Shown here: positions 1 through 39,816 of the stretch, one piece after another
How the letters are laid out: every line of letters begins with the position of its first letter
How positions within the stretch are numbered: the stretch's first letter is position 1
Sequence record: NC_011040.1
Reading direction: 5' to 3' (one strand)
DNA length: 39,816 nucleotides
Origin: Escherichia phage BA14
The notes under the pieces: generated by a model
What the model saw: the letters and a program-made list of their open reading frames with translations, nothing else
Told to the model about the DNA's origin: nothing
The model's database searches: none
Program-made: the position numbers and the translations under genes

Positions 1-194
1 TCTCATAGTTCATACAAAGTGTTTACCCCCTATGGCCTCCTTCAGTTCCCCAAAGAGTGCCACCCCTTATGGTAACTTATGGTTTACTTAATGTCAATCA
101 TTATGTGAGACATTGGGTGAATCATTGGGATGACCACTAGATATAGTGTGTGGGAGACCTTATGACCACTATATGTAGTCCTCTCTGTGTCCCT
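1..194. repeat. Left direct terminal repeat (exact copy of 39623-39816)
   Basis: Bases 1-194 are identical to 39623-39816 when read from the sequence; T7-family genomes carry terminal direct repeats of this size. Confidence 0.95.
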
Positions 195-205
195 ATCTGT
201 AATTA

Positions 206-300
206 CCTTATGTTTCCTCTTAGGGTATAACTGAGAGTATCACCTTATGTCTATCCTTATGGCTGCCTATCCTTATGTTAACCTTCAGTCGGTGCCTTCA
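206..300. repeat. Array of CCTTATG/CTCTTAG/CCTTCAG heptamer repeats just inside the left terminal repeat
   Basis: CCTTATG at 206, 243, 255, 271; related CTCTTAG at 217 and CCTTCAG at 283 and 294; same heptamer also inside the terminal repeat (65, 158). Confidence 0.6.
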
Positions 301-352
301 GTCTATAGACCTAGCGTTACCACTATTAGACCAGCCTTAAAGACCATACAGC

Positions 353-375
353 TTATACGACTCACTATTGAGAAT
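353..375 (+). promoter_or_regulatory. Phage RNAP promoter, T7 phiOL-like (cttatACGACTCACTATTgagaa)
   Basis: Matches T7-type promoter core -13 to -1; downstream initiating region is GAGAA rather than GGGAGA, so probably weak. Confidence 0.55.
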
Positions 376-459
376 GTTGTTTATAGTCTTAATTACTATT
401 CCCTCCTTATAGGGATAACTTAAAGACTACTTAAAGACGACTTTTTGTTACTTTAAGTA

Positions 460-488
460 TTGACTCTGAGAAACAGCTATGAGACTAT
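460..488 (+). promoter_or_regulatory. Candidate host sigma70 early promoter (TTGACT-N17-GACTAT), A1-like
   Basis: Perfect -35-like TTGACT with 17-nt spacer to a -10-like hexamer; position corresponds to the T7 A1 region. Confidence 0.4.
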
Positions 489-594
489 AGCAACCGTTGA
501 GAGACACAACGCTACCAACCACTAGACAAGACCACGAGTTATCTAGTGAGGCTGAAGGGTCTCAAGTAGTCATCAACCAGACACACGAAAGTGG

Positions 595-623
595 TTGACT
601 CAACGAAAGCAATAACGTAGTAT
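595..623 (+). promoter_or_regulatory. Candidate host sigma70 early promoter (TTGACT-N17-TAGTAT)
   Basis: -35 TTGACT at 595-600, 17-nt spacer, -10 TAGTAT at 618-623. Confidence 0.45.
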
Positions 624-684
624 AGCAGTCGTCAACAACTGGTCGCCCTCTGAAACAACATGAGGTGTCACGGTGAGAAAGTAG

Positions 685-714
685 TTGACAAGCAGTAACG
701 ATAAGATGTAAGAT
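685..714 (+). promoter_or_regulatory. Candidate host sigma70 early promoter (TTGACA-N18-TAAGAT), A2-like
   Basis: Consensus -35 TTGACA at 685-690 and TAAGAT at 709-714; same hexamers as I recall for T7 A2. Confidence 0.5.
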
Positions 715-833
715 GTACGACATGCAGTAAGGGTGTAGGGATAGGAACCGAGAAACCTGCCCGTGACCCGCCAACGGATAAGGCACTAGCCGTGAGTCGA
801 ATTCGGTCACTCATCGCATAAAAGAATAACAGG

Positions 834-862
834 TTGACAGTCTCCTTTAAAAACTGTAAGCT
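834..862 (+). promoter_or_regulatory. Candidate host sigma70 early promoter (TTGACA-N17-TAAGCT), A3-like
   Basis: -35 TTGACA at 834-839, 17-nt spacer, -10-like TAAGCT at 857-862. Confidence 0.4.
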
Positions 863-988
863 GTACCGGAAACATACATAACGTTCTTGTGAGGTCACAC
901 ACTGAAAGTGACTCGGTGCTAACAAACCTGCACTTAAAGCTCTTTAACAATTTGGAATAGCACTCTTGAGATGGCGGCACTAGCGATT

Positions 989-1022
989 AACTCAAGGTGA
1001 CTCGAAAGAGAAGCCTTTATGA
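989..1022 (+). promoter_or_regulatory. Possible RNase III-type hairpin upstream of gene 0.3 (R0.3 position)
   Basis: aACTCAAGGTgactcgaaagagAAGCCTTt shares the AACTCAAGGT...GCCTT motif of the clearer hairpins at 6301, 6821 and 13571, but pairing is imperfect. Confidence 0.3.
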
Positions 1023-1049
1023 TAATCACTGCAACTGAGGAACCATCCC

Positions 1050-1508
1050 ATGATTCATACTAAAGAACAAGCTAACGTTTTCTATGTACTGGTAAGCGCA
1101 TTCCGTTCTAACCTCGACGATGAGGTCAACATGAGTCGCCACCGCCACATGGTTAACAACCTGCGCAACGCACCGGGTCTTTATGGTAGCGTTGAGTCTA
1201 CCGATTTAACTGGCTGTTACCGCGAAGCCATCTCAAGTGCACCGACTGAAGAGAAAACAATCCGTGTACGTTGTAAAGACAAGGCACAGGTTCTCAATGT
1301 CGCACGTCTGGCTTGTAACGAGTGGGAACAAGATTGCGTACTGGTCTATAAGTCACAGACTCACACGGCTGGCTTAGTGTACGCTAAAGGCATCGACGGG
1401 TACAAAGCTGAACGTCTGCACGGTAGCTTCCAGCGCATCCCTAAAGGTGCACCAATTCAAGGCTGCTTCACGGTTGACGAGTTCGGCAAATACTGGCAGG
1501 TAGCATAA
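1050..1508 (+). CDS. 0.3: S-adenosylmethionine-cleaving anti-restriction protein (T3 gene 0.3-type SAMase/SAM lyase)
   Basis: 152-aa ORF with RBS GAGG; sequence closely matches my recollection of T3 gp0.3 and is unrelated to T7 Ocr; first gene after the early promoters. Confidence 0.8.
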   Translation: MIHTKEQANVFYVLVSAFRSNLDDEVNMSRHRHMVNNLRNAPGLYGSVESTDLTGCYREAISSAPTEEKTIRVRCKDKAQVLNVARLACNEWEQDCVLVYKSQTHTAGLVYAKGIDGYKAERLHGSFQRIPKGAPIQGCFTVDEFGKYWQVA

Positions 1509-1509
1509 C

Positions 1510-1707
1510 ATGGTCGCACTCTTTGTAATCACAATGTACGCTCTGATTGGGGCGTACTTCCTAAGAGACTTCCGCAAGGGTCTCAAGGTACACAAGGCTA
1601 ACTTCTCGCACTTGAAGTATGGCTTTCTACCACGATTCACAGTCCGTGAACGCAACGGGCGCTTTAAGGCTAACAAGGTTGGTATCTTCTATGTTGCAAC
1701 ACATTAA
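1510..1707 (+). CDS. Small early membrane protein, hypothetical (gene 0.4-0.6 interval)
   Basis: 65-aa ORF beginning 2 nt after the gene 0.3 stop; N-terminal hydrophobic helix (VALFVITMYALIGAYFL) then a basic tail; weak RBS. Confidence 0.45.
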   Translation: MVALFVITMYALIGAYFLRDFRKGLKVHKANFSHLKYGFLPRFTVRERNGRFKANKVGIFYVATH

Positions 1708-1811
1708 ACGCAATATCGGCTTCTACATGGTCTTCGTTGTATGGCCTACGCTCTGTATTATCTTCATGAAATAACACTCTCACAATCTTCTCTCTTAAAG
1801 GACACAATCTA

Positions 1812-2912
1812 ATGAACTACACCGACATTCAGGCACGTCTGGCAATCATCAAGTCCCTCCCGATTAGCGAACTGGACAAGCGCCAGACTCTTCTGGTTGC
1901 ACTGGCTGCTGACATCGTGAACGGTGAGACAAGCGATGGCAACGACACTGAAGGCTCAAATGGCTTGGAGTATCAGGACTGGTGGAACACCTTGGGCGCT
2001 CTCATGCGTGATGCAGGTTTCCGCATGTTGGGTAATGGTCACTTCAGTGCGGCCTACTCGCACGAAATGTTACCGGGCCGAGTCATCAAGGTTGGCTTTA
2101 AGAAAGAGGATTCAGGCGCAGCATACACTGCATTCTGTAGGATGCACCAAGGCCGAGCGGGTATCCCTAACGTCTATCACGTAGCACGTCATGCAGGTTG
2201 CTATACGGTTGTTCTTGACAAGCTGGTAGCATGTGACCGCGATAATTATGACCATGAGGTATACGCTGACCTCGCACGTTACTTTGTGGAGTCGGATTGC
2301 CATGACGCAAGCGACTTTGCACCGGGTGACTACGAGTTCATTGAGACCTGCCAGCTTATCCGCAAGTTCTTCAAAGGGATTGCATCGTTTGACATGCACA
2401 GCGGGAACATTATGTTCTCTGAAGATGGCACACCATACATCACTGACCCGGTTAGCTTCTCACATGACCGTGAACGTGAGGACGGCTTCCCTCTGGACCC
2501 GGATGCACTGATTGCCGAGGTCGAGGCAATAGCTAACGAGCGCATGATTGAACGTTGTCGCAACCGCAAGGCCAAGCGTGACCCTAACGGAACCTTTCAG
2601 GTTAACCACAAGGCCGCAATGAAACGCCGCAAGCGCAACCGTAAGCTGCGTGCCAAACGTGGTGCCGAGGTTGCACAGCACTTTGTACAGCGTAGACATG
2701 AACAAAAGCAGGAACTAAGGGACGCTATGAGGGCGCAAGATTGGATGGGTGCGCACAACTGGCACAACATGTGGTTACACAACAACAATGCAGACGTAAT
2801 CATGATTGACAAGGTGAAAGCCTTTGAGTGGAAACAGGCAGAACGCATGGCTCTTATGCAATGCCGCTCACTTCCAATCGACAAGTTACTTGACGCACAA
2901 CTGCAAGGCTGA
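1812..2912 (+). CDS. 0.7: Serine/threonine protein kinase, host shutoff (gp0.7)
   Basis: 366 aa; conserved blocks GNGHFSAAYSH, RVIKVGFKKEDSGAAYTAFCRM, HSGNIMFS and YITDPVSFS match T7 gp0.7 as I recall it. Confidence 0.9.
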   Translation: MNYTDIQARLAIIKSLPISELDKRQTLLVALAADIVNGETSDGNDTEGSNGLEYQDWWNTLGALMRDAGFRMLGNGHFSAAYSHEMLPGRVIKVGFKKEDSGAAYTAFCRMHQGRAGIPNVYHVARHAGCYTVVLDKLVACDRDNYDHEVYADLARYFVESDCHDASDFAPGDYEFIETCQLIRKFFKGIASFDMHSGNIMFSEDGTPYITDPVSFSHDREREDGFPLDPDALIAEVEAIANERMIERCRNRKAKRDPNGTFQVNHKAAMKRRKRNRKLRAKRGAEVAQHFVQRRHEQKQELRDAMRAQDWMGAHNWHNMWLHNNNADVIMIDKVKAFEWKQAERMALMQCRSLPIDKLLDAQLQG

Positions 2913-2926
2913 TAAGGTGTATCTTC

Positions 2927-2951
2927 AAGGTCGGCACTGACTGCTGGCCTT
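2927..2951 (+). promoter_or_regulatory. RNase III-type hairpin upstream of gene 1 (R1 position)
   Basis: AAGGTCGGCA-ctgac-TGCTGGCCTT forms a 10-bp stem with G-U pairs; 35 nt upstream of the RNAP start. Confidence 0.5.
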
Positions 2952-2985
2952 TATAGATAAACTTTCTTAACAACGTGAGGCAACA

Positions 2986-5637
2986 ATGACTAACGTAATC
3001 AACGCACCAAAGAATGACTTCTCTGACATCGCTAATGCAATCCAGCCGTACAACATTCTGGCTGACCATTACGGTGCACAGCTTGCAGCTACGCAGCTTG
3101 AGTTGGAGCATGAAGCTCACACTGAGGGCGAGAAGCGTTTCCTTAAGGCGATGGAACGTCAAATCAAAGCGGGTGAGTTCGGTGATAACGCAGTGGCTAA
3201 ACCGCTCCTGTCATCCCTCGCACCAAAGTTCATCGAAGCGTGGAACACTTGGTTCACTGAAGTTGAAGCGAAGCGTGGCAAGCGTCCAGTGGCCTACAAT
3301 CTGGTACAGAAGGTTGCACCCGAAGCGGCTGCTTTCATCACACTTAAGGTCACACTCGCTTGCTTGACGAAAGAAGAGTTCACCAACCTGCAATCAGTCG
3401 CTACTAAGATTGGTCGTAGCATTGAAGATGAACTGCGTTTCGGTCGCATCCGTGACGAAGAAGCGAAGCACTTTAAGAACCACGTACAGGAGGCACTGAA
3501 CAAGCGCGTTGGTATCGTCTACAAGAAAGCATTCATGCAAGCCGTAGAAGGCAAGATGTTAGACGCTGGTCAACTGCAAACCAAGTGGACTACATGGACA
3601 CCTGAAGAATCAATTCACGTTGGTGTGCGCATGTTGGAACTGCTCATCGGGTCTACTGGTCTCGTTGAGTTACACCGACCGTTTGCTGGTAACGTTGAGA
3701 AGGATGGCGAGTACATTCAACTGACCGAACAATACGTTGACCTGTTATCTAAGCGTGCTGGTGCACTGGCTGCAATTGCTCCGATGTACCAACCATGTGT
3801 AGTTCCTCCGAAGCCTTGGACGAGTCCGGTCGGTGGTGGCTATTGGGCTGCTGGTCGCAAGCCTCTCTCTCTGGTTCGCACTGGTAGCAAGAAGGGACTT
3901 GAGCGTTACAACGATGTGTATATGCCTGAAGTTTACAAGGCGGTGAACATCGCACAGAATACTCCTTGGAAGATTAACAAGAAGGTTCTGGCAGTGGTCA
4001 ACGAGATTGTGAACTGGAAGCATTGCCCGGTTGACGATGTACCTGCTCTCGAACGTGGTGAACTGCCTATCAAACCTGAAGACATCGACACGAACGAAGC
4101 GGCTCTGAAAGCGTGGAAGAAAGCGGCCTCCGCAATCTATCGCAAAGAGAAAGCACGAGTTTCTCGCCGCATGAGCATGGAGTTCATGTTAGGTCAGGCC
4201 AATAAGTTCGCACAGTTCAAAGCTATCTGGTTCCCGATGAATATGGACTGGCGCGGTCGAGTGTATGCGGTCCCAATGTTTAACCCGCAAGGCAACGACA
4301 TGACCAAAGGCTTGCTGACGCTCGCTAAAGGTAAACCAATCGGTGTCGATGGGTACTACTGGCTGAAGATTCACGGTGCTAACACTGCTGGTGTGGACAA
4401 GGTGGACTTCGCTGAACGTATCAAGTTCATTGATGATAACCATGAGAACATCATGAGCGTTGCGGCTGACCCTATCGCTAACACTTGGTGGGCTGAACAA
4501 GATTCTCCGTTCTGCTTCCTCGCATTCTGCTTTGAGTATGCAGGAGTCCAGCACCACGGGATGAAATACAACTGCTCTCTTCCGCTGGCGTTTGATGGTA
4601 GCTGCTCCGGTATTCAGCACTTCTCCGCAATGCTTCGTGATGAAATTGGTGGTCGCGCTGTTAACTTACTGCCGAGCAAGGAAGTCCAAGACATCTACCG
4701 CATCGTAGCGGAACGTGTCAACGAGATTCTGAAGCAAGATGTAATCAATGGCACCGACAACGAAGTCGAAATCGTGACCAATAAGGACACTGGCGAAATC
4801 ACTGAGAAGCTCAAGCTGGGAACTAAGGAACTGGCTGGTCAATGGTTAGCATACGGTGTTACTCGTAAGGTGACTAAGCGTTCCGTTATGACCTTGGCGT
4901 ATGGTTCCAAAGAGTACGGCTTCCGTGACCAAGTGCTAGAGGATACCATTCAGCCAGCTATCGACGATGGCAAGGGCTTGATGTTCACTCAACCGAACCA
5001 AGCGGCTGGCTACATGGCTAAACTGATTTGGAACGCAGTAACGGTGACAGTGGTCGCAGCGGTTGAAGCAATGAACTGGCTGAAGTCTGCGGCTAAACTT
5101 CTGGCTGCTGAAGTAAAGGACAAGAAGACCAAAGAGGTTCTCCGTAAGCGCTGTGCGGTACATTGGGTTACTCCTGATGGCTTCCCGGTCTGGCAGGAAT
5201 ACAAGAAGCCAGTACAGACCCGCTTGAACCTGATGTTCTTAGGCCAGATTCGTCTACAGCCTACCGTGAACACCAACAAGGATAGCGGAATTGACGCACG
5301 TAAGCAGGAGTCAGGCATTGCACCTAACTTTGTCCACTCAATGGATGGTAGCCACCTCCGCATGACCGTGGTGCGCTCCTATGAGGTCTACGGTGTGGAA
5401 TCGTTCGCACTGATTCACGACTCCTTTGGTACTATCCCTGCTGATGCTGGCAACCTGTTCAAAGCAGTGCGTGAAACGATGGTCAACACTTACGAAGAGA
5501 ACGATGTACTTGCAGACTTCTATGAGCAATTTGCTGACCAGTTGCACGAATCACAGCTTGACAAGATGCCTGAGATGCCAGCTAAAGGTTCTCTGGACCT
5601 GCAAGAAATCCTGAAGTCAGACTTTGCGTTTGCCTAA
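2986..5637 (+). CDS. 1: Single-subunit DNA-directed RNA polymerase (gp1)
   Basis: 883 aa, near-collinear with T7 RNAP as I recall it (e.g. AIWFPMNMDWRGRVYAV, FDGSCSGIQHFSAML, specificity-loop region QPTVNTNKDSGIDARKQESG, C-terminal FAFA). Confidence 0.98.
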   Translation: MTNVINAPKNDFSDIANAIQPYNILADHYGAQLAATQLELEHEAHTEGEKRFLKAMERQIKAGEFGDNAVAKPLLSSLAPKFIEAWNTWFTEVEAKRGKRPVAYNLVQKVAPEAAAFITLKVTLACLTKEEFTNLQSVATKIGRSIEDELRFGRIRDEEAKHFKNHVQEALNKRVGIVYKKAFMQAVEGKMLDAGQLQTKWTTWTPEESIHVGVRMLELLIGSTGLVELHRPFAGNVEKDGEYIQLTEQYVDLLSKRAGALAAIAPMYQPCVVPPKPWTSPVGGGYWAAGRKPLSLVRTGSKKGLERYNDVYMPEVYKAVNIAQNTPWKINKKVLAVVNEIVNWKHCPVDDVPALERGELPIKPEDIDTNEAALKAWKKAASAIYRKEKARVSRRMSMEFMLGQANKFAQFKAIWFPMNMDWRGRVYAVPMFNPQGNDMTKGLLTLAKGKPIGVDGYYWLKIHGANTAGVDKVDFAERIKFIDDNHENIMSVAADPIANTWWAEQDSPFCFLAFCFEYAGVQHHGMKYNCSLPLAFDGSCSGIQHFSAMLRDEIGGRAVNLLPSKEVQDIYRIVAERVNEILKQDVINGTDNEVEIVTNKDTGEITEKLKLGTKELAGQWLAYGVTRKVTKRSVMTLAYGSKEYGFRDQVLEDTIQPAIDDGKGLMFTQPNQAAGYMAKLIWNAVTVTVVAAVEAMNWLKSAAKLLAAEVKDKKTKEVLRKRCAVHWVTPDGFPVWQEYKKPVQTRLNLMFLGQIRLQPTVNTNKDSGIDARKQESGIAPNFVHSMDGSHLRMTVVRSYEVYGVESFALIHDSFGTIPADAGNLFKAVRETMVNTYEENDVLADFYEQFADQLHESQLDKMPEMPAKGSLDLQEILKSDFAFA

Positions 5638-5644
5638 CGGAATC

Positions 5645-5667
5645 TAATACGACTCACTATTGGGAGA
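5645..5667 (+). promoter_or_regulatory. Phage RNAP promoter TAATACGACTCACTATTGGGAGA
   Basis: Full 23-bp match to T7-family consensus except T at -1; transcript begins with a GGGAGACCC...GGGTTTCCC 5' stem-loop. Confidence 0.85.
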
Positions 5668-5727
5668 CCCTTGGGGTTTCCCTACTTTAAGATAACTTTA
5701 AGTTTAACTTTAAGAGGAAACATAATC

Positions 5728-6285
5728 ATGTTTACTTTCATCACTTCAGTAGGCGCTCTCGTATCAACCATTCTTGCAGCAACATACTATAATCGTTCAA
5801 AGGTATTTCTCACTAAGCTAATCAAAGAAGAGAAGAACTCTCATGCACTCAAAGAGAGACTTGAAGATGGATGGCGAGAGAAGCAGGAACTAGCTGGTCG
5901 AATCCGTACCTTAGAGTTCGAACAACAATATGACATGTCGAACCAACGAGAACTCATTGAGCGTCTACGTGCTGAGGCAGTGGAGTACCGCAAGGAACTT
6001 AAAGAAGCCAAGAAGATTATCCGTGAGTATACACACAGTGACATCACGTCTATCAAGTTTACTGCTCACATCCCGGATGCTGGATGGAAGCGCACTGAGT
6101 TCAAGCTGGGTCTTGGCTCGTGTGGTAAGCAAGTCACATGTCTACATTGGGTTGAACAAGCCGACCGCTATCTGCTGACACAGACGTGCACTGACGGTGA
6201 GCGCAAAGAGTTCACCTACTATAAGAAAGATGTAGCGGGTCGCATTGAGATTGCACGTAAGGTTGCAGACAATACGACTCACTAA
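5728..6285 (+). CDS. Hypothetical membrane-anchored coiled-coil protein (gene 1.05 position)
   Basis: 185 aa from ATG 5728 preceded by AGAGGAAAC RBS and a TTAACTTTA epsilon-like motif; N-terminal TM helix, charged heptad-rich middle, Cys-containing C-terminus; sits between gene 1 and gene 1.1. Confidence 0.7.
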   Translation: MFTFITSVGALVSTILAATYYNRSKVFLTKLIKEEKNSHALKERLEDGWREKQELAGRIRTLEFEQQYDMSNQRELIERLRAEAVEYRKELKEAKKIIREYTHSDITSIKFTAHIPDAGWKRTEFKLGLGSCGKQVTCLHWVEQADRYLLTQTCTDGERKEFTYYKKDVAGRIEIARKVADNTTH

Positions 6286-6292
6286 TGGGAAA
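6270..6292 (+). promoter_or_regulatory. Phage RNAP promoter cAATACGACTCACTAATGGGAAA (phi1.1-like)
   Basis: T7-family promoter core; the stop codon of the upstream ORF (6283-6285) lies inside it. Confidence 0.8.
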
Positions 6293-6300
6293 CACTGAAA

Positions 6301-6343
6301 GTTAAACTCAAGGTCATCACTTCTGGTGGCCTTCATGATTAAC
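6301..6343 (+). promoter_or_regulatory. RNase III-type processing hairpin (R1.1 position)
   Basis: Lower stem GTTAA/TTAAC, internal loop, upper stem AAGGTCAT/GTGGCCTT; same element recurs at 6821 and 13571. Confidence 0.6.
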
Positions 6344-6376
6344 TGTCATTAACTATACACACAAGGAAACAACATT

Positions 6377-6526
6377 ATGCGTACCAACTTCGAACCAACT
6401 ACCAAGCGCAACAACGTAATCAATGAACACGGTGCTGAATGGCAGGAACGTAAAGACCGCATGAAGAAACGCCACAAGACACAACGTGGCAACGCTGAGA
6501 AACGTAACTGGAAGGAGGCACTCTAA
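6377..6526 (+). CDS. 1.1: Small basic protein gp1.1
   Basis: 49-aa ORF (below the ORF-track cutoff) with RBS AAGGAAAC; highly basic, as for T7 gp1.1; stop overlaps the gene 1.2 start (TAATG). Confidence 0.6.
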   Translation: MRTNFEPTTKRNNVINEHGAEWQERKDRMKKRHKTQRGNAEKRNWKEAL

Positions 6527-6798
6527 TGGGTCGCTTATACAGTGGTAACTTAATAGCATACAAAGACGCTATCGAACGACTCAAAGAAGACCACGATGTG
6601 AGTGTGGTCGTTGAGACTTTCCGCTATGAGAACTATGCGAGGATGCGCTGGGTATCAGGTGAGACTCTTCGAGTGGTCTTGCGGAATGGATTAGTGTTAA
6701 CCTCCAAGTGTTTCGAACAGGACGATGAAGACGTTCGCTGCAATGCACAGACTGAATGGCTTCGTAAGGTACACAGTGACCTGAAGCACTGGAAGTAA
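6526..6798 (+). CDS. 1.2: gp1.2, inhibitor of host dGTP triphosphohydrolase
   Basis: 90 aa; N-terminus MGRLYSGNL and C-terminus DLKHWK match T7 gp1.2 as I recall it. Confidence 0.8.
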   Translation: MGRLYSGNLIAYKDAIERLKEDHDVSVVVETFRYENYARMRWVSGETLRVVLRNGLVLTSKCFEQDDEDVRCNAQTEWLRKVHSDLKHWK

Positions 6799-6818
6799 TA
6801 CGACTCACTAATGCGAGA
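6796..6818 (+). promoter_or_regulatory. Phage RNAP promoter TAATACGACTCACTAATGCGAGA (phi1.3-like)
   Basis: T7-family promoter core overlapping the gene 1.2 stop; initiating region GCGAGA is atypical. Confidence 0.7.
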
Positions 6819-6820
6819 GA

Positions 6821-6862
6821 GCTAAACTCAAGGTCATCTATACGGTGGCCTTTGTGATTAAC
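6821..6862 (+). promoter_or_regulatory. RNase III-type processing hairpin (R1.3 position)
   Basis: GCTAAACTCAAGGTCATctatacGGTGGCCTTTGTGATTAAC, second copy of the 6301 element. Confidence 0.6.
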
Positions 6863-6899
6863 TTTTGTTTACTTAATAACCAACAATAGGAGTTCCATC

Positions 6900-7976
6900 A
6901 TGGAAATCACATTCAAGACTAACCCTTTTAAAGCTGTATCCTACGTTGAGTCTGCCATTAAGAAAGCACTCGACAAAGCTGGCTACCTGATTGCTGACAC
7001 TAAGCATGATGGTGTACGTGGTAACATCGTGGTTGACAATACGGCTGACTGCCTGTGGCTATCCCGTGTCTCCAAGACCATCCCCGCGCTTGAGCACCTT
7101 AATGGGTTCGACCAACGCTGGGCTAATGTTCTCAAAGATGACCGCTGGATTTTCCCTGATGGCTTCATGCTTGATGGTGAACTGATGGTCAAAGGCGTAG
7201 ACTTCAACACAGGGTCTGGCCTACTGCGTACCAAGTGGCTCAAGAAGACAAACTGTGGATTTGATATTGGTGGAGTAGAGCCTCTCAAGGGGAGTAAAGT
7301 AGACTTCTGCTTAGACCCTAAGAAACTTAAGGTTGTCCTGTATGCTGCTATGCCGTATCACGATATGGTAGAAGGCAAAGAGTATGGCGTTATGTCCCTC
7401 CTGATGCAAGAGCATGTGCGTTACCTCATTCCGGTTCTTAGTGAACACTTCCCGGAAATCACTTGGGAACTATCTGAAGCCAAGGAAGTCTACGACATGG
7501 TAGAACTTCAGGAACTCTACGAGAAAGCTCGTGCTGAAGGTCATGAAGGTCTGGTTGTCAAAGACCCGCTGGAAGTCTACAAGCGTGGTAAGAAGTCTGG
7601 CTGGTGGAAGATGAAACCTGAGAATGAAGCTGATGGTGTTATCGTTGGCCTCAATTGGGGTACTCCGGGTCTCGCTAATGAAGGCAAAGTGATTGGCTTC
7701 GAGGTTCTCCTTGAGTCAGGTCGCGTAGTTAACGCCAACAACATTAGCCAAGAGTTGATGGACGAGTTCACCGAGAAGGTAAAGGAGAAGACACTAAGTG
7801 ACTGTGGGTTCTTCAGTCCATACGGAATCGGAGACAATGATGCCTGTACGCGTAACCCTTATGAGGGCTGGCAGTGTCAGGTAGCCTACATGGAGGAAAC
7901 ACCAGACGGTTCTCTGCGTCACCCATCGTTCGTTATGTTCCGTGGTGTCGAGTCAGACCCAACGGTCAAGATGTAA
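6900..7976 (+). CDS. 1.3: ATP-dependent DNA ligase (gp1.3)
   Basis: 358 aa; adenylation motif TKHDGVRG near the N-terminus; length and position as T7 ligase. Confidence 0.95.
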   Translation: MEITFKTNPFKAVSYVESAIKKALDKAGYLIADTKHDGVRGNIVVDNTADCLWLSRVSKTIPALEHLNGFDQRWANVLKDDRWIFPDGFMLDGELMVKGVDFNTGSGLLRTKWLKKTNCGFDIGGVEPLKGSKVDFCLDPKKLKVVLYAAMPYHDMVEGKEYGVMSLLMQEHVRYLIPVLSEHFPEITWELSEAKEVYDMVELQELYEKARAEGHEGLVVKDPLEVYKRGKKSGWWKMKPENEADGVIVGLNWGTPGLANEGKVIGFEVLLESGRVVNANNISQELMDEFTEKVKEKTLSDCGFFSPYGIGDNDACTRNPYEGWQCQVAYMEETPDGSLRHPSFVMFRGVESDPTVKM

Positions 7977-7986
7977 ATCAACATAT

Positions 7987-8020
7987 GGTCAGACTTTCGG
8001 GTCTGGCCTTTTCGTGTTTC
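7987..8020 (+). terminator. Intrinsic terminator after ligase (TE position)
   Basis: GGTCAGAC-tttcgg-GTCTGGCC 8-bp stem followed by TTTTCGTGTTTC. Confidence 0.6.
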
Positions 8021-8041
8021 TATTAGACTCACTATGGAGGA
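8019..8041 (+). promoter_or_regulatory. Phage RNAP promoter, divergent (tcTATTAGACTCACTATGGAGGA)
   Basis: Core GACTCACTAT retained, upstream half degenerate, initiating GGAGG as in T7 phi1.5/phi1.6 as I recall them. Confidence 0.5.
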
Positions 8042-8049
8042 ACAACCTC

Positions 8050-8130
8050 ATGCTATTTCTAATTATTGCTAGCGTTGCTGCCACGTTTGCCTTCGTTATC
8101 ATTGACGACAACTGCTGGCCTGATTGCTAA
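8050..8130 (+). CDS. Hypothetical 26-aa hydrophobic peptide
   Basis: ATG 9 nt after a GGAGG RBS; MLFLIIASVAATFAFVIIDDNCWPDC; lies between two phage promoters. Confidence 0.4.
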   Translation: MLFLIIASVAATFAFVIIDDNCWPDC

Positions 8131-8150
8131 TACGACTCACCTATGGAGGA
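8128..8150 (+). promoter_or_regulatory. Phage RNAP promoter-like sequence with altered -4 to -1 (TAATACGACTCACctatGGAGGA)
   Basis: Perfect -17 to -5 match, but four substitutions in the -4 to -1 melting region. Confidence 0.4.
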
Positions 8151-8157
8151 AACACTT

Positions 8158-8421
8158 ATGTTACGACTACACTTCAACAAATCAAATGGCATCTTCTCTG
8201 CCCGTGGCGCTGACCGTTCAACCGTTCTGGCCTCTGAGAAACACGCAGTCATTCCTAAAGTGCTTGGCTCGACCATTGAGTTGGCACCTCGTGTTCACGC
8301 TGTGATTACGACTGGCTTATATAAAGAAGCGACCACTGGCTCCCGGCCTTTCATTCCGGTTCTCGTCACCCGTTTCCCTAAAGTCCGTCTGGTGATTGCA
8401 CGTATCAAGGAGGTGTTCTAA
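8158..8421 (+). CDS. Hypothetical protein (gene 1.6 position)
   Basis: 87 aa from ATG 8158 with RBS GGAGGAAAC; the longer ORF-track start at 8143 lies inside the promoter and lacks an RBS. Confidence 0.6.
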   Translation: MLRLHFNKSNGIFSARGADRSTVLASEKHAVIPKVLGSTIELAPRVHAVITTGLYKEATTGSRPFIPVLVTRFPKVRLVIARIKEVF

Positions 8422-8792
8422 TGTCTGGTTGCATCGCATGTTTAGAGAAAGATGACCGCTACCCGCATACCTGCAAAACAAAGCACACCAGTGAGTGTAC
8501 AATCTGGAATGGTGCTGGTGTATGTAGTTGCACTAAGTCAGACAAACCACAAGATATAGAGGGTGTTCGGACTCCGAGCCACTATATGTTGTTTGATGAC
8601 ATTGAGGCTATTGAAGTGATTGCCCGGTCGATGACCCGCGAACAGTTCAAAGGGTACTGCTTAGGGAACATCCTTAAGTACCGCCTCCGTGCTGGTAAGA
8701 AATCCGAACTGGCATTCTTAGAGAAGGACATGGCGAAAGCTGGGTTCTACGGTGAACTGTACGAGAAACATAAAGGTAAGTGCTATGCTTAA
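8421..8792 (+). CDS. gene 1.7-position protein with N-terminal Cys cluster and a phage-typical C-terminal module
   Basis: 123 aa, RBS AAGGAGG; six Cys in the first 40 residues; the C-terminal pattern TPSHY...IEVI...LGNILKYRLRAGKK resembles a widespread small phage domain (DUF3310-like, from memory). Confidence 0.65.
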   Translation: MSGCIACLEKDDRYPHTCKTKHTSECTIWNGAGVCSCTKSDKPQDIEGVRTPSHYMLFDDIEAIEVIARSMTREQFKGYCLGNILKYRLRAGKKSELAFLEKDMAKAGFYGELYEKHKGKCYA

Positions 8793-8883
8793 ACCTAGCG
8801 AATGGTGTGAGCGTATGTTTGAAAAGACAGGCAACACCGACTACCTTGAATTATATAATCACTGGAAGGAGAGAGGACAATGA
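8785..8883 (+). CDS. Small protein (gene 1.8 position)
   Basis: 32-aa ORF bridging the 1.7 stop and the gene 2 start with overlapping start/stop codons. Confidence 0.45.
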
Positions 8884-9071
8884 GCACTCTGAATAAAGGG
8901 TCACTGGTAAACGGTGACAAGAAGTTCTTCGCTACGGTAGAAGGCCAAGGCCAATCGTTCGAAGTACCTGTGTTCGCTACGTCTCTTGAAGAGGCCAATG
9001 AGTTAGCTGAGTGGCAATACGTCCCTGCTGGCTTCGCTGTAACACGCATCCGTCCAGACCGTAAGGTTTAA
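8880..9071 (+). CDS. 2: gp2, inhibitor of host RNA polymerase
   Basis: 63 aa; [19 protein letters not shown] matches T7 gp2 as I recall it. Confidence 0.85.
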
Positions 9072-9091
9072 TAGGACTCACTAATGGGAGA
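9069..9091 (+). promoter_or_regulatory. Phage RNAP promoter TAATAGGACTCACTAATGGGAGA (phi2.5-like)
   Basis: T7-family core overlapping the gene 2 stop; 5' leader GGGAGAcactaacgTTTCCC can fold. Confidence 0.75.
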
Positions 9092-9139
9092 CACTAACGT
9101 TTCCCACTTTTAACTTTCAGAAACTAAAGGAGAATCATT

Positions 9140-9838
9140 ATGGCATTCGCAAAACGTAAAGTATTCACTTCCGCTCGTGGTGTTGCTGAACCTTACTGCT
9201 ATCTGGCAAAGCCGGACTTCGGTAGTGGTGACTTCAAGAACGAACGTGGTGTCTACAAAGTATCACTGACTGTATCCAACGACGACCCTCGCTGTCAGAA
9301 AATGATTGACGAGATTGTCGAAGCCCACGAAACGGATTACGCTGCACGTCTGGAAGAGTACGAAGCGAACCCGCCGAAGGTAGTTAAGGGCAAGAAACCA
9401 CTGAAGCCATACGTTGGCGACATGCCGTTCATGGATAACGAAGACGGAACCACAACGTTCAACTTCAAGTGCTACGGCTCGTTCACTGACAAGAAGACTG
9501 GTGAGAACAAACCAATCGACTTGGCTATCGTGGACTCCAAAGGTAAGCGCATTCGTGGTGAGCGTCCAGCTATCTCTGGTGGCTCTGAACTGAAGATTAA
9601 ATACACTCTGTTCCCTTACGGTTGGTCTGCTGTGGCAGGTGCTTCCGTTAAGCTGCAACTGGATTCCGTGATGCTGATTAAGCTGGTCGAGTTCGGTGGT
9701 GGTGATGACGATTGGGGTGATGAAATCGAAGAAGACGGCTACGAAGCTGATGAAGCACAGACCCGCAAGCCTCAAAACGACTCTGGCTGGAATGAAGAAC
9801 CAGAAGAGGACGACGACGACGATAGTGGTGATTTTTAA
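9140..9838 (+). CDS. 2.5: Single-stranded DNA-binding protein (gp2.5)
   Basis: 232 aa; conserved PRCQKMIDEIV and GASVKLQLDSVML blocks and an acidic C-terminal tail ending DF, as in T7 gp2.5. Confidence 0.95.
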   Translation: MAFAKRKVFTSARGVAEPYCYLAKPDFGSGDFKNERGVYKVSLTVSNDDPRCQKMIDEIVEAHETDYAARLEEYEANPPKVVKGKKPLKPYVGDMPFMDNEDGTTTFNFKCYGSFTDKKTGENKPIDLAIVDSKGKRIRGERPAISGGSELKIKYTLFPYGWSAVAGASVKLQLDSVMLIKLVEFGGGDDDWGDEIEEDGYEADEAQTRKPQNDSGWNEEPEEDDDDDSGDF

Positions 9839-10284
9839 TGGCTAAGGGTTATGCAGGTCGAGGCACTCGTGTGGGTGCCTTTCGCTCTGGCTTGGAGGAC
9901 AAGGTAAGCAAACAGCTTGAGTCAAAGAACATTAAGTTCGACTACGAGCGTTGGCGTGTACCATATGTTGTTCCTGCAAGCAACCATACCTATTGCCCGG
10001 ACTTCCTGTTACCTAATGGCATCTTTGTGGAAACCAAAGGTCTGTGGGACAGTGACGACCGTAAGAAGCACTTGCTGATTCGTGAACAGTATCCTGAACT
10101 TGATGTGCGCATCGTGTTCTCTTCTAGCCGCTCCAAGCTGTACAAAGGGTCTCCGACCAGTTATGGCGAGTGGTGTGAGAAGCATGGCATTCTGTTCGCT
10201 GACAAATTAATTCCAGTTGATTGGCTTAGAGAGCCTTCTAAGTATGAGCCATTCCCAAAATTTACAGAGGTGAAGAAGGAATGA
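9838..10284 (+). CDS. 3: Endonuclease I, Holliday junction resolvase (gp3)
   Basis: 148 aa; VGAFRSGLEDKVSKQLES and PDFLLPNGIFVETKG nearly identical to T7 gp3 as I recall it. Confidence 0.95.
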   Translation: MAKGYAGRGTRVGAFRSGLEDKVSKQLESKNIKFDYERWRVPYVVPASNHTYCPDFLLPNGIFVETKGLWDSDDRKKHLLIREQYPELDVRIVFSSSRSKLYKGSPTSYGEWCEKHGILFADKLIPVDWLREPSKYEPFPKFTEVKKE

Positions 10285-10736
10285 GTAAGGTACAATTCAA
10301 ACCACGCGCCGTGTCAGAAGCAATCTTTGTCCACTGTAGCGCAACTAAGGCGACCATGAATGTTGGTCTGCGTGAAATCCGTCAGTGGCATAAAGAACAG
10401 GTCTGGCTTGATGTGGGCTACCACTTCATTATTAGCCGTGATGGTAGAATCGAAGAAGGCCGTCCGGTCGGTGTCGTTGGGTCTCATGTGAAAGACTGGA
10501 ACAGTAAGTCAGTTGGTGTGTGCCTCGTTGGTGGTATCGACGATAAGGGCAGACACGAAGCTAACTTTACGCCAGCACAGATGCACTCTCTTAAAGAGAA
10601 ACTGGCAGACCTGCTGGACATGTATCCAGATGCAGAAGTAAAAGCGCACCACGATGTGGCTCCTAAAGCGTGTCCAAGTTTTAACTTGAGTCGCTGGCTG
10701 AAGACTGGTGAATTAGTAACAAGTGATTGGGGATAA
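10281..10736 (+). CDS. 3.5: N-acetylmuramoyl-L-alanine amidase / T7 lysozyme (gp3.5)
   Basis: 151 aa; AIFVHCSAT, REIRQWHKEQ.WLDVGYHFII, AHHDVAPKACPSF match T7 gp3.5. Confidence 0.95.
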   Translation: MSKVQFKPRAVSEAIFVHCSATKATMNVGLREIRQWHKEQVWLDVGYHFIISRDGRIEEGRPVGVVGSHVKDWNSKSVGVCLVGGIDDKGRHEANFTPAQMHSLKEKLADLLDMYPDAEVKAHHDVAPKACPSFNLSRWLKTGELVTSDWG

Positions 10737-10740
10737 GATT

Positions 10741-10830
10741 ATGATGATTATTCATGAGATGGGCATGTACGATATGATTTACCGCTGTGTATTCGTTCTG
10801 GCATTGACCTATATCTTAACTCGTAAGTAA
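10741..10830 (+). CDS. Hypothetical 29-aa hydrophobic peptide
   Basis: ORF MMIIHEMGMYDMIYRCVFVLALTYILTRK starting 5 nt after the amidase stop; weak RBS. Confidence 0.35.
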   Translation: MMIIHEMGMYDMIYRCVFVLALTYILTRK

Positions 10831-10850
10831 TAGAACTCACTATGGGAGAG
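10828..10850 (+). promoter_or_regulatory. Phage RNAP promoter TAATAGAACTCACTATGGGAGAG
   Basis: T7-family core with G at -1; transcript starts with a GGGAGA...TCTCCC stem-loop. Confidence 0.65.
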
Positions 10851-10900
10851 CCGAAAGGTTTCTCCCTTTGTTCGCTAAAATTGTATAAGGAGTAACCACT

Positions 10901-12710
<1,810 letters not shown>

Positions 12711-12790
12711 GGCCAACGATTGGTTGTTGACAACTCAATGTAATTGCCCTTGGGACGCGCCCTGTGTGTGTCCTGAGAGACAGCCTGAAT

Positions 12791-12813
12791 AAATAGAACT
12801 CACTAATGGGACA
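12791..12813 (+). promoter_or_regulatory. Phage RNAP promoter aAATAGAACTCACTAATGGGACA (phi4.3-like)
   Basis: Core ACTCACTAATGGGA; 40 nt upstream of gene 4.3. Confidence 0.65.
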
Positions 12814-12856
12814 GACATTCTGTTCCCACTTATCAATCCACTTAAGGAGAAGCACA

Positions 12857-13069
12857 ATGTTTAAATTCATCAACACTCTCGGTAAACTGGTAGTTAAAAT
12901 GTACTTCCGTGAAGCTAAACGTCTGAACGACAAGGCACGTAAGGATGCAGAACAGGCTCAACGCTTGGCGAAACAGGCACGTCTGCTGTCTGAAGATGCA
13001 AGTGCTGGCGTTACGTCTGCTGCTAAGATTGCAGCGAAAGCAACCGACCTGAACAAGTTCTTCCTGTGA
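12857..13069 (+). CDS. 4.3: gp4.3-like small protein
   Basis: 70 aa from ATG 12857 with RBS AAGGAGA; MFKFINTLGKLVV...EAKRLND resembles T7 gp4.3 as I recall it. Confidence 0.75.
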   Translation: MFKFINTLGKLVVKMYFREAKRLNDKARKDAEQAQRLAKQARLLSEDASAGVTSAAKIAAKATDLNKFFL

Positions 13070-13248
13070 TGGTTACGATAACCCTTGTGCTCACTCTGAT
13101 AACTGTGAGCGGACAAACAATAAGTCAAGTCCCTATCACGGCACCGAAGGCTGAGGCATACGAGATATGCGAACAGCAAGGTCGCTCATGGTCTAAGGAC
13201 TTGATGAAGAACGGCAGGGTTTTCACTGCCAACTACAACTGCATCTAA
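13069..13248 (+). CDS. Hypothetical small protein with hydrophobic N-terminus
   Basis: 59 aa; ATG overlaps the 4.3 stop (TGATG); N-terminal VTITLVLTLITVSG. Confidence 0.45.
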   Translation: MVTITLVLTLITVSGQTISQVPITAPKAEAYEICEQQGRSWSKDLMKNGRVFTANYNCI

Positions 13249-13263
13249 TAGGAGTAACATAAC

Positions 13264-13566
13264 ATGGCTATTAAATTCCCCGGCAATACCATCCGTCTGT
13301 CCGATACCGTTGACCAGTATGCTCGTCGAGTGCACATCAACGTCCGTAATGGCAAGGTCACTCTGGTCTACCGTTGGAAAGACCATAAGTCCACCAAGGC
13401 GCACACACAGCGTGTAACTCTGGATGATACACAGGCAGGTCGTCTGCTGGCTTCCGTTGCTGTAGCCGCTACTGTGGCTGTAGGTGAAGACAAGGTTCGT
13501 GGTGTCCTGCTCGGTAAGACCGTCGAAGCTGAGGGCAACATGCTGGCTGAGAAGTCTGAAATCTAA
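13264..13566 (+). CDS. Hypothetical protein (gene 4.5 position)
   Basis: 100-aa ORF with upstream AGGAG; position between 4.3 and the R4.7/phi4.7 elements. Confidence 0.55.
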   Translation: MAIKFPGNTIRLSDTVDQYARRVHINVRNGKVTLVYRWKDHKSTKAHTQRVTLDDTQAGRLLASVAVAATVAVGEDKVRGVLLGKTVEAEGNMLAEKSEI

Positions 13567-13570
13567 AAGA

Positions 13571-13611
13571 GTTAAACTAAAGGTCATCTCCGGGTGGCCT
13601 TCGTGATTAAC
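13571..13611 (+). promoter_or_regulatory. RNase III-type processing hairpin (R4.7 position)
   Basis: GTTAAACTAAAGGTCATctccgGGTGGCCTTCGTGATTAAC, third copy of the 6301/6821 element, immediately upstream of a phage promoter. Confidence 0.6.
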
Positions 13612-13624
13612 TTTTGTATGAAAA

Positions 13625-13647
13625 CTATTCAACTCACTAATGGGAGA
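13625..13647 (+). promoter_or_regulatory. Phage RNAP promoter (ctattcAACTCACTAATGGGAGA)
   Basis: Core ACTCACTAATGGGAGA with degenerate upstream half; 9 nt upstream of the next ATG. Confidence 0.6.
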
Positions 13648-13655
13648 ACAACACT

Positions 13656-14072
13656 ATGCGTAATCGTAATGTAATCGAAGCTGAAATCTCTAAGCTGCAA
13701 ACTGAACTGGCTGATGTCAAAGAGTATGAATGTGCTCGTGACTCTGCGGTACACATCCTGAAGAACTTAGGGTGGACTCGCTCCCGTGGTCAATGGGTGA
13801 AACCTAAAGCCACTGGCGGTAGCGTTGGCTGTCAGACCTTTGATGCAAACAAGATGACTCACCTTAAGGCTGGGGACTTCTGCACCTTCACCAGCAACGC
13901 AGACATCTGGTATGTCCGTAAGGTCGAAGGGACAGACATTTGGTGCTCCCGTGTGACACGCATTGATGCAATGGGTACAGTCGCTGGGATTCAGTATCAC
14001 AAGATGAACCACAAGAACCTGCGAGTGATTGACCCGAAGAACTTCATGGGCTATCGCCGTTCAACATTTTAA
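13656..14072 (+). CDS. Hypothetical protein (gene 4.7 position)
   Basis: 138-aa ORF directly after the promoter; size and position as T7 gp4.7. Confidence 0.65.
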   Translation: MRNRNVIEAEISKLQTELADVKEYECARDSAVHILKNLGWTRSRGQWVKPKATGGSVGCQTFDANKMTHLKAGDFCTFTSNADIWYVRKVEGTDIWCSRVTRIDAMGTVAGIQYHKMNHKNLRVIDPKNFMGYRRSTF

Positions 14073-14101
14073 TAAATAAACACACAGAAGGAGATACTAC
14101 C

Positions 14102-14536
14102 GTGCATAAGTCTACTAAGATTCAGACGGTTGAATCCTTACTGTCTCGCACGGTTAGTGTTGAGGGCTGCTTGGAGTGGACAGGTTCCACAAGAGGTGGT
14201 TATGGTAGGGTGACAACTCAAGGAAAAGGATGGACAGTCATACGTTTAATTTGGACTCTTCAACACGGAGAGATACCAGAAGGTAACGTTGTACGCCACA
14301 CCTGCGACAACCCTAAGTGCTGCAACCCTGAACACCTTGTTGTAGGTACTCAAGGCGACAACATGCAGGATAGGTTTAACAGAGGGCGCTACTCGCTATT
14401 TCCACTGCCAAGTATGGTGGAAGCTCTTATCTCGCGTGGAATATCCCAAGCAAGTATTGCTGGATTCTTCTGCGTTAACCAAGGCCACATCTCTCGCATC
14501 CATCGTGGGGAGTATCGAGGTGCAAAGTGCTGTTAA
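14102..14536 (+). CDS. HNH homing endonuclease
   Basis: 144 aa from GTG 14102 (RBS GAAGGAGA 7 nt upstream); HNH signature RHTCDNPKCCNPEHLVVGTQGDNMQD. Confidence 0.85.
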   Translation: MHKSTKIQTVESLLSRTVSVEGCLEWTGSTRGGYGRVTTQGKGWTVIRLIWTLQHGEIPEGNVVRHTCDNPKCCNPEHLVVGTQGDNMQDRFNRGRYSLFPLPSMVEALISRGISQASIAGFFCVNQGHISRIHRGEYRGAKCC

Positions 14537-16641
14537 GTGATATTGAAACAAATGGTCTATTACACAATGTCTCGCAGTTTCACTGTGCGGTGACTTACGA
14601 CTACACAACTGACCAGTACATCCGTTATCGACCTGATGACTTTGGGGCGTACATTGATGCACTCGAAGCCGAGGTTGCTCGTGGTGGTCTCATTGTGTTC
14701 CATAATGGTCACAAGTATGACATCCCGGTAATCGAGTTGCTCGCCAAGAAACTGTTAGGCCGTGACGTTAAGTTCCCGAAAGAGAACGTACTGGATACCC
14801 TCGTGATGTCCCGCTTGATTTACTCTAACATCAAAGACACCGATGCTGGTCTGCTTCGTGCTGGCAAGCTGCCGGGTAAACGCTTTGGTTCCCACGCTCT
14901 GGAGGCTTGGGGCTATCGCTTAGGCGAAATGAAGGGTGAGTACAAGGACGACTTCAAGGCTTCACTGGCTGAGTCTGGTGAAGAATACGTTGATGGGATG
15001 GAGTGGTTGCTGTTCAACGAAGACATGATGGAATATAACGTTCAAGACGTTGTAGTAACCAAGGCTCTCTTCGAGAAACTTTGTAGCAACACATTCTATT
15101 TCCCTAACGAGACACCTGCTGGAAGCACAGAAGCAGAACGTTTCTGGAATGGTAGCCTTGAGGCTGTCAAACTGGAACACGATGCTGCATGGTTGTTAGC
15201 CAAGATGGAACGTAACGGTTTCCCTATTGACATCAAGTCCTTAGAGAATCTCTACGCTGAACTGGCTGGTCGCCGTGGTGAACTGCTGGTCGAACTGACC
15301 AACACTTTCGGTACGTGGTATCAGGCCAAGGGTGGCGTAGAAGCATTCCGTCACCCACGAACTGGTAAGCCTCTCACTAAGTATCCTCGTGTGAAGTATC
15401 CGAAACAGGGTGGCATCTTCAAGAAGCCGAAGAACAAGAAGCAACGTGAAGGTCTGGAACCCTGTGAACTGGACACTCGTGATTACGTAGAGGGCGCACC
15501 TTACACGCCTGTAGAGCACGTTGTGTTTAACCCTGCTAGTCGTGACCACATCACTCGTGTGCTTACCAAAGCTGGCTGGGTGCCCGTTGAGTTCACTCCT
15601 AGTGGTGCACCAAAGGTAGACGATGAAGTCTTAGAGCACGTTAAGGTAGACGACCCTGATGCACAGCGTTGCATTGAGTTGATTAAAGAATACCTTATGA
15701 TTCAGAAACGTATCGGTCAGGTTGCTGAAGGTGATAACGGCTGGCTCCGAATGATTGGAGAAGATGGTCGTATTCACGGTAGCGTTAACCCGAACGGTGC
15801 GGTAACTGGACGTGCAACTCATAGCTTCCCTAACGTGGCACAGGTGCCTTCTATCCGTGCTGCTTATGGTGAACCTTGCCGTGCTGCTTTCGGTGCCGAG
15901 CACAACATGAAAGACGGTAAGCCAGACCCTTGGATTCAAGTTGGTGTGGATGCGTCCGGCCTTGAGCTACGTTGCTTGGGTCACTTCATGTATCGTTATG
16001 ATGAAGGCGAGTACGTTGAGACAATCCTAACGGGTGACATCCATACGAAGAACCAGATGGCTGCGGGTCTACCGACTCGTGACAACGCCAAGACGTTTAT
16101 CTATGGATTCCTCTATGGTGCTGGTGCTGCGAAGATTGGACAGATTGTTGGTGGTACTGCCGAAGATGGTAAGCGACTCATCAAGAACTTCCTTGAGCAA
16201 ACTCCGGCTATCGCTGCGTTACGTGAAGCAATCACAGGGACACTCGTCAAGGACTCCAAGTGGGTTGGCGGCGAACAGAAAGTAACTTGGAAGCGCCGTT
16301 GGGTTCGTGGCTTGGATGGTCGTAAAGTCCACGTCCGTAGTCCTCACGCTGCGTTGAACACCTTGTTGCAGTCTGCTGGTGCACTTATTTGTAAACTGTG
16401 GATTGTCGAGACTGAACGTCTGTTACTGGAAGCTGGCCTGAAGCATGGCTGGGATGGTGACTTTGCATACATGGCTTGGGTACACGATGAAATTCAGGTC
16501 GCTGCAAGGACTCAAGAGATTGCCGATAAGATTGTCGAGTTGGCACAGCAAGCAATGCGTAATGTGGGAGACCACTTTAATTTTAGATGTCAGTTAGATA
16601 CCGAAGGTAAGACTGGCGCAAACTGGAAAGATTGTCACTAA
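14527..16641 (+). CDS. 5: DNA polymerase with 3'-5' exonuclease (gp5)
   Basis: 704 aa; N-terminal exo motif LLSDIETNG, thioredoxin-binding region, and polymerase motifs (YGFLYGAG, VHDEIQV) collinear with T7 gp5; apparent GTG start overlapping the HNH stop. Confidence 0.97.
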   Translation: MLLSDIETNGLLHNVSQFHCAVTYDYTTDQYIRYRPDDFGAYIDALEAEVARGGLIVFHNGHKYDIPVIELLAKKLLGRDVKFPKENVLDTLVMSRLIYSNIKDTDAGLLRAGKLPGKRFGSHALEAWGYRLGEMKGEYKDDFKASLAESGEEYVDGMEWLLFNEDMMEYNVQDVVVTKALFEKLCSNTFYFPNETPAGSTEAERFWNGSLEAVKLEHDAAWLLAKMERNGFPIDIKSLENLYAELAGRRGELLVELTNTFGTWYQAKGGVEAFRHPRTGKPLTKYPRVKYPKQGGIFKKPKNKKQREGLEPCELDTRDYVEGAPYTPVEHVVFNPASRDHITRVLTKAGWVPVEFTPSGAPKVDDEVLEHVKVDDPDAQRCIELIKEYLMIQKRIGQVAEGDNGWLRMIGEDGRIHGSVNPNGAVTGRATHSFPNVAQVPSIRAAYGEPCRAAFGAEHNMKDGKPDPWIQVGVDASGLELRCLGHFMYRYDEGEYVETILTGDIHTKNQMAAGLPTRDNAKTFIYGFLYGAGAAKIGQIVGGTAEDGKRLIKNFLEQTPAIAALREAITGTLVKDSKWVGGEQKVTWKRRWVRGLDGRKVHVRSPHAALNTLLQSAGALICKLWIVETERLLLEAGLKHGWDGDFAYMAWVHDEIQVAARTQEIADKIVELAQQAMRNVGDHFNFRCQLDTEGKTGANWKDCH

Positions 16642-16656
16642 TACAGGAGAAATATC

Positions 16657-16950
16657 ATGGCTATTACTAAACGTTTTAAAGTATCATTCGAAATGACCGT
16701 TAAGGTTGACTCTGAGACCGAAGTTATGATTCAGGAACGTATCTTAGACTTAGCTCGTAGCGTTCGTGATGGTGAGGAAGTTAGCGCACAGGACAAAGAG
16801 TTACTCGTACAGGCTCTTACTCATGGTGCCGATGGTGTTGTTGCCTTTGCTGTTAAGCAGGGCATTCGTAATGAAATCCGTGAGATGGGCATCGAGCACC
16901 ACGGTGAGGGCATCAAGTTCGCACCAGCAACTATCCGCGAGGTGAAGTAA
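16657..16950 (+). CDS. gp5.5-like protein
   Basis: 97 aa, RBS CAGGAGA; position and size of T7 gp5.5; N-terminus MAITKRFKV. Confidence 0.65.
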   Translation: MAITKRFKVSFEMTVKVDSETEVMIQERILDLARSVRDGEEVSAQDKELLVQALTHGADGVVAFAVKQGIRNEIREMGIEHHGEGIKFAPATIREVK

Positions 16951-17159
16951 TGGGTGATTATCTACGTGTACTGGCGGCTATCAAAAGCTGCCCTAAGACC
17001 TTTCAGTCGAACTATGTGCGCAACAATGCGTCACTGGTGGCTGAGGCTGCAAGCCGTGGTCATATCTCTTGCCTATCAACTGATGGGCGTAATGCTGGCG
17101 CTTGGGAAGTAACAGGTGCTGGTGTCCGCTTCTTGACTAAGATGGGAGGTTGTGTATGA
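16950..17159 (+). CDS. 5.7: gp5.7
   Basis: 69 aa; AIKSCPKTFQSNYVRNNASLVAEAASRGHISC near-identical to T7 gp5.7 as I recall it. Confidence 0.85.
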   Translation: MGDYLRVLAAIKSCPKTFQSNYVRNNASLVAEAASRGHISCLSTDGRNAGAWEVTGAGVRFLTKMGGCV

Positions 17160-18070
17160 GCGCCATTACACTGAAGGAGTTCTATGAGTTACGCCAAGGC
17201 AAATCAGACAATGGTGTCTTGGTCATGGATGGTGACTGGCTGGTATTCCAAGCGATGGCAGCAAGTGAAGTAGAGACCGATTGGGGTGATGATGTGTGGA
17301 CATTAGAGTGCGACCACGGGAAAGCGTGGAACATTCTGGTTGACTCTATCAAGTCCTATGCGAGCCGTAAGAAGGCTTGGCGTGATGCACCTATCGTACT
17401 GGCCTTCACTGACGCTGTGAACTGGCGTAAGGAACTGGTGGACCCAACCTATAAGGAGAACCGTAAGGCATCCCGTAAGCCTGTAGGCTACCGTGCGTTC
17501 GTCGAGCGTGTTCAAGCCTGTGAGGACTGGACGTCTATCCTTGAGCCTCGCTTAGAGGGTGATGATGTAATGGGAATCATCGGGTCTGGTGCTAAACACT
17601 TTGGCTTCAAGAAGGCTGTGTTGGTCTCCTGTGATAAGGACTTTAAGACCATCCCTGATTGTGACTTCTTGTGGTGTACCACTGGTAACATCTTGACTCA
17701 AGACCAGACTACTGCTGACTACTGGCACATCTATCAGACCATCAAAGGTGACTTGACAGATGGCTACGGTGGCATTCCGGGCTGGGGCGAGACTACCGCT
17801 GAGTGGCTGGAGAACCCATACGCCTTTGAACAGGTTGAGAAAACTTTCAAGTCTGGTGCCCGTAAGGGACAGACAGTTCTCGAATGGAAGAAGGTGGACA
17901 TGGGAGACCGAACCTTGTGGGAAGCGATTGTGACCCTTGGTGCCAAAGCTGGGATGACCGAAGAGGAAATCATTAAGCAAGGCCAGATGGCTCGCATCCT
18001 TCGTTTCGAAGAGTACAACTTTATCGACAAGGAGATTTACCTATGGTCGCCGGAACAGTTGCGTTCGTAA
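17156..18070 (+). CDS. 6: 5'-3' exonuclease (gp6)
   Basis: 304 aa from ATG 17156 (RBS GGGAGGT); blocks VMDGDWLVFQAM, CDKDFKTIPDCDFLWCTTGNILTQ and QMARILRFEEYNFIDKEIYLW match T7 gp6. Confidence 0.95.
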   Translation: MSAITLKEFYELRQGKSDNGVLVMDGDWLVFQAMAASEVETDWGDDVWTLECDHGKAWNILVDSIKSYASRKKAWRDAPIVLAFTDAVNWRKELVDPTYKENRKASRKPVGYRAFVERVQACEDWTSILEPRLEGDDVMGIIGSGAKHFGFKKAVLVSCDKDFKTIPDCDFLWCTTGNILTQDQTTADYWHIYQTIKGDLTDGYGGIPGWGETTAEWLENPYAFEQVEKTFKSGARKGQTVLEWKKVDMGDRTLWEAIVTLGAKAGMTEEEIIKQGQMARILRFEEYNFIDKEIYLWSPEQLRS

Positions 18071-18129
18071 TGTTCGCAATCGTAGCCTTCGCTATGGTGT
18101 GGGCTGCATTTATAGCTAAGAGTGTGTAA
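18070..18129 (+). CDS. Possible 19-aa hydrophobic peptide (gene 6.3 position)
   Basis: ATG overlaps the gene 6 stop (TAATG); MFAIVAFAMVWAAFIAKSV; very short, weak support. Confidence 0.25.
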   Translation: MFAIVAFAMVWAAFIAKSV

Positions 18130-18157
18130 CTCTAGGCATTCTTCTCGACAGTGAAAT

Positions 18158-18180
18158 TAATACGACTCACTATTGAGAGG
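18158..18180 (+). promoter_or_regulatory. Phage RNAP promoter TAATACGACTCACTATTGAGAGG (phi6.5-like)
   Basis: Full T7-family match through -1; initiating GAGAGG. Confidence 0.8.
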
Positions 18181-18232
18181 GGTGCCTATATGATACCTAC
18201 TTTAAGTTCTAACTTTAAGGAGAACATTAATT

Positions 18233-18478
18233 ATGTTAACCCCTATCAAGAAGTATATGGAGAACCCACAAGATATTCCTAATGTTCCTCGGAGTGTTAT
18301 GGAGTATCTACAGGTTCAATACAATGCTGGATATGCTATTCAGTCAGGTCTAATCAACCGATTGAAACAGGCTGGATGGTCTGAAAGCTACATTGCCGGG
18401 TTCCTTGCTGGTCTCAACTATGCGTCCCAAACTCTGGATGACATGGAGGCAATCCGTAAGGAACAGGCTGAGTCCTAG
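18233..18478 (+). CDS. gp6.5-like protein
   Basis: 81-aa ORF with RBS TAAGGAGA after the 18158 promoter. Confidence 0.7.
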   Translation: MLTPIKKYMENPQDIPNVPRSVMEYLQVQYNAGYAIQSGLINRLKQAGWSESYIAGFLAGLNYASQTLDDMEAIRKEQAES

Positions 18479-18493
18479 TGTTATGGAGGTCTT

Positions 18494-18766
18494 ATGTGCT
18501 TTTCACCAAAGATTAAGACACCTAAAGTAAAGACTGAATCCATCCGAGCTATCGACCCTGCTCCACTGACTGAGGAACCGAAAGGTATTCTCTTTGGTGG
18601 CGAAGAGGACAACGATAGCGGAACCTCTTCTGAGGTGCCAACGGGCGGCAAGAAGTCCCTGAAGGTGAAACTGGATGACTCCGTTGAGAAATCCAAGAAG
18701 GCAGACTCCGCTGCTGCCAAGAAGTCCAAGTCTGGTATCCGTACCAGTGTCTTTAAGAAGAAATAA
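18494..18766 (+). CDS. 6.7: gp6.7 virion protein
   Basis: 90 aa; N-terminus MCFSPKIKTPK and lysine-rich C-terminus resemble T7 gp6.7. Confidence 0.8.
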   Translation: MCFSPKIKTPKVKTESIRAIDPAPLTEEPKGILFGGEEDNDSGTSSEVPTGGKKSLKVKLDDSVEKSKKADSAAAKKSKSGIRTSVFKKK

Positions 18767-18780
18767 TTAGGAGGTTTATC

Positions 18781-19128
18781 ATGGGTTGGGGTAAAAAGAT
18801 TCGTAAGGCAGTCAAGAAGACTGTCAAGAAAGTAACTAAGCCTATCGAGAAGGTAGTCAAGGAAACTGGCAAGGTAGTCGAGAAGGTCGGTAAGGAAGCT
18901 GGTAAAGTCGTTGGTGGCGTTGCTGGTGCACTTGCTGGTGGTAAGCCTGATGTACAGGTAGTTGAACAAGCTGCTCCTGTAGCTGCACAGATTATCGAGC
19001 CACCGAGTAAAGACGATGTGGACACCGATGATGATGCACAGACTGAATCTGGCAAGAAGAAAGCCCGTGCTGGTGGTAAGAAATCCCTGAGTGTCGCTCG
19101 TAGTTCTGGCGGTGGTCTTAATATCTAA
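18781..19128 (+). CDS. 7.3: gp7.3 tail/adsorption protein
   Basis: 115 aa; C-terminus AQTESGKKKARAGGKKSLSVARSSGGGLNI matches T7 gp7.3 as I recall it. Confidence 0.85.
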   Translation: MGWGKKIRKAVKKTVKKVTKPIEKVVKETGKVVEKVGKEAGKVVGGVAGALAGGKPDVQVVEQAAPVAAQIIEPPSKDDVDTDDDAQTESGKKKARAGGKKSLSVARSSGGGLNI

Positions 19129-19142
19129 CAAGGAGGCGCTAA

Positions 19143-20750
19143 ATGGCAAGCTCACAGAAACGTGAAGGCTTCGCTGAGAATGGTGCCAAGGCGGTGTATG
19201 ACGCATTGAAGAACGACCGGAACTCCTATGAGACCCGTGCGGAAAACTGTGCGAAGTACACCATCCCCTCGTTGTTCCCGAAGGACTCCGATAACGCCTC
19301 TACTGACTACACGACTCCGTGGCAAGCAGTGGGCGCTCGTGGTCTGAACAACTTGGCCTCTAAGCTCATGCTTGCTCTGTTCCCTATGCAGACTTGGATG
19401 AAGCTGACCATCTCTGAGTTCGAAGCGAAACAATTGGTAGCACAACCCGCTGAACTGGCGAAGGTCGAAGAAGGTCTCTCTATGGTCGAGCGAATCTTGA
19501 TGAACTACATCGAGTCAAACTCATACCGTGTGACACTCTTTGAGACCCTCAAGCAGTTGGTCGTAGCTGGTAACGCTCTGCTGTACATTCCTGAACCTGA
19601 AGGTACTTACAATCCCATGAAGTTATACCGTCTGTCTTCTTATGTTGTCCAACGAGACGCATTCGGCACGGTACTACAGATTGTGACCTTGGATAAGACT
19701 GCCTATGCAGCACTTCCAGAAGACGTAAGGAACTCTATGGACTCCGGTCAGGAACATAAGGGTGACGAGATGATTGATGTGTACACTCACATTTATCTCG
19801 ATGAGGAATCTGGAGAGTACCTGAAGTACGAAGAGATTGATGGCGTTGAAGTCGAAGGCACAGATGCTTCTTATCCGGTGGACGCTTGTCCGTATATCCC
19901 GGTTCGCATGGTGCGCATTGATGGAGAGTCATATGGTCGTTCGTACTGTGAGGAATACTTAGGTGACTTACGTTCACTTGAGAACCTTCAGGAAGCAATC
20001 GTCAAGATGTCCATGATTAGTGCAAAGGTTATCGGCTTGGTTAACCCTGCTGGTATCACACAGGTTCGTCGCTTAACGAAAGCACAAACAGGTGACTTTG
20101 TGTCTGGTCGTCCAGAAGACATCTCGTTCCTTCAGTTGGAAAAGGCTGCTGACTTCTCTGTAGCGAAAGCTGTAAGTGAACAGATTGAAGGCCGACTGTC
20201 CTATGCCTTTATGTTGAACTCTGCGGTACAGCGTACTGGTGAGCGTGTGACAGCCGAAGAGATTCGTTATGTTGCATCTGAACTGGAAGATACCCTTGGT
20301 GGTGTCTATTCAATTCTCTCACAGGAACTTCAGTTACCTATGGTTCGTGTCCTACTGAAACAACTTCAAGCAACCAATCAGATTCCTGAGTTACCGAAAG
20401 AGGCCGTTGAGCCTACTATCAGTACCGGGATGGAAGCATTGGGTCGTGGTCAAGACCTCGATAAGCTGGAACGATGTATTGCTGCATGGTCTGCTCTTGC
20501 TCCTATGCAGAATGACCCGGACATCAACATTGCGACCATTAAGTTGCGCATTGCGAACGCTATCGGCATCGACACTTCTGGTATCCTTAAGACACCTGAA
20601 GAGAAGCAACAGGAAATGGCTGAGTCCGCTCAAGGCACTGCTCTGGAGAACGCTGCTGCGTCTGCTGGTGCTGGTGCTGGTGCACTGGCTACTGCAAGTC
20701 CTGAGAACATGGAAGCTGCTGCTGCACAGGCTGGTATGGTTCCTAATTAA
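19143..20750 (+). CDS. 8: Portal (head-tail connector) protein gp8
   Basis: 535 aa; long collinear identity with T7 gp8 (e.g. YTIPSLFPKDSDNASTDY.TPWQAVGARGLNNLASKLMLALFPMQTWM). Confidence 0.97.
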   Translation: MASSQKREGFAENGAKAVYDALKNDRNSYETRAENCAKYTIPSLFPKDSDNASTDYTTPWQAVGARGLNNLASKLMLALFPMQTWMKLTISEFEAKQLVAQPAELAKVEEGLSMVERILMNYIESNSYRVTLFETLKQLVVAGNALLYIPEPEGTYNPMKLYRLSSYVVQRDAFGTVLQIVTLDKTAYAALPEDVRNSMDSGQEHKGDEMIDVYTHIYLDEESGEYLKYEEIDGVEVEGTDASYPVDACPYIPVRMVRIDGESYGRSYCEEYLGDLRSLENLQEAIVKMSMISAKVIGLVNPAGITQVRRLTKAQTGDFVSGRPEDISFLQLEKAADFSVAKAVSEQIEGRLSYAFMLNSAVQRTGERVTAEEIRYVASELEDTLGGVYSILSQELQLPMVRVLLKQLQATNQIPELPKEAVEPTISTGMEALGRGQDLDKLERCIAAWSALAPMQNDPDINIATIKLRIANAIGIDTSGILKTPEEKQQEMAESAQGTALENAAASAGAGAGALATASPENMEAAAAQAGMVPN

Positions 20751-20770
20751 TACGACTCACTAATGGGAGA
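20748..20770 (+). promoter_or_regulatory. Phage RNAP promoter TAATACGACTCACTAATGGGAGA (phi9-like)
   Basis: 23-bp T7-family promoter overlapping the portal stop codon. Confidence 0.85.
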
Positions 20771-20824
20771 GACACTACGTCCTCCCTTTGAGTTCTAAAC
20801 TTTTATTATCAAAGGAGATACAAT

Positions 20825-21736
20825 ATGTCCGGTGAATCTAATGCTGATGTTTACGCATCTTTCGGTGTGAACTCTGCGGTTGTCGGTGGGTCTACTCCTA
20901 CTGACCACGAACAGGCTATGCTTGAACTCGATGTTGCTGCCCGTGATGGTGATGATGCAATCGAGTTAGTTGGCAATGATGACCCTTATGGTAATCCAGA
21001 CCCGTTTGGTGAAGAAGACGAGAATCGTACTGAGATTCGTATCTCCACTGATGGTGAACCTGAAGAGACCGAAGAGGGTGAGATTGATTACTCCGAAGGC
21101 GACGAAGAAGGTTCCGAAGAGTTTGAACCTGTGGGTGACGTTCCAGACGAACTGAATGAAGCCTCAAGTCAACTCGAAGAGCATGAAGCTGGCTTCGAAG
21201 AGATGGTCAATCAGGCTGCTGAACGTGGTCTGTCCGAAGAAACTATCGTCCGTATCCAACAGGAATATGGTGAAGATGGTCTGTCCGAAGAGTCCTATGA
21301 AGAACTGGCTAAGGCTGGCTACTCTAAGTCCTTCGTTGACTCCTACATTCGTGGACAGGAAGCACTGGTCGAACAGTACGTTCAGTCTGTTATGGAGTAT
21401 GCTGGTGGTGAAGCACAGTTCCAAGCAATCTACAATCACCTCGAAGTGTCCAACCCGGATGCTGCCGAGTCTCTGGTTAGTGCTCTGGAAAATCGTGACC
21501 TTGCGACCGTTAAGGCTATCGTGAATCTCGCTGGTGCAAGCCGTGCGAAGACTTTCGGTAAACCTGCTGCCCGTAGCATTTCTAAACGTGCCGTACCTGC
21601 TGCACCTGTACGAGCCAAACAGTCTGGCTTTGAGTCACAGGCTGAGATGATTGCTGCAATGTCTGACCCTCGCTACCGTTCGGACTCTAAGTTCCGTGCT
21701 GAAGTTGAGCGTAAGATGATGTACAGTAACTTCTAA
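20825..21736 (+). CDS. 9: Capsid assembly (scaffolding) protein gp9
   Basis: 303 aa, very acidic, RBS AAGGAGA; position between portal and capsid genes. Confidence 0.9.
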   Translation: MSGESNADVYASFGVNSAVVGGSTPTDHEQAMLELDVAARDGDDAIELVGNDDPYGNPDPFGEEDENRTEIRISTDGEPEETEEGEIDYSEGDEEGSEEFEPVGDVPDELNEASSQLEEHEAGFEEMVNQAAERGLSEETIVRIQQEYGEDGLSEESYEELAKAGYSKSFVDSYIRGQEALVEQYVQSVMEYAGGEAQFQAIYNHLEVSNPDAAESLVSALENRDLATVKAIVNLAGASRAKTFGKPAARSISKRAVPAAPVRAKQSGFESQAEMIAAMSDPRYRSDSKFRAEVERKMMYSNF

Positions 21737-21739
21737 AAT

Positions 21740-21762
21740 TAATACGACTCACTATTGGGAGA
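21740..21762 (+). promoter_or_regulatory. Phage RNAP promoter TAATACGACTCACTATTGGGAGA (phi10-like)
   Basis: Perfect family consensus 4 nt after the gene 9 stop; drives the capsid gene. Confidence 0.9.
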
Positions 21763-21930
21763 GAGATGGAATCCCACGATTGGAGGTCACACAGACCATT
21801 AAGTTGCTGTGGCATCTGGCTTCCGGGCTTGTCGTGGGAATGCTCCCTTTGAGTGATACACAATGAGAACCAACTCGTTTCAAGTAGTACCTCACACATT
21901 AAACTTTAAATCAACAGAAGGAGATTCAAC

Positions 21931-22974
21931 ATGGCTAACATTAATGGTGGACAACAGATGGGTAAAGACCAAGGTAAAGGCATGAGCGCTGGTGATAAAC
22001 TGGCTCTGTTCCTGAAGGTCTTCGGTGGTGAAGTTCTGACTGCATTTACCCGTACCTCCGTAACTATGAACAAACACCTTGTGCGTTCTATTCAGTCCGG
22101 TAAGTCTGCGCAGTTCCCTGTGCTGGGTCGTACCAAAGCTGCTTACCTGCAACCGGGTGAGAACCTTGATGACAAACGTAAAGACATGAAGCACACTGAG
22201 AAGACCATTAACATTGATGGTTTGCTGACTGCTGACGTTCTGATTTACGACATCGAAGACGCTATGAACCACTATGACGTGCGTTCTGAGTACACCGCAC
22301 AGTTGGGTGAATCTCTGGCAATGGCTGCTGATGGCGCGGTTCTGGCTGAAATGGCTAAACTGTGTAACCTGCCGTCTGCGTCCGATGAGAACATCGCAGG
22401 TCTCGGTAAGGCTCATGTACTGGAAGTTGGCGAACAGTCCGCTCTGAAAGGCGACCAAGTTAAGCTGGGTCAGGCGATTATCGCACAGTTGACTCTGGCT
22501 CGTGCCAAGCTGACCAGCAACTACGTTCCTTCAAGTGACCGTGTGTTCTACACCACTCCTGATAACTACTCTGCGATTCTGGCTGCTCTGATGCCTAACG
22601 CTGCAAACTATCAGGCACTGATTGACCCGTCTACTGGTTCTATCCGCAACGTCATGGGCTTTGAAGTAATCGAAGTTCCTCACCTGACTGCTGGTGGTGC
22701 TGGCGAAGACCGTACAGAAGAGGGTGTAAATCCGACTGGTCAGAAACATGCGTTCCCTGAGACTTCCTCTGGTGACACCCGTGTTGCTCTGGACAACGTT
22801 GTCGGTCTGTTCAATCACCGCTCTGCCGTTGGTACTGTTAAGCTGAAAGACATGGCACTGGAACGTGCTCGTCGAGCTAACTTCCAAGCAGACCAGATTA
22901 TCGCTAAGTACGCTATGGGTCACGGTGGTCTGCGCCCTGAAGCATGTGGCGCGCTGGTTTTAAAAAAGTCTTAA
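21931..22974 (+). CDS. 10A: Major capsid protein 10A
   Basis: 347 aa, RBS GAAGGAGA; collinear with T7 gp10A (KLALFLKVFGGEVLTAF, FQADQIIAKYAMGHGGLRPEA). Confidence 0.97.
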   Translation: MANINGGQQMGKDQGKGMSAGDKLALFLKVFGGEVLTAFTRTSVTMNKHLVRSIQSGKSAQFPVLGRTKAAYLQPGENLDDKRKDMKHTEKTINIDGLLTADVLIYDIEDAMNHYDVRSEYTAQLGESLAMAADGAVLAEMAKLCNLPSASDENIAGLGKAHVLEVGEQSALKGDQVKLGQAIIAQLTLARAKLTSNYVPSSDRVFYTTPDNYSAILAALMPNAANYQALIDPSTGSIRNVMGFEVIEVPHLTAGGAGEDRTEEGVNPTGQKHAFPETSSGDTRVALDNVVGLFNHRSAVGTVKLKDMALERARRANFQADQIIAKYAMGHGGLRPEACGALVLKKS

Positions 22975-23108
22975 CTTCTCACAAACTCGTAGGGGACGCT
23001 GAGTCCCTTACTGAAGTTGAGCAAGAGCTAACGCCACAACAGAAAGCTGCCCGTACCCGTGCGGCAAACAAGGCTCGAAAGGAAGCTGAGTTAGCTGCTA
23101 CTGAATGA
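21931..23108 (+). CDS. 10B: Minor capsid protein 10B, via programmed -1 frameshift at A AAA AAG (22962-22968)
   Basis: The -1 frame from the slip site stays open 46 codons and encodes ...TPQQKAARTRAANKARKEAELAATE, matching the T7 10B C-terminal extension as I recall it. Confidence 0.7.
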
Positions 23109-23119
23109 TAACTATATGA

Positions 23120-23160
23120 AACCCCTTGGGTGCCTTCGCGGGTGCTTGAGGGGTTTTTTC
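23120..23160 (+). terminator. Intrinsic terminator after the capsid gene (Tphi position)
   Basis: AACCCCTTGGG...CTTGAGGGGTTTTTTC, GC-rich hairpin plus U-run, near-identical in form to T7 Tphi. Confidence 0.8.
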
Positions 23161-23182
23161 GCTACAACAGGAGGAAACCATT

Positions 23183-23773
23183 ATGCGCTCCTATGAAACA
23201 ACCCTAGAGACAGGCGAAGAGTTGGCTGCGGTCAATGACATCTTGGCCTCTATCGGTGAACCGCCAGTCTCCACTTTGGAAGGTGATGCTAACGCCGATG
23301 TCGCTAACGCACGTCGAGTTCTCAATAAGATTAACCGTCAGATTCAGTCGAAGGGCTGGACGTTCAACATTGAGGAAGGCCAACAGTTGCTGCCTGATGT
23401 GTTCAACGGATTGATTCCCTATATGTCTGACTACCTGTCCGTACTGTCTGAAGGAGGCGCGACCGCTTACGTTAACCGTGGTGGTTACGTCTATGACCGG
23501 ACTACAGGAACCGATGTGTTCCAGAACCCTATCACTGTGACCATCATTAAACTGAGAGAGTTCTACGAGATGCCTGAATGCTTCCGCTTCTGGATTGTCA
23601 CTAAAGCTGCCCGTCAGTTTAACAACAGGTTCTTCGGTGCACCTGAGATTGACGCTGTGTTGGCTGAAGAGGAACAGGAAGCGAAGATGCAGTGTGCCGA
23701 GTACGAACTGGACTTCGGTAACTTCAACATGCTTGATGGTGATGCCTTCACTGGTGGTCTGCTGTCTCGTTAA
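23183..23773 (+). CDS. 11: Tail tubular protein A (gp11)
   Basis: 196 aa; [24 protein letters not shown] and [16 protein letters not shown] match T7 gp11. Confidence 0.95.
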
Positions 23774-23798
23774 TGATAACAATTTAAGGAGGTCTCTA

Positions 23799-26186
23799 AT
23801 GGCTCTTATTTCACAATCCGTCAAGAACCTGAAGGGCGGTATCAGTCAACAGCCGAACATCTTAAGGTTCCCCGAACAGGGTTCCGAACAGATTAACGGT
23901 TGGTCTTCGGAGACTGAGGGTCTTCAGAAGCGTCCACCTTTTGTCTTCACTAAGACCATTGGAGACCAGAATGCCCTTGGTGCCAAACCTCTCGTTCACC
24001 TCATCAACCGTGATAGTGTCGAACAGTATTACGTAGTGTTTACCGGACAGGGTGTTCGTGTGTTCGACCTCAATGGTAAAGAGTATGCTGTGAAGGGTGA
24101 CTTGTCCTACGTGAAGGTAGGGAACCCACGAGATGACTTAAGGATGGTCACTGTGGCTGACTATACGTTTATCGTAAACCGTAACATGGTGGTACGCGCT
24201 GACACTGCCCCTCTGTATAACCTAAAGGAGAATGGGGACTGTTTGATTAACGTCCGTGGGGGTCAGTATGGGCGTACATTGGCATTCACTATCAACGGTG
24301 TACGTATCGCATACAAGATTCACAACGGTGTCGGTGATGGTGCTGAACAGGCTGTACAGGAGACAGACGCACAGTGGCTCGTTAAGAAACTAGCTGGTCT
24401 TGCTCGTGCTCACGGTTCCTTTAAGGACTGGAAGTTCGACGAAGGGCCGGGGTTCATCCATGTGATTGCTCCGGGTAACAGCCAGATTAACTCACTGTCC
24501 ACTGAAGATGGCTACGCCAACCAGTTGATGAACGCAGTGATGCACACCAGCCAGTCATTCAGTAAGTTGCCCCTTGAGGCTCCTAATGGATACACAGTGA
24601 AGATTGTAGGTGACACCTCTAAGACTTCCGACCAGTTCTACGTTCAGTACGACAACGTGAAGAAGGTGTGGAAAGAGGTGGCTGGTTGGGGCGTACAGAA
24701 GGGACTCAATGGTGGCACGATGCCTCATGCTCTTGTGCGTCAGTCTGATGGTTCATTCCAGATGCAAGCCCTTCCGTGGTCACAGCGTACCTGTGGCGAC
24801 ATGGACACTAACCCTACTCCGTCTATTGTTGACCAGACGATTAACGATGTGTTCTTCTTTCGTAACCGCTTAGGGTTCCTCGCTGGTGAGAACATTGTGA
24901 TGTCCCGTACATCCAAGTATTTCTCATTGTTCCCTGCGTCCGTGGCTAACCTGTCCGACGATGACCCTATTGACGTGGCTGTGTCCCATAACCGAATCTC
25001 TATCCTGAAGTACGCTGTACCGTTCTCCGAAGAGTTGCTCCTATGGTCAGACCAAGCACAGTTCGTGTTGTCTGCTCAAGGTATCCTCTCACCGAAGTCA
25101 GTAGAGTTGAACCTCACGACCGAGTTCGATGTGTCAGACCGAGCGAGACCTTTTGGCGTTGGGCGTGGTGTGTACTTTGCGTCACCTCGTGCTTCCTATA
25201 CGTCACTTAACCGTTACTATGCGGTACAGGACGTTAGCTCTGTGAAGTCCGCTGAGGATATGAGTGCTCACGTTCCTAGTTACATTCCGAACGGTGTGTT
25301 CTCTATTCGTGGCTCCGGTACTGAGAACTTTATCTCTGTGCTCTCTGCGAATGCTCCTAGCAAAATCTTCCTCTATAAGTTCCTCTACTTGAATGAAGAG
25401 ATTGCCCAACAGTCGTGGTCACATTGGGAACTTGGAAGCAACGTTACCGTACTGGCCTGTGACTCTATCGGTTCCACCATGTACCTTGTGTTGCGCAACC
25501 AGTCACACACTTGGATGTGCCGTGCTCACTTTACGAAGAACAGCATTGACTTCACTGATGAACCATATCGCCTGTACATTGACAACAAGGTGAAGCATGT
25601 GATTCCTAAAGGTGCGTACAATGATGACACTTACACTACCACTGTGAAGCCTGTAGACATCTATGGGATGAAATATTGGACTGGTAAGTTCTACATTGTG
25701 GCCGCTGATGGTCTGGTCTCGTGGTTCGACCCTCCGCGTGGTGGTTGGCCTAATGGTGTCCCTGTGCTGTCAATGAGTGGGAACCGTGAGGGTGAGACAA
25801 TCTACGTTGGCTTGGCTATAAACTTCCGTTATGTGTTCTCTAAGTTCCTCATCAAGAAGACTGCTGATGATGGCTCGACAGCTACCGAGGACATTGGGCG
25901 CTTGCAGTTACGCCGAGCGTGGGTGAACTATGAGGACTCTGGTGCATTCACTGTAGAAGTGGAGAACACCTCTCGACTGTTCAGCTATGACATGGCGGGT
26001 GCTCGCTTGGGTTCCAATGCGTTACGCTCTGGTGGGCTTAATGTTGGTACTGGTCAGTTCCGCTTCCCGGTCGCTGGCAACGCACAGTTGAATGAAGTAC
26101 GTATTATCTCTGACCATACTACGCCACTGAACGTTATTGGTTGTGGCTGGGAGGGTAACTACCTGCGTCGTTCTTCTGGTATCTAA
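23799..26186 (+). CDS. 12: Tail tubular protein B (gp12)
   Basis: 795 aa from ATG 23799 (RBS TAAGGAGG); N-terminus MALISQSVKNLKGGISQQP as in T7 gp12; the ORF-track start at 23595 lies inside gene 11. Confidence 0.95.
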   Translation: MALISQSVKNLKGGISQQPNILRFPEQGSEQINGWSSETEGLQKRPPFVFTKTIGDQNALGAKPLVHLINRDSVEQYYVVFTGQGVRVFDLNGKEYAVKGDLSYVKVGNPRDDLRMVTVADYTFIVNRNMVVRADTAPLYNLKENGDCLINVRGGQYGRTLAFTINGVRIAYKIHNGVGDGAEQAVQETDAQWLVKKLAGLARAHGSFKDWKFDEGPGFIHVIAPGNSQINSLSTEDGYANQLMNAVMHTSQSFSKLPLEAPNGYTVKIVGDTSKTSDQFYVQYDNVKKVWKEVAGWGVQKGLNGGTMPHALVRQSDGSFQMQALPWSQRTCGDMDTNPTPSIVDQTINDVFFFRNRLGFLAGENIVMSRTSKYFSLFPASVANLSDDDPIDVAVSHNRISILKYAVPFSEELLLWSDQAQFVLSAQGILSPKSVELNLTTEFDVSDRARPFGVGRGVYFASPRASYTSLNRYYAVQDVSSVKSAEDMSAHVPSYIPNGVFSIRGSGTENFISVLSANAPSKIFLYKFLYLNEEIAQQSWSHWELGSNVTVLACDSIGSTMYLVLRNQSHTWMCRAHFTKNSIDFTDEPYRLYIDNKVKHVIPKGAYNDDTYTTTVKPVDIYGMKYWTGKFYIVAADGLVSWFDPPRGGWPNGVPVLSMSGNREGETIYVGLAINFRYVFSKFLIKKTADDGSTATEDIGRLQLRRAWVNYEDSGAFTVEVENTSRLFSYDMAGARLGSNALRSGGLNVGTGQFRFPVAGNAQLNEVRIISDHTTPLNVIGCGWEGNYLRRSSGI

Positions 26187-26216
26187 CCGTAAACACCCCC
26201 CGACTCATTTAGTGAA

Positions 26217-26239
26217 CAATACGACTCACTATTGGGAAG
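26217..26239 (+). promoter_or_regulatory. Phage RNAP promoter cAATACGACTCACTATTGGGAAG (phi13-like)
   Basis: T7-family promoter between gene 12 and gene 13. Confidence 0.8.
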
Positions 26240-26267
26240 GGGTTTTATACTATAGGAGAGAAACTCT

Positions 26268-26681
26268 ATGTTAATAATCAGACCTACCAAAGAATCAGAC
26301 TTCGAGAGATTCACACCGTCACCTGAAGACATCGCTGAGGCAAAAGCCTATGGCATTGAACCTTCATTTCCACCAGCCTCTGAGTGTGTCACTATGTCTC
26401 TTCATGGGATGCCTGTGGCTATTGGTGGTAACTGTGGAGACCAAGTGTGGTTCGTAACGTCTGCCCGTGTGTGGAAACTGAGCATTAAGACACGAAGAGA
26501 GTTCCGCAAGCTCATTCTAGAGTACCGCGATACGATGCTAAAACAGTATCCAATAATCTGGAACTATGTCTGGATAGGCAATAAGTCCCACATTAGGTTC
26601 TTGAAGTCTATCGGTGCGGTATTCCACAATGAGTTTACTGGTGACAGTAATCAATTCCAACTATTCACAATAGGAGGTTAA
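26268..26681 (+). CDS. 13: Internal virion protein A (gp13)
   Basis: 137 aa; GDQVWFVTSARV and IGAVFH.EFTGD blocks; position as T7 gp13. Confidence 0.85.
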   Translation: MLIIRPTKESDFERFTPSPEDIAEAKAYGIEPSFPPASECVTMSLHGMPVAIGGNCGDQVWFVTSARVWKLSIKTRREFRKLILEYRDTMLKQYPIIWNYVWIGNKSHIRFLKSIGAVFHNEFTGDSNQFQLFTIGG

Positions 26682-26683
26682 CT

Positions 26684-27289
26684 ATGTGCTGGATGGCTGC
26701 AATCCCTATCGCTATGCAAGGCGCTTCCATGATTATGGGAGGCATGCAGGGTGAACAGGCAAAGGCCGCACAGATTGACCAAGGTCGTCGTCAAAGTATG
26801 CAGATGCTGAAGGAGATGAACTACAACGAAGCTAACCTTAAGTTAGAATCCCGTGACCTCATTGACTCCACCGTGCAAGAGATGACCCAATCGAATATGA
26901 ACCGTGTGAGAAACATGGGGACTATCCGCGCGGCAATCGGTGAAGGGATGCTTGAAGGTAACTCTATGGAACGTGTAACCCGCGTTACCGAGGGTGACTT
27001 CCTTCGAGAGTCTCAAGGTCTCACTGAGAACTACCAACGTGACTATAGTGTCATCTTAGGGAAGCGTTTAGCTAACCATGAGAACACCGTGAGTCAAATT
27101 AATGAAATCAACAAGTCTGAACCTAAGCTGAAAGGCAAGCTGGAACAAATCATTGACCCATTGGGTTTAGGTTTAACCAAGCTGGTCGATGTGGCTACTG
27201 CTGGTAGTCCGTTAACCAATAAGTTAGGCAAGAAGGTGGCCTCTAAGGTTAAGGCTTCAGATGCTAAATCTACCGGACAAGGTAAATAA
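26684..27289 (+). CDS. 14: Internal virion protein B (gp14)
   Basis: 201 aa; N-terminus MCW.AAIPIA and IRAAIGEGMLEGNSMERV.RVTEG match T7 gp14. Confidence 0.9.
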   Translation: MCWMAAIPIAMQGASMIMGGMQGEQAKAAQIDQGRRQSMQMLKEMNYNEANLKLESRDLIDSTVQEMTQSNMNRVRNMGTIRAAIGEGMLEGNSMERVTRVTEGDFLRESQGLTENYQRDYSVILGKRLANHENTVSQINEINKSEPKLKGKLEQIIDPLGLGLTKLVDVATAGSPLTNKLGKKVASKVKASDAKSTGQGK

Positions 27290-27303
27290 AGGAGGTACAG
27301 TTT

Positions 27304-29583
27304 ATGAGTAAGTTAGCTCAAGCATTGGGTGGCATGAACGCTCCGTCTACTAGTCGTCTGCGTGGCACTGGTCGTGTGGAAGTGAAGGCTTCAACCGTCT
27401 ATGAAGACCCTAAGTATGCCAAGAAGTCCGCTCTGATTGGCACTGTAGGTAAACTTGCTGAGATGGGTGCGGATGCCTACATGAAGTATGACCAGCACCA
27501 GAAGGACAAGGCAGACGAACGCTCTAACGAGATTATTCGTAAGCTGACTCCTGAGCAACGTCGAGAGGCCATTAAGAATGGGACACTGTTATATCAGGAT
27601 GACCCTTACGCGATGGAAGCCCTCAAGACTAAGACTGGTCGTAACGCTGCGTATCTTGTAGATGACGAAGTGGCACAGAAGGTGAAGAACGGTGAGTTCC
27701 GTACTCGTCAAGAGTTGGAAGAGTTCCGTCACAGCCGACTGCAAGAAGCCGCTAAGAACTATGCGGAACAGTTCGGTATCGACGAGACTGATGAGCACTA
27801 TCAGAAAGGTTTCAACTCCGACATCACTGAACGTAACATCGCCCTCTATGGTGCCCACGATAACTTCCTGAGTGACCAAGCTAAGAAGGGTGCTGTCATC
27901 AACAGTCGCGTAGAGTTGAACTCCGTGTTGAACGACCCGGAAACCCTGCGCTCTCCACATGCTGGTGAGTTCTTTGAGAACTACTTCAGTGCTGGATTGA
28001 CGACTGGTAGTATTCCTAGTGATGACCAAGCGTTCACAATGATTAGCCAAGGTCTGTCTGACGTGGTTAACCGTGAAGGTGGCGGTCAGTTCCTGCAACA
28101 GATTGAGAACCGTAAGGTGAAACTCCACGGAAAAGAGACAACCTTCAAGGAACTGATGGGTGCCGAACAGTGGAACAATCTGATGGTTAAGGCTCAACAT
28201 AATGAGTTCCAGTTGAATGCTAAGAAGACCGAGGCGTTCCAACTTAATGTGAACTCTGCGTTGAACCAAGAGAACGTGAACACTGGCTGGGAACAGTTGC
28301 AATCCATCAAGGCTGAACTGGACACACTGCAACCGGGCGAAGAGATGACACCTGAACGTCAGGCGTTAATCAATGCACAGACGCAGATGCAGGACAGGAT
28401 GAAGCGGGAGACCGCTGAGTTAGCCAAGCAGATGGACAAGCAACAGAAGTCGATGAACAAGATGAACGTCATTGACGCACAGTTCCAGAAGCGGCTCAAT
28501 GGTCAGTATGTGTCTACTGCGTATGGCGATATGCCTACCAACGAGAACACTGGTGAGTTCACCCATAGTGACATGGTTAACTATGCGAACAAGAAGTTAG
28601 CCGACATTGACGCTATGGACATCCCTGCTGAACAGAAGGACCGAATGAAGCTGGACTACCTCAAGGCTGACTCTGAGAAGGGTGCTTTCCGTACTGCGGT
28701 TGGTGAACTTATTGGGGACGCTGAGAAGGAGTGGACGTCCGCTGTGATTAACGGGAAGATGCCCGAAGATGGTGGAGTGGCACTTAATGCTCTTCGTCGT
28801 GTTCGTAATGCTGACCCTGAGTTGTTCGCTGCGCTGTATCCTGATAAGGCCGAGATGTTCCTCACTATGGACATGATGGACAACCAAGGGATTGACCCGC
28901 AAATCCTGCTGGATGCAGATAAGGCTCGACAGTCTCTTACCAAAGAGATGCAGTACGAGGATGACAAGGCTTGGGCTTCGCTGAAGAACAACTCCGAGTC
29001 TCCCGAACTGTCCCGTATGCCAGCAACCTTGGACGCTGGTGCTCGTAAGATTTATGACTCTGTGAAGTACCGTACTGGCAATGCTGACATGGCGATGCAA
29101 CAGGTCGATAAGTATCTCAAAGAGAACACAACGACTCTCACTGGTGATGGTGTTGACGGTGATACCATTGGTGTCTTAACGAGAAACGCTCTGCGTGTTA
29201 CTGATGACCCGGACTCTTGGAAACAAGGTAAGGACATTATTGACACAGCCGCTAAGAAACTCGCTGAGACTAACCCTTGGGTTACTAACAAGCAACTCAC
29301 TGTGTTTGAGCGTGGTGACTCTATCTATCTGATGGACACGACCGGACAGGTAAACATTCGGTATGACAAGCAGTTGCTCTCTAAGATGTACCAAGAGAAC
29401 CAAGCGAAGCTGGACGAGGAAGCCCGTAACAAGGCACTCAAAGATGCCAACAAGCGAACCCTGCATACACGAGCTATGAACCGCAAGCGTGAACGTGAAG
29501 CTAAGAAGCCTAAACGCTCTGGCAGCATGTACGATAGCGTAAGTGGTAAAGGTATTCTGGATACGCTGACTGGTAAAGACTAA
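27304..29583 (+). CDS. 15: Internal virion protein C (gp15)
   Basis: 759-aa ORF with RBS AAGGAGG; size and position of T7 gp15. Confidence 0.9.
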   Translation: MSKLAQALGGMNAPSTSRLRGTGRVEVKASTVYEDPKYAKKSALIGTVGKLAEMGADAYMKYDQHQKDKADERSNEIIRKLTPEQRREAIKNGTLLYQDDPYAMEALKTKTGRNAAYLVDDEVAQKVKNGEFRTRQELEEFRHSRLQEAAKNYAEQFGIDETDEHYQKGFNSDITERNIALYGAHDNFLSDQAKKGAVINSRVELNSVLNDPETLRSPHAGEFFENYFSAGLTTGSIPSDDQAFTMISQGLSDVVNREGGGQFLQQIENRKVKLHGKETTFKELMGAEQWNNLMVKAQHNEFQLNAKKTEAFQLNVNSALNQENVNTGWEQLQSIKAELDTLQPGEEMTPERQALINAQTQMQDRMKRETAELAKQMDKQQKSMNKMNVIDAQFQKRLNGQYVSTAYGDMPTNENTGEFTHSDMVNYANKKLADIDAMDIPAEQKDRMKLDYLKADSEKGAFRTAVGELIGDAEKEWTSAVINGKMPEDGGVALNALRRVRNADPELFAALYPDKAEMFLTMDMMDNQGIDPQILLDADKARQSLTKEMQYEDDKAWASLKNNSESPELSRMPATLDAGARKIYDSVKYRTGNADMAMQQVDKYLKENTTTLTGDGVDGDTIGVLTRNALRVTDDPDSWKQGKDIIDTAAKKLAETNPWVTNKQLTVFERGDSIYLMDTTGQVNIRYDKQLLSKMYQENQAKLDEEARNKALKDANKRTLHTRAMNRKREREAKKPKRSGSMYDSVSGKGILDTLTGKD

Positions 29584-29606
29584 CAGACCACGATAGGAGG
29601 TTCCAA

Positions 29607-32600
29607 GTGGATAAGTATAACCCGAACGAACCGCATGAATATGATGCGTTATTTCAACAAGCTGCTGACACACATGGAGTCTCCTATGGCCTTCTTCGGA
29701 AGGTCGGTTGGGTAGAGTCCCGCTTTAAACCTACGGCTCAATCACCAACAGGGCCGAGAGGTGTCATGCAGTTCACTAAGGCAACTGGTCAGGCTTATGG
29801 TCTCCAGAACGATGAGGACTTCACTGACCCGGCTAAGTCCATTGATGCAGGTGCTCGTTACCTTGCAGACCTCGTTAAGAAGTACGATGGCGATGAACTT
29901 AAAGCCGCCCTAGCGTACAACCAAGGTGAAGGGCGTAATGGTAAGCCACAACTGGAAGCCTACGATTCTGGTAACTTTGCCAGCATTGGGGATGAAGGTC
30001 GTAACTACCTGCGTTCACTTCTGGATGTTGCTAAGTCACCTAAGAGTGGGGACATTGAGTCATTCGGTGGTATCACCCCAAAGGCTAAAGGGATTCCGTT
30101 TGATGCTGCGATGAGTGGTATCGGGAAGAAAGGAAAGGTAACAACTGAACTCCCTGAGTCTCACGAAATGTCCTTTCAAGGTAAAGAACAGGCCGCTCCC
30201 AATCAGCCATTCGGAAAAGATTATTGGGAAGCCAAAGGTACAACTCTTGACGAAGCAAACGAGCGTTCAACCTTCTTCGGATTTGGTAATGCTGCCGAAG
30301 CAGAACTCTCTAACTCAACATTGGGTGTTGCCTTCCGTGCTGGTAAGCGTGACAATGGTTTCGATGTTCTTACTGACGTACTTCAACCGACACGGTTTAA
30401 TAGCCACATTTGGACGCCTGAAGAACTCAATAAGATTCGTACTGAAGTGAAGAACCCTGCGTACATGAACGTTGTGCTTGGTGGTTCCGCTGAGAACCTT
30501 GACGAGCTAATCAAGATGGCTAACGAGAACTTCGAGGCTGACGCTAAGGCTGCTGAGGCTGGCCTCGGTGCCAAGCTGTCTGCTGGTCTTATTGGCGCTG
30601 GTGTTGACCCATTGACCTATGTTCCAATCGCTGGGGCTACCGCCAAGGGATTCAAGCTGGTGAACAAAGCGTTGGTTGTTGGTGCTCAAGCAGGTATGCT
30701 CAACGTTGCCTCTGAAGGTCTCCGCACATCGGTTGCTGGTGGTGATGCTCACTATGCTGAAGCTGCCCTTGCTGGGATGTTACTGGCAGGTGGACTGACT
30801 GCTGTGGCAGATGGTGTTGCCGCTGGTCTCCGTAAGTCTGGTGCTGAACAGATTGAGAACCCCTTTGCTGCTGCACAGATGCGTTTTGAGGCTCGTGAGA
30901 CTGCCCGTAACACTGGTGGTTATGACGCAAGCCGTATGCCTCCTAGTGAAGACCGAGTGTTCTCACAGCACAACGGCGTTGAGTATGCACCACTGGAAAC
31001 TGAACCGGGTGCTGTAGTGCTGAAGGATGGTTCCATTATCAGTGACACCAACCTAGCGAACCCCATGACAGCCAAAGAGTTTGCCGAGGTAGACCCTGAA
31101 CGTGCTGCTTGGGGCTTGCCTATGCGTGGCCTGAGTGAAATCGGTTTGAGAACTCTACGTTCTGAACATGCAGAAATCCGTGGACTAGCTAAGGACTTAG
31201 TGCGCTCACCTACAGGTATGGAGTCTGGCTCACATGGTAAGTTTGGGGCTACCGCCTCCGACATCAAAGAGCGCCTACACAGTAACAACCAGCGAACCTA
31301 CAATGACCTCTATGGTGCAATGAAGGAAGCTATGGCTGACCCTGAGTGGTCTGTGGGTATGTTCAAGCAGGGTGCCCAAGGTGCTCGTCAGGAAATCTAT
31401 CGTCGTGTTGCAATCGCTATTGAGCGTCCAGAACTTCAGGCTAACTTGACCAAGGCAGAACGTAAGGTGATGGACATCATGAAGGAACACTTTGACCTCA
31501 AGCGTGAGATGATGGAGAACCCGTCAATGTTCGGTAACAAGGCCAACTCTATCTTCCCTAACAGTCGTCACAAAGGGACTTACGTTCCTCATGTGTACTC
31601 ACGGGAAGCCAAGCAGTTGTACTCACAGGCTCTCGGTGGCTCTGATGGTTTACAGGAAGCAATCGCTGCAAGCTGGATGACCTCTTACCGTTCACGTCCA
31701 GAAGTTAAGGCTCGTGTAGATGAGCACTTAGCGGAAACCTTGGGTATCGACGTTAAGGCTGTTACCGAAGAGATGGTCATGAAACATGCCAGCGACAAGG
31801 CATATGGTATTGCGAAGACTGACCAGTTCAACTCTTCCAGTGTCATTGATGACAACATTGAGGGTCTTGTGGGCATTGAGAACAACTCATTCCTTGAAGC
31901 CCGTAACCTGTTCGATTCTGACATGCCTGTAACGCTTCCTAACGGACAACAGTTCTCTGTGAATGACTTGCGTGACTTCGACATGAAACACGTTATGCCA
32001 GCCTATGACCGCCGTGTTGATGGTGATATTGCTATCATGGGTGGTACAGGGAAGACTACGGCTGAACTGAAGGACGCTATCATGGCTCTCGATAAGAAGT
32101 CAGAAGGGAAAGGTACGATGAAAGGTGAAGTAGAGGCACTGAAAGATACCGTTAAGATTCTCACTGGTCGTGCTCGTCGCAATCATGATACTGTAGGTGA
32201 CACTATGTTTCGTGCTCTGTCCGATATGTCATTCTTTACGAAGAACGCGTACATGGGCTTGCAGAACCTAACTGAAATCTCCGGTCTCTTAGCGAAGGGT
32301 AACACTCGTGCGATGCTGCATGGTATCCCCGCTCTGCGTGACTTAGCGTTCCGCAACAAGCCAGTGTCCGGTAAGGAACTCAAGGAACTCCACTCAATGG
32401 TGTTTGGCAAAGAGTTCGACGACCTGATTCGTCCTGCGCGTCAAGACATTATTCAGCGACTTCGTGAGTCAACCGATACTCCAGATTTGGCTGCTAAGGT
32501 TGTGGGGACTATCAAGCACACGACTCAAGAGTTAGCGGCTCGCTCCCCGTTCACCAAGTTCCTAAATGGTACATCAAACTACATTCTCGACATGGCTCGA

Positions 32601-33554
32601 CAGGGTGTGATGGGTGATGTGGTCACTCATGCTATCACTGGCAAGGGTGCCAACAAGTGGATTAAGAAGGACATGCTGAAGTCTGCGAGTATCTCAAAGG
32701 AACAGTGGGAAGGCATTCAGAACCTCATCCGTGAGAACGTCACTCAAGGTGCTGACGGTAAGTACACCTTCAAGGACAAGCGCAAGCTGGCTAATGACCC
32801 TCGTGCTATGGACTTGTGGCGCTTAGCTGATAAGGTTGCCGATGAGACAATGCTGAGACCTCACAAGGTTTCACTTCAGGATTCCCATGCGTTTGGTGCC
32901 GCTGCCAAGCTGGTGCTTCAGTTCAAGTCCTTTGTCATCAAGTCGATGAACGCTAAGTTTATCCGCTCTGGTCACGAAGCTATGAAGAACCATCGTGCTA
33001 TGGACATGGCGCTGACCTATGCTATCTCTGGTGGCATTGCTGGCTCCTACTATGTTGCACAGGCTCACTTGAAAGCTGCTGGTCTTCCTAAAGAGCAACA
33101 GAAGGATTACTTGAAGAAAGCTCTCGACCCGAAGATGATTGCCTACGCTGCGGCCTCCCGAAGTTCACACTTAGGGTCTCCGTTGAGTATCGCTAACTTC
33201 GCTATGGGTGCTGCTGGTTACGACCAAGGTCTTATGGTTCGCTCTACGATTCTACCGAAAGGTGATGACAAGCGCGACCGCAATAAGGCAGTGACTTCAC
33301 GTGACATGGGTGATTCCATTATGGGCGCTATTGGTGAACAGGTTCCTGCTCTTGGCTTCGCTGGTGCAACTCTTGCTGCTGGTCGAAATGCTTATGGTGT
33401 CCTTACGGCTCCTAACAAACCGACCGAGCGTGAGATGATGACTGGCTTAATGAATGCTCACCGAGAGATGATTCCTAACGACCCAATCTCTCAACAGATG
33501 CTCATTAAGTTCTATGAGGCCAACGGTGTTCACATTAAGGCTGACAAGAAGTAA
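29607..33554 (+). CDS. 16: Internal virion protein D with N-terminal lytic transglycosylase domain (gp16)
   Basis: 1315 aa from GTG 29607 (RBS AGGAGG); N-terminal SLT-like block GLLRKVGWVESRF.PTAQSPTGPRGVMQFT and long collinearity with T7 gp16. Confidence 0.95.
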   Translation: MDKYNPNEPHEYDALFQQAADTHGVSYGLLRKVGWVESRFKPTAQSPTGPRGVMQFTKATGQAYGLQNDEDFTDPAKSIDAGARYLADLVKKYDGDELKAALAYNQGEGRNGKPQLEAYDSGNFASIGDEGRNYLRSLLDVAKSPKSGDIESFGGITPKAKGIPFDAAMSGIGKKGKVTTELPESHEMSFQGKEQAAPNQPFGKDYWEAKGTTLDEANERSTFFGFGNAAEAELSNSTLGVAFRAGKRDNGFDVLTDVLQPTRFNSHIWTPEELNKIRTEVKNPAYMNVVLGGSAENLDELIKMANENFEADAKAAEAGLGAKLSAGLIGAGVDPLTYVPIAGATAKGFKLVNKALVVGAQAGMLNVASEGLRTSVAGGDAHYAEAALAGMLLAGGLTAVADGVAAGLRKSGAEQIENPFAAAQMRFEARETARNTGGYDASRMPPSEDRVFSQHNGVEYAPLETEPGAVVLKDGSIISDTNLANPMTAKEFAEVDPERAAWGLPMRGLSEIGLRTLRSEHAEIRGLAKDLVRSPTGMESGSHGKFGATASDIKERLHSNNQRTYNDLYGAMKEAMADPEWSVGMFKQGAQGARQEIYRRVAIAIERPELQANLTKAERKVMDIMKEHFDLKREMMENPSMFGNKANSIFPNSRHKGTYVPHVYSREAKQLYSQALGGSDGLQEAIAASWMTSYRSRPEVKARVDEHLAETLGIDVKAVTEEMVMKHASDKAYGIAKTDQFNSSSVIDDNIEGLVGIENNSFLEARNLFDSDMPVTLPNGQQFSVNDLRDFDMKHVMPAYDRRVDGDIAIMGGTGKTTAELKDAIMALDKKSEGKGTMKGEVEALKDTVKILTGRARRNHDTVGDTMFRALSDMSFFTKNAYMGLQNLTEISGLLAKGNTRAMLHGIPALRDLAFRNKPVSGKELKELHSMVFGKEFDDLIRPARQDIIQRLRESTDTPDLAAKVVGTIKHTTQELAARSPFTKFLNGTSNYILDMARQGVMGDVVTHAITGKGANKWIKKDMLKSASISKEQWEGIQNLIRENVTQGADGKYTFKDKRKLANDPRAMDLWRLADKVADETMLRPHKVSLQDSHAFGAAAKLVLQFKSFVIKSMNAKFIRSGHEAMKNHRAMDMALTYAISGGIAGSYYVAQAHLKAAGLPKEQQKDYLKKALDPKMIAYAAASRSSHLGSPLSIANFAMGAAGYDQGLMVRSTILPKGDDKRDRNKAVTSRDMGDSIMGAIGEQVPALGFAGATLAAGRNAYGVLTAPNKPTEREMMTGLMNAHREMIPNDPISQQMLIKFYEANGVHIKADKK

Positions 33555-33555
33555 A

Positions 33556-33578
33556 CAATACGACTCACTATTGGGAAG
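33556..33578 (+). promoter_or_regulatory. Phage RNAP promoter cAATACGACTCACTATTGGGAAG (phi17-like)
   Basis: T7-family promoter 2 nt after the gp16 stop; leader forms a GGGAAG...CTTCCC stem-loop. Confidence 0.8.
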
Positions 33579-33626
33579 GCTCTCACAGCTTCCCTCCTAT
33601 TATACCTAACCGAAAGGAGGCTACAG

Positions 33627-35594
33627 ATGGCTAATAAAATTTCCACTGTACGTACTTACCCGCTGAACGGTGCCGTGAACTTCACGATTACCTTTGAGTA
33701 TTTAGCACGTAAGTTCGTCCAAGTGACACTCATCGGGAAAGACCGTAAAGAGTTGGTTCTCAATCAGGACTATCGCTTTACCACTAAGACCCAAATCACA
33801 ACCTCCCGTACATGGACTGCCGCTGATGGTTATCAGATGATTGAGATTCGTCGATTCACATCTGCAACCGACCGTCTGGTTGACTTTGCTGATGGCTCAA
33901 TCCTTCGTGCGTATGACCTTAACATCTCACAGATTCAGACGCTGCACGTAGCTGAAGAGGCACGAGACCTAACTGCGGATACCATTGGTGTCAACAATGA
34001 TGGTCACTTGGATGCCCGTGGTCGTAAGATTGTGAACCTAGCGTTCGCCACCAGTGACTATGATGCTGTCCCACTGAAGCAAGTAAAAGAGCGCGAGTCG
34101 TCTGCTTGGAACGCTGTTAACAAGGCCAATGAACATGCTAACCGCTCTAACACTGAGGCTAACCGCTCGCGAGATGAAGCTGACCGTGCAAAACGTGAAG
34201 CTGACCGCTCAACCCAACAGGCAGGTGTCTCTACGGCACAGGCAGTTGAGTCCAAGAAGCAAGCTGACCGTTCCAACTCTGAGGCTAACCGAGCTAAAGG
34301 TTATGCTGATAGTATGACCGCAAGTGTCGCTGAGGCCAAGAAGCAAGCTGACCGTTCCAACTCTGAGGCCAATCGTGCCCGTGATGAGGCCAATCGTGCT
34401 GCCGGAGAAGTGACTAAGGCTGCTGCTGAGGTTGCCAAAGCTGCTGCACACGTTGCTACCGCTAAAGGTCATGCTGACCGCGCCAACACTGAGGCTAACC
34501 GTTCCAAAGGTGAGGCTGACCGTGCTAAGGCCGAGGCCGATAAGTTGGGCAACATGAATGGCCTAGCTGAGACAGTTGAGAAGGTTGATGCTCCAGATGT
34601 CTACTTCAAGCGTAATGTGATTGCTGGCCACCGTCTGGAGACTAAGGGTGGTTCCCATCTACACCCTAACGAGTTGAAATTGGTGAACACTAAGTCTCCT
34701 GACCAGCACTTTATCGTACAAGCATGGGGCACTGGTGACCCAAACAATAGGGCACAGGTGTTTGAACTTAGGGATAACTTAGGTCCATATGCGTTTTACA
34801 TTCAGCGAATGAAGAAGACTGACCAAACGTGGCAAATGAGTGTGAATGGCACTGTTAGCTGTGTATCCGTTGAGGCTGGTAAGGGGTTCATCTCTAAGGA
34901 CAGTACAGGCTCTATTCAAATGAAAACGTGGGGTGGCAGTTGGAACCAGTGGACATCAAATGCTGTTCCAGACATTCAGCATGACATCGAAGCCCAACAT
35001 GATGCGGCTTATCTGCTGGAGAGGGCAACCATTTGGGGCAAAGAGCACCTGTATGCTAAGTGCTTATACAACAATGGCGGTGGCGCTAACTTCTTTATCA
35101 GACATTATCTCCGTGGGACTTACTTCGACTTCAGGAGTGATGGTACTCTTAGTGGCTCGACTGGTTGGTATATCCCGCCAGATGGCAACCTGTACATCAA
35201 GAAATATGGACTGTATATTGATACGTGGGTTAACAATCGCTTGGGCGAACACGCCTACAATAAGGGCGAAGTCAACAACTTGGTCAATGGTCGTCTTACC
35301 GCTGGTCAAGGTGATGGTCGATATGTCCGCAAGAACGCTGGGTGGGCTGAGGTCTGGAAAGGCTCTGCTGGTGGTGGTGTCTCCGTAGGTCTCTCACAGG
35401 ATGTCCGATGGAGAACTATCTGGATTCAAACTCAAGGACGCTGGAACCCGGTTCAGATTGGCGATAACGGGCCATACTACATCTCTTCTATGGGTGGGTG
35501 GCTACAGTTTACAATCTCCAACAACGGGAGAACTTTCCGAAATGATGCTGACCGTAGTTCTGTACCTACGAGAATCTTAGTTCAAAACCAATAA
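33627..35594 (+). CDS. 17: Tail fiber protein (gp17)
   Basis: 655 aa; N-terminal ~150 aa and C-terminal ~90 aa match T7 gp17; central coiled-coil region is repeat-expanded. Confidence 0.95.
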   Translation: MANKISTVRTYPLNGAVNFTITFEYLARKFVQVTLIGKDRKELVLNQDYRFTTKTQITTSRTWTAADGYQMIEIRRFTSATDRLVDFADGSILRAYDLNISQIQTLHVAEEARDLTADTIGVNNDGHLDARGRKIVNLAFATSDYDAVPLKQVKERESSAWNAVNKANEHANRSNTEANRSRDEADRAKREADRSTQQAGVSTAQAVESKKQADRSNSEANRAKGYADSMTASVAEAKKQADRSNSEANRARDEANRAAGEVTKAAAEVAKAAAHVATAKGHADRANTEANRSKGEADRAKAEADKLGNMNGLAETVEKVDAPDVYFKRNVIAGHRLETKGGSHLHPNELKLVNTKSPDQHFIVQAWGTGDPNNRAQVFELRDNLGPYAFYIQRMKKTDQTWQMSVNGTVSCVSVEAGKGFISKDSTGSIQMKTWGGSWNQWTSNAVPDIQHDIEAQHDAAYLLERATIWGKEHLYAKCLYNNGGGANFFIRHYLRGTYFDFRSDGTLSGSTGWYIPPDGNLYIKKYGLYIDTWVNNRLGEHAYNKGEVNNLVNGRLTAGQGDGRYVRKNAGWAEVWKGSAGGGVSVGLSQDVRWRTIWIQTQGRWNPVQIGDNGPYYISSMGGWLQFTISNNGRTFRNDADRSSVPTRILVQNQ

Positions 35595-35642
35595 GGACAA
35601 CACACAATGACCACGGATGGTCTCAACAATAAGGAGGACACA

Positions 35643-35849
35643 ATGTTGTCTTTAGATTTTAACAACGAGGTAGTGAAGGCTGCTCCGATTGTAGGGACAG
35701 GTGTAGCCGATGGTGCTGCCCGTCTATTCTTCGGACTGTCCCTTAACGAGTGGTTCTATGTAGCCGCAATTGCCTACACAGTGGCTCAAATTGGTGCCAA
35801 GGTAGTCGATGTGATTATCAAATGGAAGAAGGAGGGTAAAGATGTCTAA
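35643..35849 (+). CDS. 17.5: Holin (gp17.5)
   Basis: 68 aa from ATG 35643 (RBS AAGGAGG); MLSLDFNNE..AAPIVGTGVAD...LNEWFYVAAIAYTV near-identical to T7 gp17.5. Confidence 0.9.
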   Translation: MLSLDFNNEVVKAAPIVGTGVADGAARLFFGLSLNEWFYVAAIAYTVAQIGAKVVDVIIKWKKEGKDV

Positions 35850-36111
35850 CGATAAATCTTTGATTCAATTCCTTGAGATGCTGGACACTGAGATGGCTCA
35901 ACGTATGCTTGCTGACTTGCAGAATGATGAACGCCGAACACCTCAACTGTACAACGCAATAGGGAAACTGTTAGAGCGCCACAAGTTCCAAGTCTCCAAG
36001 TTACAGCCAGACCGTAACATCCTTGGTGGACTTGCTGATGGCCTAGAAGAGTACCAGAACTTGGTAGGCTCCGATGGTCTGACTGAAGACGAGAAGTACA
36101 CGCTGAACTGA
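35842..36111 (+). CDS. 18: Terminase small subunit (gp18)
   Basis: 89-aa ORF overlapping the holin end, RBS GGAGGG; size and position of T7 gp18. Confidence 0.8.
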   Translation: MSNDKSLIQFLEMLDTEMAQRMLADLQNDERRTPQLYNAIGKLLERHKFQVSKLQPDRNILGGLADGLEEYQNLVGSDGLTEDEKYTLN

Positions 36112-36122
36112 TGGTAATACTC

Positions 36123-36146
36123 AAGGCCACTACATCTAGTGGTCTT
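36123..36146 (+). promoter_or_regulatory. RNase III-type hairpin (R18.5 position)
   Basis: AAGGCCACTA-catc-TAGTGGTCTT, 10-bp stem, between gene 18 and gene 18.5. Confidence 0.5.
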
Positions 36147-36209
36147 TATGAATTATCAACACAACTCACGGTGACGCTACGTGAAATCTGAGAAATGGGG
36201 AGGGTAGTT

Positions 36210-36653
36210 ATGCTCAAGAATTTAAAGAGCTACGCCATCGCTGTGGCCTTTGCCTTGGGGATGACCCTTGCGTACAACCACGGCTATGACAAGGCTAACA
36301 CTAAATGGGAACAGGAGGTGCACAATGAGTACGTTAAGAAAGTTGAGGCGACTGCGGATAAACAGGCTGCTCTCAATGAAGTCTCACGACAATACCAAGA
36401 AGACCTTGCGGCGCTGGAAGGCAGCACTGATAGGGTCATTAATGATTTGCGTAACGATGGTAAGCGGCTGCGTGTCAAACTATCAGCCACCTCACGAGAA
36501 CTCCAAGCTAACGGTGGATGCCTCGTTGATGGTCGAGCCGAACTTGACGAAGAGTTTAGTAAGCGTCTTATCGGAGTAACTCAAAGAGGGGATGCGTGGA
36601 TTAAAGCGCTCCAAAATACAATAACTGAAATGCAATCTAAGAAGGAGAAATAA
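36210..36653 (+). CDS. 18.5: Inner-membrane spanin Rz (gp18.5)
   Basis: 147 aa from ATG 36210 (RBS GGGGAGGG); N-terminal TM helix and KWEQEVHNEYVKKVEA, YQEDLAALEGSTDR match T7 gp18.5. Confidence 0.9.
   Translation: MLKNLKSYAIAVAFALGMTLAYNHGYDKANTKWEQEVHNEYVKKVEATADKQAALNEVSRQYQEDLAALEGSTDRVINDLRNDGKRLRVKLSATSRELQANGGCLVDGRAELDEEFSKRLIGVTQRGDAWIKALQNTITEMQSKKEK
36325..36579 (+). CDS. 18.7: Outer-membrane lipoprotein spanin Rz1 (gp18.7), embedded in +1 frame of 18.5
   Basis: 84 aa from ATG 36325 (RBS AGGAGGTG); signal/lipobox LMICVTMVSGC and C-terminal DASLMVEPNLT as in T7 gp18.7. Confidence 0.85.
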   Translation: MSTLRKLRRLRINRLLSMKSHDNTKKTLRRWKAALIGSLMICVTMVSGCVSNYQPPHENSKLTVDASLMVEPNLTKSLVSVLSE

Positions 36654-36654
36654 T

Positions 36655-37212
36655 ATGGCTACTACAAACTCAAGAACCCGCACACTCTGGACCATCAATG
36701 GTCGCTCACCAGACAGTCGTGATGTGTATGACCACAACAATATTGGCCTTCGTGTTGGGCGTATCGACATCCCAGCTTCGGAGATGGTTAAGGTTGAGGG
36801 CTACTCTAAGGTTGAATACATTATCCAACTGAGTGATGGCACCACTGAGCAACATGCTACGTTCGAGACCCTTATGTCCACTTGGGGTGGCTCCGTCGAG
36901 TCTAAACCGGGTAGCGGGTTCATGACGGTGTTCCTGAATGAGCAAAGCACTGAGCGACTCGGTATGGTTCGAATCGACGTATACAAAGAGTGGACTGGTG
37001 CTGACCCTGAACCTGAAGGTGGTAGGGCTTCCTTAGTTAGTGCAACGCTTTCTGCGTCTGATAGTGCATTTGGTACACAGTTCGTGGATAGCGAAGGGAA
37101 GAGTGCTTCCGTTATGTTCCAACCTAGTGACATCGACGGGGCTGTATCTAAGACCGACACTATCAAGGCTCTTGAGAAGCGCATCGCTGACTTAGAGAAA
37201 GCTGCCAAGTAA
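36655..37212 (+). CDS. Hypothetical late protein, unplaced between spanins and large terminase
   Basis: 185-aa ORF with strong RBS GAAGGAGA; starts 2 nt after the Rz stop; no TM segment; C-terminal amphipathic stretch TIKALEKRIADLEKAAK. Confidence 0.7.
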   Translation: MATTNSRTRTLWTINGRSPDSRDVYDHNNIGLRVGRIDIPASEMVKVEGYSKVEYIIQLSDGTTEQHATFETLMSTWGGSVESKPGSGFMTVFLNEQSTERLGMVRIDVYKEWTGADPEPEGGRASLVSATLSASDSAFGTQFVDSEGKSASVMFQPSDIDGAVSKTDTIKALEKRIADLEKAAK

Positions 37213-37227
37213 CAATAGGAGGCCACA

Positions 37228-38985
37228 ATGTCTACTCAAGCAAACAAGAATGCGCTCATCGTGGCGCAACTTAAGGGTGACTTCGTGGCCTTCCTGTTCG
37301 TCTTATGGAAGGCTCTGAACTTACCTAAACCAACCAAGTGTCAGATTGATATGGCACGTACACTCGCTAACGGCGACCACAAGAAGTTTATCCTTCAGGC
37401 GTTCCGTGGTATCGGCAAGTCCTTTATCACCTGTGCGTTCGTTGTGTGGGTCTTATGGCGTGACCCTCAACTTAAGGTGCTCATTGTGTCTGCCTCTAAG
37501 GAACGTGCGGACGCTAACTCCATCTTCATTAAGAACATCATTGACCTGCTGCCATTCCTCGCTGAGTTGAAACCTCGACCGGGACAGCGTGACTCTGTGA
37601 TTAGCTTCGACGTTGGCTTGGCGAAACCCGACCACTCACCTTCTGTGAAGTCTGTGGGTATCACTGGTCAGTTGACTGGTAGTCGTGCTGACATCATTAT
37701 CGCAGATGACGTTGAGGTTCCCGGCAACAGTTCTACAAGCTCTGCTCGTGAGAAGCTGTGGACACTGGTAACTGAGTTTGCTGCGTTACTTAAGCCGTTA
37801 CCTACCTCTCGCGTTATCTACCTTGGGACACCTCAAACCGAGATGACTCTCTATAAGGAACTTGAGGATAACAAAGGGTACAGCACAGTAATCTGGCCAG
37901 CACAGTATCCACGCAATGACGCTGAGGCTCTCTACTATGGCGACCGACTGGCTCCTATGCTTAAGCAAGAGTATGATGAAGGCTACGAGATTCTTCGTGG
38001 ACAACCTACTGACCCTATTCGATTCGATATGGATGACCTCCGTGAACGTGAACTCGAATATGGCAAAGCTGGCTACACTCTTCAGTTCATGCTCAACCCT
38101 AACCTGTCCGATGCTGAGAAGTACCCGCTGAGGCTCCGTGATGCCATTGTGTGCGCAGTGGACACTGAACGTGCCCCATTGTCCTACCAGTGGTTGCCGA
38201 ACCGTCAGAACCGCAATGAGGAACTTCCTAACGTGGGTCTGAAGGGTGACGACATTCACAGCTTCCATGTGTGTTCCTCTAAGACCGCTGAGTACCAGCA
38301 AAAGATTCTCGTCATTGACCCCTCTGGTCGTGGTAAGGATGAAACGGGTTACGCAGTCCTCTACACCCTGAATGGCTACATCTACTTGATGGAAGTCGGT
38401 GGGTTCCGTGGTGGCTACGATGACCCTACCCTAGAGAAGCTCGCTAAGAAGGCCAAGCAGTGGAAGGTACAGACGGTCGTACACGAGAGTAACTTCGGTG
38501 ATGGTATGTTCGGTAAGGTATTCTCTCCGGTTCTCCTGAAGCACCACAAGTGTGCCTTAGAAGAGATTCGTGCTCGTGGCATGAAGGAGATGCGTATCTG
38601 CGACACTATCGAACCGTTGATGGGCGCACACCGCCTTATCATCCGTGACGAAGTAATCCGTGAGGACTACCAGACCGCTCGTGACCTTGATGGGAAACAT
38701 GATGTTCGCTATAGTGCGTTCTATCAGATGACCCGTATGACTCGTGAGAAGGGCGCTGTGGCACACGATGACCGACTTGATGCTATCGCATTGGGTATCG
38801 AGTTCCTTCGTGAAGGGATGCAGGTGGACTCTAAGGTGGGCGAGGAAGCTATGACACTTGAGTTCCTTGAACACCACATGGAGAAACCTATCATCGGTGG
38901 TGACATGGCTCGTGAGTTAGTGTCTGGAGGTGTGGACATCTACTATGAGGACGATGGCGATGGAGAGTGCTTCATTGAGTGGTAA
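37228..38985 (+). CDS. 19: Terminase large subunit (gp19)
   Basis: 585 aa, RBS TAGGAGG; Walker A-like FRGIGKS and extensive collinearity with T7 gp19. Confidence 0.97.
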
Positions 38986-39072
38986 TAGATAAGTATGCGG
39001 GAAAGGTGCATAGGTAAGCACTTAGTACCGCTACGTTATCATCAAGTAACTTACTGATATACATGAAGAAAT

Positions 39073-39095
39073 TAATACGACTCACTATTGGGAAG
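39073..39095 (+). promoter_or_regulatory. Phage RNAP promoter TAATACGACTCACTATTGGGAAG (phiOR-like)
   Basis: T7-family promoter downstream of gene 19, oriented toward the right end. Confidence 0.85.
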
Positions 39096-39180
39096 GGCAC
39101 CCTAAGACAACTTAAAGACACTTATAGACTGCATATTCAAAGTGCATACTTAGTGACTACTCTTAGAGACCCTTACAGTG

Positions 39181-39210
39181 AGGGATGATAGTAATTGTAA
39201 TTACATCCCT
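39181..39210 (+). other. Stable stem-loop in the leader of gene 19.5
   Basis: AGGGAT-gata-GTAATTgtAATTAC-ATCCCT: outer 6-bp and inner 6-bp stems. Confidence 0.4.
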
Positions 39211-39251
39211 ACTAACAGTGTAACCATCAAGTATAACAAGGAGGACGCTCT

Positions 39252-39407
39252 ATGCGCTTACTATCCGTGCTCAAGACACTGGCAACGCATCGAGTGACCT
39301 ACAAATTTCTCGTTGTACTTGCTGCTTCCATTGGTCTCGCATCTAGTGCTGAACACATCGGTGAACTGGAGACTCTGCTTTGTTCTCTACTCACTTGTGT
39401 TTCTTAG
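39252..39407 (+). CDS. 19.5: gp19.5 small protein
   Basis: 51-aa ORF with RBS AAGGAGG; HRVTYKFLVVL resembles T7 gp19.5 as I recall it. Confidence 0.7.
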   Translation: MRLLSVLKTLATHRVTYKFLVVLAASIGLASSAEHIGELETLLCSLLTCVS

Positions 39408-39575
39408 GCTACTCATTGGCGCTTAGTGCGCTCTTAGTGATTATGGTCGATATACATCTTCCCTATAATCACTGTAAGAAGTCAACTCTAAGAGTATCCC
39501 TTATGTACCCTCTATGGTCTACAGGGTCTCTTAGGGTCTCACCTTATGATAGAGCCTCTGTGGTTAACCTTATGA
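39405..39575. repeat. Array of CTCTTAG/CCTTATG heptamer repeats just inside the right terminal repeat
   Basis: CTCTTAG/CTCTAAG and CCTTATG copies at roughly 39430, 39487, 39499, 39528, 39542 and 39568, mirroring the left-end array. Confidence 0.6.
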
Positions 39576-39622
39576 GACTTGATGTACCCTTTAAGAATCC
39601 TACAGAAAAATCTGAGTGGGTA

Positions 39623-39816
39623 TCTCATAGTTCATACAAAGTGTTTACCCCCTATGGCCTCCTTCAGTTCCCCAAAGAGTGCCACCCCTTATGGTAACTT
39701 ATGGTTTACTTAATGTCAATCATTATGTGAGACATTGGGTGAATCATTGGGATGACCACTAGATATAGTGTGTGGGAGACCTTATGACCACTATATGTAG
39801 TCCTCTCTGTGTCCCT
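39623..39816. repeat. Right direct terminal repeat (exact copy of 1-194)
   Basis: Identical to bases 1-194. Confidence 0.95.

What the first reader, a model, noticed from the sequence alone, without database searches (positions are those of the whole stretch)
36655..37212. Unplaced 185-aa late gene inserted between the spanins and the large terminase
In T7-type genomes as I know them, gene 19 follows 18.5/18.7 directly. Here a 558-nt ORF with a strong Shine-Dalgarno (GAAGGAGA) starts 2 nt after the Rz stop and ends 15 nt before the terminase RBS. It has no TM segment, a Ser/Thr/Gly-rich middle and a C-terminal amphipathic heptad stretch (TIKALEKRIADLEKAAK) that suggests oligomerisation. It shows no similarity I can recognise to any T7 or T3 protein. 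A late-expressed accessory gene here could be a virion add-on (host range or decoration) or a late anti-defence factor.
Basis: partly seen in the sequence, partly recalled or inferred. Interest (0 to 1): 0.75.

Follow-up and report, generated by a model that had tools for sequence, protein, structure and literature searches.

The report
Swappable accessory late gene before terminase
A real 185-residue late gene sits between the spanin and large-terminase genes of this T7-type phage; it belongs to a small, uncharacterised, dispensable and frequently exchanged gene family whose relatives carry tail-fibre pieces, so it is probably an optional outer virion or adhesion protein, though no experiment shows this.

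Summary
The ORF (36655-37212, +) is real, coding and under purifying selection. The window is a complete Berlinvirus genome (T7 relatives). T7 has no gene at this junction, but about two thirds of Berlinvirus-like records do. It is therefore unusual for T7-type phages and routine for this genus, and every database entry calls it "hypothetical" (PHROG 20446/27102).

New here:
- The family is tiny, about 17 clusters among 1.8 billion proteins, and always lies in one slot, Rz | X | TerL.
- It behaves as a discrete cassette. Kvp1 lacks it exactly, Carena carries an in-frame internal deletion, and deeply diverged alleles (about 50% identity, saturated dS) sit between flanks that are 86-100% identical.
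- All members share a 120-residue N-terminal beta-sandwich with no detectable homologue, a DPEPE hinge and an exchangeable C-terminal part. In relatives that part holds modules homologous to the gp17 shaft and to tail-fibre distal domains. In the window it is a short beta segment plus a two-heptad helix.

Best reading (confidence about 0.4): a non-essential, oligomeric accessory protein of the virion exterior, either an auxiliary adhesin or a decoration. Its allele type is independent of the gp17 fibre type. The rivals are a soluble envelope or receptor factor and an anti-defence protein. Virion mass spectrometry would decide.

The parts
33556..33578 (+). Phage-RNAP promoter upstream of gene 17 (phi17 equivalent). 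It is the nearest promoter upstream of the ORF.
   Evidence: Exact match to the promoter annotated in FE44. The next match downstream is at 39073, so genes 17 to 19 and the ORF share one late transcript (inference).
36210..36653 (+). Gene 18.5 (Rz i-spanin). Its last 5 codons (SKKEK) exist only in genomes that carry the ORF.
   Evidence: Orthologues are annotated as Rz/endopeptidase. Rz ends ...EMQQ* in Kvp1 and ...EMQSKKEK* here.
36325..36579 (+). Gene 18.7 (Rz1 o-spanin), embedded in the +1 frame of Rz.
   Evidence: ORF list shows ...MVSGC... The length matches the 255-nt o-spanin annotated in ETEP21B.
36637..37212 (+). The whole insertion/deletion cassette: the Rz tail extension carrying the ORF's own Shine-Dalgarno, plus the ORF.
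   Evidence: Kvp1 empty site is GAAATGCAA|CAATAGGAGGCCACAATG. The window has 576 nt between the same two sequences. DNA identity to PYPS50, YpP_T3 and pEa57 collapses only inside this interval.
36641..36648 (+). Shine-Dalgarno GAAGGAGA, 6 nt before the ATG.
   Evidence: Direct reading. AAGGAGA is kept upstream of every family member examined.
36655..37014 (+). Residues 1-120: the family-defining N-terminal beta-sandwich domain.
   Evidence: A2 alignment has 25 invariant residues. AlphaFold2 pLDDT is about 80-92. dN/dS is 0-0.42. The only homologues are family members.
37003..37017 (+). Residues 117-121: the acidic-proline hinge DPEPE, the boundary between the conserved and the exchangeable parts.
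   Evidence: Nearly invariant in A1. pLDDT falls below 50 at residues 123-126.
37018..37152 (+). Residues 122-166: Ser/Thr/Gly-rich segment with three short strands. This is the variable module of this allele type.
   Evidence: Strands 129-135, 138-144 and 150-155 at pLDDT 54-72. Other alleles have tail-fibre-like modules here.
37153..37209 (+). Residues 167-185: amphipathic helix TIKALEKRIADLEKAAK, the putative oligomerisation element.
   Evidence: Helix 167-183 in the model. The motif LEKRIxALE(K)PA is shared by most alleles.
37216..37222 (+). RBS (TAGGAGG) of the large-terminase gene, which starts at 37228. This is the right border of the cassette.
   Evidence: Direct reading. The same sequence abuts the Rz stop in Kvp1.

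Best explanation
The ORF encodes a dispensable, late-expressed, soluble protein of a small family that I call X. X occupies a fixed exchange slot between the i-spanin and large-terminase genes of Berlinvirus-type T7 relatives. I think it most likely forms a short oligomeric rod or knob on the outside of the virion, acting as an auxiliary adhesin or decoration. In this reading the conserved N-terminal beta-sandwich is the working head. It either docks on a conserved virion surface or binds a conserved cell-surface glycan. The DPEPE hinge joins it to an exchangeable stalk built from the same kinds of modules as tail fibres. The terminal short coiled coil holds the subunits together. The effect would be on adsorption, host range or particle behaviour in natural settings, not on plaque formation in the laboratory. 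Shown here: the gene is real, late, under purifying selection, restricted in distribution, fixed in position, present or absent as a unit, exchanged as whole alleles, and linked to fibre modules in relatives. Inferred, not shown: oligomerisation, presence in the virion, and any binding activity.
Confidence: 0.4

Rival explanations
1. X is a soluble late protein that acts on the host envelope or on receptors rather than riding on the virion. For example, an RBP-like lectin released at lysis could mask receptors on cell debris so that progeny are not wasted, or it could exclude superinfecting phages.
For: It is translationally coupled to the spanin gene inside the lysis/packaging block. It has RBP-like or CBM-like weak fold matches and fibre-tip modules in relatives, but no recognisable virion-attachment domain. 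It is fast-exchanging and dispensable.
Against: There is no signal peptide or TM segment, so it could reach the envelope only after lysis. I know of no precedent in T7-type phages. The gp17-shaft-like coiled coil in P0011 is more natural in a particle-bound rod.
Confidence: 0.15
2. X is an anti-defence or host-manipulating factor. It would be made late, or packaged and delivered to the next cell, and it would diversify in an arms race with host immunity.
For: It is an accessory gene with deeply diverged alleles swapped between near-identical genomes. The N-domain is acidic, with many invariant charged residues. It lies directly upstream of TerL, a known trigger of Avs and Upx sensors (bioRxiv 10.64898/2026.04.30.721860).
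Against: PhiV-1 carries a 93.5% identical orthologue yet is restricted by EcAvs2, SeAvs3 and Upx. In the genome-wide PhiV-1 screens only TerL scored, and the ORF is not among the toxic genes left out of the library. Known T7-group anti-defence genes are early (established knowledge). Tail-fibre modules in relatives are unexplained by this idea. There are no hits in PADLOC, Pfam or NCBIfam.
Confidence: 0.15
3. X is an assembly helper: a tail-fibre chaperone, or an accessory of packaging or lysis that is not part of the finished particle.
For: It is a late gene among the fibre, lysis and packaging genes. It shares modules with fibre proteins, and some fibre chaperones resemble their clients.
Against: It is not adjacent to gene 17. 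Kvp1 and pEa_SNUABM_57 have a separate ORF directly after gene 17 (annotated as a fibre-assembly protein in Kvp1). Allele type is uncoupled from fibre type: PYPS50 and BSP161 fibres are 91% identical (PMC8762354) but the phages carry the 256-aa and 185-aa alleles. Kvp1 and Carena make plaques without it.
Confidence: 0.08
4. X is a selfish or neutral passenger cassette that persists by recombination through the conserved Rz and TerL flanks and gives the phage no benefit.
For: The presence/absence borders are sharp and alleles are replaced as units. Other selfish genes (HNH endonucleases) occupy the slot just after TerL in relatives.
Against: It has no nuclease or recombinase domain and no flanking repeats. 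The N-domain is under strong purifying selection, and the slot is retained in lineages whose Rz is only 44% identical. Its GC content equals that of the genome.
Confidence: 0.05

Closest known systems
T7-type tail fibre gp17 (Pfam Phage_T7_tail, PHROG 4242)
   Different: X has no Phage_T7_tail domain and no sequence similarity to the window's own gp17 (hhalign probability 0.2%). It is 185 aa against 655 aa. It is dispensable, and its conserved part is a novel beta-sandwich.
Capsid decoration proteins of Autographiviridae podophages (PhiM1 alpha-claw gp44 and alpha-paw gp43; PMC11440229)
   Same: Both are small (6-20 kDa) accessory proteins encoded next to the large terminase and the lysis genes rather than next to the capsid gene. 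Both oligomerise through short helices. The alpha-paw has an added fibrous part proposed to aid adhesion.
   Different: There is no sequence similarity (hhalign E 0.29 and 0.93). The PhiM1 proteins are all-helical with an N-terminal helix-turn-helix. X is mainly beta, with its helix at the C-terminus. Virion location is shown for PhiM1 and unknown for X.
Second receptor-binding proteins of T7-like Klebsiella phages (KP32 type), from my own knowledge
   Same: Both are optional extra host-interaction proteins in a T7-type genome, encoded apart from gene 17 and exchanged between phages.
   Different: KP32-type second RBPs are large beta-helix depolymerases that dock on a branching domain of the first RBP. 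X is small and has no enzyme domain. It also co-occurs with such a two-RBP system in contig L015, so it is not the same thing.
Head-surface adhesin or decoration proteins such as T4 Hoc and T5 pb10, from my own knowledge and as cited in PMC11440229
   Same: Both are dispensable and made late, and both would display a small beta-rich domain thought to bind surfaces weakly.
   Different: Hoc and pb10 use Ig-like domains and bind hexamer centres as monomers. No fold or sequence match was found here.

Membership tests
PHROG 20446 / 27102 (uncharacterised 'Rz-TerL slot' proteins of Berlinvirus-type phages) | Full-length or N-domain HMM match | tested here: met
   phrog_20446 E 3.6e-128 over residues 1-185; phrog_27102 E 3.6e-47 over residues 4-124.
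PHROG 20446 / 27102 (uncharacterised 'Rz-TerL slot' proteins of Berlinvirus-type phages) | Position directly after the i-spanin gene and 15-19 nt before the large-terminase start | tested here: met
   True for the window and for the 19 other members whose contexts include both neighbours: isolates; contigs.
T7-type tail fibre (gp17) | N-terminal tail-attachment domain (Pfam PF03906) | tested here: not met
   No Pfam hit. hhalign of the N-domain profile against the window's gp17 gives probability 0.2%.
T7-type tail fibre (gp17) | Trimeric coiled-coil shaft | tested here: inconclusive
   The window protein has only a two-heptad helix. Relative P0011 has a gp17-shaft-like segment. Oligomeric state could not be computed with these tools.
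T7-type tail fibre (gp17) | C-terminal receptor-binding tip fold | tested here: inconclusive
Autographiviridae capsid decoration proteins (PhiM1 alpha-claw / alpha-paw) | Helix-turn-helix alpha-claw dimerisation and capsid-clip motif | tested here: not met
Autographiviridae capsid decoration proteins (PhiM1 alpha-claw / alpha-paw) | Physical presence on the capsid | not testable with these tools
   Needs virion MS or cryo-EM. No such data were found for any phage carrying the gene.
Tail-fibre assembly chaperones | Gene adjacent to, and co-varying with, the fibre tip | tested here: not met
   Four genes separate it from gene 17. PYPS50 and BSP161 share 91% identical fibres but carry different alleles.
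Homing-endonuclease or mobile cassette | Nuclease or recombinase domain, or terminal repeats | tested here: not met
   No domain hits. No meaningful flanking repeats.
Known anti-phage defence components | Match to a described family | tested here: not met
   PADLOC gave no hit. No anti-defence library was available, so that side was not tested by profile search.

The most novel reading that the evidence does not exclude
The Rz|TerL slot is a dedicated exchange site for a new class of RBP-like proteins built on a previously unseen lectin-like head domain. These proteins would not be virion parts. They would be released at lysis to coat receptors on lysed-cell debris or on neighbouring cells, protecting progeny from dead-end adsorption. 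That would be a late, soluble receptor-masking strategy in T7-type phages.
Probability: 0.08. Interest if true: 0.75.

Novelty: new variant of a known kind. Interest (0 to 1): 0.45.

Why it matters
T7-type phages are the best understood phages and a main chassis for engineered host range, and gp17 is usually treated as their only host-range determinant. A second, freely exchangeable, fibre-related gene in a fixed slot would be an overlooked determinant of adsorption or particle behaviour. That applies to the Yersinia pestis diagnostic phages (Yep-phi, Berlin, Yepe2) and to laboratory work-horses such as PhiV-1. The slot also has exact, conserved borders and tolerates loss of the gene, so it may be usable as a payload site. 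The 120-residue head domain has no detectable relative in sequence or structure databases, so solving it would add a new domain family.

Tried and rejected
- **Profile libraries.** Pfam, NCBIfam and PADLOC returned nothing for the window protein or for relatives.
- **PDB sequence-profile search.** It returned only designed coiled coils at E of about 0.4-1.
- **Rfam on the region.** Nothing was found, so there is no hidden RNA element.
- **Repeat search.** No terminal repeats flank the cassette. The sigma-70 promoter and terminator scan was at background level.
- **Exhaustive HMMER search with the N-domain.** It gave three long repeat proteins (P0028, P0030, P0031). I rejected them as summed low-complexity noise after reading them.
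- **PHROG 1857 'head-tail connector' hit (E 0.006).** I traced it to mycobacteriophage Violet gp15. The similarity is essentially the LEKRIADLE helix and is not evidence of homology.
- **AFDB Foldseek.** The library was unavailable.
- **Foldseek against BFVD.** It suggested a distant relative in Klebsiella phage Sibilus (E 8e-5). I could not locate that gene.
- **IMG/VR scan.** It returned only the known isolates.
- **Literature.** The Yep-phi proteomics paper and the HRP29 structure paper are not held. The vB_ShiP-A7 virion MS study is on a phage that is not among the tblastn hits for this gene.
- **'Terminase shield against Avs sensors'.** I considered this because of the adjacency to TerL and rejected it on the PhiV-1 data.
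- **ETEP21B record note of 'two transmembrane domains'.** The hydropathy profile does not support it.

Full report
**Observation.**
- GAAGGAGA lies at 36641-36648, 6 nt before the start.
- The i-spanin (Rz, gene 18.5) stop is at 36651-36653, so one base separates the two genes.
- The 15 nt after the ORF's stop run to the terminase ATG at 37228.
- The protein is 20.1 kDa and acidic (pI 4.9). It has no hydrophobic stretch: the maximum 19-residue Kyte-Doolittle mean is 0.75.
- Its GC content (0.50) matches the genome's (0.49).

**What the window is.** The window is a complete phage genome.
- Its first 194 bases are repeated exactly at the end.
- It is 96% identical to Salmonella phage BSP161 and 90-94% identical to other members of the genus Berlinvirus (Studiervirinae).
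- From memory, 39,816 bp is the published length of Enterobacteria phage BA14. No 100% match is in the collection, so I could not confirm that.
- Matches to the phage-RNAP promoter annotated in FE44 lie at 33556 (before gene 17) and 39073, with none between. I infer that the ORF is transcribed with genes 17, 17.5, 18, 18.5/18.7 and 19, so "late gene" is a sound inference.

**Is it a gene?** Yes.
- It matches PHROG 20446 over its full length (E 3.6e-128), and its first 124 residues also match PHROG 27102. Both families are of unknown function.
- Against five close orthologues dN/dS is 0.13-0.51.
- The N-terminal 120 residues are strongly constrained (omega 0-0.42). The remainder is relaxed against the four closest orthologues (0.57-1.03, from few substitutions) and is 0.16 against the more distant ETEP21B.

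**How common is it?**
- In T7 itself gene 18.5 ends at 37349 and gene 19 starts at 37371, with nothing between.
- Of 1,441 phage records with a T7-type large terminase, 85 have a TerL at least 90% identical to the window's.
- Fifty-six records carry a homologue of the ORF. All are Berlinvirus-type phages of Yersinia, Escherichia, Salmonella, Erwinia or Enterobacter.
- All are annotated "hypothetical", "unknown" or "unknown product".
- An exhaustive profile search of 1.84 billion representative proteins with the N-domain found about 17 genuine clusters. All are 188-269 aa with the domain at the N-terminus.
- A word-indexed search of 5.8 billion proteins found 18 clusters.
- IMG/VR returned only the known isolates.
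- The gene is therefore unusual for T7-type phages as a whole, routine for one genus, and rare in nature as sampled.

**A fixed slot.** In each of the 20 genomes and contigs where both neighbours could be seen, the family member lies directly after Rz and 15-19 nt before TerL.
- This holds for the window, ten isolates and nine metagenomic contigs. One further contig (L009, 730 bp) is too short to show any neighbour.
- It holds in L005, whose Rz is only 44% identical to the window's.
- It holds in L015, a contig with a 780-aa gp17-type fibre plus a 584-aa beta-helix second RBP.

**A discrete cassette.**
- Kluyvera phage Kvp1 is otherwise 98-100% identical in the flanks and lacks the gene exactly. 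Its junction reads GAAATGCAA|CAATAGGAGGCCACAATG.
- The window has 576 nt (36637-37212) between those same sequences. They comprise a five-codon extension of Rz that carries the ORF's Shine-Dalgarno, plus the ORF.
- Escherichia phage Carena carries an in-frame 330-bp internal deletion at a GCTTC microhomology. It removes residues 43-152 and leaves a 75-aa remnant.
- Both phages were isolated as plaque formers, so the gene is dispensable.

**Whole alleles are replaced.**
- Against PYPS50, YpP_T3 and pEa_SNUABM_57, DNA identity is 83-100% on both sides of the ORF. It falls to 17-75% only between about 36650 and 37200.
- At the protein level the ORF is 47-52% identical with saturated dS (at least 1.9). 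Rz is 86-93% and TerL 92-95% identical, with dS of 0.08-0.72.
- In contig L006 the figures are 37% for the ORF, 69% for Rz and 91.5% for TerL.
- No repeats flank the cassette and it encodes no nuclease or recombinase. Exchange is presumably by homologous recombination through the conserved flanks (inference).

**Anatomy.** The alignment of 18 family members shows three parts.
- *Residues 1-120.* This part has 25 invariant positions, many of them charged or aromatic: R17, D20, S21, R22, D26, R36, D38, Y50, K52, E54, Y55, E82, K111 and E112. By my reading of the model's secondary structure, most of these lie in the loops at 14-31, 41-51 and 77-88. AlphaFold2 gives a seven-strand, one-helix beta-sandwich at pLDDT of about 80-92.
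- *The hinge.* DPEPE is nearly invariant.
- *An exchangeable C-terminal part of 65-180 residues.* It ends either in a short amphipathic helix (LEKRIxALEKPA) or in an IKxALGI...PPA motif.
- *The window's version of that part.* It is a Ser/Thr/Gly-rich segment with three short, low-confidence strands, followed by a helix at 167-183. I170, L173, I177 and L180 are in a-d spacing.

**Fibre modules in relatives.**
- P0011 residues 114-219 match tail-fibre PHROG 4242 at positions 140-245 (E 5.5e-9).
- P0011's "ADPDAVDLHTVKQ" aligns with "SDYDAVPLKQVKE" at residues 143-155 of the window's own gp17. In T7 this motif marks the junction between the tail-attachment domain and the shaft (the T7 part is from my own knowledge).
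- The middle domain of the 250-300-aa alleles matches tail-fibre PHROG 6578 (E 1e-6 to 2e-4). By tblastn it also matches tail fibres of rV5-like, T5-like and a Xanthomonas jumbo phage (E 5e-8 to 5e-3).

**The N-domain itself has no clear relative.**
- Pfam, NCBIfam, PADLOC and a PDB sequence-profile search gave nothing.
- This suggests a lectin-like sandwich but does not establish it.
- The domain is unrelated to the window's own gp17.

**Interpretation.**
- The architecture is a conserved head, a hinge and a stalk assembled from fibre parts. Together with late expression, dispensability and cassette-like exchange, it points to a host-interaction protein built like a small fibre.
- I favour an accessory protein of the virion exterior, either an auxiliary adhesin or a decoration, at a confidence of about 0.4.
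- Which end would contact the particle is open. The conserved N-domain could be the anchor, as in ordinary fibres. Alternatively the shared C-terminal helix could be the anchor and the N-domain a displayed lectin.
- Allele type is independent of fibre type. PYPS50 and BSP161 have 91% identical fibres (PMC8762354) but carry the 256-aa and 185-aa alleles. This argues against a fibre chaperone or a gp17-specific adaptor.
- A precedent exists for decoration genes next to the terminase. The PhiM1 alpha-claw (about 6 kDa) and alpha-paw (about 17 kDa) proteins (PMC11440229) correspond, by my own mapping of the paper's gene numbers onto the GenBank record, to the 62-aa and 179-aa ORFs immediately after TerL. 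They share no sequence similarity with this family.

**Against the favoured reading.**
- Nothing shows that the protein is in particles.
- The window's allele lacks the fibre modules.
- Its helix is only two heptads long and has a dimer-type core.
- N-domains differ by 35-50% between phages whose virion proteins are more than 90% identical.

**Rivals.**
- *A soluble envelope or receptor factor (0.15).* For example, a protein that masks receptors after lysis.
- *An anti-defence protein (0.15).* This is weakened because PhiV-1 carries a 93.5% identical orthologue yet is restricted by the terminase sensors EcAvs2, SeAvs3 and Upx. Only TerL scored in genome-wide PhiV-1 screens, and the ORF is not among the toxic genes excluded from them (bioRxiv 10.64898/2026.04.30.721860).
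- *An assembly helper (0.08).*
- *A selfish passenger (0.05).*

**Novelty.** The gene is already in the databases as a hypothetical protein, so its existence is not new. What this analysis adds is the picture of a fixed Rz|TerL exchange slot, a head domain without known relatives, and a modular kinship with tail fibres. If the virion add-on reading holds, this is a new variant of a known kind: a phage accessory adhesin or decoration protein. I rate the interest as moderate (0.45). A specialist would be mildly surprised, the function is untested, and one mass-spectrometry run would settle the main question.

Noticed in passing
window 1-194 and 39623-39816: An exact 194-bp direct terminal repeat, so the window is a complete linear T7-type genome. 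Its length (39,816 bp) equals what I recall for Enterobacteria phage BA14, but no 100% match is in the phage collection.
   Followed up: partly
window 353, 5645, 6270, 6796, 9069, 10828, 18158, 20748, 21740, 26217, 33556, 39073 (+ strand): Twelve 23-bp matches (at most 5 mismatches) to the phage-RNAP promoter annotated in FE44 (TAATACGACTCACTATTGGGAGA type). Three are exact: 26217, 33556 and 39073.
   Followed up: partly
L010 (Escherichia phage Carena) 1013-1240: A natural in-frame 330-bp deletion inside the orthologue, at a GCTTC microhomology, leaves a 75-aa N-terminus-plus-helix remnant. It is a ready-made mutant for phenotype tests.
   Followed up: yes
window 38986-39072; L002 5880-6338, L020 4864-5307, L029 11551-11997: A second variable slot lies directly after the large terminase. 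Altay-2017, ETEP21B and contig L029 carry an HNH homing endonuclease there. The window has none.
   Followed up: no
window about 36112-36194; L004 (Kvp1) 16442-16777 and 15354-15878: Kvp1 has an extra gene 18.2 between genes 18 and 18.5. Identity to the window drops to 11% in the 36120 bin. Kvp1 also has a tail-fibre assembly gene 17.2 after gene 17. Both are further insertion/deletion sites in the late region.
   Followed up: no
window 33627-35594 (gene 17): The tail fibre (655 aa) has a long run of near-repeats of the type ADRSNSEANRA(K/R) in its shaft (residues about 170-300). PMC8762354 notes repeats near the point where fibres of related phages diverge, which suggests a recombination hotspot.
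   Followed up: no
L020 (ETEP21B) 2570-3058: The GenBank record starts the orthologue 23 codons late and notes 'two transmembrane domains (Phobius)'. The full ORF with the conserved SD starts at 2501, and the hydropathy profile of the window's orthologue shows no TM segment.
   Followed up: yes
L029 6640-7947: In the contig that carries P0011, the allele with a gp17-shaft-like segment, the gp17 gene itself is unusually short (435 aa). Shaft sequence may have moved between the two genes.
   Followed up: no
window 35607-35849: The mechanical ORF for the holin (80 aa) is 12 codons longer than the 207-nt gene annotated in relatives. The real start is probably the ATG at 35643.
   Followed up: no

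Follow-up and report, generated by a model that had tools for sequence, protein, structure and literature searches.

Gene 19.5 of bacteriophage T7 encodes a small, non-essential protein (gp19.5) that is tied to lysis timing. The promoter phiOR serves in T7 as a secondary replication origin, and transcription from phiOR heads to the concatemer junction. Several T7 late promoters have RNase III sites shortly downstream of them, and the RNase III of E. coli prefers roughly two helical turns. In wild-type T7+, 19.5 was found to be the most abundant late transcript, which was not the case in a lab-adapted strain (Jack et al., bioRxiv 10.1101/647024). An "adjacent M-hairpin" is described for gene 19.5 of T7 by Heineman, Bull and Molineux (PMC2680503), who cite Kim and Chung 1996 together with Kim et al. 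1997 for impaired concatemer processing after its deletion. Another paper notes that T7-infected cells come to contain a hairpin DNA that includes the terminal repeat (PMC4281155). Stem-loops that stabilize mRNA are exemplified by that of the ompA leader of E. coli and by the one at +1 of T7 late transcripts such as the phi10 leader; they are short, stable leader helices that act through their structure and are compatible with high mRNA levels. Both of these stabilizers are located at the very 5' end of the transcript.

The stretch of DNA analyzed here (the window) is 39816 bp long and represents the complete genome of the T7-like Escherichia phage BA14 (Berlinvirus). Its 19.5 region is 96–98% identical to those of Salmonella phage LPST144, Kluyvera phage Kvp1, Escherichia phage 285P, and Erwinia phage FE44. 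The genome is bounded by direct terminal repeats of 194 bp (1-194 and 39623-39816) that are 100% identical to each other. The features of the region around gene 19.5 are as follows.

39073-39095, plus strand: phiOR-type phage RNA polymerase promoter, TAATACGACTCACTATTGGGAAG, an exact match to the consensus.
39130-39146, plus strand: small upstream leader hairpin UGCAU aUUCAAA GUGCA, predicted in leader folds.
39177-39213, plus strand: the hairpin under study (19.5-leader hairpin) with a possible 3-bp outer extension AGU...ACU, from the RNA minimum-free-energy fold of 39175-39216.
39181-39187, plus strand: 5' arm of this hairpin, AGGGATG, G-rich and Shine-Dalgarno-like, 100% complementary to 39204-39210.
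39188-39203, plus strand: AT-rich apical region, ATAGTAATTGTAATTA, with a bulged A, four weak pairs, and a 7-nt loop in the predicted folds.
39204-39210, plus strand: 3' arm, CATCCCT, 100% complementary to 39181-39187.
39238-39244, plus strand: Shine-Dalgarno sequence of gene 19.5, AAGGAGG, read from the sequence, with a predicted duplex with the 16S rRNA 3' end of -11.4 kcal/mol.
39252-39407, plus strand: gene 19.5, an ORF of 51 aa of a small membrane protein family with 47% identity to T7 gp19.5.
39436-39473, plus strand: larger conserved hairpin 3' of gene 19.5, AGTGATTAT...ATAATCACT, with a counterpart by position at T7 39568-39608.
39623-39816, no strand: right copy of the terminal repeat, with 100% identity to 1-194.

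The sequence TAATACGACTCACTATTGGGA at 39073-39093 is the last of 11 copies of the promoter consensus TAATACGACTCACTATNGGGA in the window, against 0.01 copies expected by chance. The homologous site is annotated as phi19.2 in the record of Kvp1 and as phiOR in those of Yepe2 and T7. From the T7 promoter consensus, we infer that transcription starts (+1) at position 39090. The hairpin, which is on the coding strand, begins 91 nt past this position, and the ATG of gene 19.5 (39252) is found 41 nt past the hairpin end. The original prediction had placed the hairpin between the phiOR-like promoter and gene 19.5, about 90 nt downstream of the promoter start and 40 nt upstream of the ATG, and the promoter and ORF positions bear this out. 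The upstream part of the 19.5 leader is variable and repeat-rich, and the leader of Yepe2 contains a tandem expansion. The small hairpin at 39130-39146 has a counterpart in T7 (TGCATaaagtATGCA, T7 39283-39297) and is possibly a second leader structure, as judged from the predicted folds.

The sequence of 39181-39210 is AGGGATGATAGTAATTGTAATTACATCCCT. A repeat search showed that both inverted repeats on which the hairpin had been proposed (AGGGAT/ATCCCT and GTAATT/AATTAC) are exact, with arms that are 100% complementary. The 12-bp stem originally assembled from them is an overcount, because it requires a 2-nt loop (GT) that cannot form, and at most 11 pairs are possible. According to the RNA minimum-free-energy fold, 7 bp (AGGGAUG/CAUCCCU) are followed by the bulged A at 39188, 4 bp of UAGU/AUUA including one G-U pair, and a 7-nt loop; optionally, AGU at 39177-39179 extends the stem by pairing with ACU at 39211-39213. 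The content of A+T in the apical region (39188-39203) is 88%. The predicted folding energy was -10.0 kcal/mol (z -3.24) for the 30-nt RNA and -12.6 kcal/mol (z -3.07) for the 42-nt RNA (39175-39216), and 2 of 200 shuffled sequences folded equally well. When 6-bp stems enclosing AT-rich loops of 10–20 nt were searched for, the window yielded 2 sites and shuffled sequences 2.6 on average; thus, the hairpin is within chance when judged in one genome alone, and it exceeds chance because it is conserved in relatives. Similar hairpins do not recur, since only the site at 39181-39210 stands out in the window, and the same is true of T7. No counterpart of the hairpin was found after phiOL or the primary-origin promoters.

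Like Tphi (class I) and bacterial intrinsic terminators, the predicted structure is a stem-loop in the transcript; unlike them, it has no U-run, and its stem is shorter and weaker. The sequence after the hairpin is ACTAACAGTG, and no terminator-like sites were found in 38950-39816. An intrinsic or class I T7 terminator was thus rejected, in agreement with the original prediction. A search of 38900-39816 against Rfam 15 gave only two matches at chance level (E-values of 1.9 and 8.9), and no sigma-70 promoter was found in the loop.

Several readings connected with translation were also considered. The complementarity of the 5' arm (39181-39187) to the 3' end of 16S rRNA is in the top 6.4% of the genome windows, and the 5' arms are similarly Shine-Dalgarno-like (top 0–7.5% of genome windows) in 9 of 10 lineages, with the sequence AAGGAGGTGAT in K1F. 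A translational switch was rejected, as alternate pairing of the 3' arm with the actual 19.5 Shine-Dalgarno sequence is better than in shuffled sequences only in K1F. Mini-ORFs whose start codon is located within the loop (window, TTG-TAA; T7, TTG-TAT-TAG; Przondovirus, ATG) were rejected as well, as their starts are not kept: TTG is replaced by TAG in most Berlinviruses, and the ATG is absent from the Przondovirus variants in which the hairpin is flipped. It is hardly credible that the region codes for the small protein "gene 19.2", as in the records of Kvp1 and Berlin, and that the hairpin is incidental to it. The Kvp1 record contains an ORF of 39 aa starting from a GTG just 5' of the hairpin, and the same ORF is present in the window at 39178-39297. 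However, frameshifts and stop codons give this ORF a length of 14, 19, 28, 39, or 60 aa in close relatives, its GTG is not preceded by a Shine-Dalgarno sequence, and it has no counterpart in T7, T3, or other genera. Because its length varies among close relatives through frameshifts, the ORF is very unlikely to be a gene.

The 19.5 leader was compared in the annotated records of T7, T3, K1F, phiA1122, Kvp1, and Yepe2 and in a further sample of 80 IMG/VR loci encoding 19.5 relatives. In nearly every lineage, a hairpin is located 19–45 nt 5' of the start codon of 19.5 (T7 39329-39354 in the case of T7), with stems that differ between lineages.

Berlinvirus: GGGATG/CATCCC.
T7, T3, and the metagenomic contigs L038 and L056: GGTGAT/ATCACC.
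T7-related group (L017 and others): GGTTGT/ACAACC.
Klebsiella Przondovirus: (A)GAGGGT/ACCCTC(T).
Yersinia phage AP10 group: GAGGGT/ACCCTC.
Dickeya phage Ninurta group: GGATGG/CCATCC.
K1F: GGAGGT/ACCTCC.

The core GGGATG/CATCCC is unchanged in nearly all Berlinvirus relatives. The hairpin-bearing lineages fold better than their own shuffled sequences (z from -1.3 to -3.8). In all lineages, the apical region is AT-rich and 10–19 nt long, and the motifs ATTAT and ATTGT recur between genera, which supports homology of the hairpins. In the L017 lineage, a deletion of about 12 nt has brought the ribosome-binding site right up to the hairpin and has left the hairpin intact. No convincing hairpin was found in Yersinia phage fPS-59 (L014; z +0.3), and at two loci (L054 and L059), its place is taken by an unrelated hairpin. 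The absence of base-pairing potential in related genomes had been named as evidence that would speak against the original prediction; pairing is in fact kept across the relatives, with compensatory changes, in at least seven genus-level groups.

In the sequence-only MAFFT alignment, arms from different clades did not line up with each other, and for this reason equal-length constructs registered by hand were used. Each of them consisted of 3 nt of flank, 6 nt of arm, 4 + 4 nt of loop edges, 6 nt of arm, and 3 nt of flank, with artificial anchors outside. In this alignment, 136 of 138 core cells pair, a percentage that is partly circular because the arms were located by complementarity, and both-sided changes occur in 5 of 6 core pairs. 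The covariation score was 0.617 against 0.213 for column shuffles, none of which reached 0.617 (0 of 500), and slid partners gave scores of at most 0.25. Single-sided stem changes are few and split, and the exceptions in the core are one C-A (L035) and one U-G (L065), the latter still scored as a standard pair. The informative point is that different complementary arms occupy one homologous place. This comparison shows that selection has maintained pairing in a G/C-rich stem of 6–7 bp over an AT-rich apex near the start of 19.5 in many T7-like phages. The 19.5-leader hairpin is real and conserved in at least seven T7-like groups, and it appears to be a modest regulatory element.

Since T7 gene 19.5 already has a described hairpin, the relation between the two structures was assessed. 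It is very improbable that the 19.5-leader hairpin is itself the published M-hairpin and is thus already known. Such an identity would agree with the wording of PMC2680503, where the M-hairpin is only "adjacent" to 19.5 and was deleted along with it, and the leader hairpin is 41 nt from the gene. However, a much longer palindrome, imperfect though close to perfect, is located 30 nt 3' of 19.5 in T7 (39568-39608), with arms of 19 nt and a spacer of 3 nt, and it is conserved in all lineages, T3 included. This downstream palindrome shows a compensatory change (AGGGAT/ATCCCT in T7 and T3 against AGTGAT/ATCACT in the window), and as DNA, its counterpart in the window (39436-39473) has z values of -4.4 and -4.3 on the two strands. 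The palindrome centre is located to the left of the terminal repeat by 190 bp in T7, 184 bp in T3, and approximately 169 bp in the window. The T7 value agrees with the mapped hairpin end, which we take to be about 190 bp left of the concatemer junction, and a covalently closed duplex end would naturally turn around at this palindrome.

The leader hairpin does not have the form of the M-hairpin, namely, a long palindrome with a very short spacer, and the downstream palindrome fits this form much better. Because of its position, conservation, compensatory change, and strong DNA fold, the palindrome 3' of 19.5 is most likely the M-hairpin, and the 19.5-leader hairpin is most likely a different element. 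Both are conserved inverted repeats next to 19.5, between phiOR and the terminal repeat, with partly common stem motifs (AGGGAT/ATCCCT and GGTGAT-like). Unlike the M-hairpin, which is linked to a DNA hairpin end and concatemer processing, the leader hairpin is located upstream of 19.5, has arms of 6–7 bp and an AT-rich spacer of 13–19 nt, and is weak as DNA.

These similarities bear on the main and serious rival of the reading preferred below, which we consider somewhat unlikely: the leader hairpin would act in cis at the level of DNA in replication and packaging at the right end, as a companion of the M-hairpin. The inverted repeat would then act in single-stranded or transcribed DNA downstream of phiOR, where it would mark or prime concatemer processing or origin firing, or bind a phage protein. 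Two conserved hairpins bracket gene 19.5 in nearly every lineage, and the literature links the 19.5-adjacent M-hairpin to concatemer processing (PMC2680503; PMC4281155). The sequences of the two hairpins are related in several phages: the upstream stem of the window, AGGGAT/ATCCCT, is the outer stem of the downstream palindrome of T7 and T3; the upstream GGTGAT/ATCACC of T7 resembles the inner GGTaTGAT/ATCAcACC of the T7 downstream palindrome; and the upstream and downstream hairpins of Przondovirus share the 9-mer GTAGTGATG. In addition, an exact flip of the whole hairpin with otherwise identical flanks was detected in 3 of 40 Przondovirus contigs (L043 compared with L044, L047, and L073), and there is a deeper difference in orientation, the loop of T3, K1F, and AP10 being opposite to that of most Przondovirus phages. 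The flips together with the orientation difference would show that the DNA palindrome acts as a substrate in vivo. Finally, loop motifs are conserved, and there is no strong RNA-specific wobble signal.

However, the predicted DNA fold is weak (from -3.3 to -5.9 kcal/mol, z from -1.5 to -2.8, against a z of -4.4 for the downstream palindrome), and arms of 6–7 bp with a long spacer (13–19 nt) are poor cruciform formers, as follows from DNA energetics. The lack of a similar hairpin after phiOL or the primary-origin promoters also argues against a role of this kind, as does phage fPS-59, which is without the upstream hairpin and yet retains the downstream palindrome. The flips are rare and probably represent one event. 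The more specific proposal, according to which the upstream hairpin and the M-type palindrome would be a matched DNA pair and the upstream one would be a second site for concatemer processing and terminal-repeat duplication or for phiOR-origin firing, rather than an mRNA element, is regarded as unlikely.

The flips also bear on a reading without any function, in which the palindrome persists by arm-to-arm template-switch correction or is an old Shine-Dalgarno relic. We consider it quite unlikely. About 2.6 such hairpins per genome are expected by chance, the flips point to template-switch activity, and the resemblance of the 5' arms to Shine-Dalgarno sequences would suit a decayed translation start. 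One lineage has lost the hairpin, and most positions near the ends of the T7 genome tolerate insertions (PMC11482910). Against this, the position of the hairpin is shared by at least seven genus-level groups whose non-coding DNA is otherwise hard to align, and the core pairs are almost never broken, while the adjacent 5' flank of Przondovirus is the most variable.

Cleavage of the transcript was considered as well, since the original prediction favored a processing or stability element and proposed an assay of RNase III cleavage. It is very doubtful that the 19.5-leader hairpin is a cleavage site of host RNase III. The close succession of late promoters and RNase III sites in T7 is compatible with such a role, and in the window, T7, and part of the Przondovirus contigs, flanking sequence can pair beyond an internal loop to give a lower stem. 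These lower stems (CCUCUAAG...CUUAAGG in T7; GUCUUAUAG...CUAUAAGAC in L042) look superficially RNase III-like; the flanks are built from a common CTTAnAG-type motif that is nearly self-complementary. For comparison, folds were obtained at ten T7 positions, which we take to be the RNase III positions of Dunn and Studier (1983). All ten folds show a GC-rich upper stem of 9–10 bp, a lower stem, and CAAGG...CCUUUAUGAU. A regex scan of the window found six matching RNase III-type sites with varying loop lengths, at approximately 993, 2926, 6309, 6829, 13579, and 36122.

Like the T7-type sites (R0.3, R1, R1.1, R1.3, R4.7, R18.5, and others), the element is a leader or intergenic hairpin without a U-run, a class often found after promoters. 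Unlike them, it has neither a GC-rich upper stem of 9–10 bp nor an internal loop with a conserved lower stem nor the consensus. The consensus, written as CAAGG...CCUU(U/C)AUGAU, is absent from 39150-39250, and the continuous helix comprises 6–7 bp and 2–4 weak AU or GU pairs instead of the 9–10 bp of a GC-rich upper stem. The lower stem is not conserved, its 3' half being missing in the L017 lineage, and the 5' flank in Przondovirus is the most variable stretch of the leader. To our knowledge, no RNase III site is listed for T7 at the position of the 19.5 leader by Dunn and Studier (1983). With neither the site consensus nor the helix length, RNase III as the responsible nuclease is not supported, and the sequence data do not support classification of the hairpin as a typical (canonical) RNase III site.

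The preferred reading, to which we assign a probability of roughly 0.4, is that of a conserved RNA stem-loop in the 19.5 leader that would stabilize or insulate the mRNA. The hairpin would be carried on transcripts from the phiOR-type promoter and presumably also on late read-through transcripts, and it would work as RNA, through its structure and not as a cleavage site. The stable helix may block 5'-end-dependent decay once the AU-rich upstream leader is cut. Another possible effect is insulation: the upstream leader, which is variable and repeat-rich, would be prevented from pairing with the unstructured, A-rich ribosome-binding region of 19.5. In either way, the hairpin could contribute to the very high level of the 19.5 transcript reported for T7.

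Several observations are consistent with an RNA role. Among them are the covarying stem at one place in many lineages, its better folding than that of shuffled sequences, and the abundance of the 19.5 transcript in wild-type T7+. The predicted stability of the RNA across lineages is from -9 to -16 kcal/mol against -5.8 (window) and -3.3 kcal/mol (T7) for DNA; a reasonably stable RNA structure and a weak DNA form in these models count for a role as RNA. In 11 of 15 representatives, the transcribed strand has the slightly more stable fold of the two strands, the mean advantage being about 0.6 kcal/mol; this modeled advantage is small, and a strand-specific signal is not clear. The position downstream of an exact phage-promoter consensus agrees with transcription of the hairpin, and its retention near the ribosome-binding site despite the deletion in the L017 lineage would also count for a role in RNA.

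Other observations count against this RNA reading. The loop sequence is fairly conserved, apparently more than a role of structure only requires, and the hairpin is dispensable in fPS-59, where no convincing hairpin exists. Arm-to-arm template switching in a DNA inverted repeat can mimic compensatory change, the exact flip in Przondovirus contigs shows that events at the DNA level do occur at this site, and the region is rich in DNA-level cis elements (the secondary origin, packaging signals, and the M-hairpin). No experiment on the 19.5-leader hairpin was found in the accessible literature, and the literature searched yielded nothing usable on T7 transcript-end maps. The element shares with the ompA and phi10 leaders the properties of a short leader helix given above. 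It differs from them in its distance from the inferred transcript start; with 91 nt in between, it would become 5'-proximal only after a hypothetical cleavage of the upstream leader.

The 19.5-leader hairpin is unannotated and has no match in Rfam; it is an element of a familiar kind, a conserved leader stem-loop, and not a new system. The finding is incremental and would not surprise a specialist. For the annotation of this group, it means that "gene 19.2", which some Berlinvirus records place over the hairpin, is probably not a gene, as judged by sequence comparison. The 19.5 leader is often handled as a dispensable spacer in engineered T7 genomes, and gene 19.5 with the surrounding DNA is the least understood part of the T7 genome. 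Its neighbor, the M-hairpin, is tied to the duplication of the terminal repeat during T7 packaging. A second hairpin that covaries across most of the subfamily provides a concrete and cheap target for distinguishing a role in the expression of 19.5 from one in replication and packaging.

The entire hairpin in the leader of gene 19.5 (the upstream hairpin; in the window, a stem-loop at 39181–39210 with arms AGGGATG/CATCCCT) was found as the exact reverse complement of its usual form in three of 40 Klebsiella phage contigs of the genus Przondovirus (IMG/VR loci L088–L127), with the same flanks on either side. The flip was compared between locus L043 and loci L044, L047, and L073, at positions 596–624 in each. 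Relative to most members of Przondovirus, the flipped orientation is also present in phages T3, K1F, and AP10. Since flips occur both within the Przondovirus contigs and in these three phages, the upstream hairpin has been inverted at least twice.

Features of the window and their counterparts
Window 39180–39190: Shine–Dalgarno-like 5′ arm of the upstream hairpin; K1F locus L086, 478–490
Window 39130–39146: second small leader hairpin, TGCAT...GTGCA; T7 39283–39297, TGCATaaagtATGCA
Window 39436–39473: larger hairpin 3′ of gene 19.5; T7 39568–39608; T3 locus L084, about 575–615
Window about 993–1021, 2926–2955, 6309–6337, 6829–6856, 13579–13605, and 36122–36150: hairpins with the RNase III consensus
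Window 1–194 and 39623–39816: exact direct terminal repeats of 194 bp

In all lineages, the 5′ arms of the upstream hairpin resemble a Shine–Dalgarno sequence, and the 3′ arms are similar to the 3′ end of 16S rRNA. The K1F arm reads AAGGAGGTGAT, and the metagenomic contig L056 contains ATCACCTCC within the 3′ arm (about 628–636). Anti-Shine–Dalgarno complementarity of the 5′ arms ranked in the top 0–7.5% among genome windows in nine of the ten lineages, and no conserved start codon followed these arms in the lineages compared. The gene 19.2 annotated in phage Kvp1 corresponds to window 39178–39297 and starts with a GTG at the foot of the upstream hairpin; in phage Berlin, the corresponding ORF is labelled as a hypothetical protein. 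The length of this ORF ranges from 14 to 60 codons in close relatives via frameshifts, and gene 19.2 is probably an annotation artefact.

The distance from the phiOR-type promoter to the upstream hairpin varies across phages from ~57 to 155 nt because of differences in repeat arrays and probable insertions. In Yepe2 (L003, 676–760), about six tandem CTACTCTTAG(T/A)G(A/T) units lie between the promoter and the hairpin, and roughly two such units occupy the place of this array in the window (39150–39172). The match of Berlin and Yep-phi to the window is broken into two pieces, which suggests an insertion similar to that of Yepe2. Possible counterparts of the second small leader hairpin are present in T3 and Przondovirus.

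Six other hairpins of the window match the consensus of T7 RNase III sites (CAAGG followed by a 9–10-bp stem and CCTT(T/C)ATGAT, with a lower stem) and served as internal positive controls; they are the positional counterparts of R0.3, R1, R1.1, R1.3, R4.7, and R18.5. At the left end, the phiOL-type promoter (353–373) is followed by a short leader hairpin, TCCCT ccttat AGGGA (about 399–416), with the AGGGA/TCCCT arms of the upstream hairpin in reversed order; this likeness may be coincidental. The terminal repeats are exact, and the window is therefore the full-length phage genome in its packaged form.

The larger hairpin is located ~30 nt past the stop codon of gene 19.5 and is kept in all lineages examined. 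Its stem varies by compensatory change, being AGGGAT/ATCCCT in T7, T3, and Przondovirus versus AGTGATTAT/ATAATCACT in the window. This is probably the published M-hairpin, described in T7 as adjacent to 19.5 and tied to concatemer processing. The sequence TGGTC, a recognition sequence of T7 primase, is present in the loop of this larger hairpin both in the window and in Dickeya phage Ninurta.

The upstream and downstream hairpins also have motifs in common. In the Przondovirus consensus, both the upstream hairpin and the downstream M-type palindrome contain the 9-mer GTAGTGATG; in T7, the inner stem of the downstream palindrome, GGTaTGAT/ATCAcACC, is similar to the upstream stem GGTGAT/ATCACC. 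Such sharing may be coincidental, or it could have arisen because one factor binds both hairpins or because sequence was exchanged between them.
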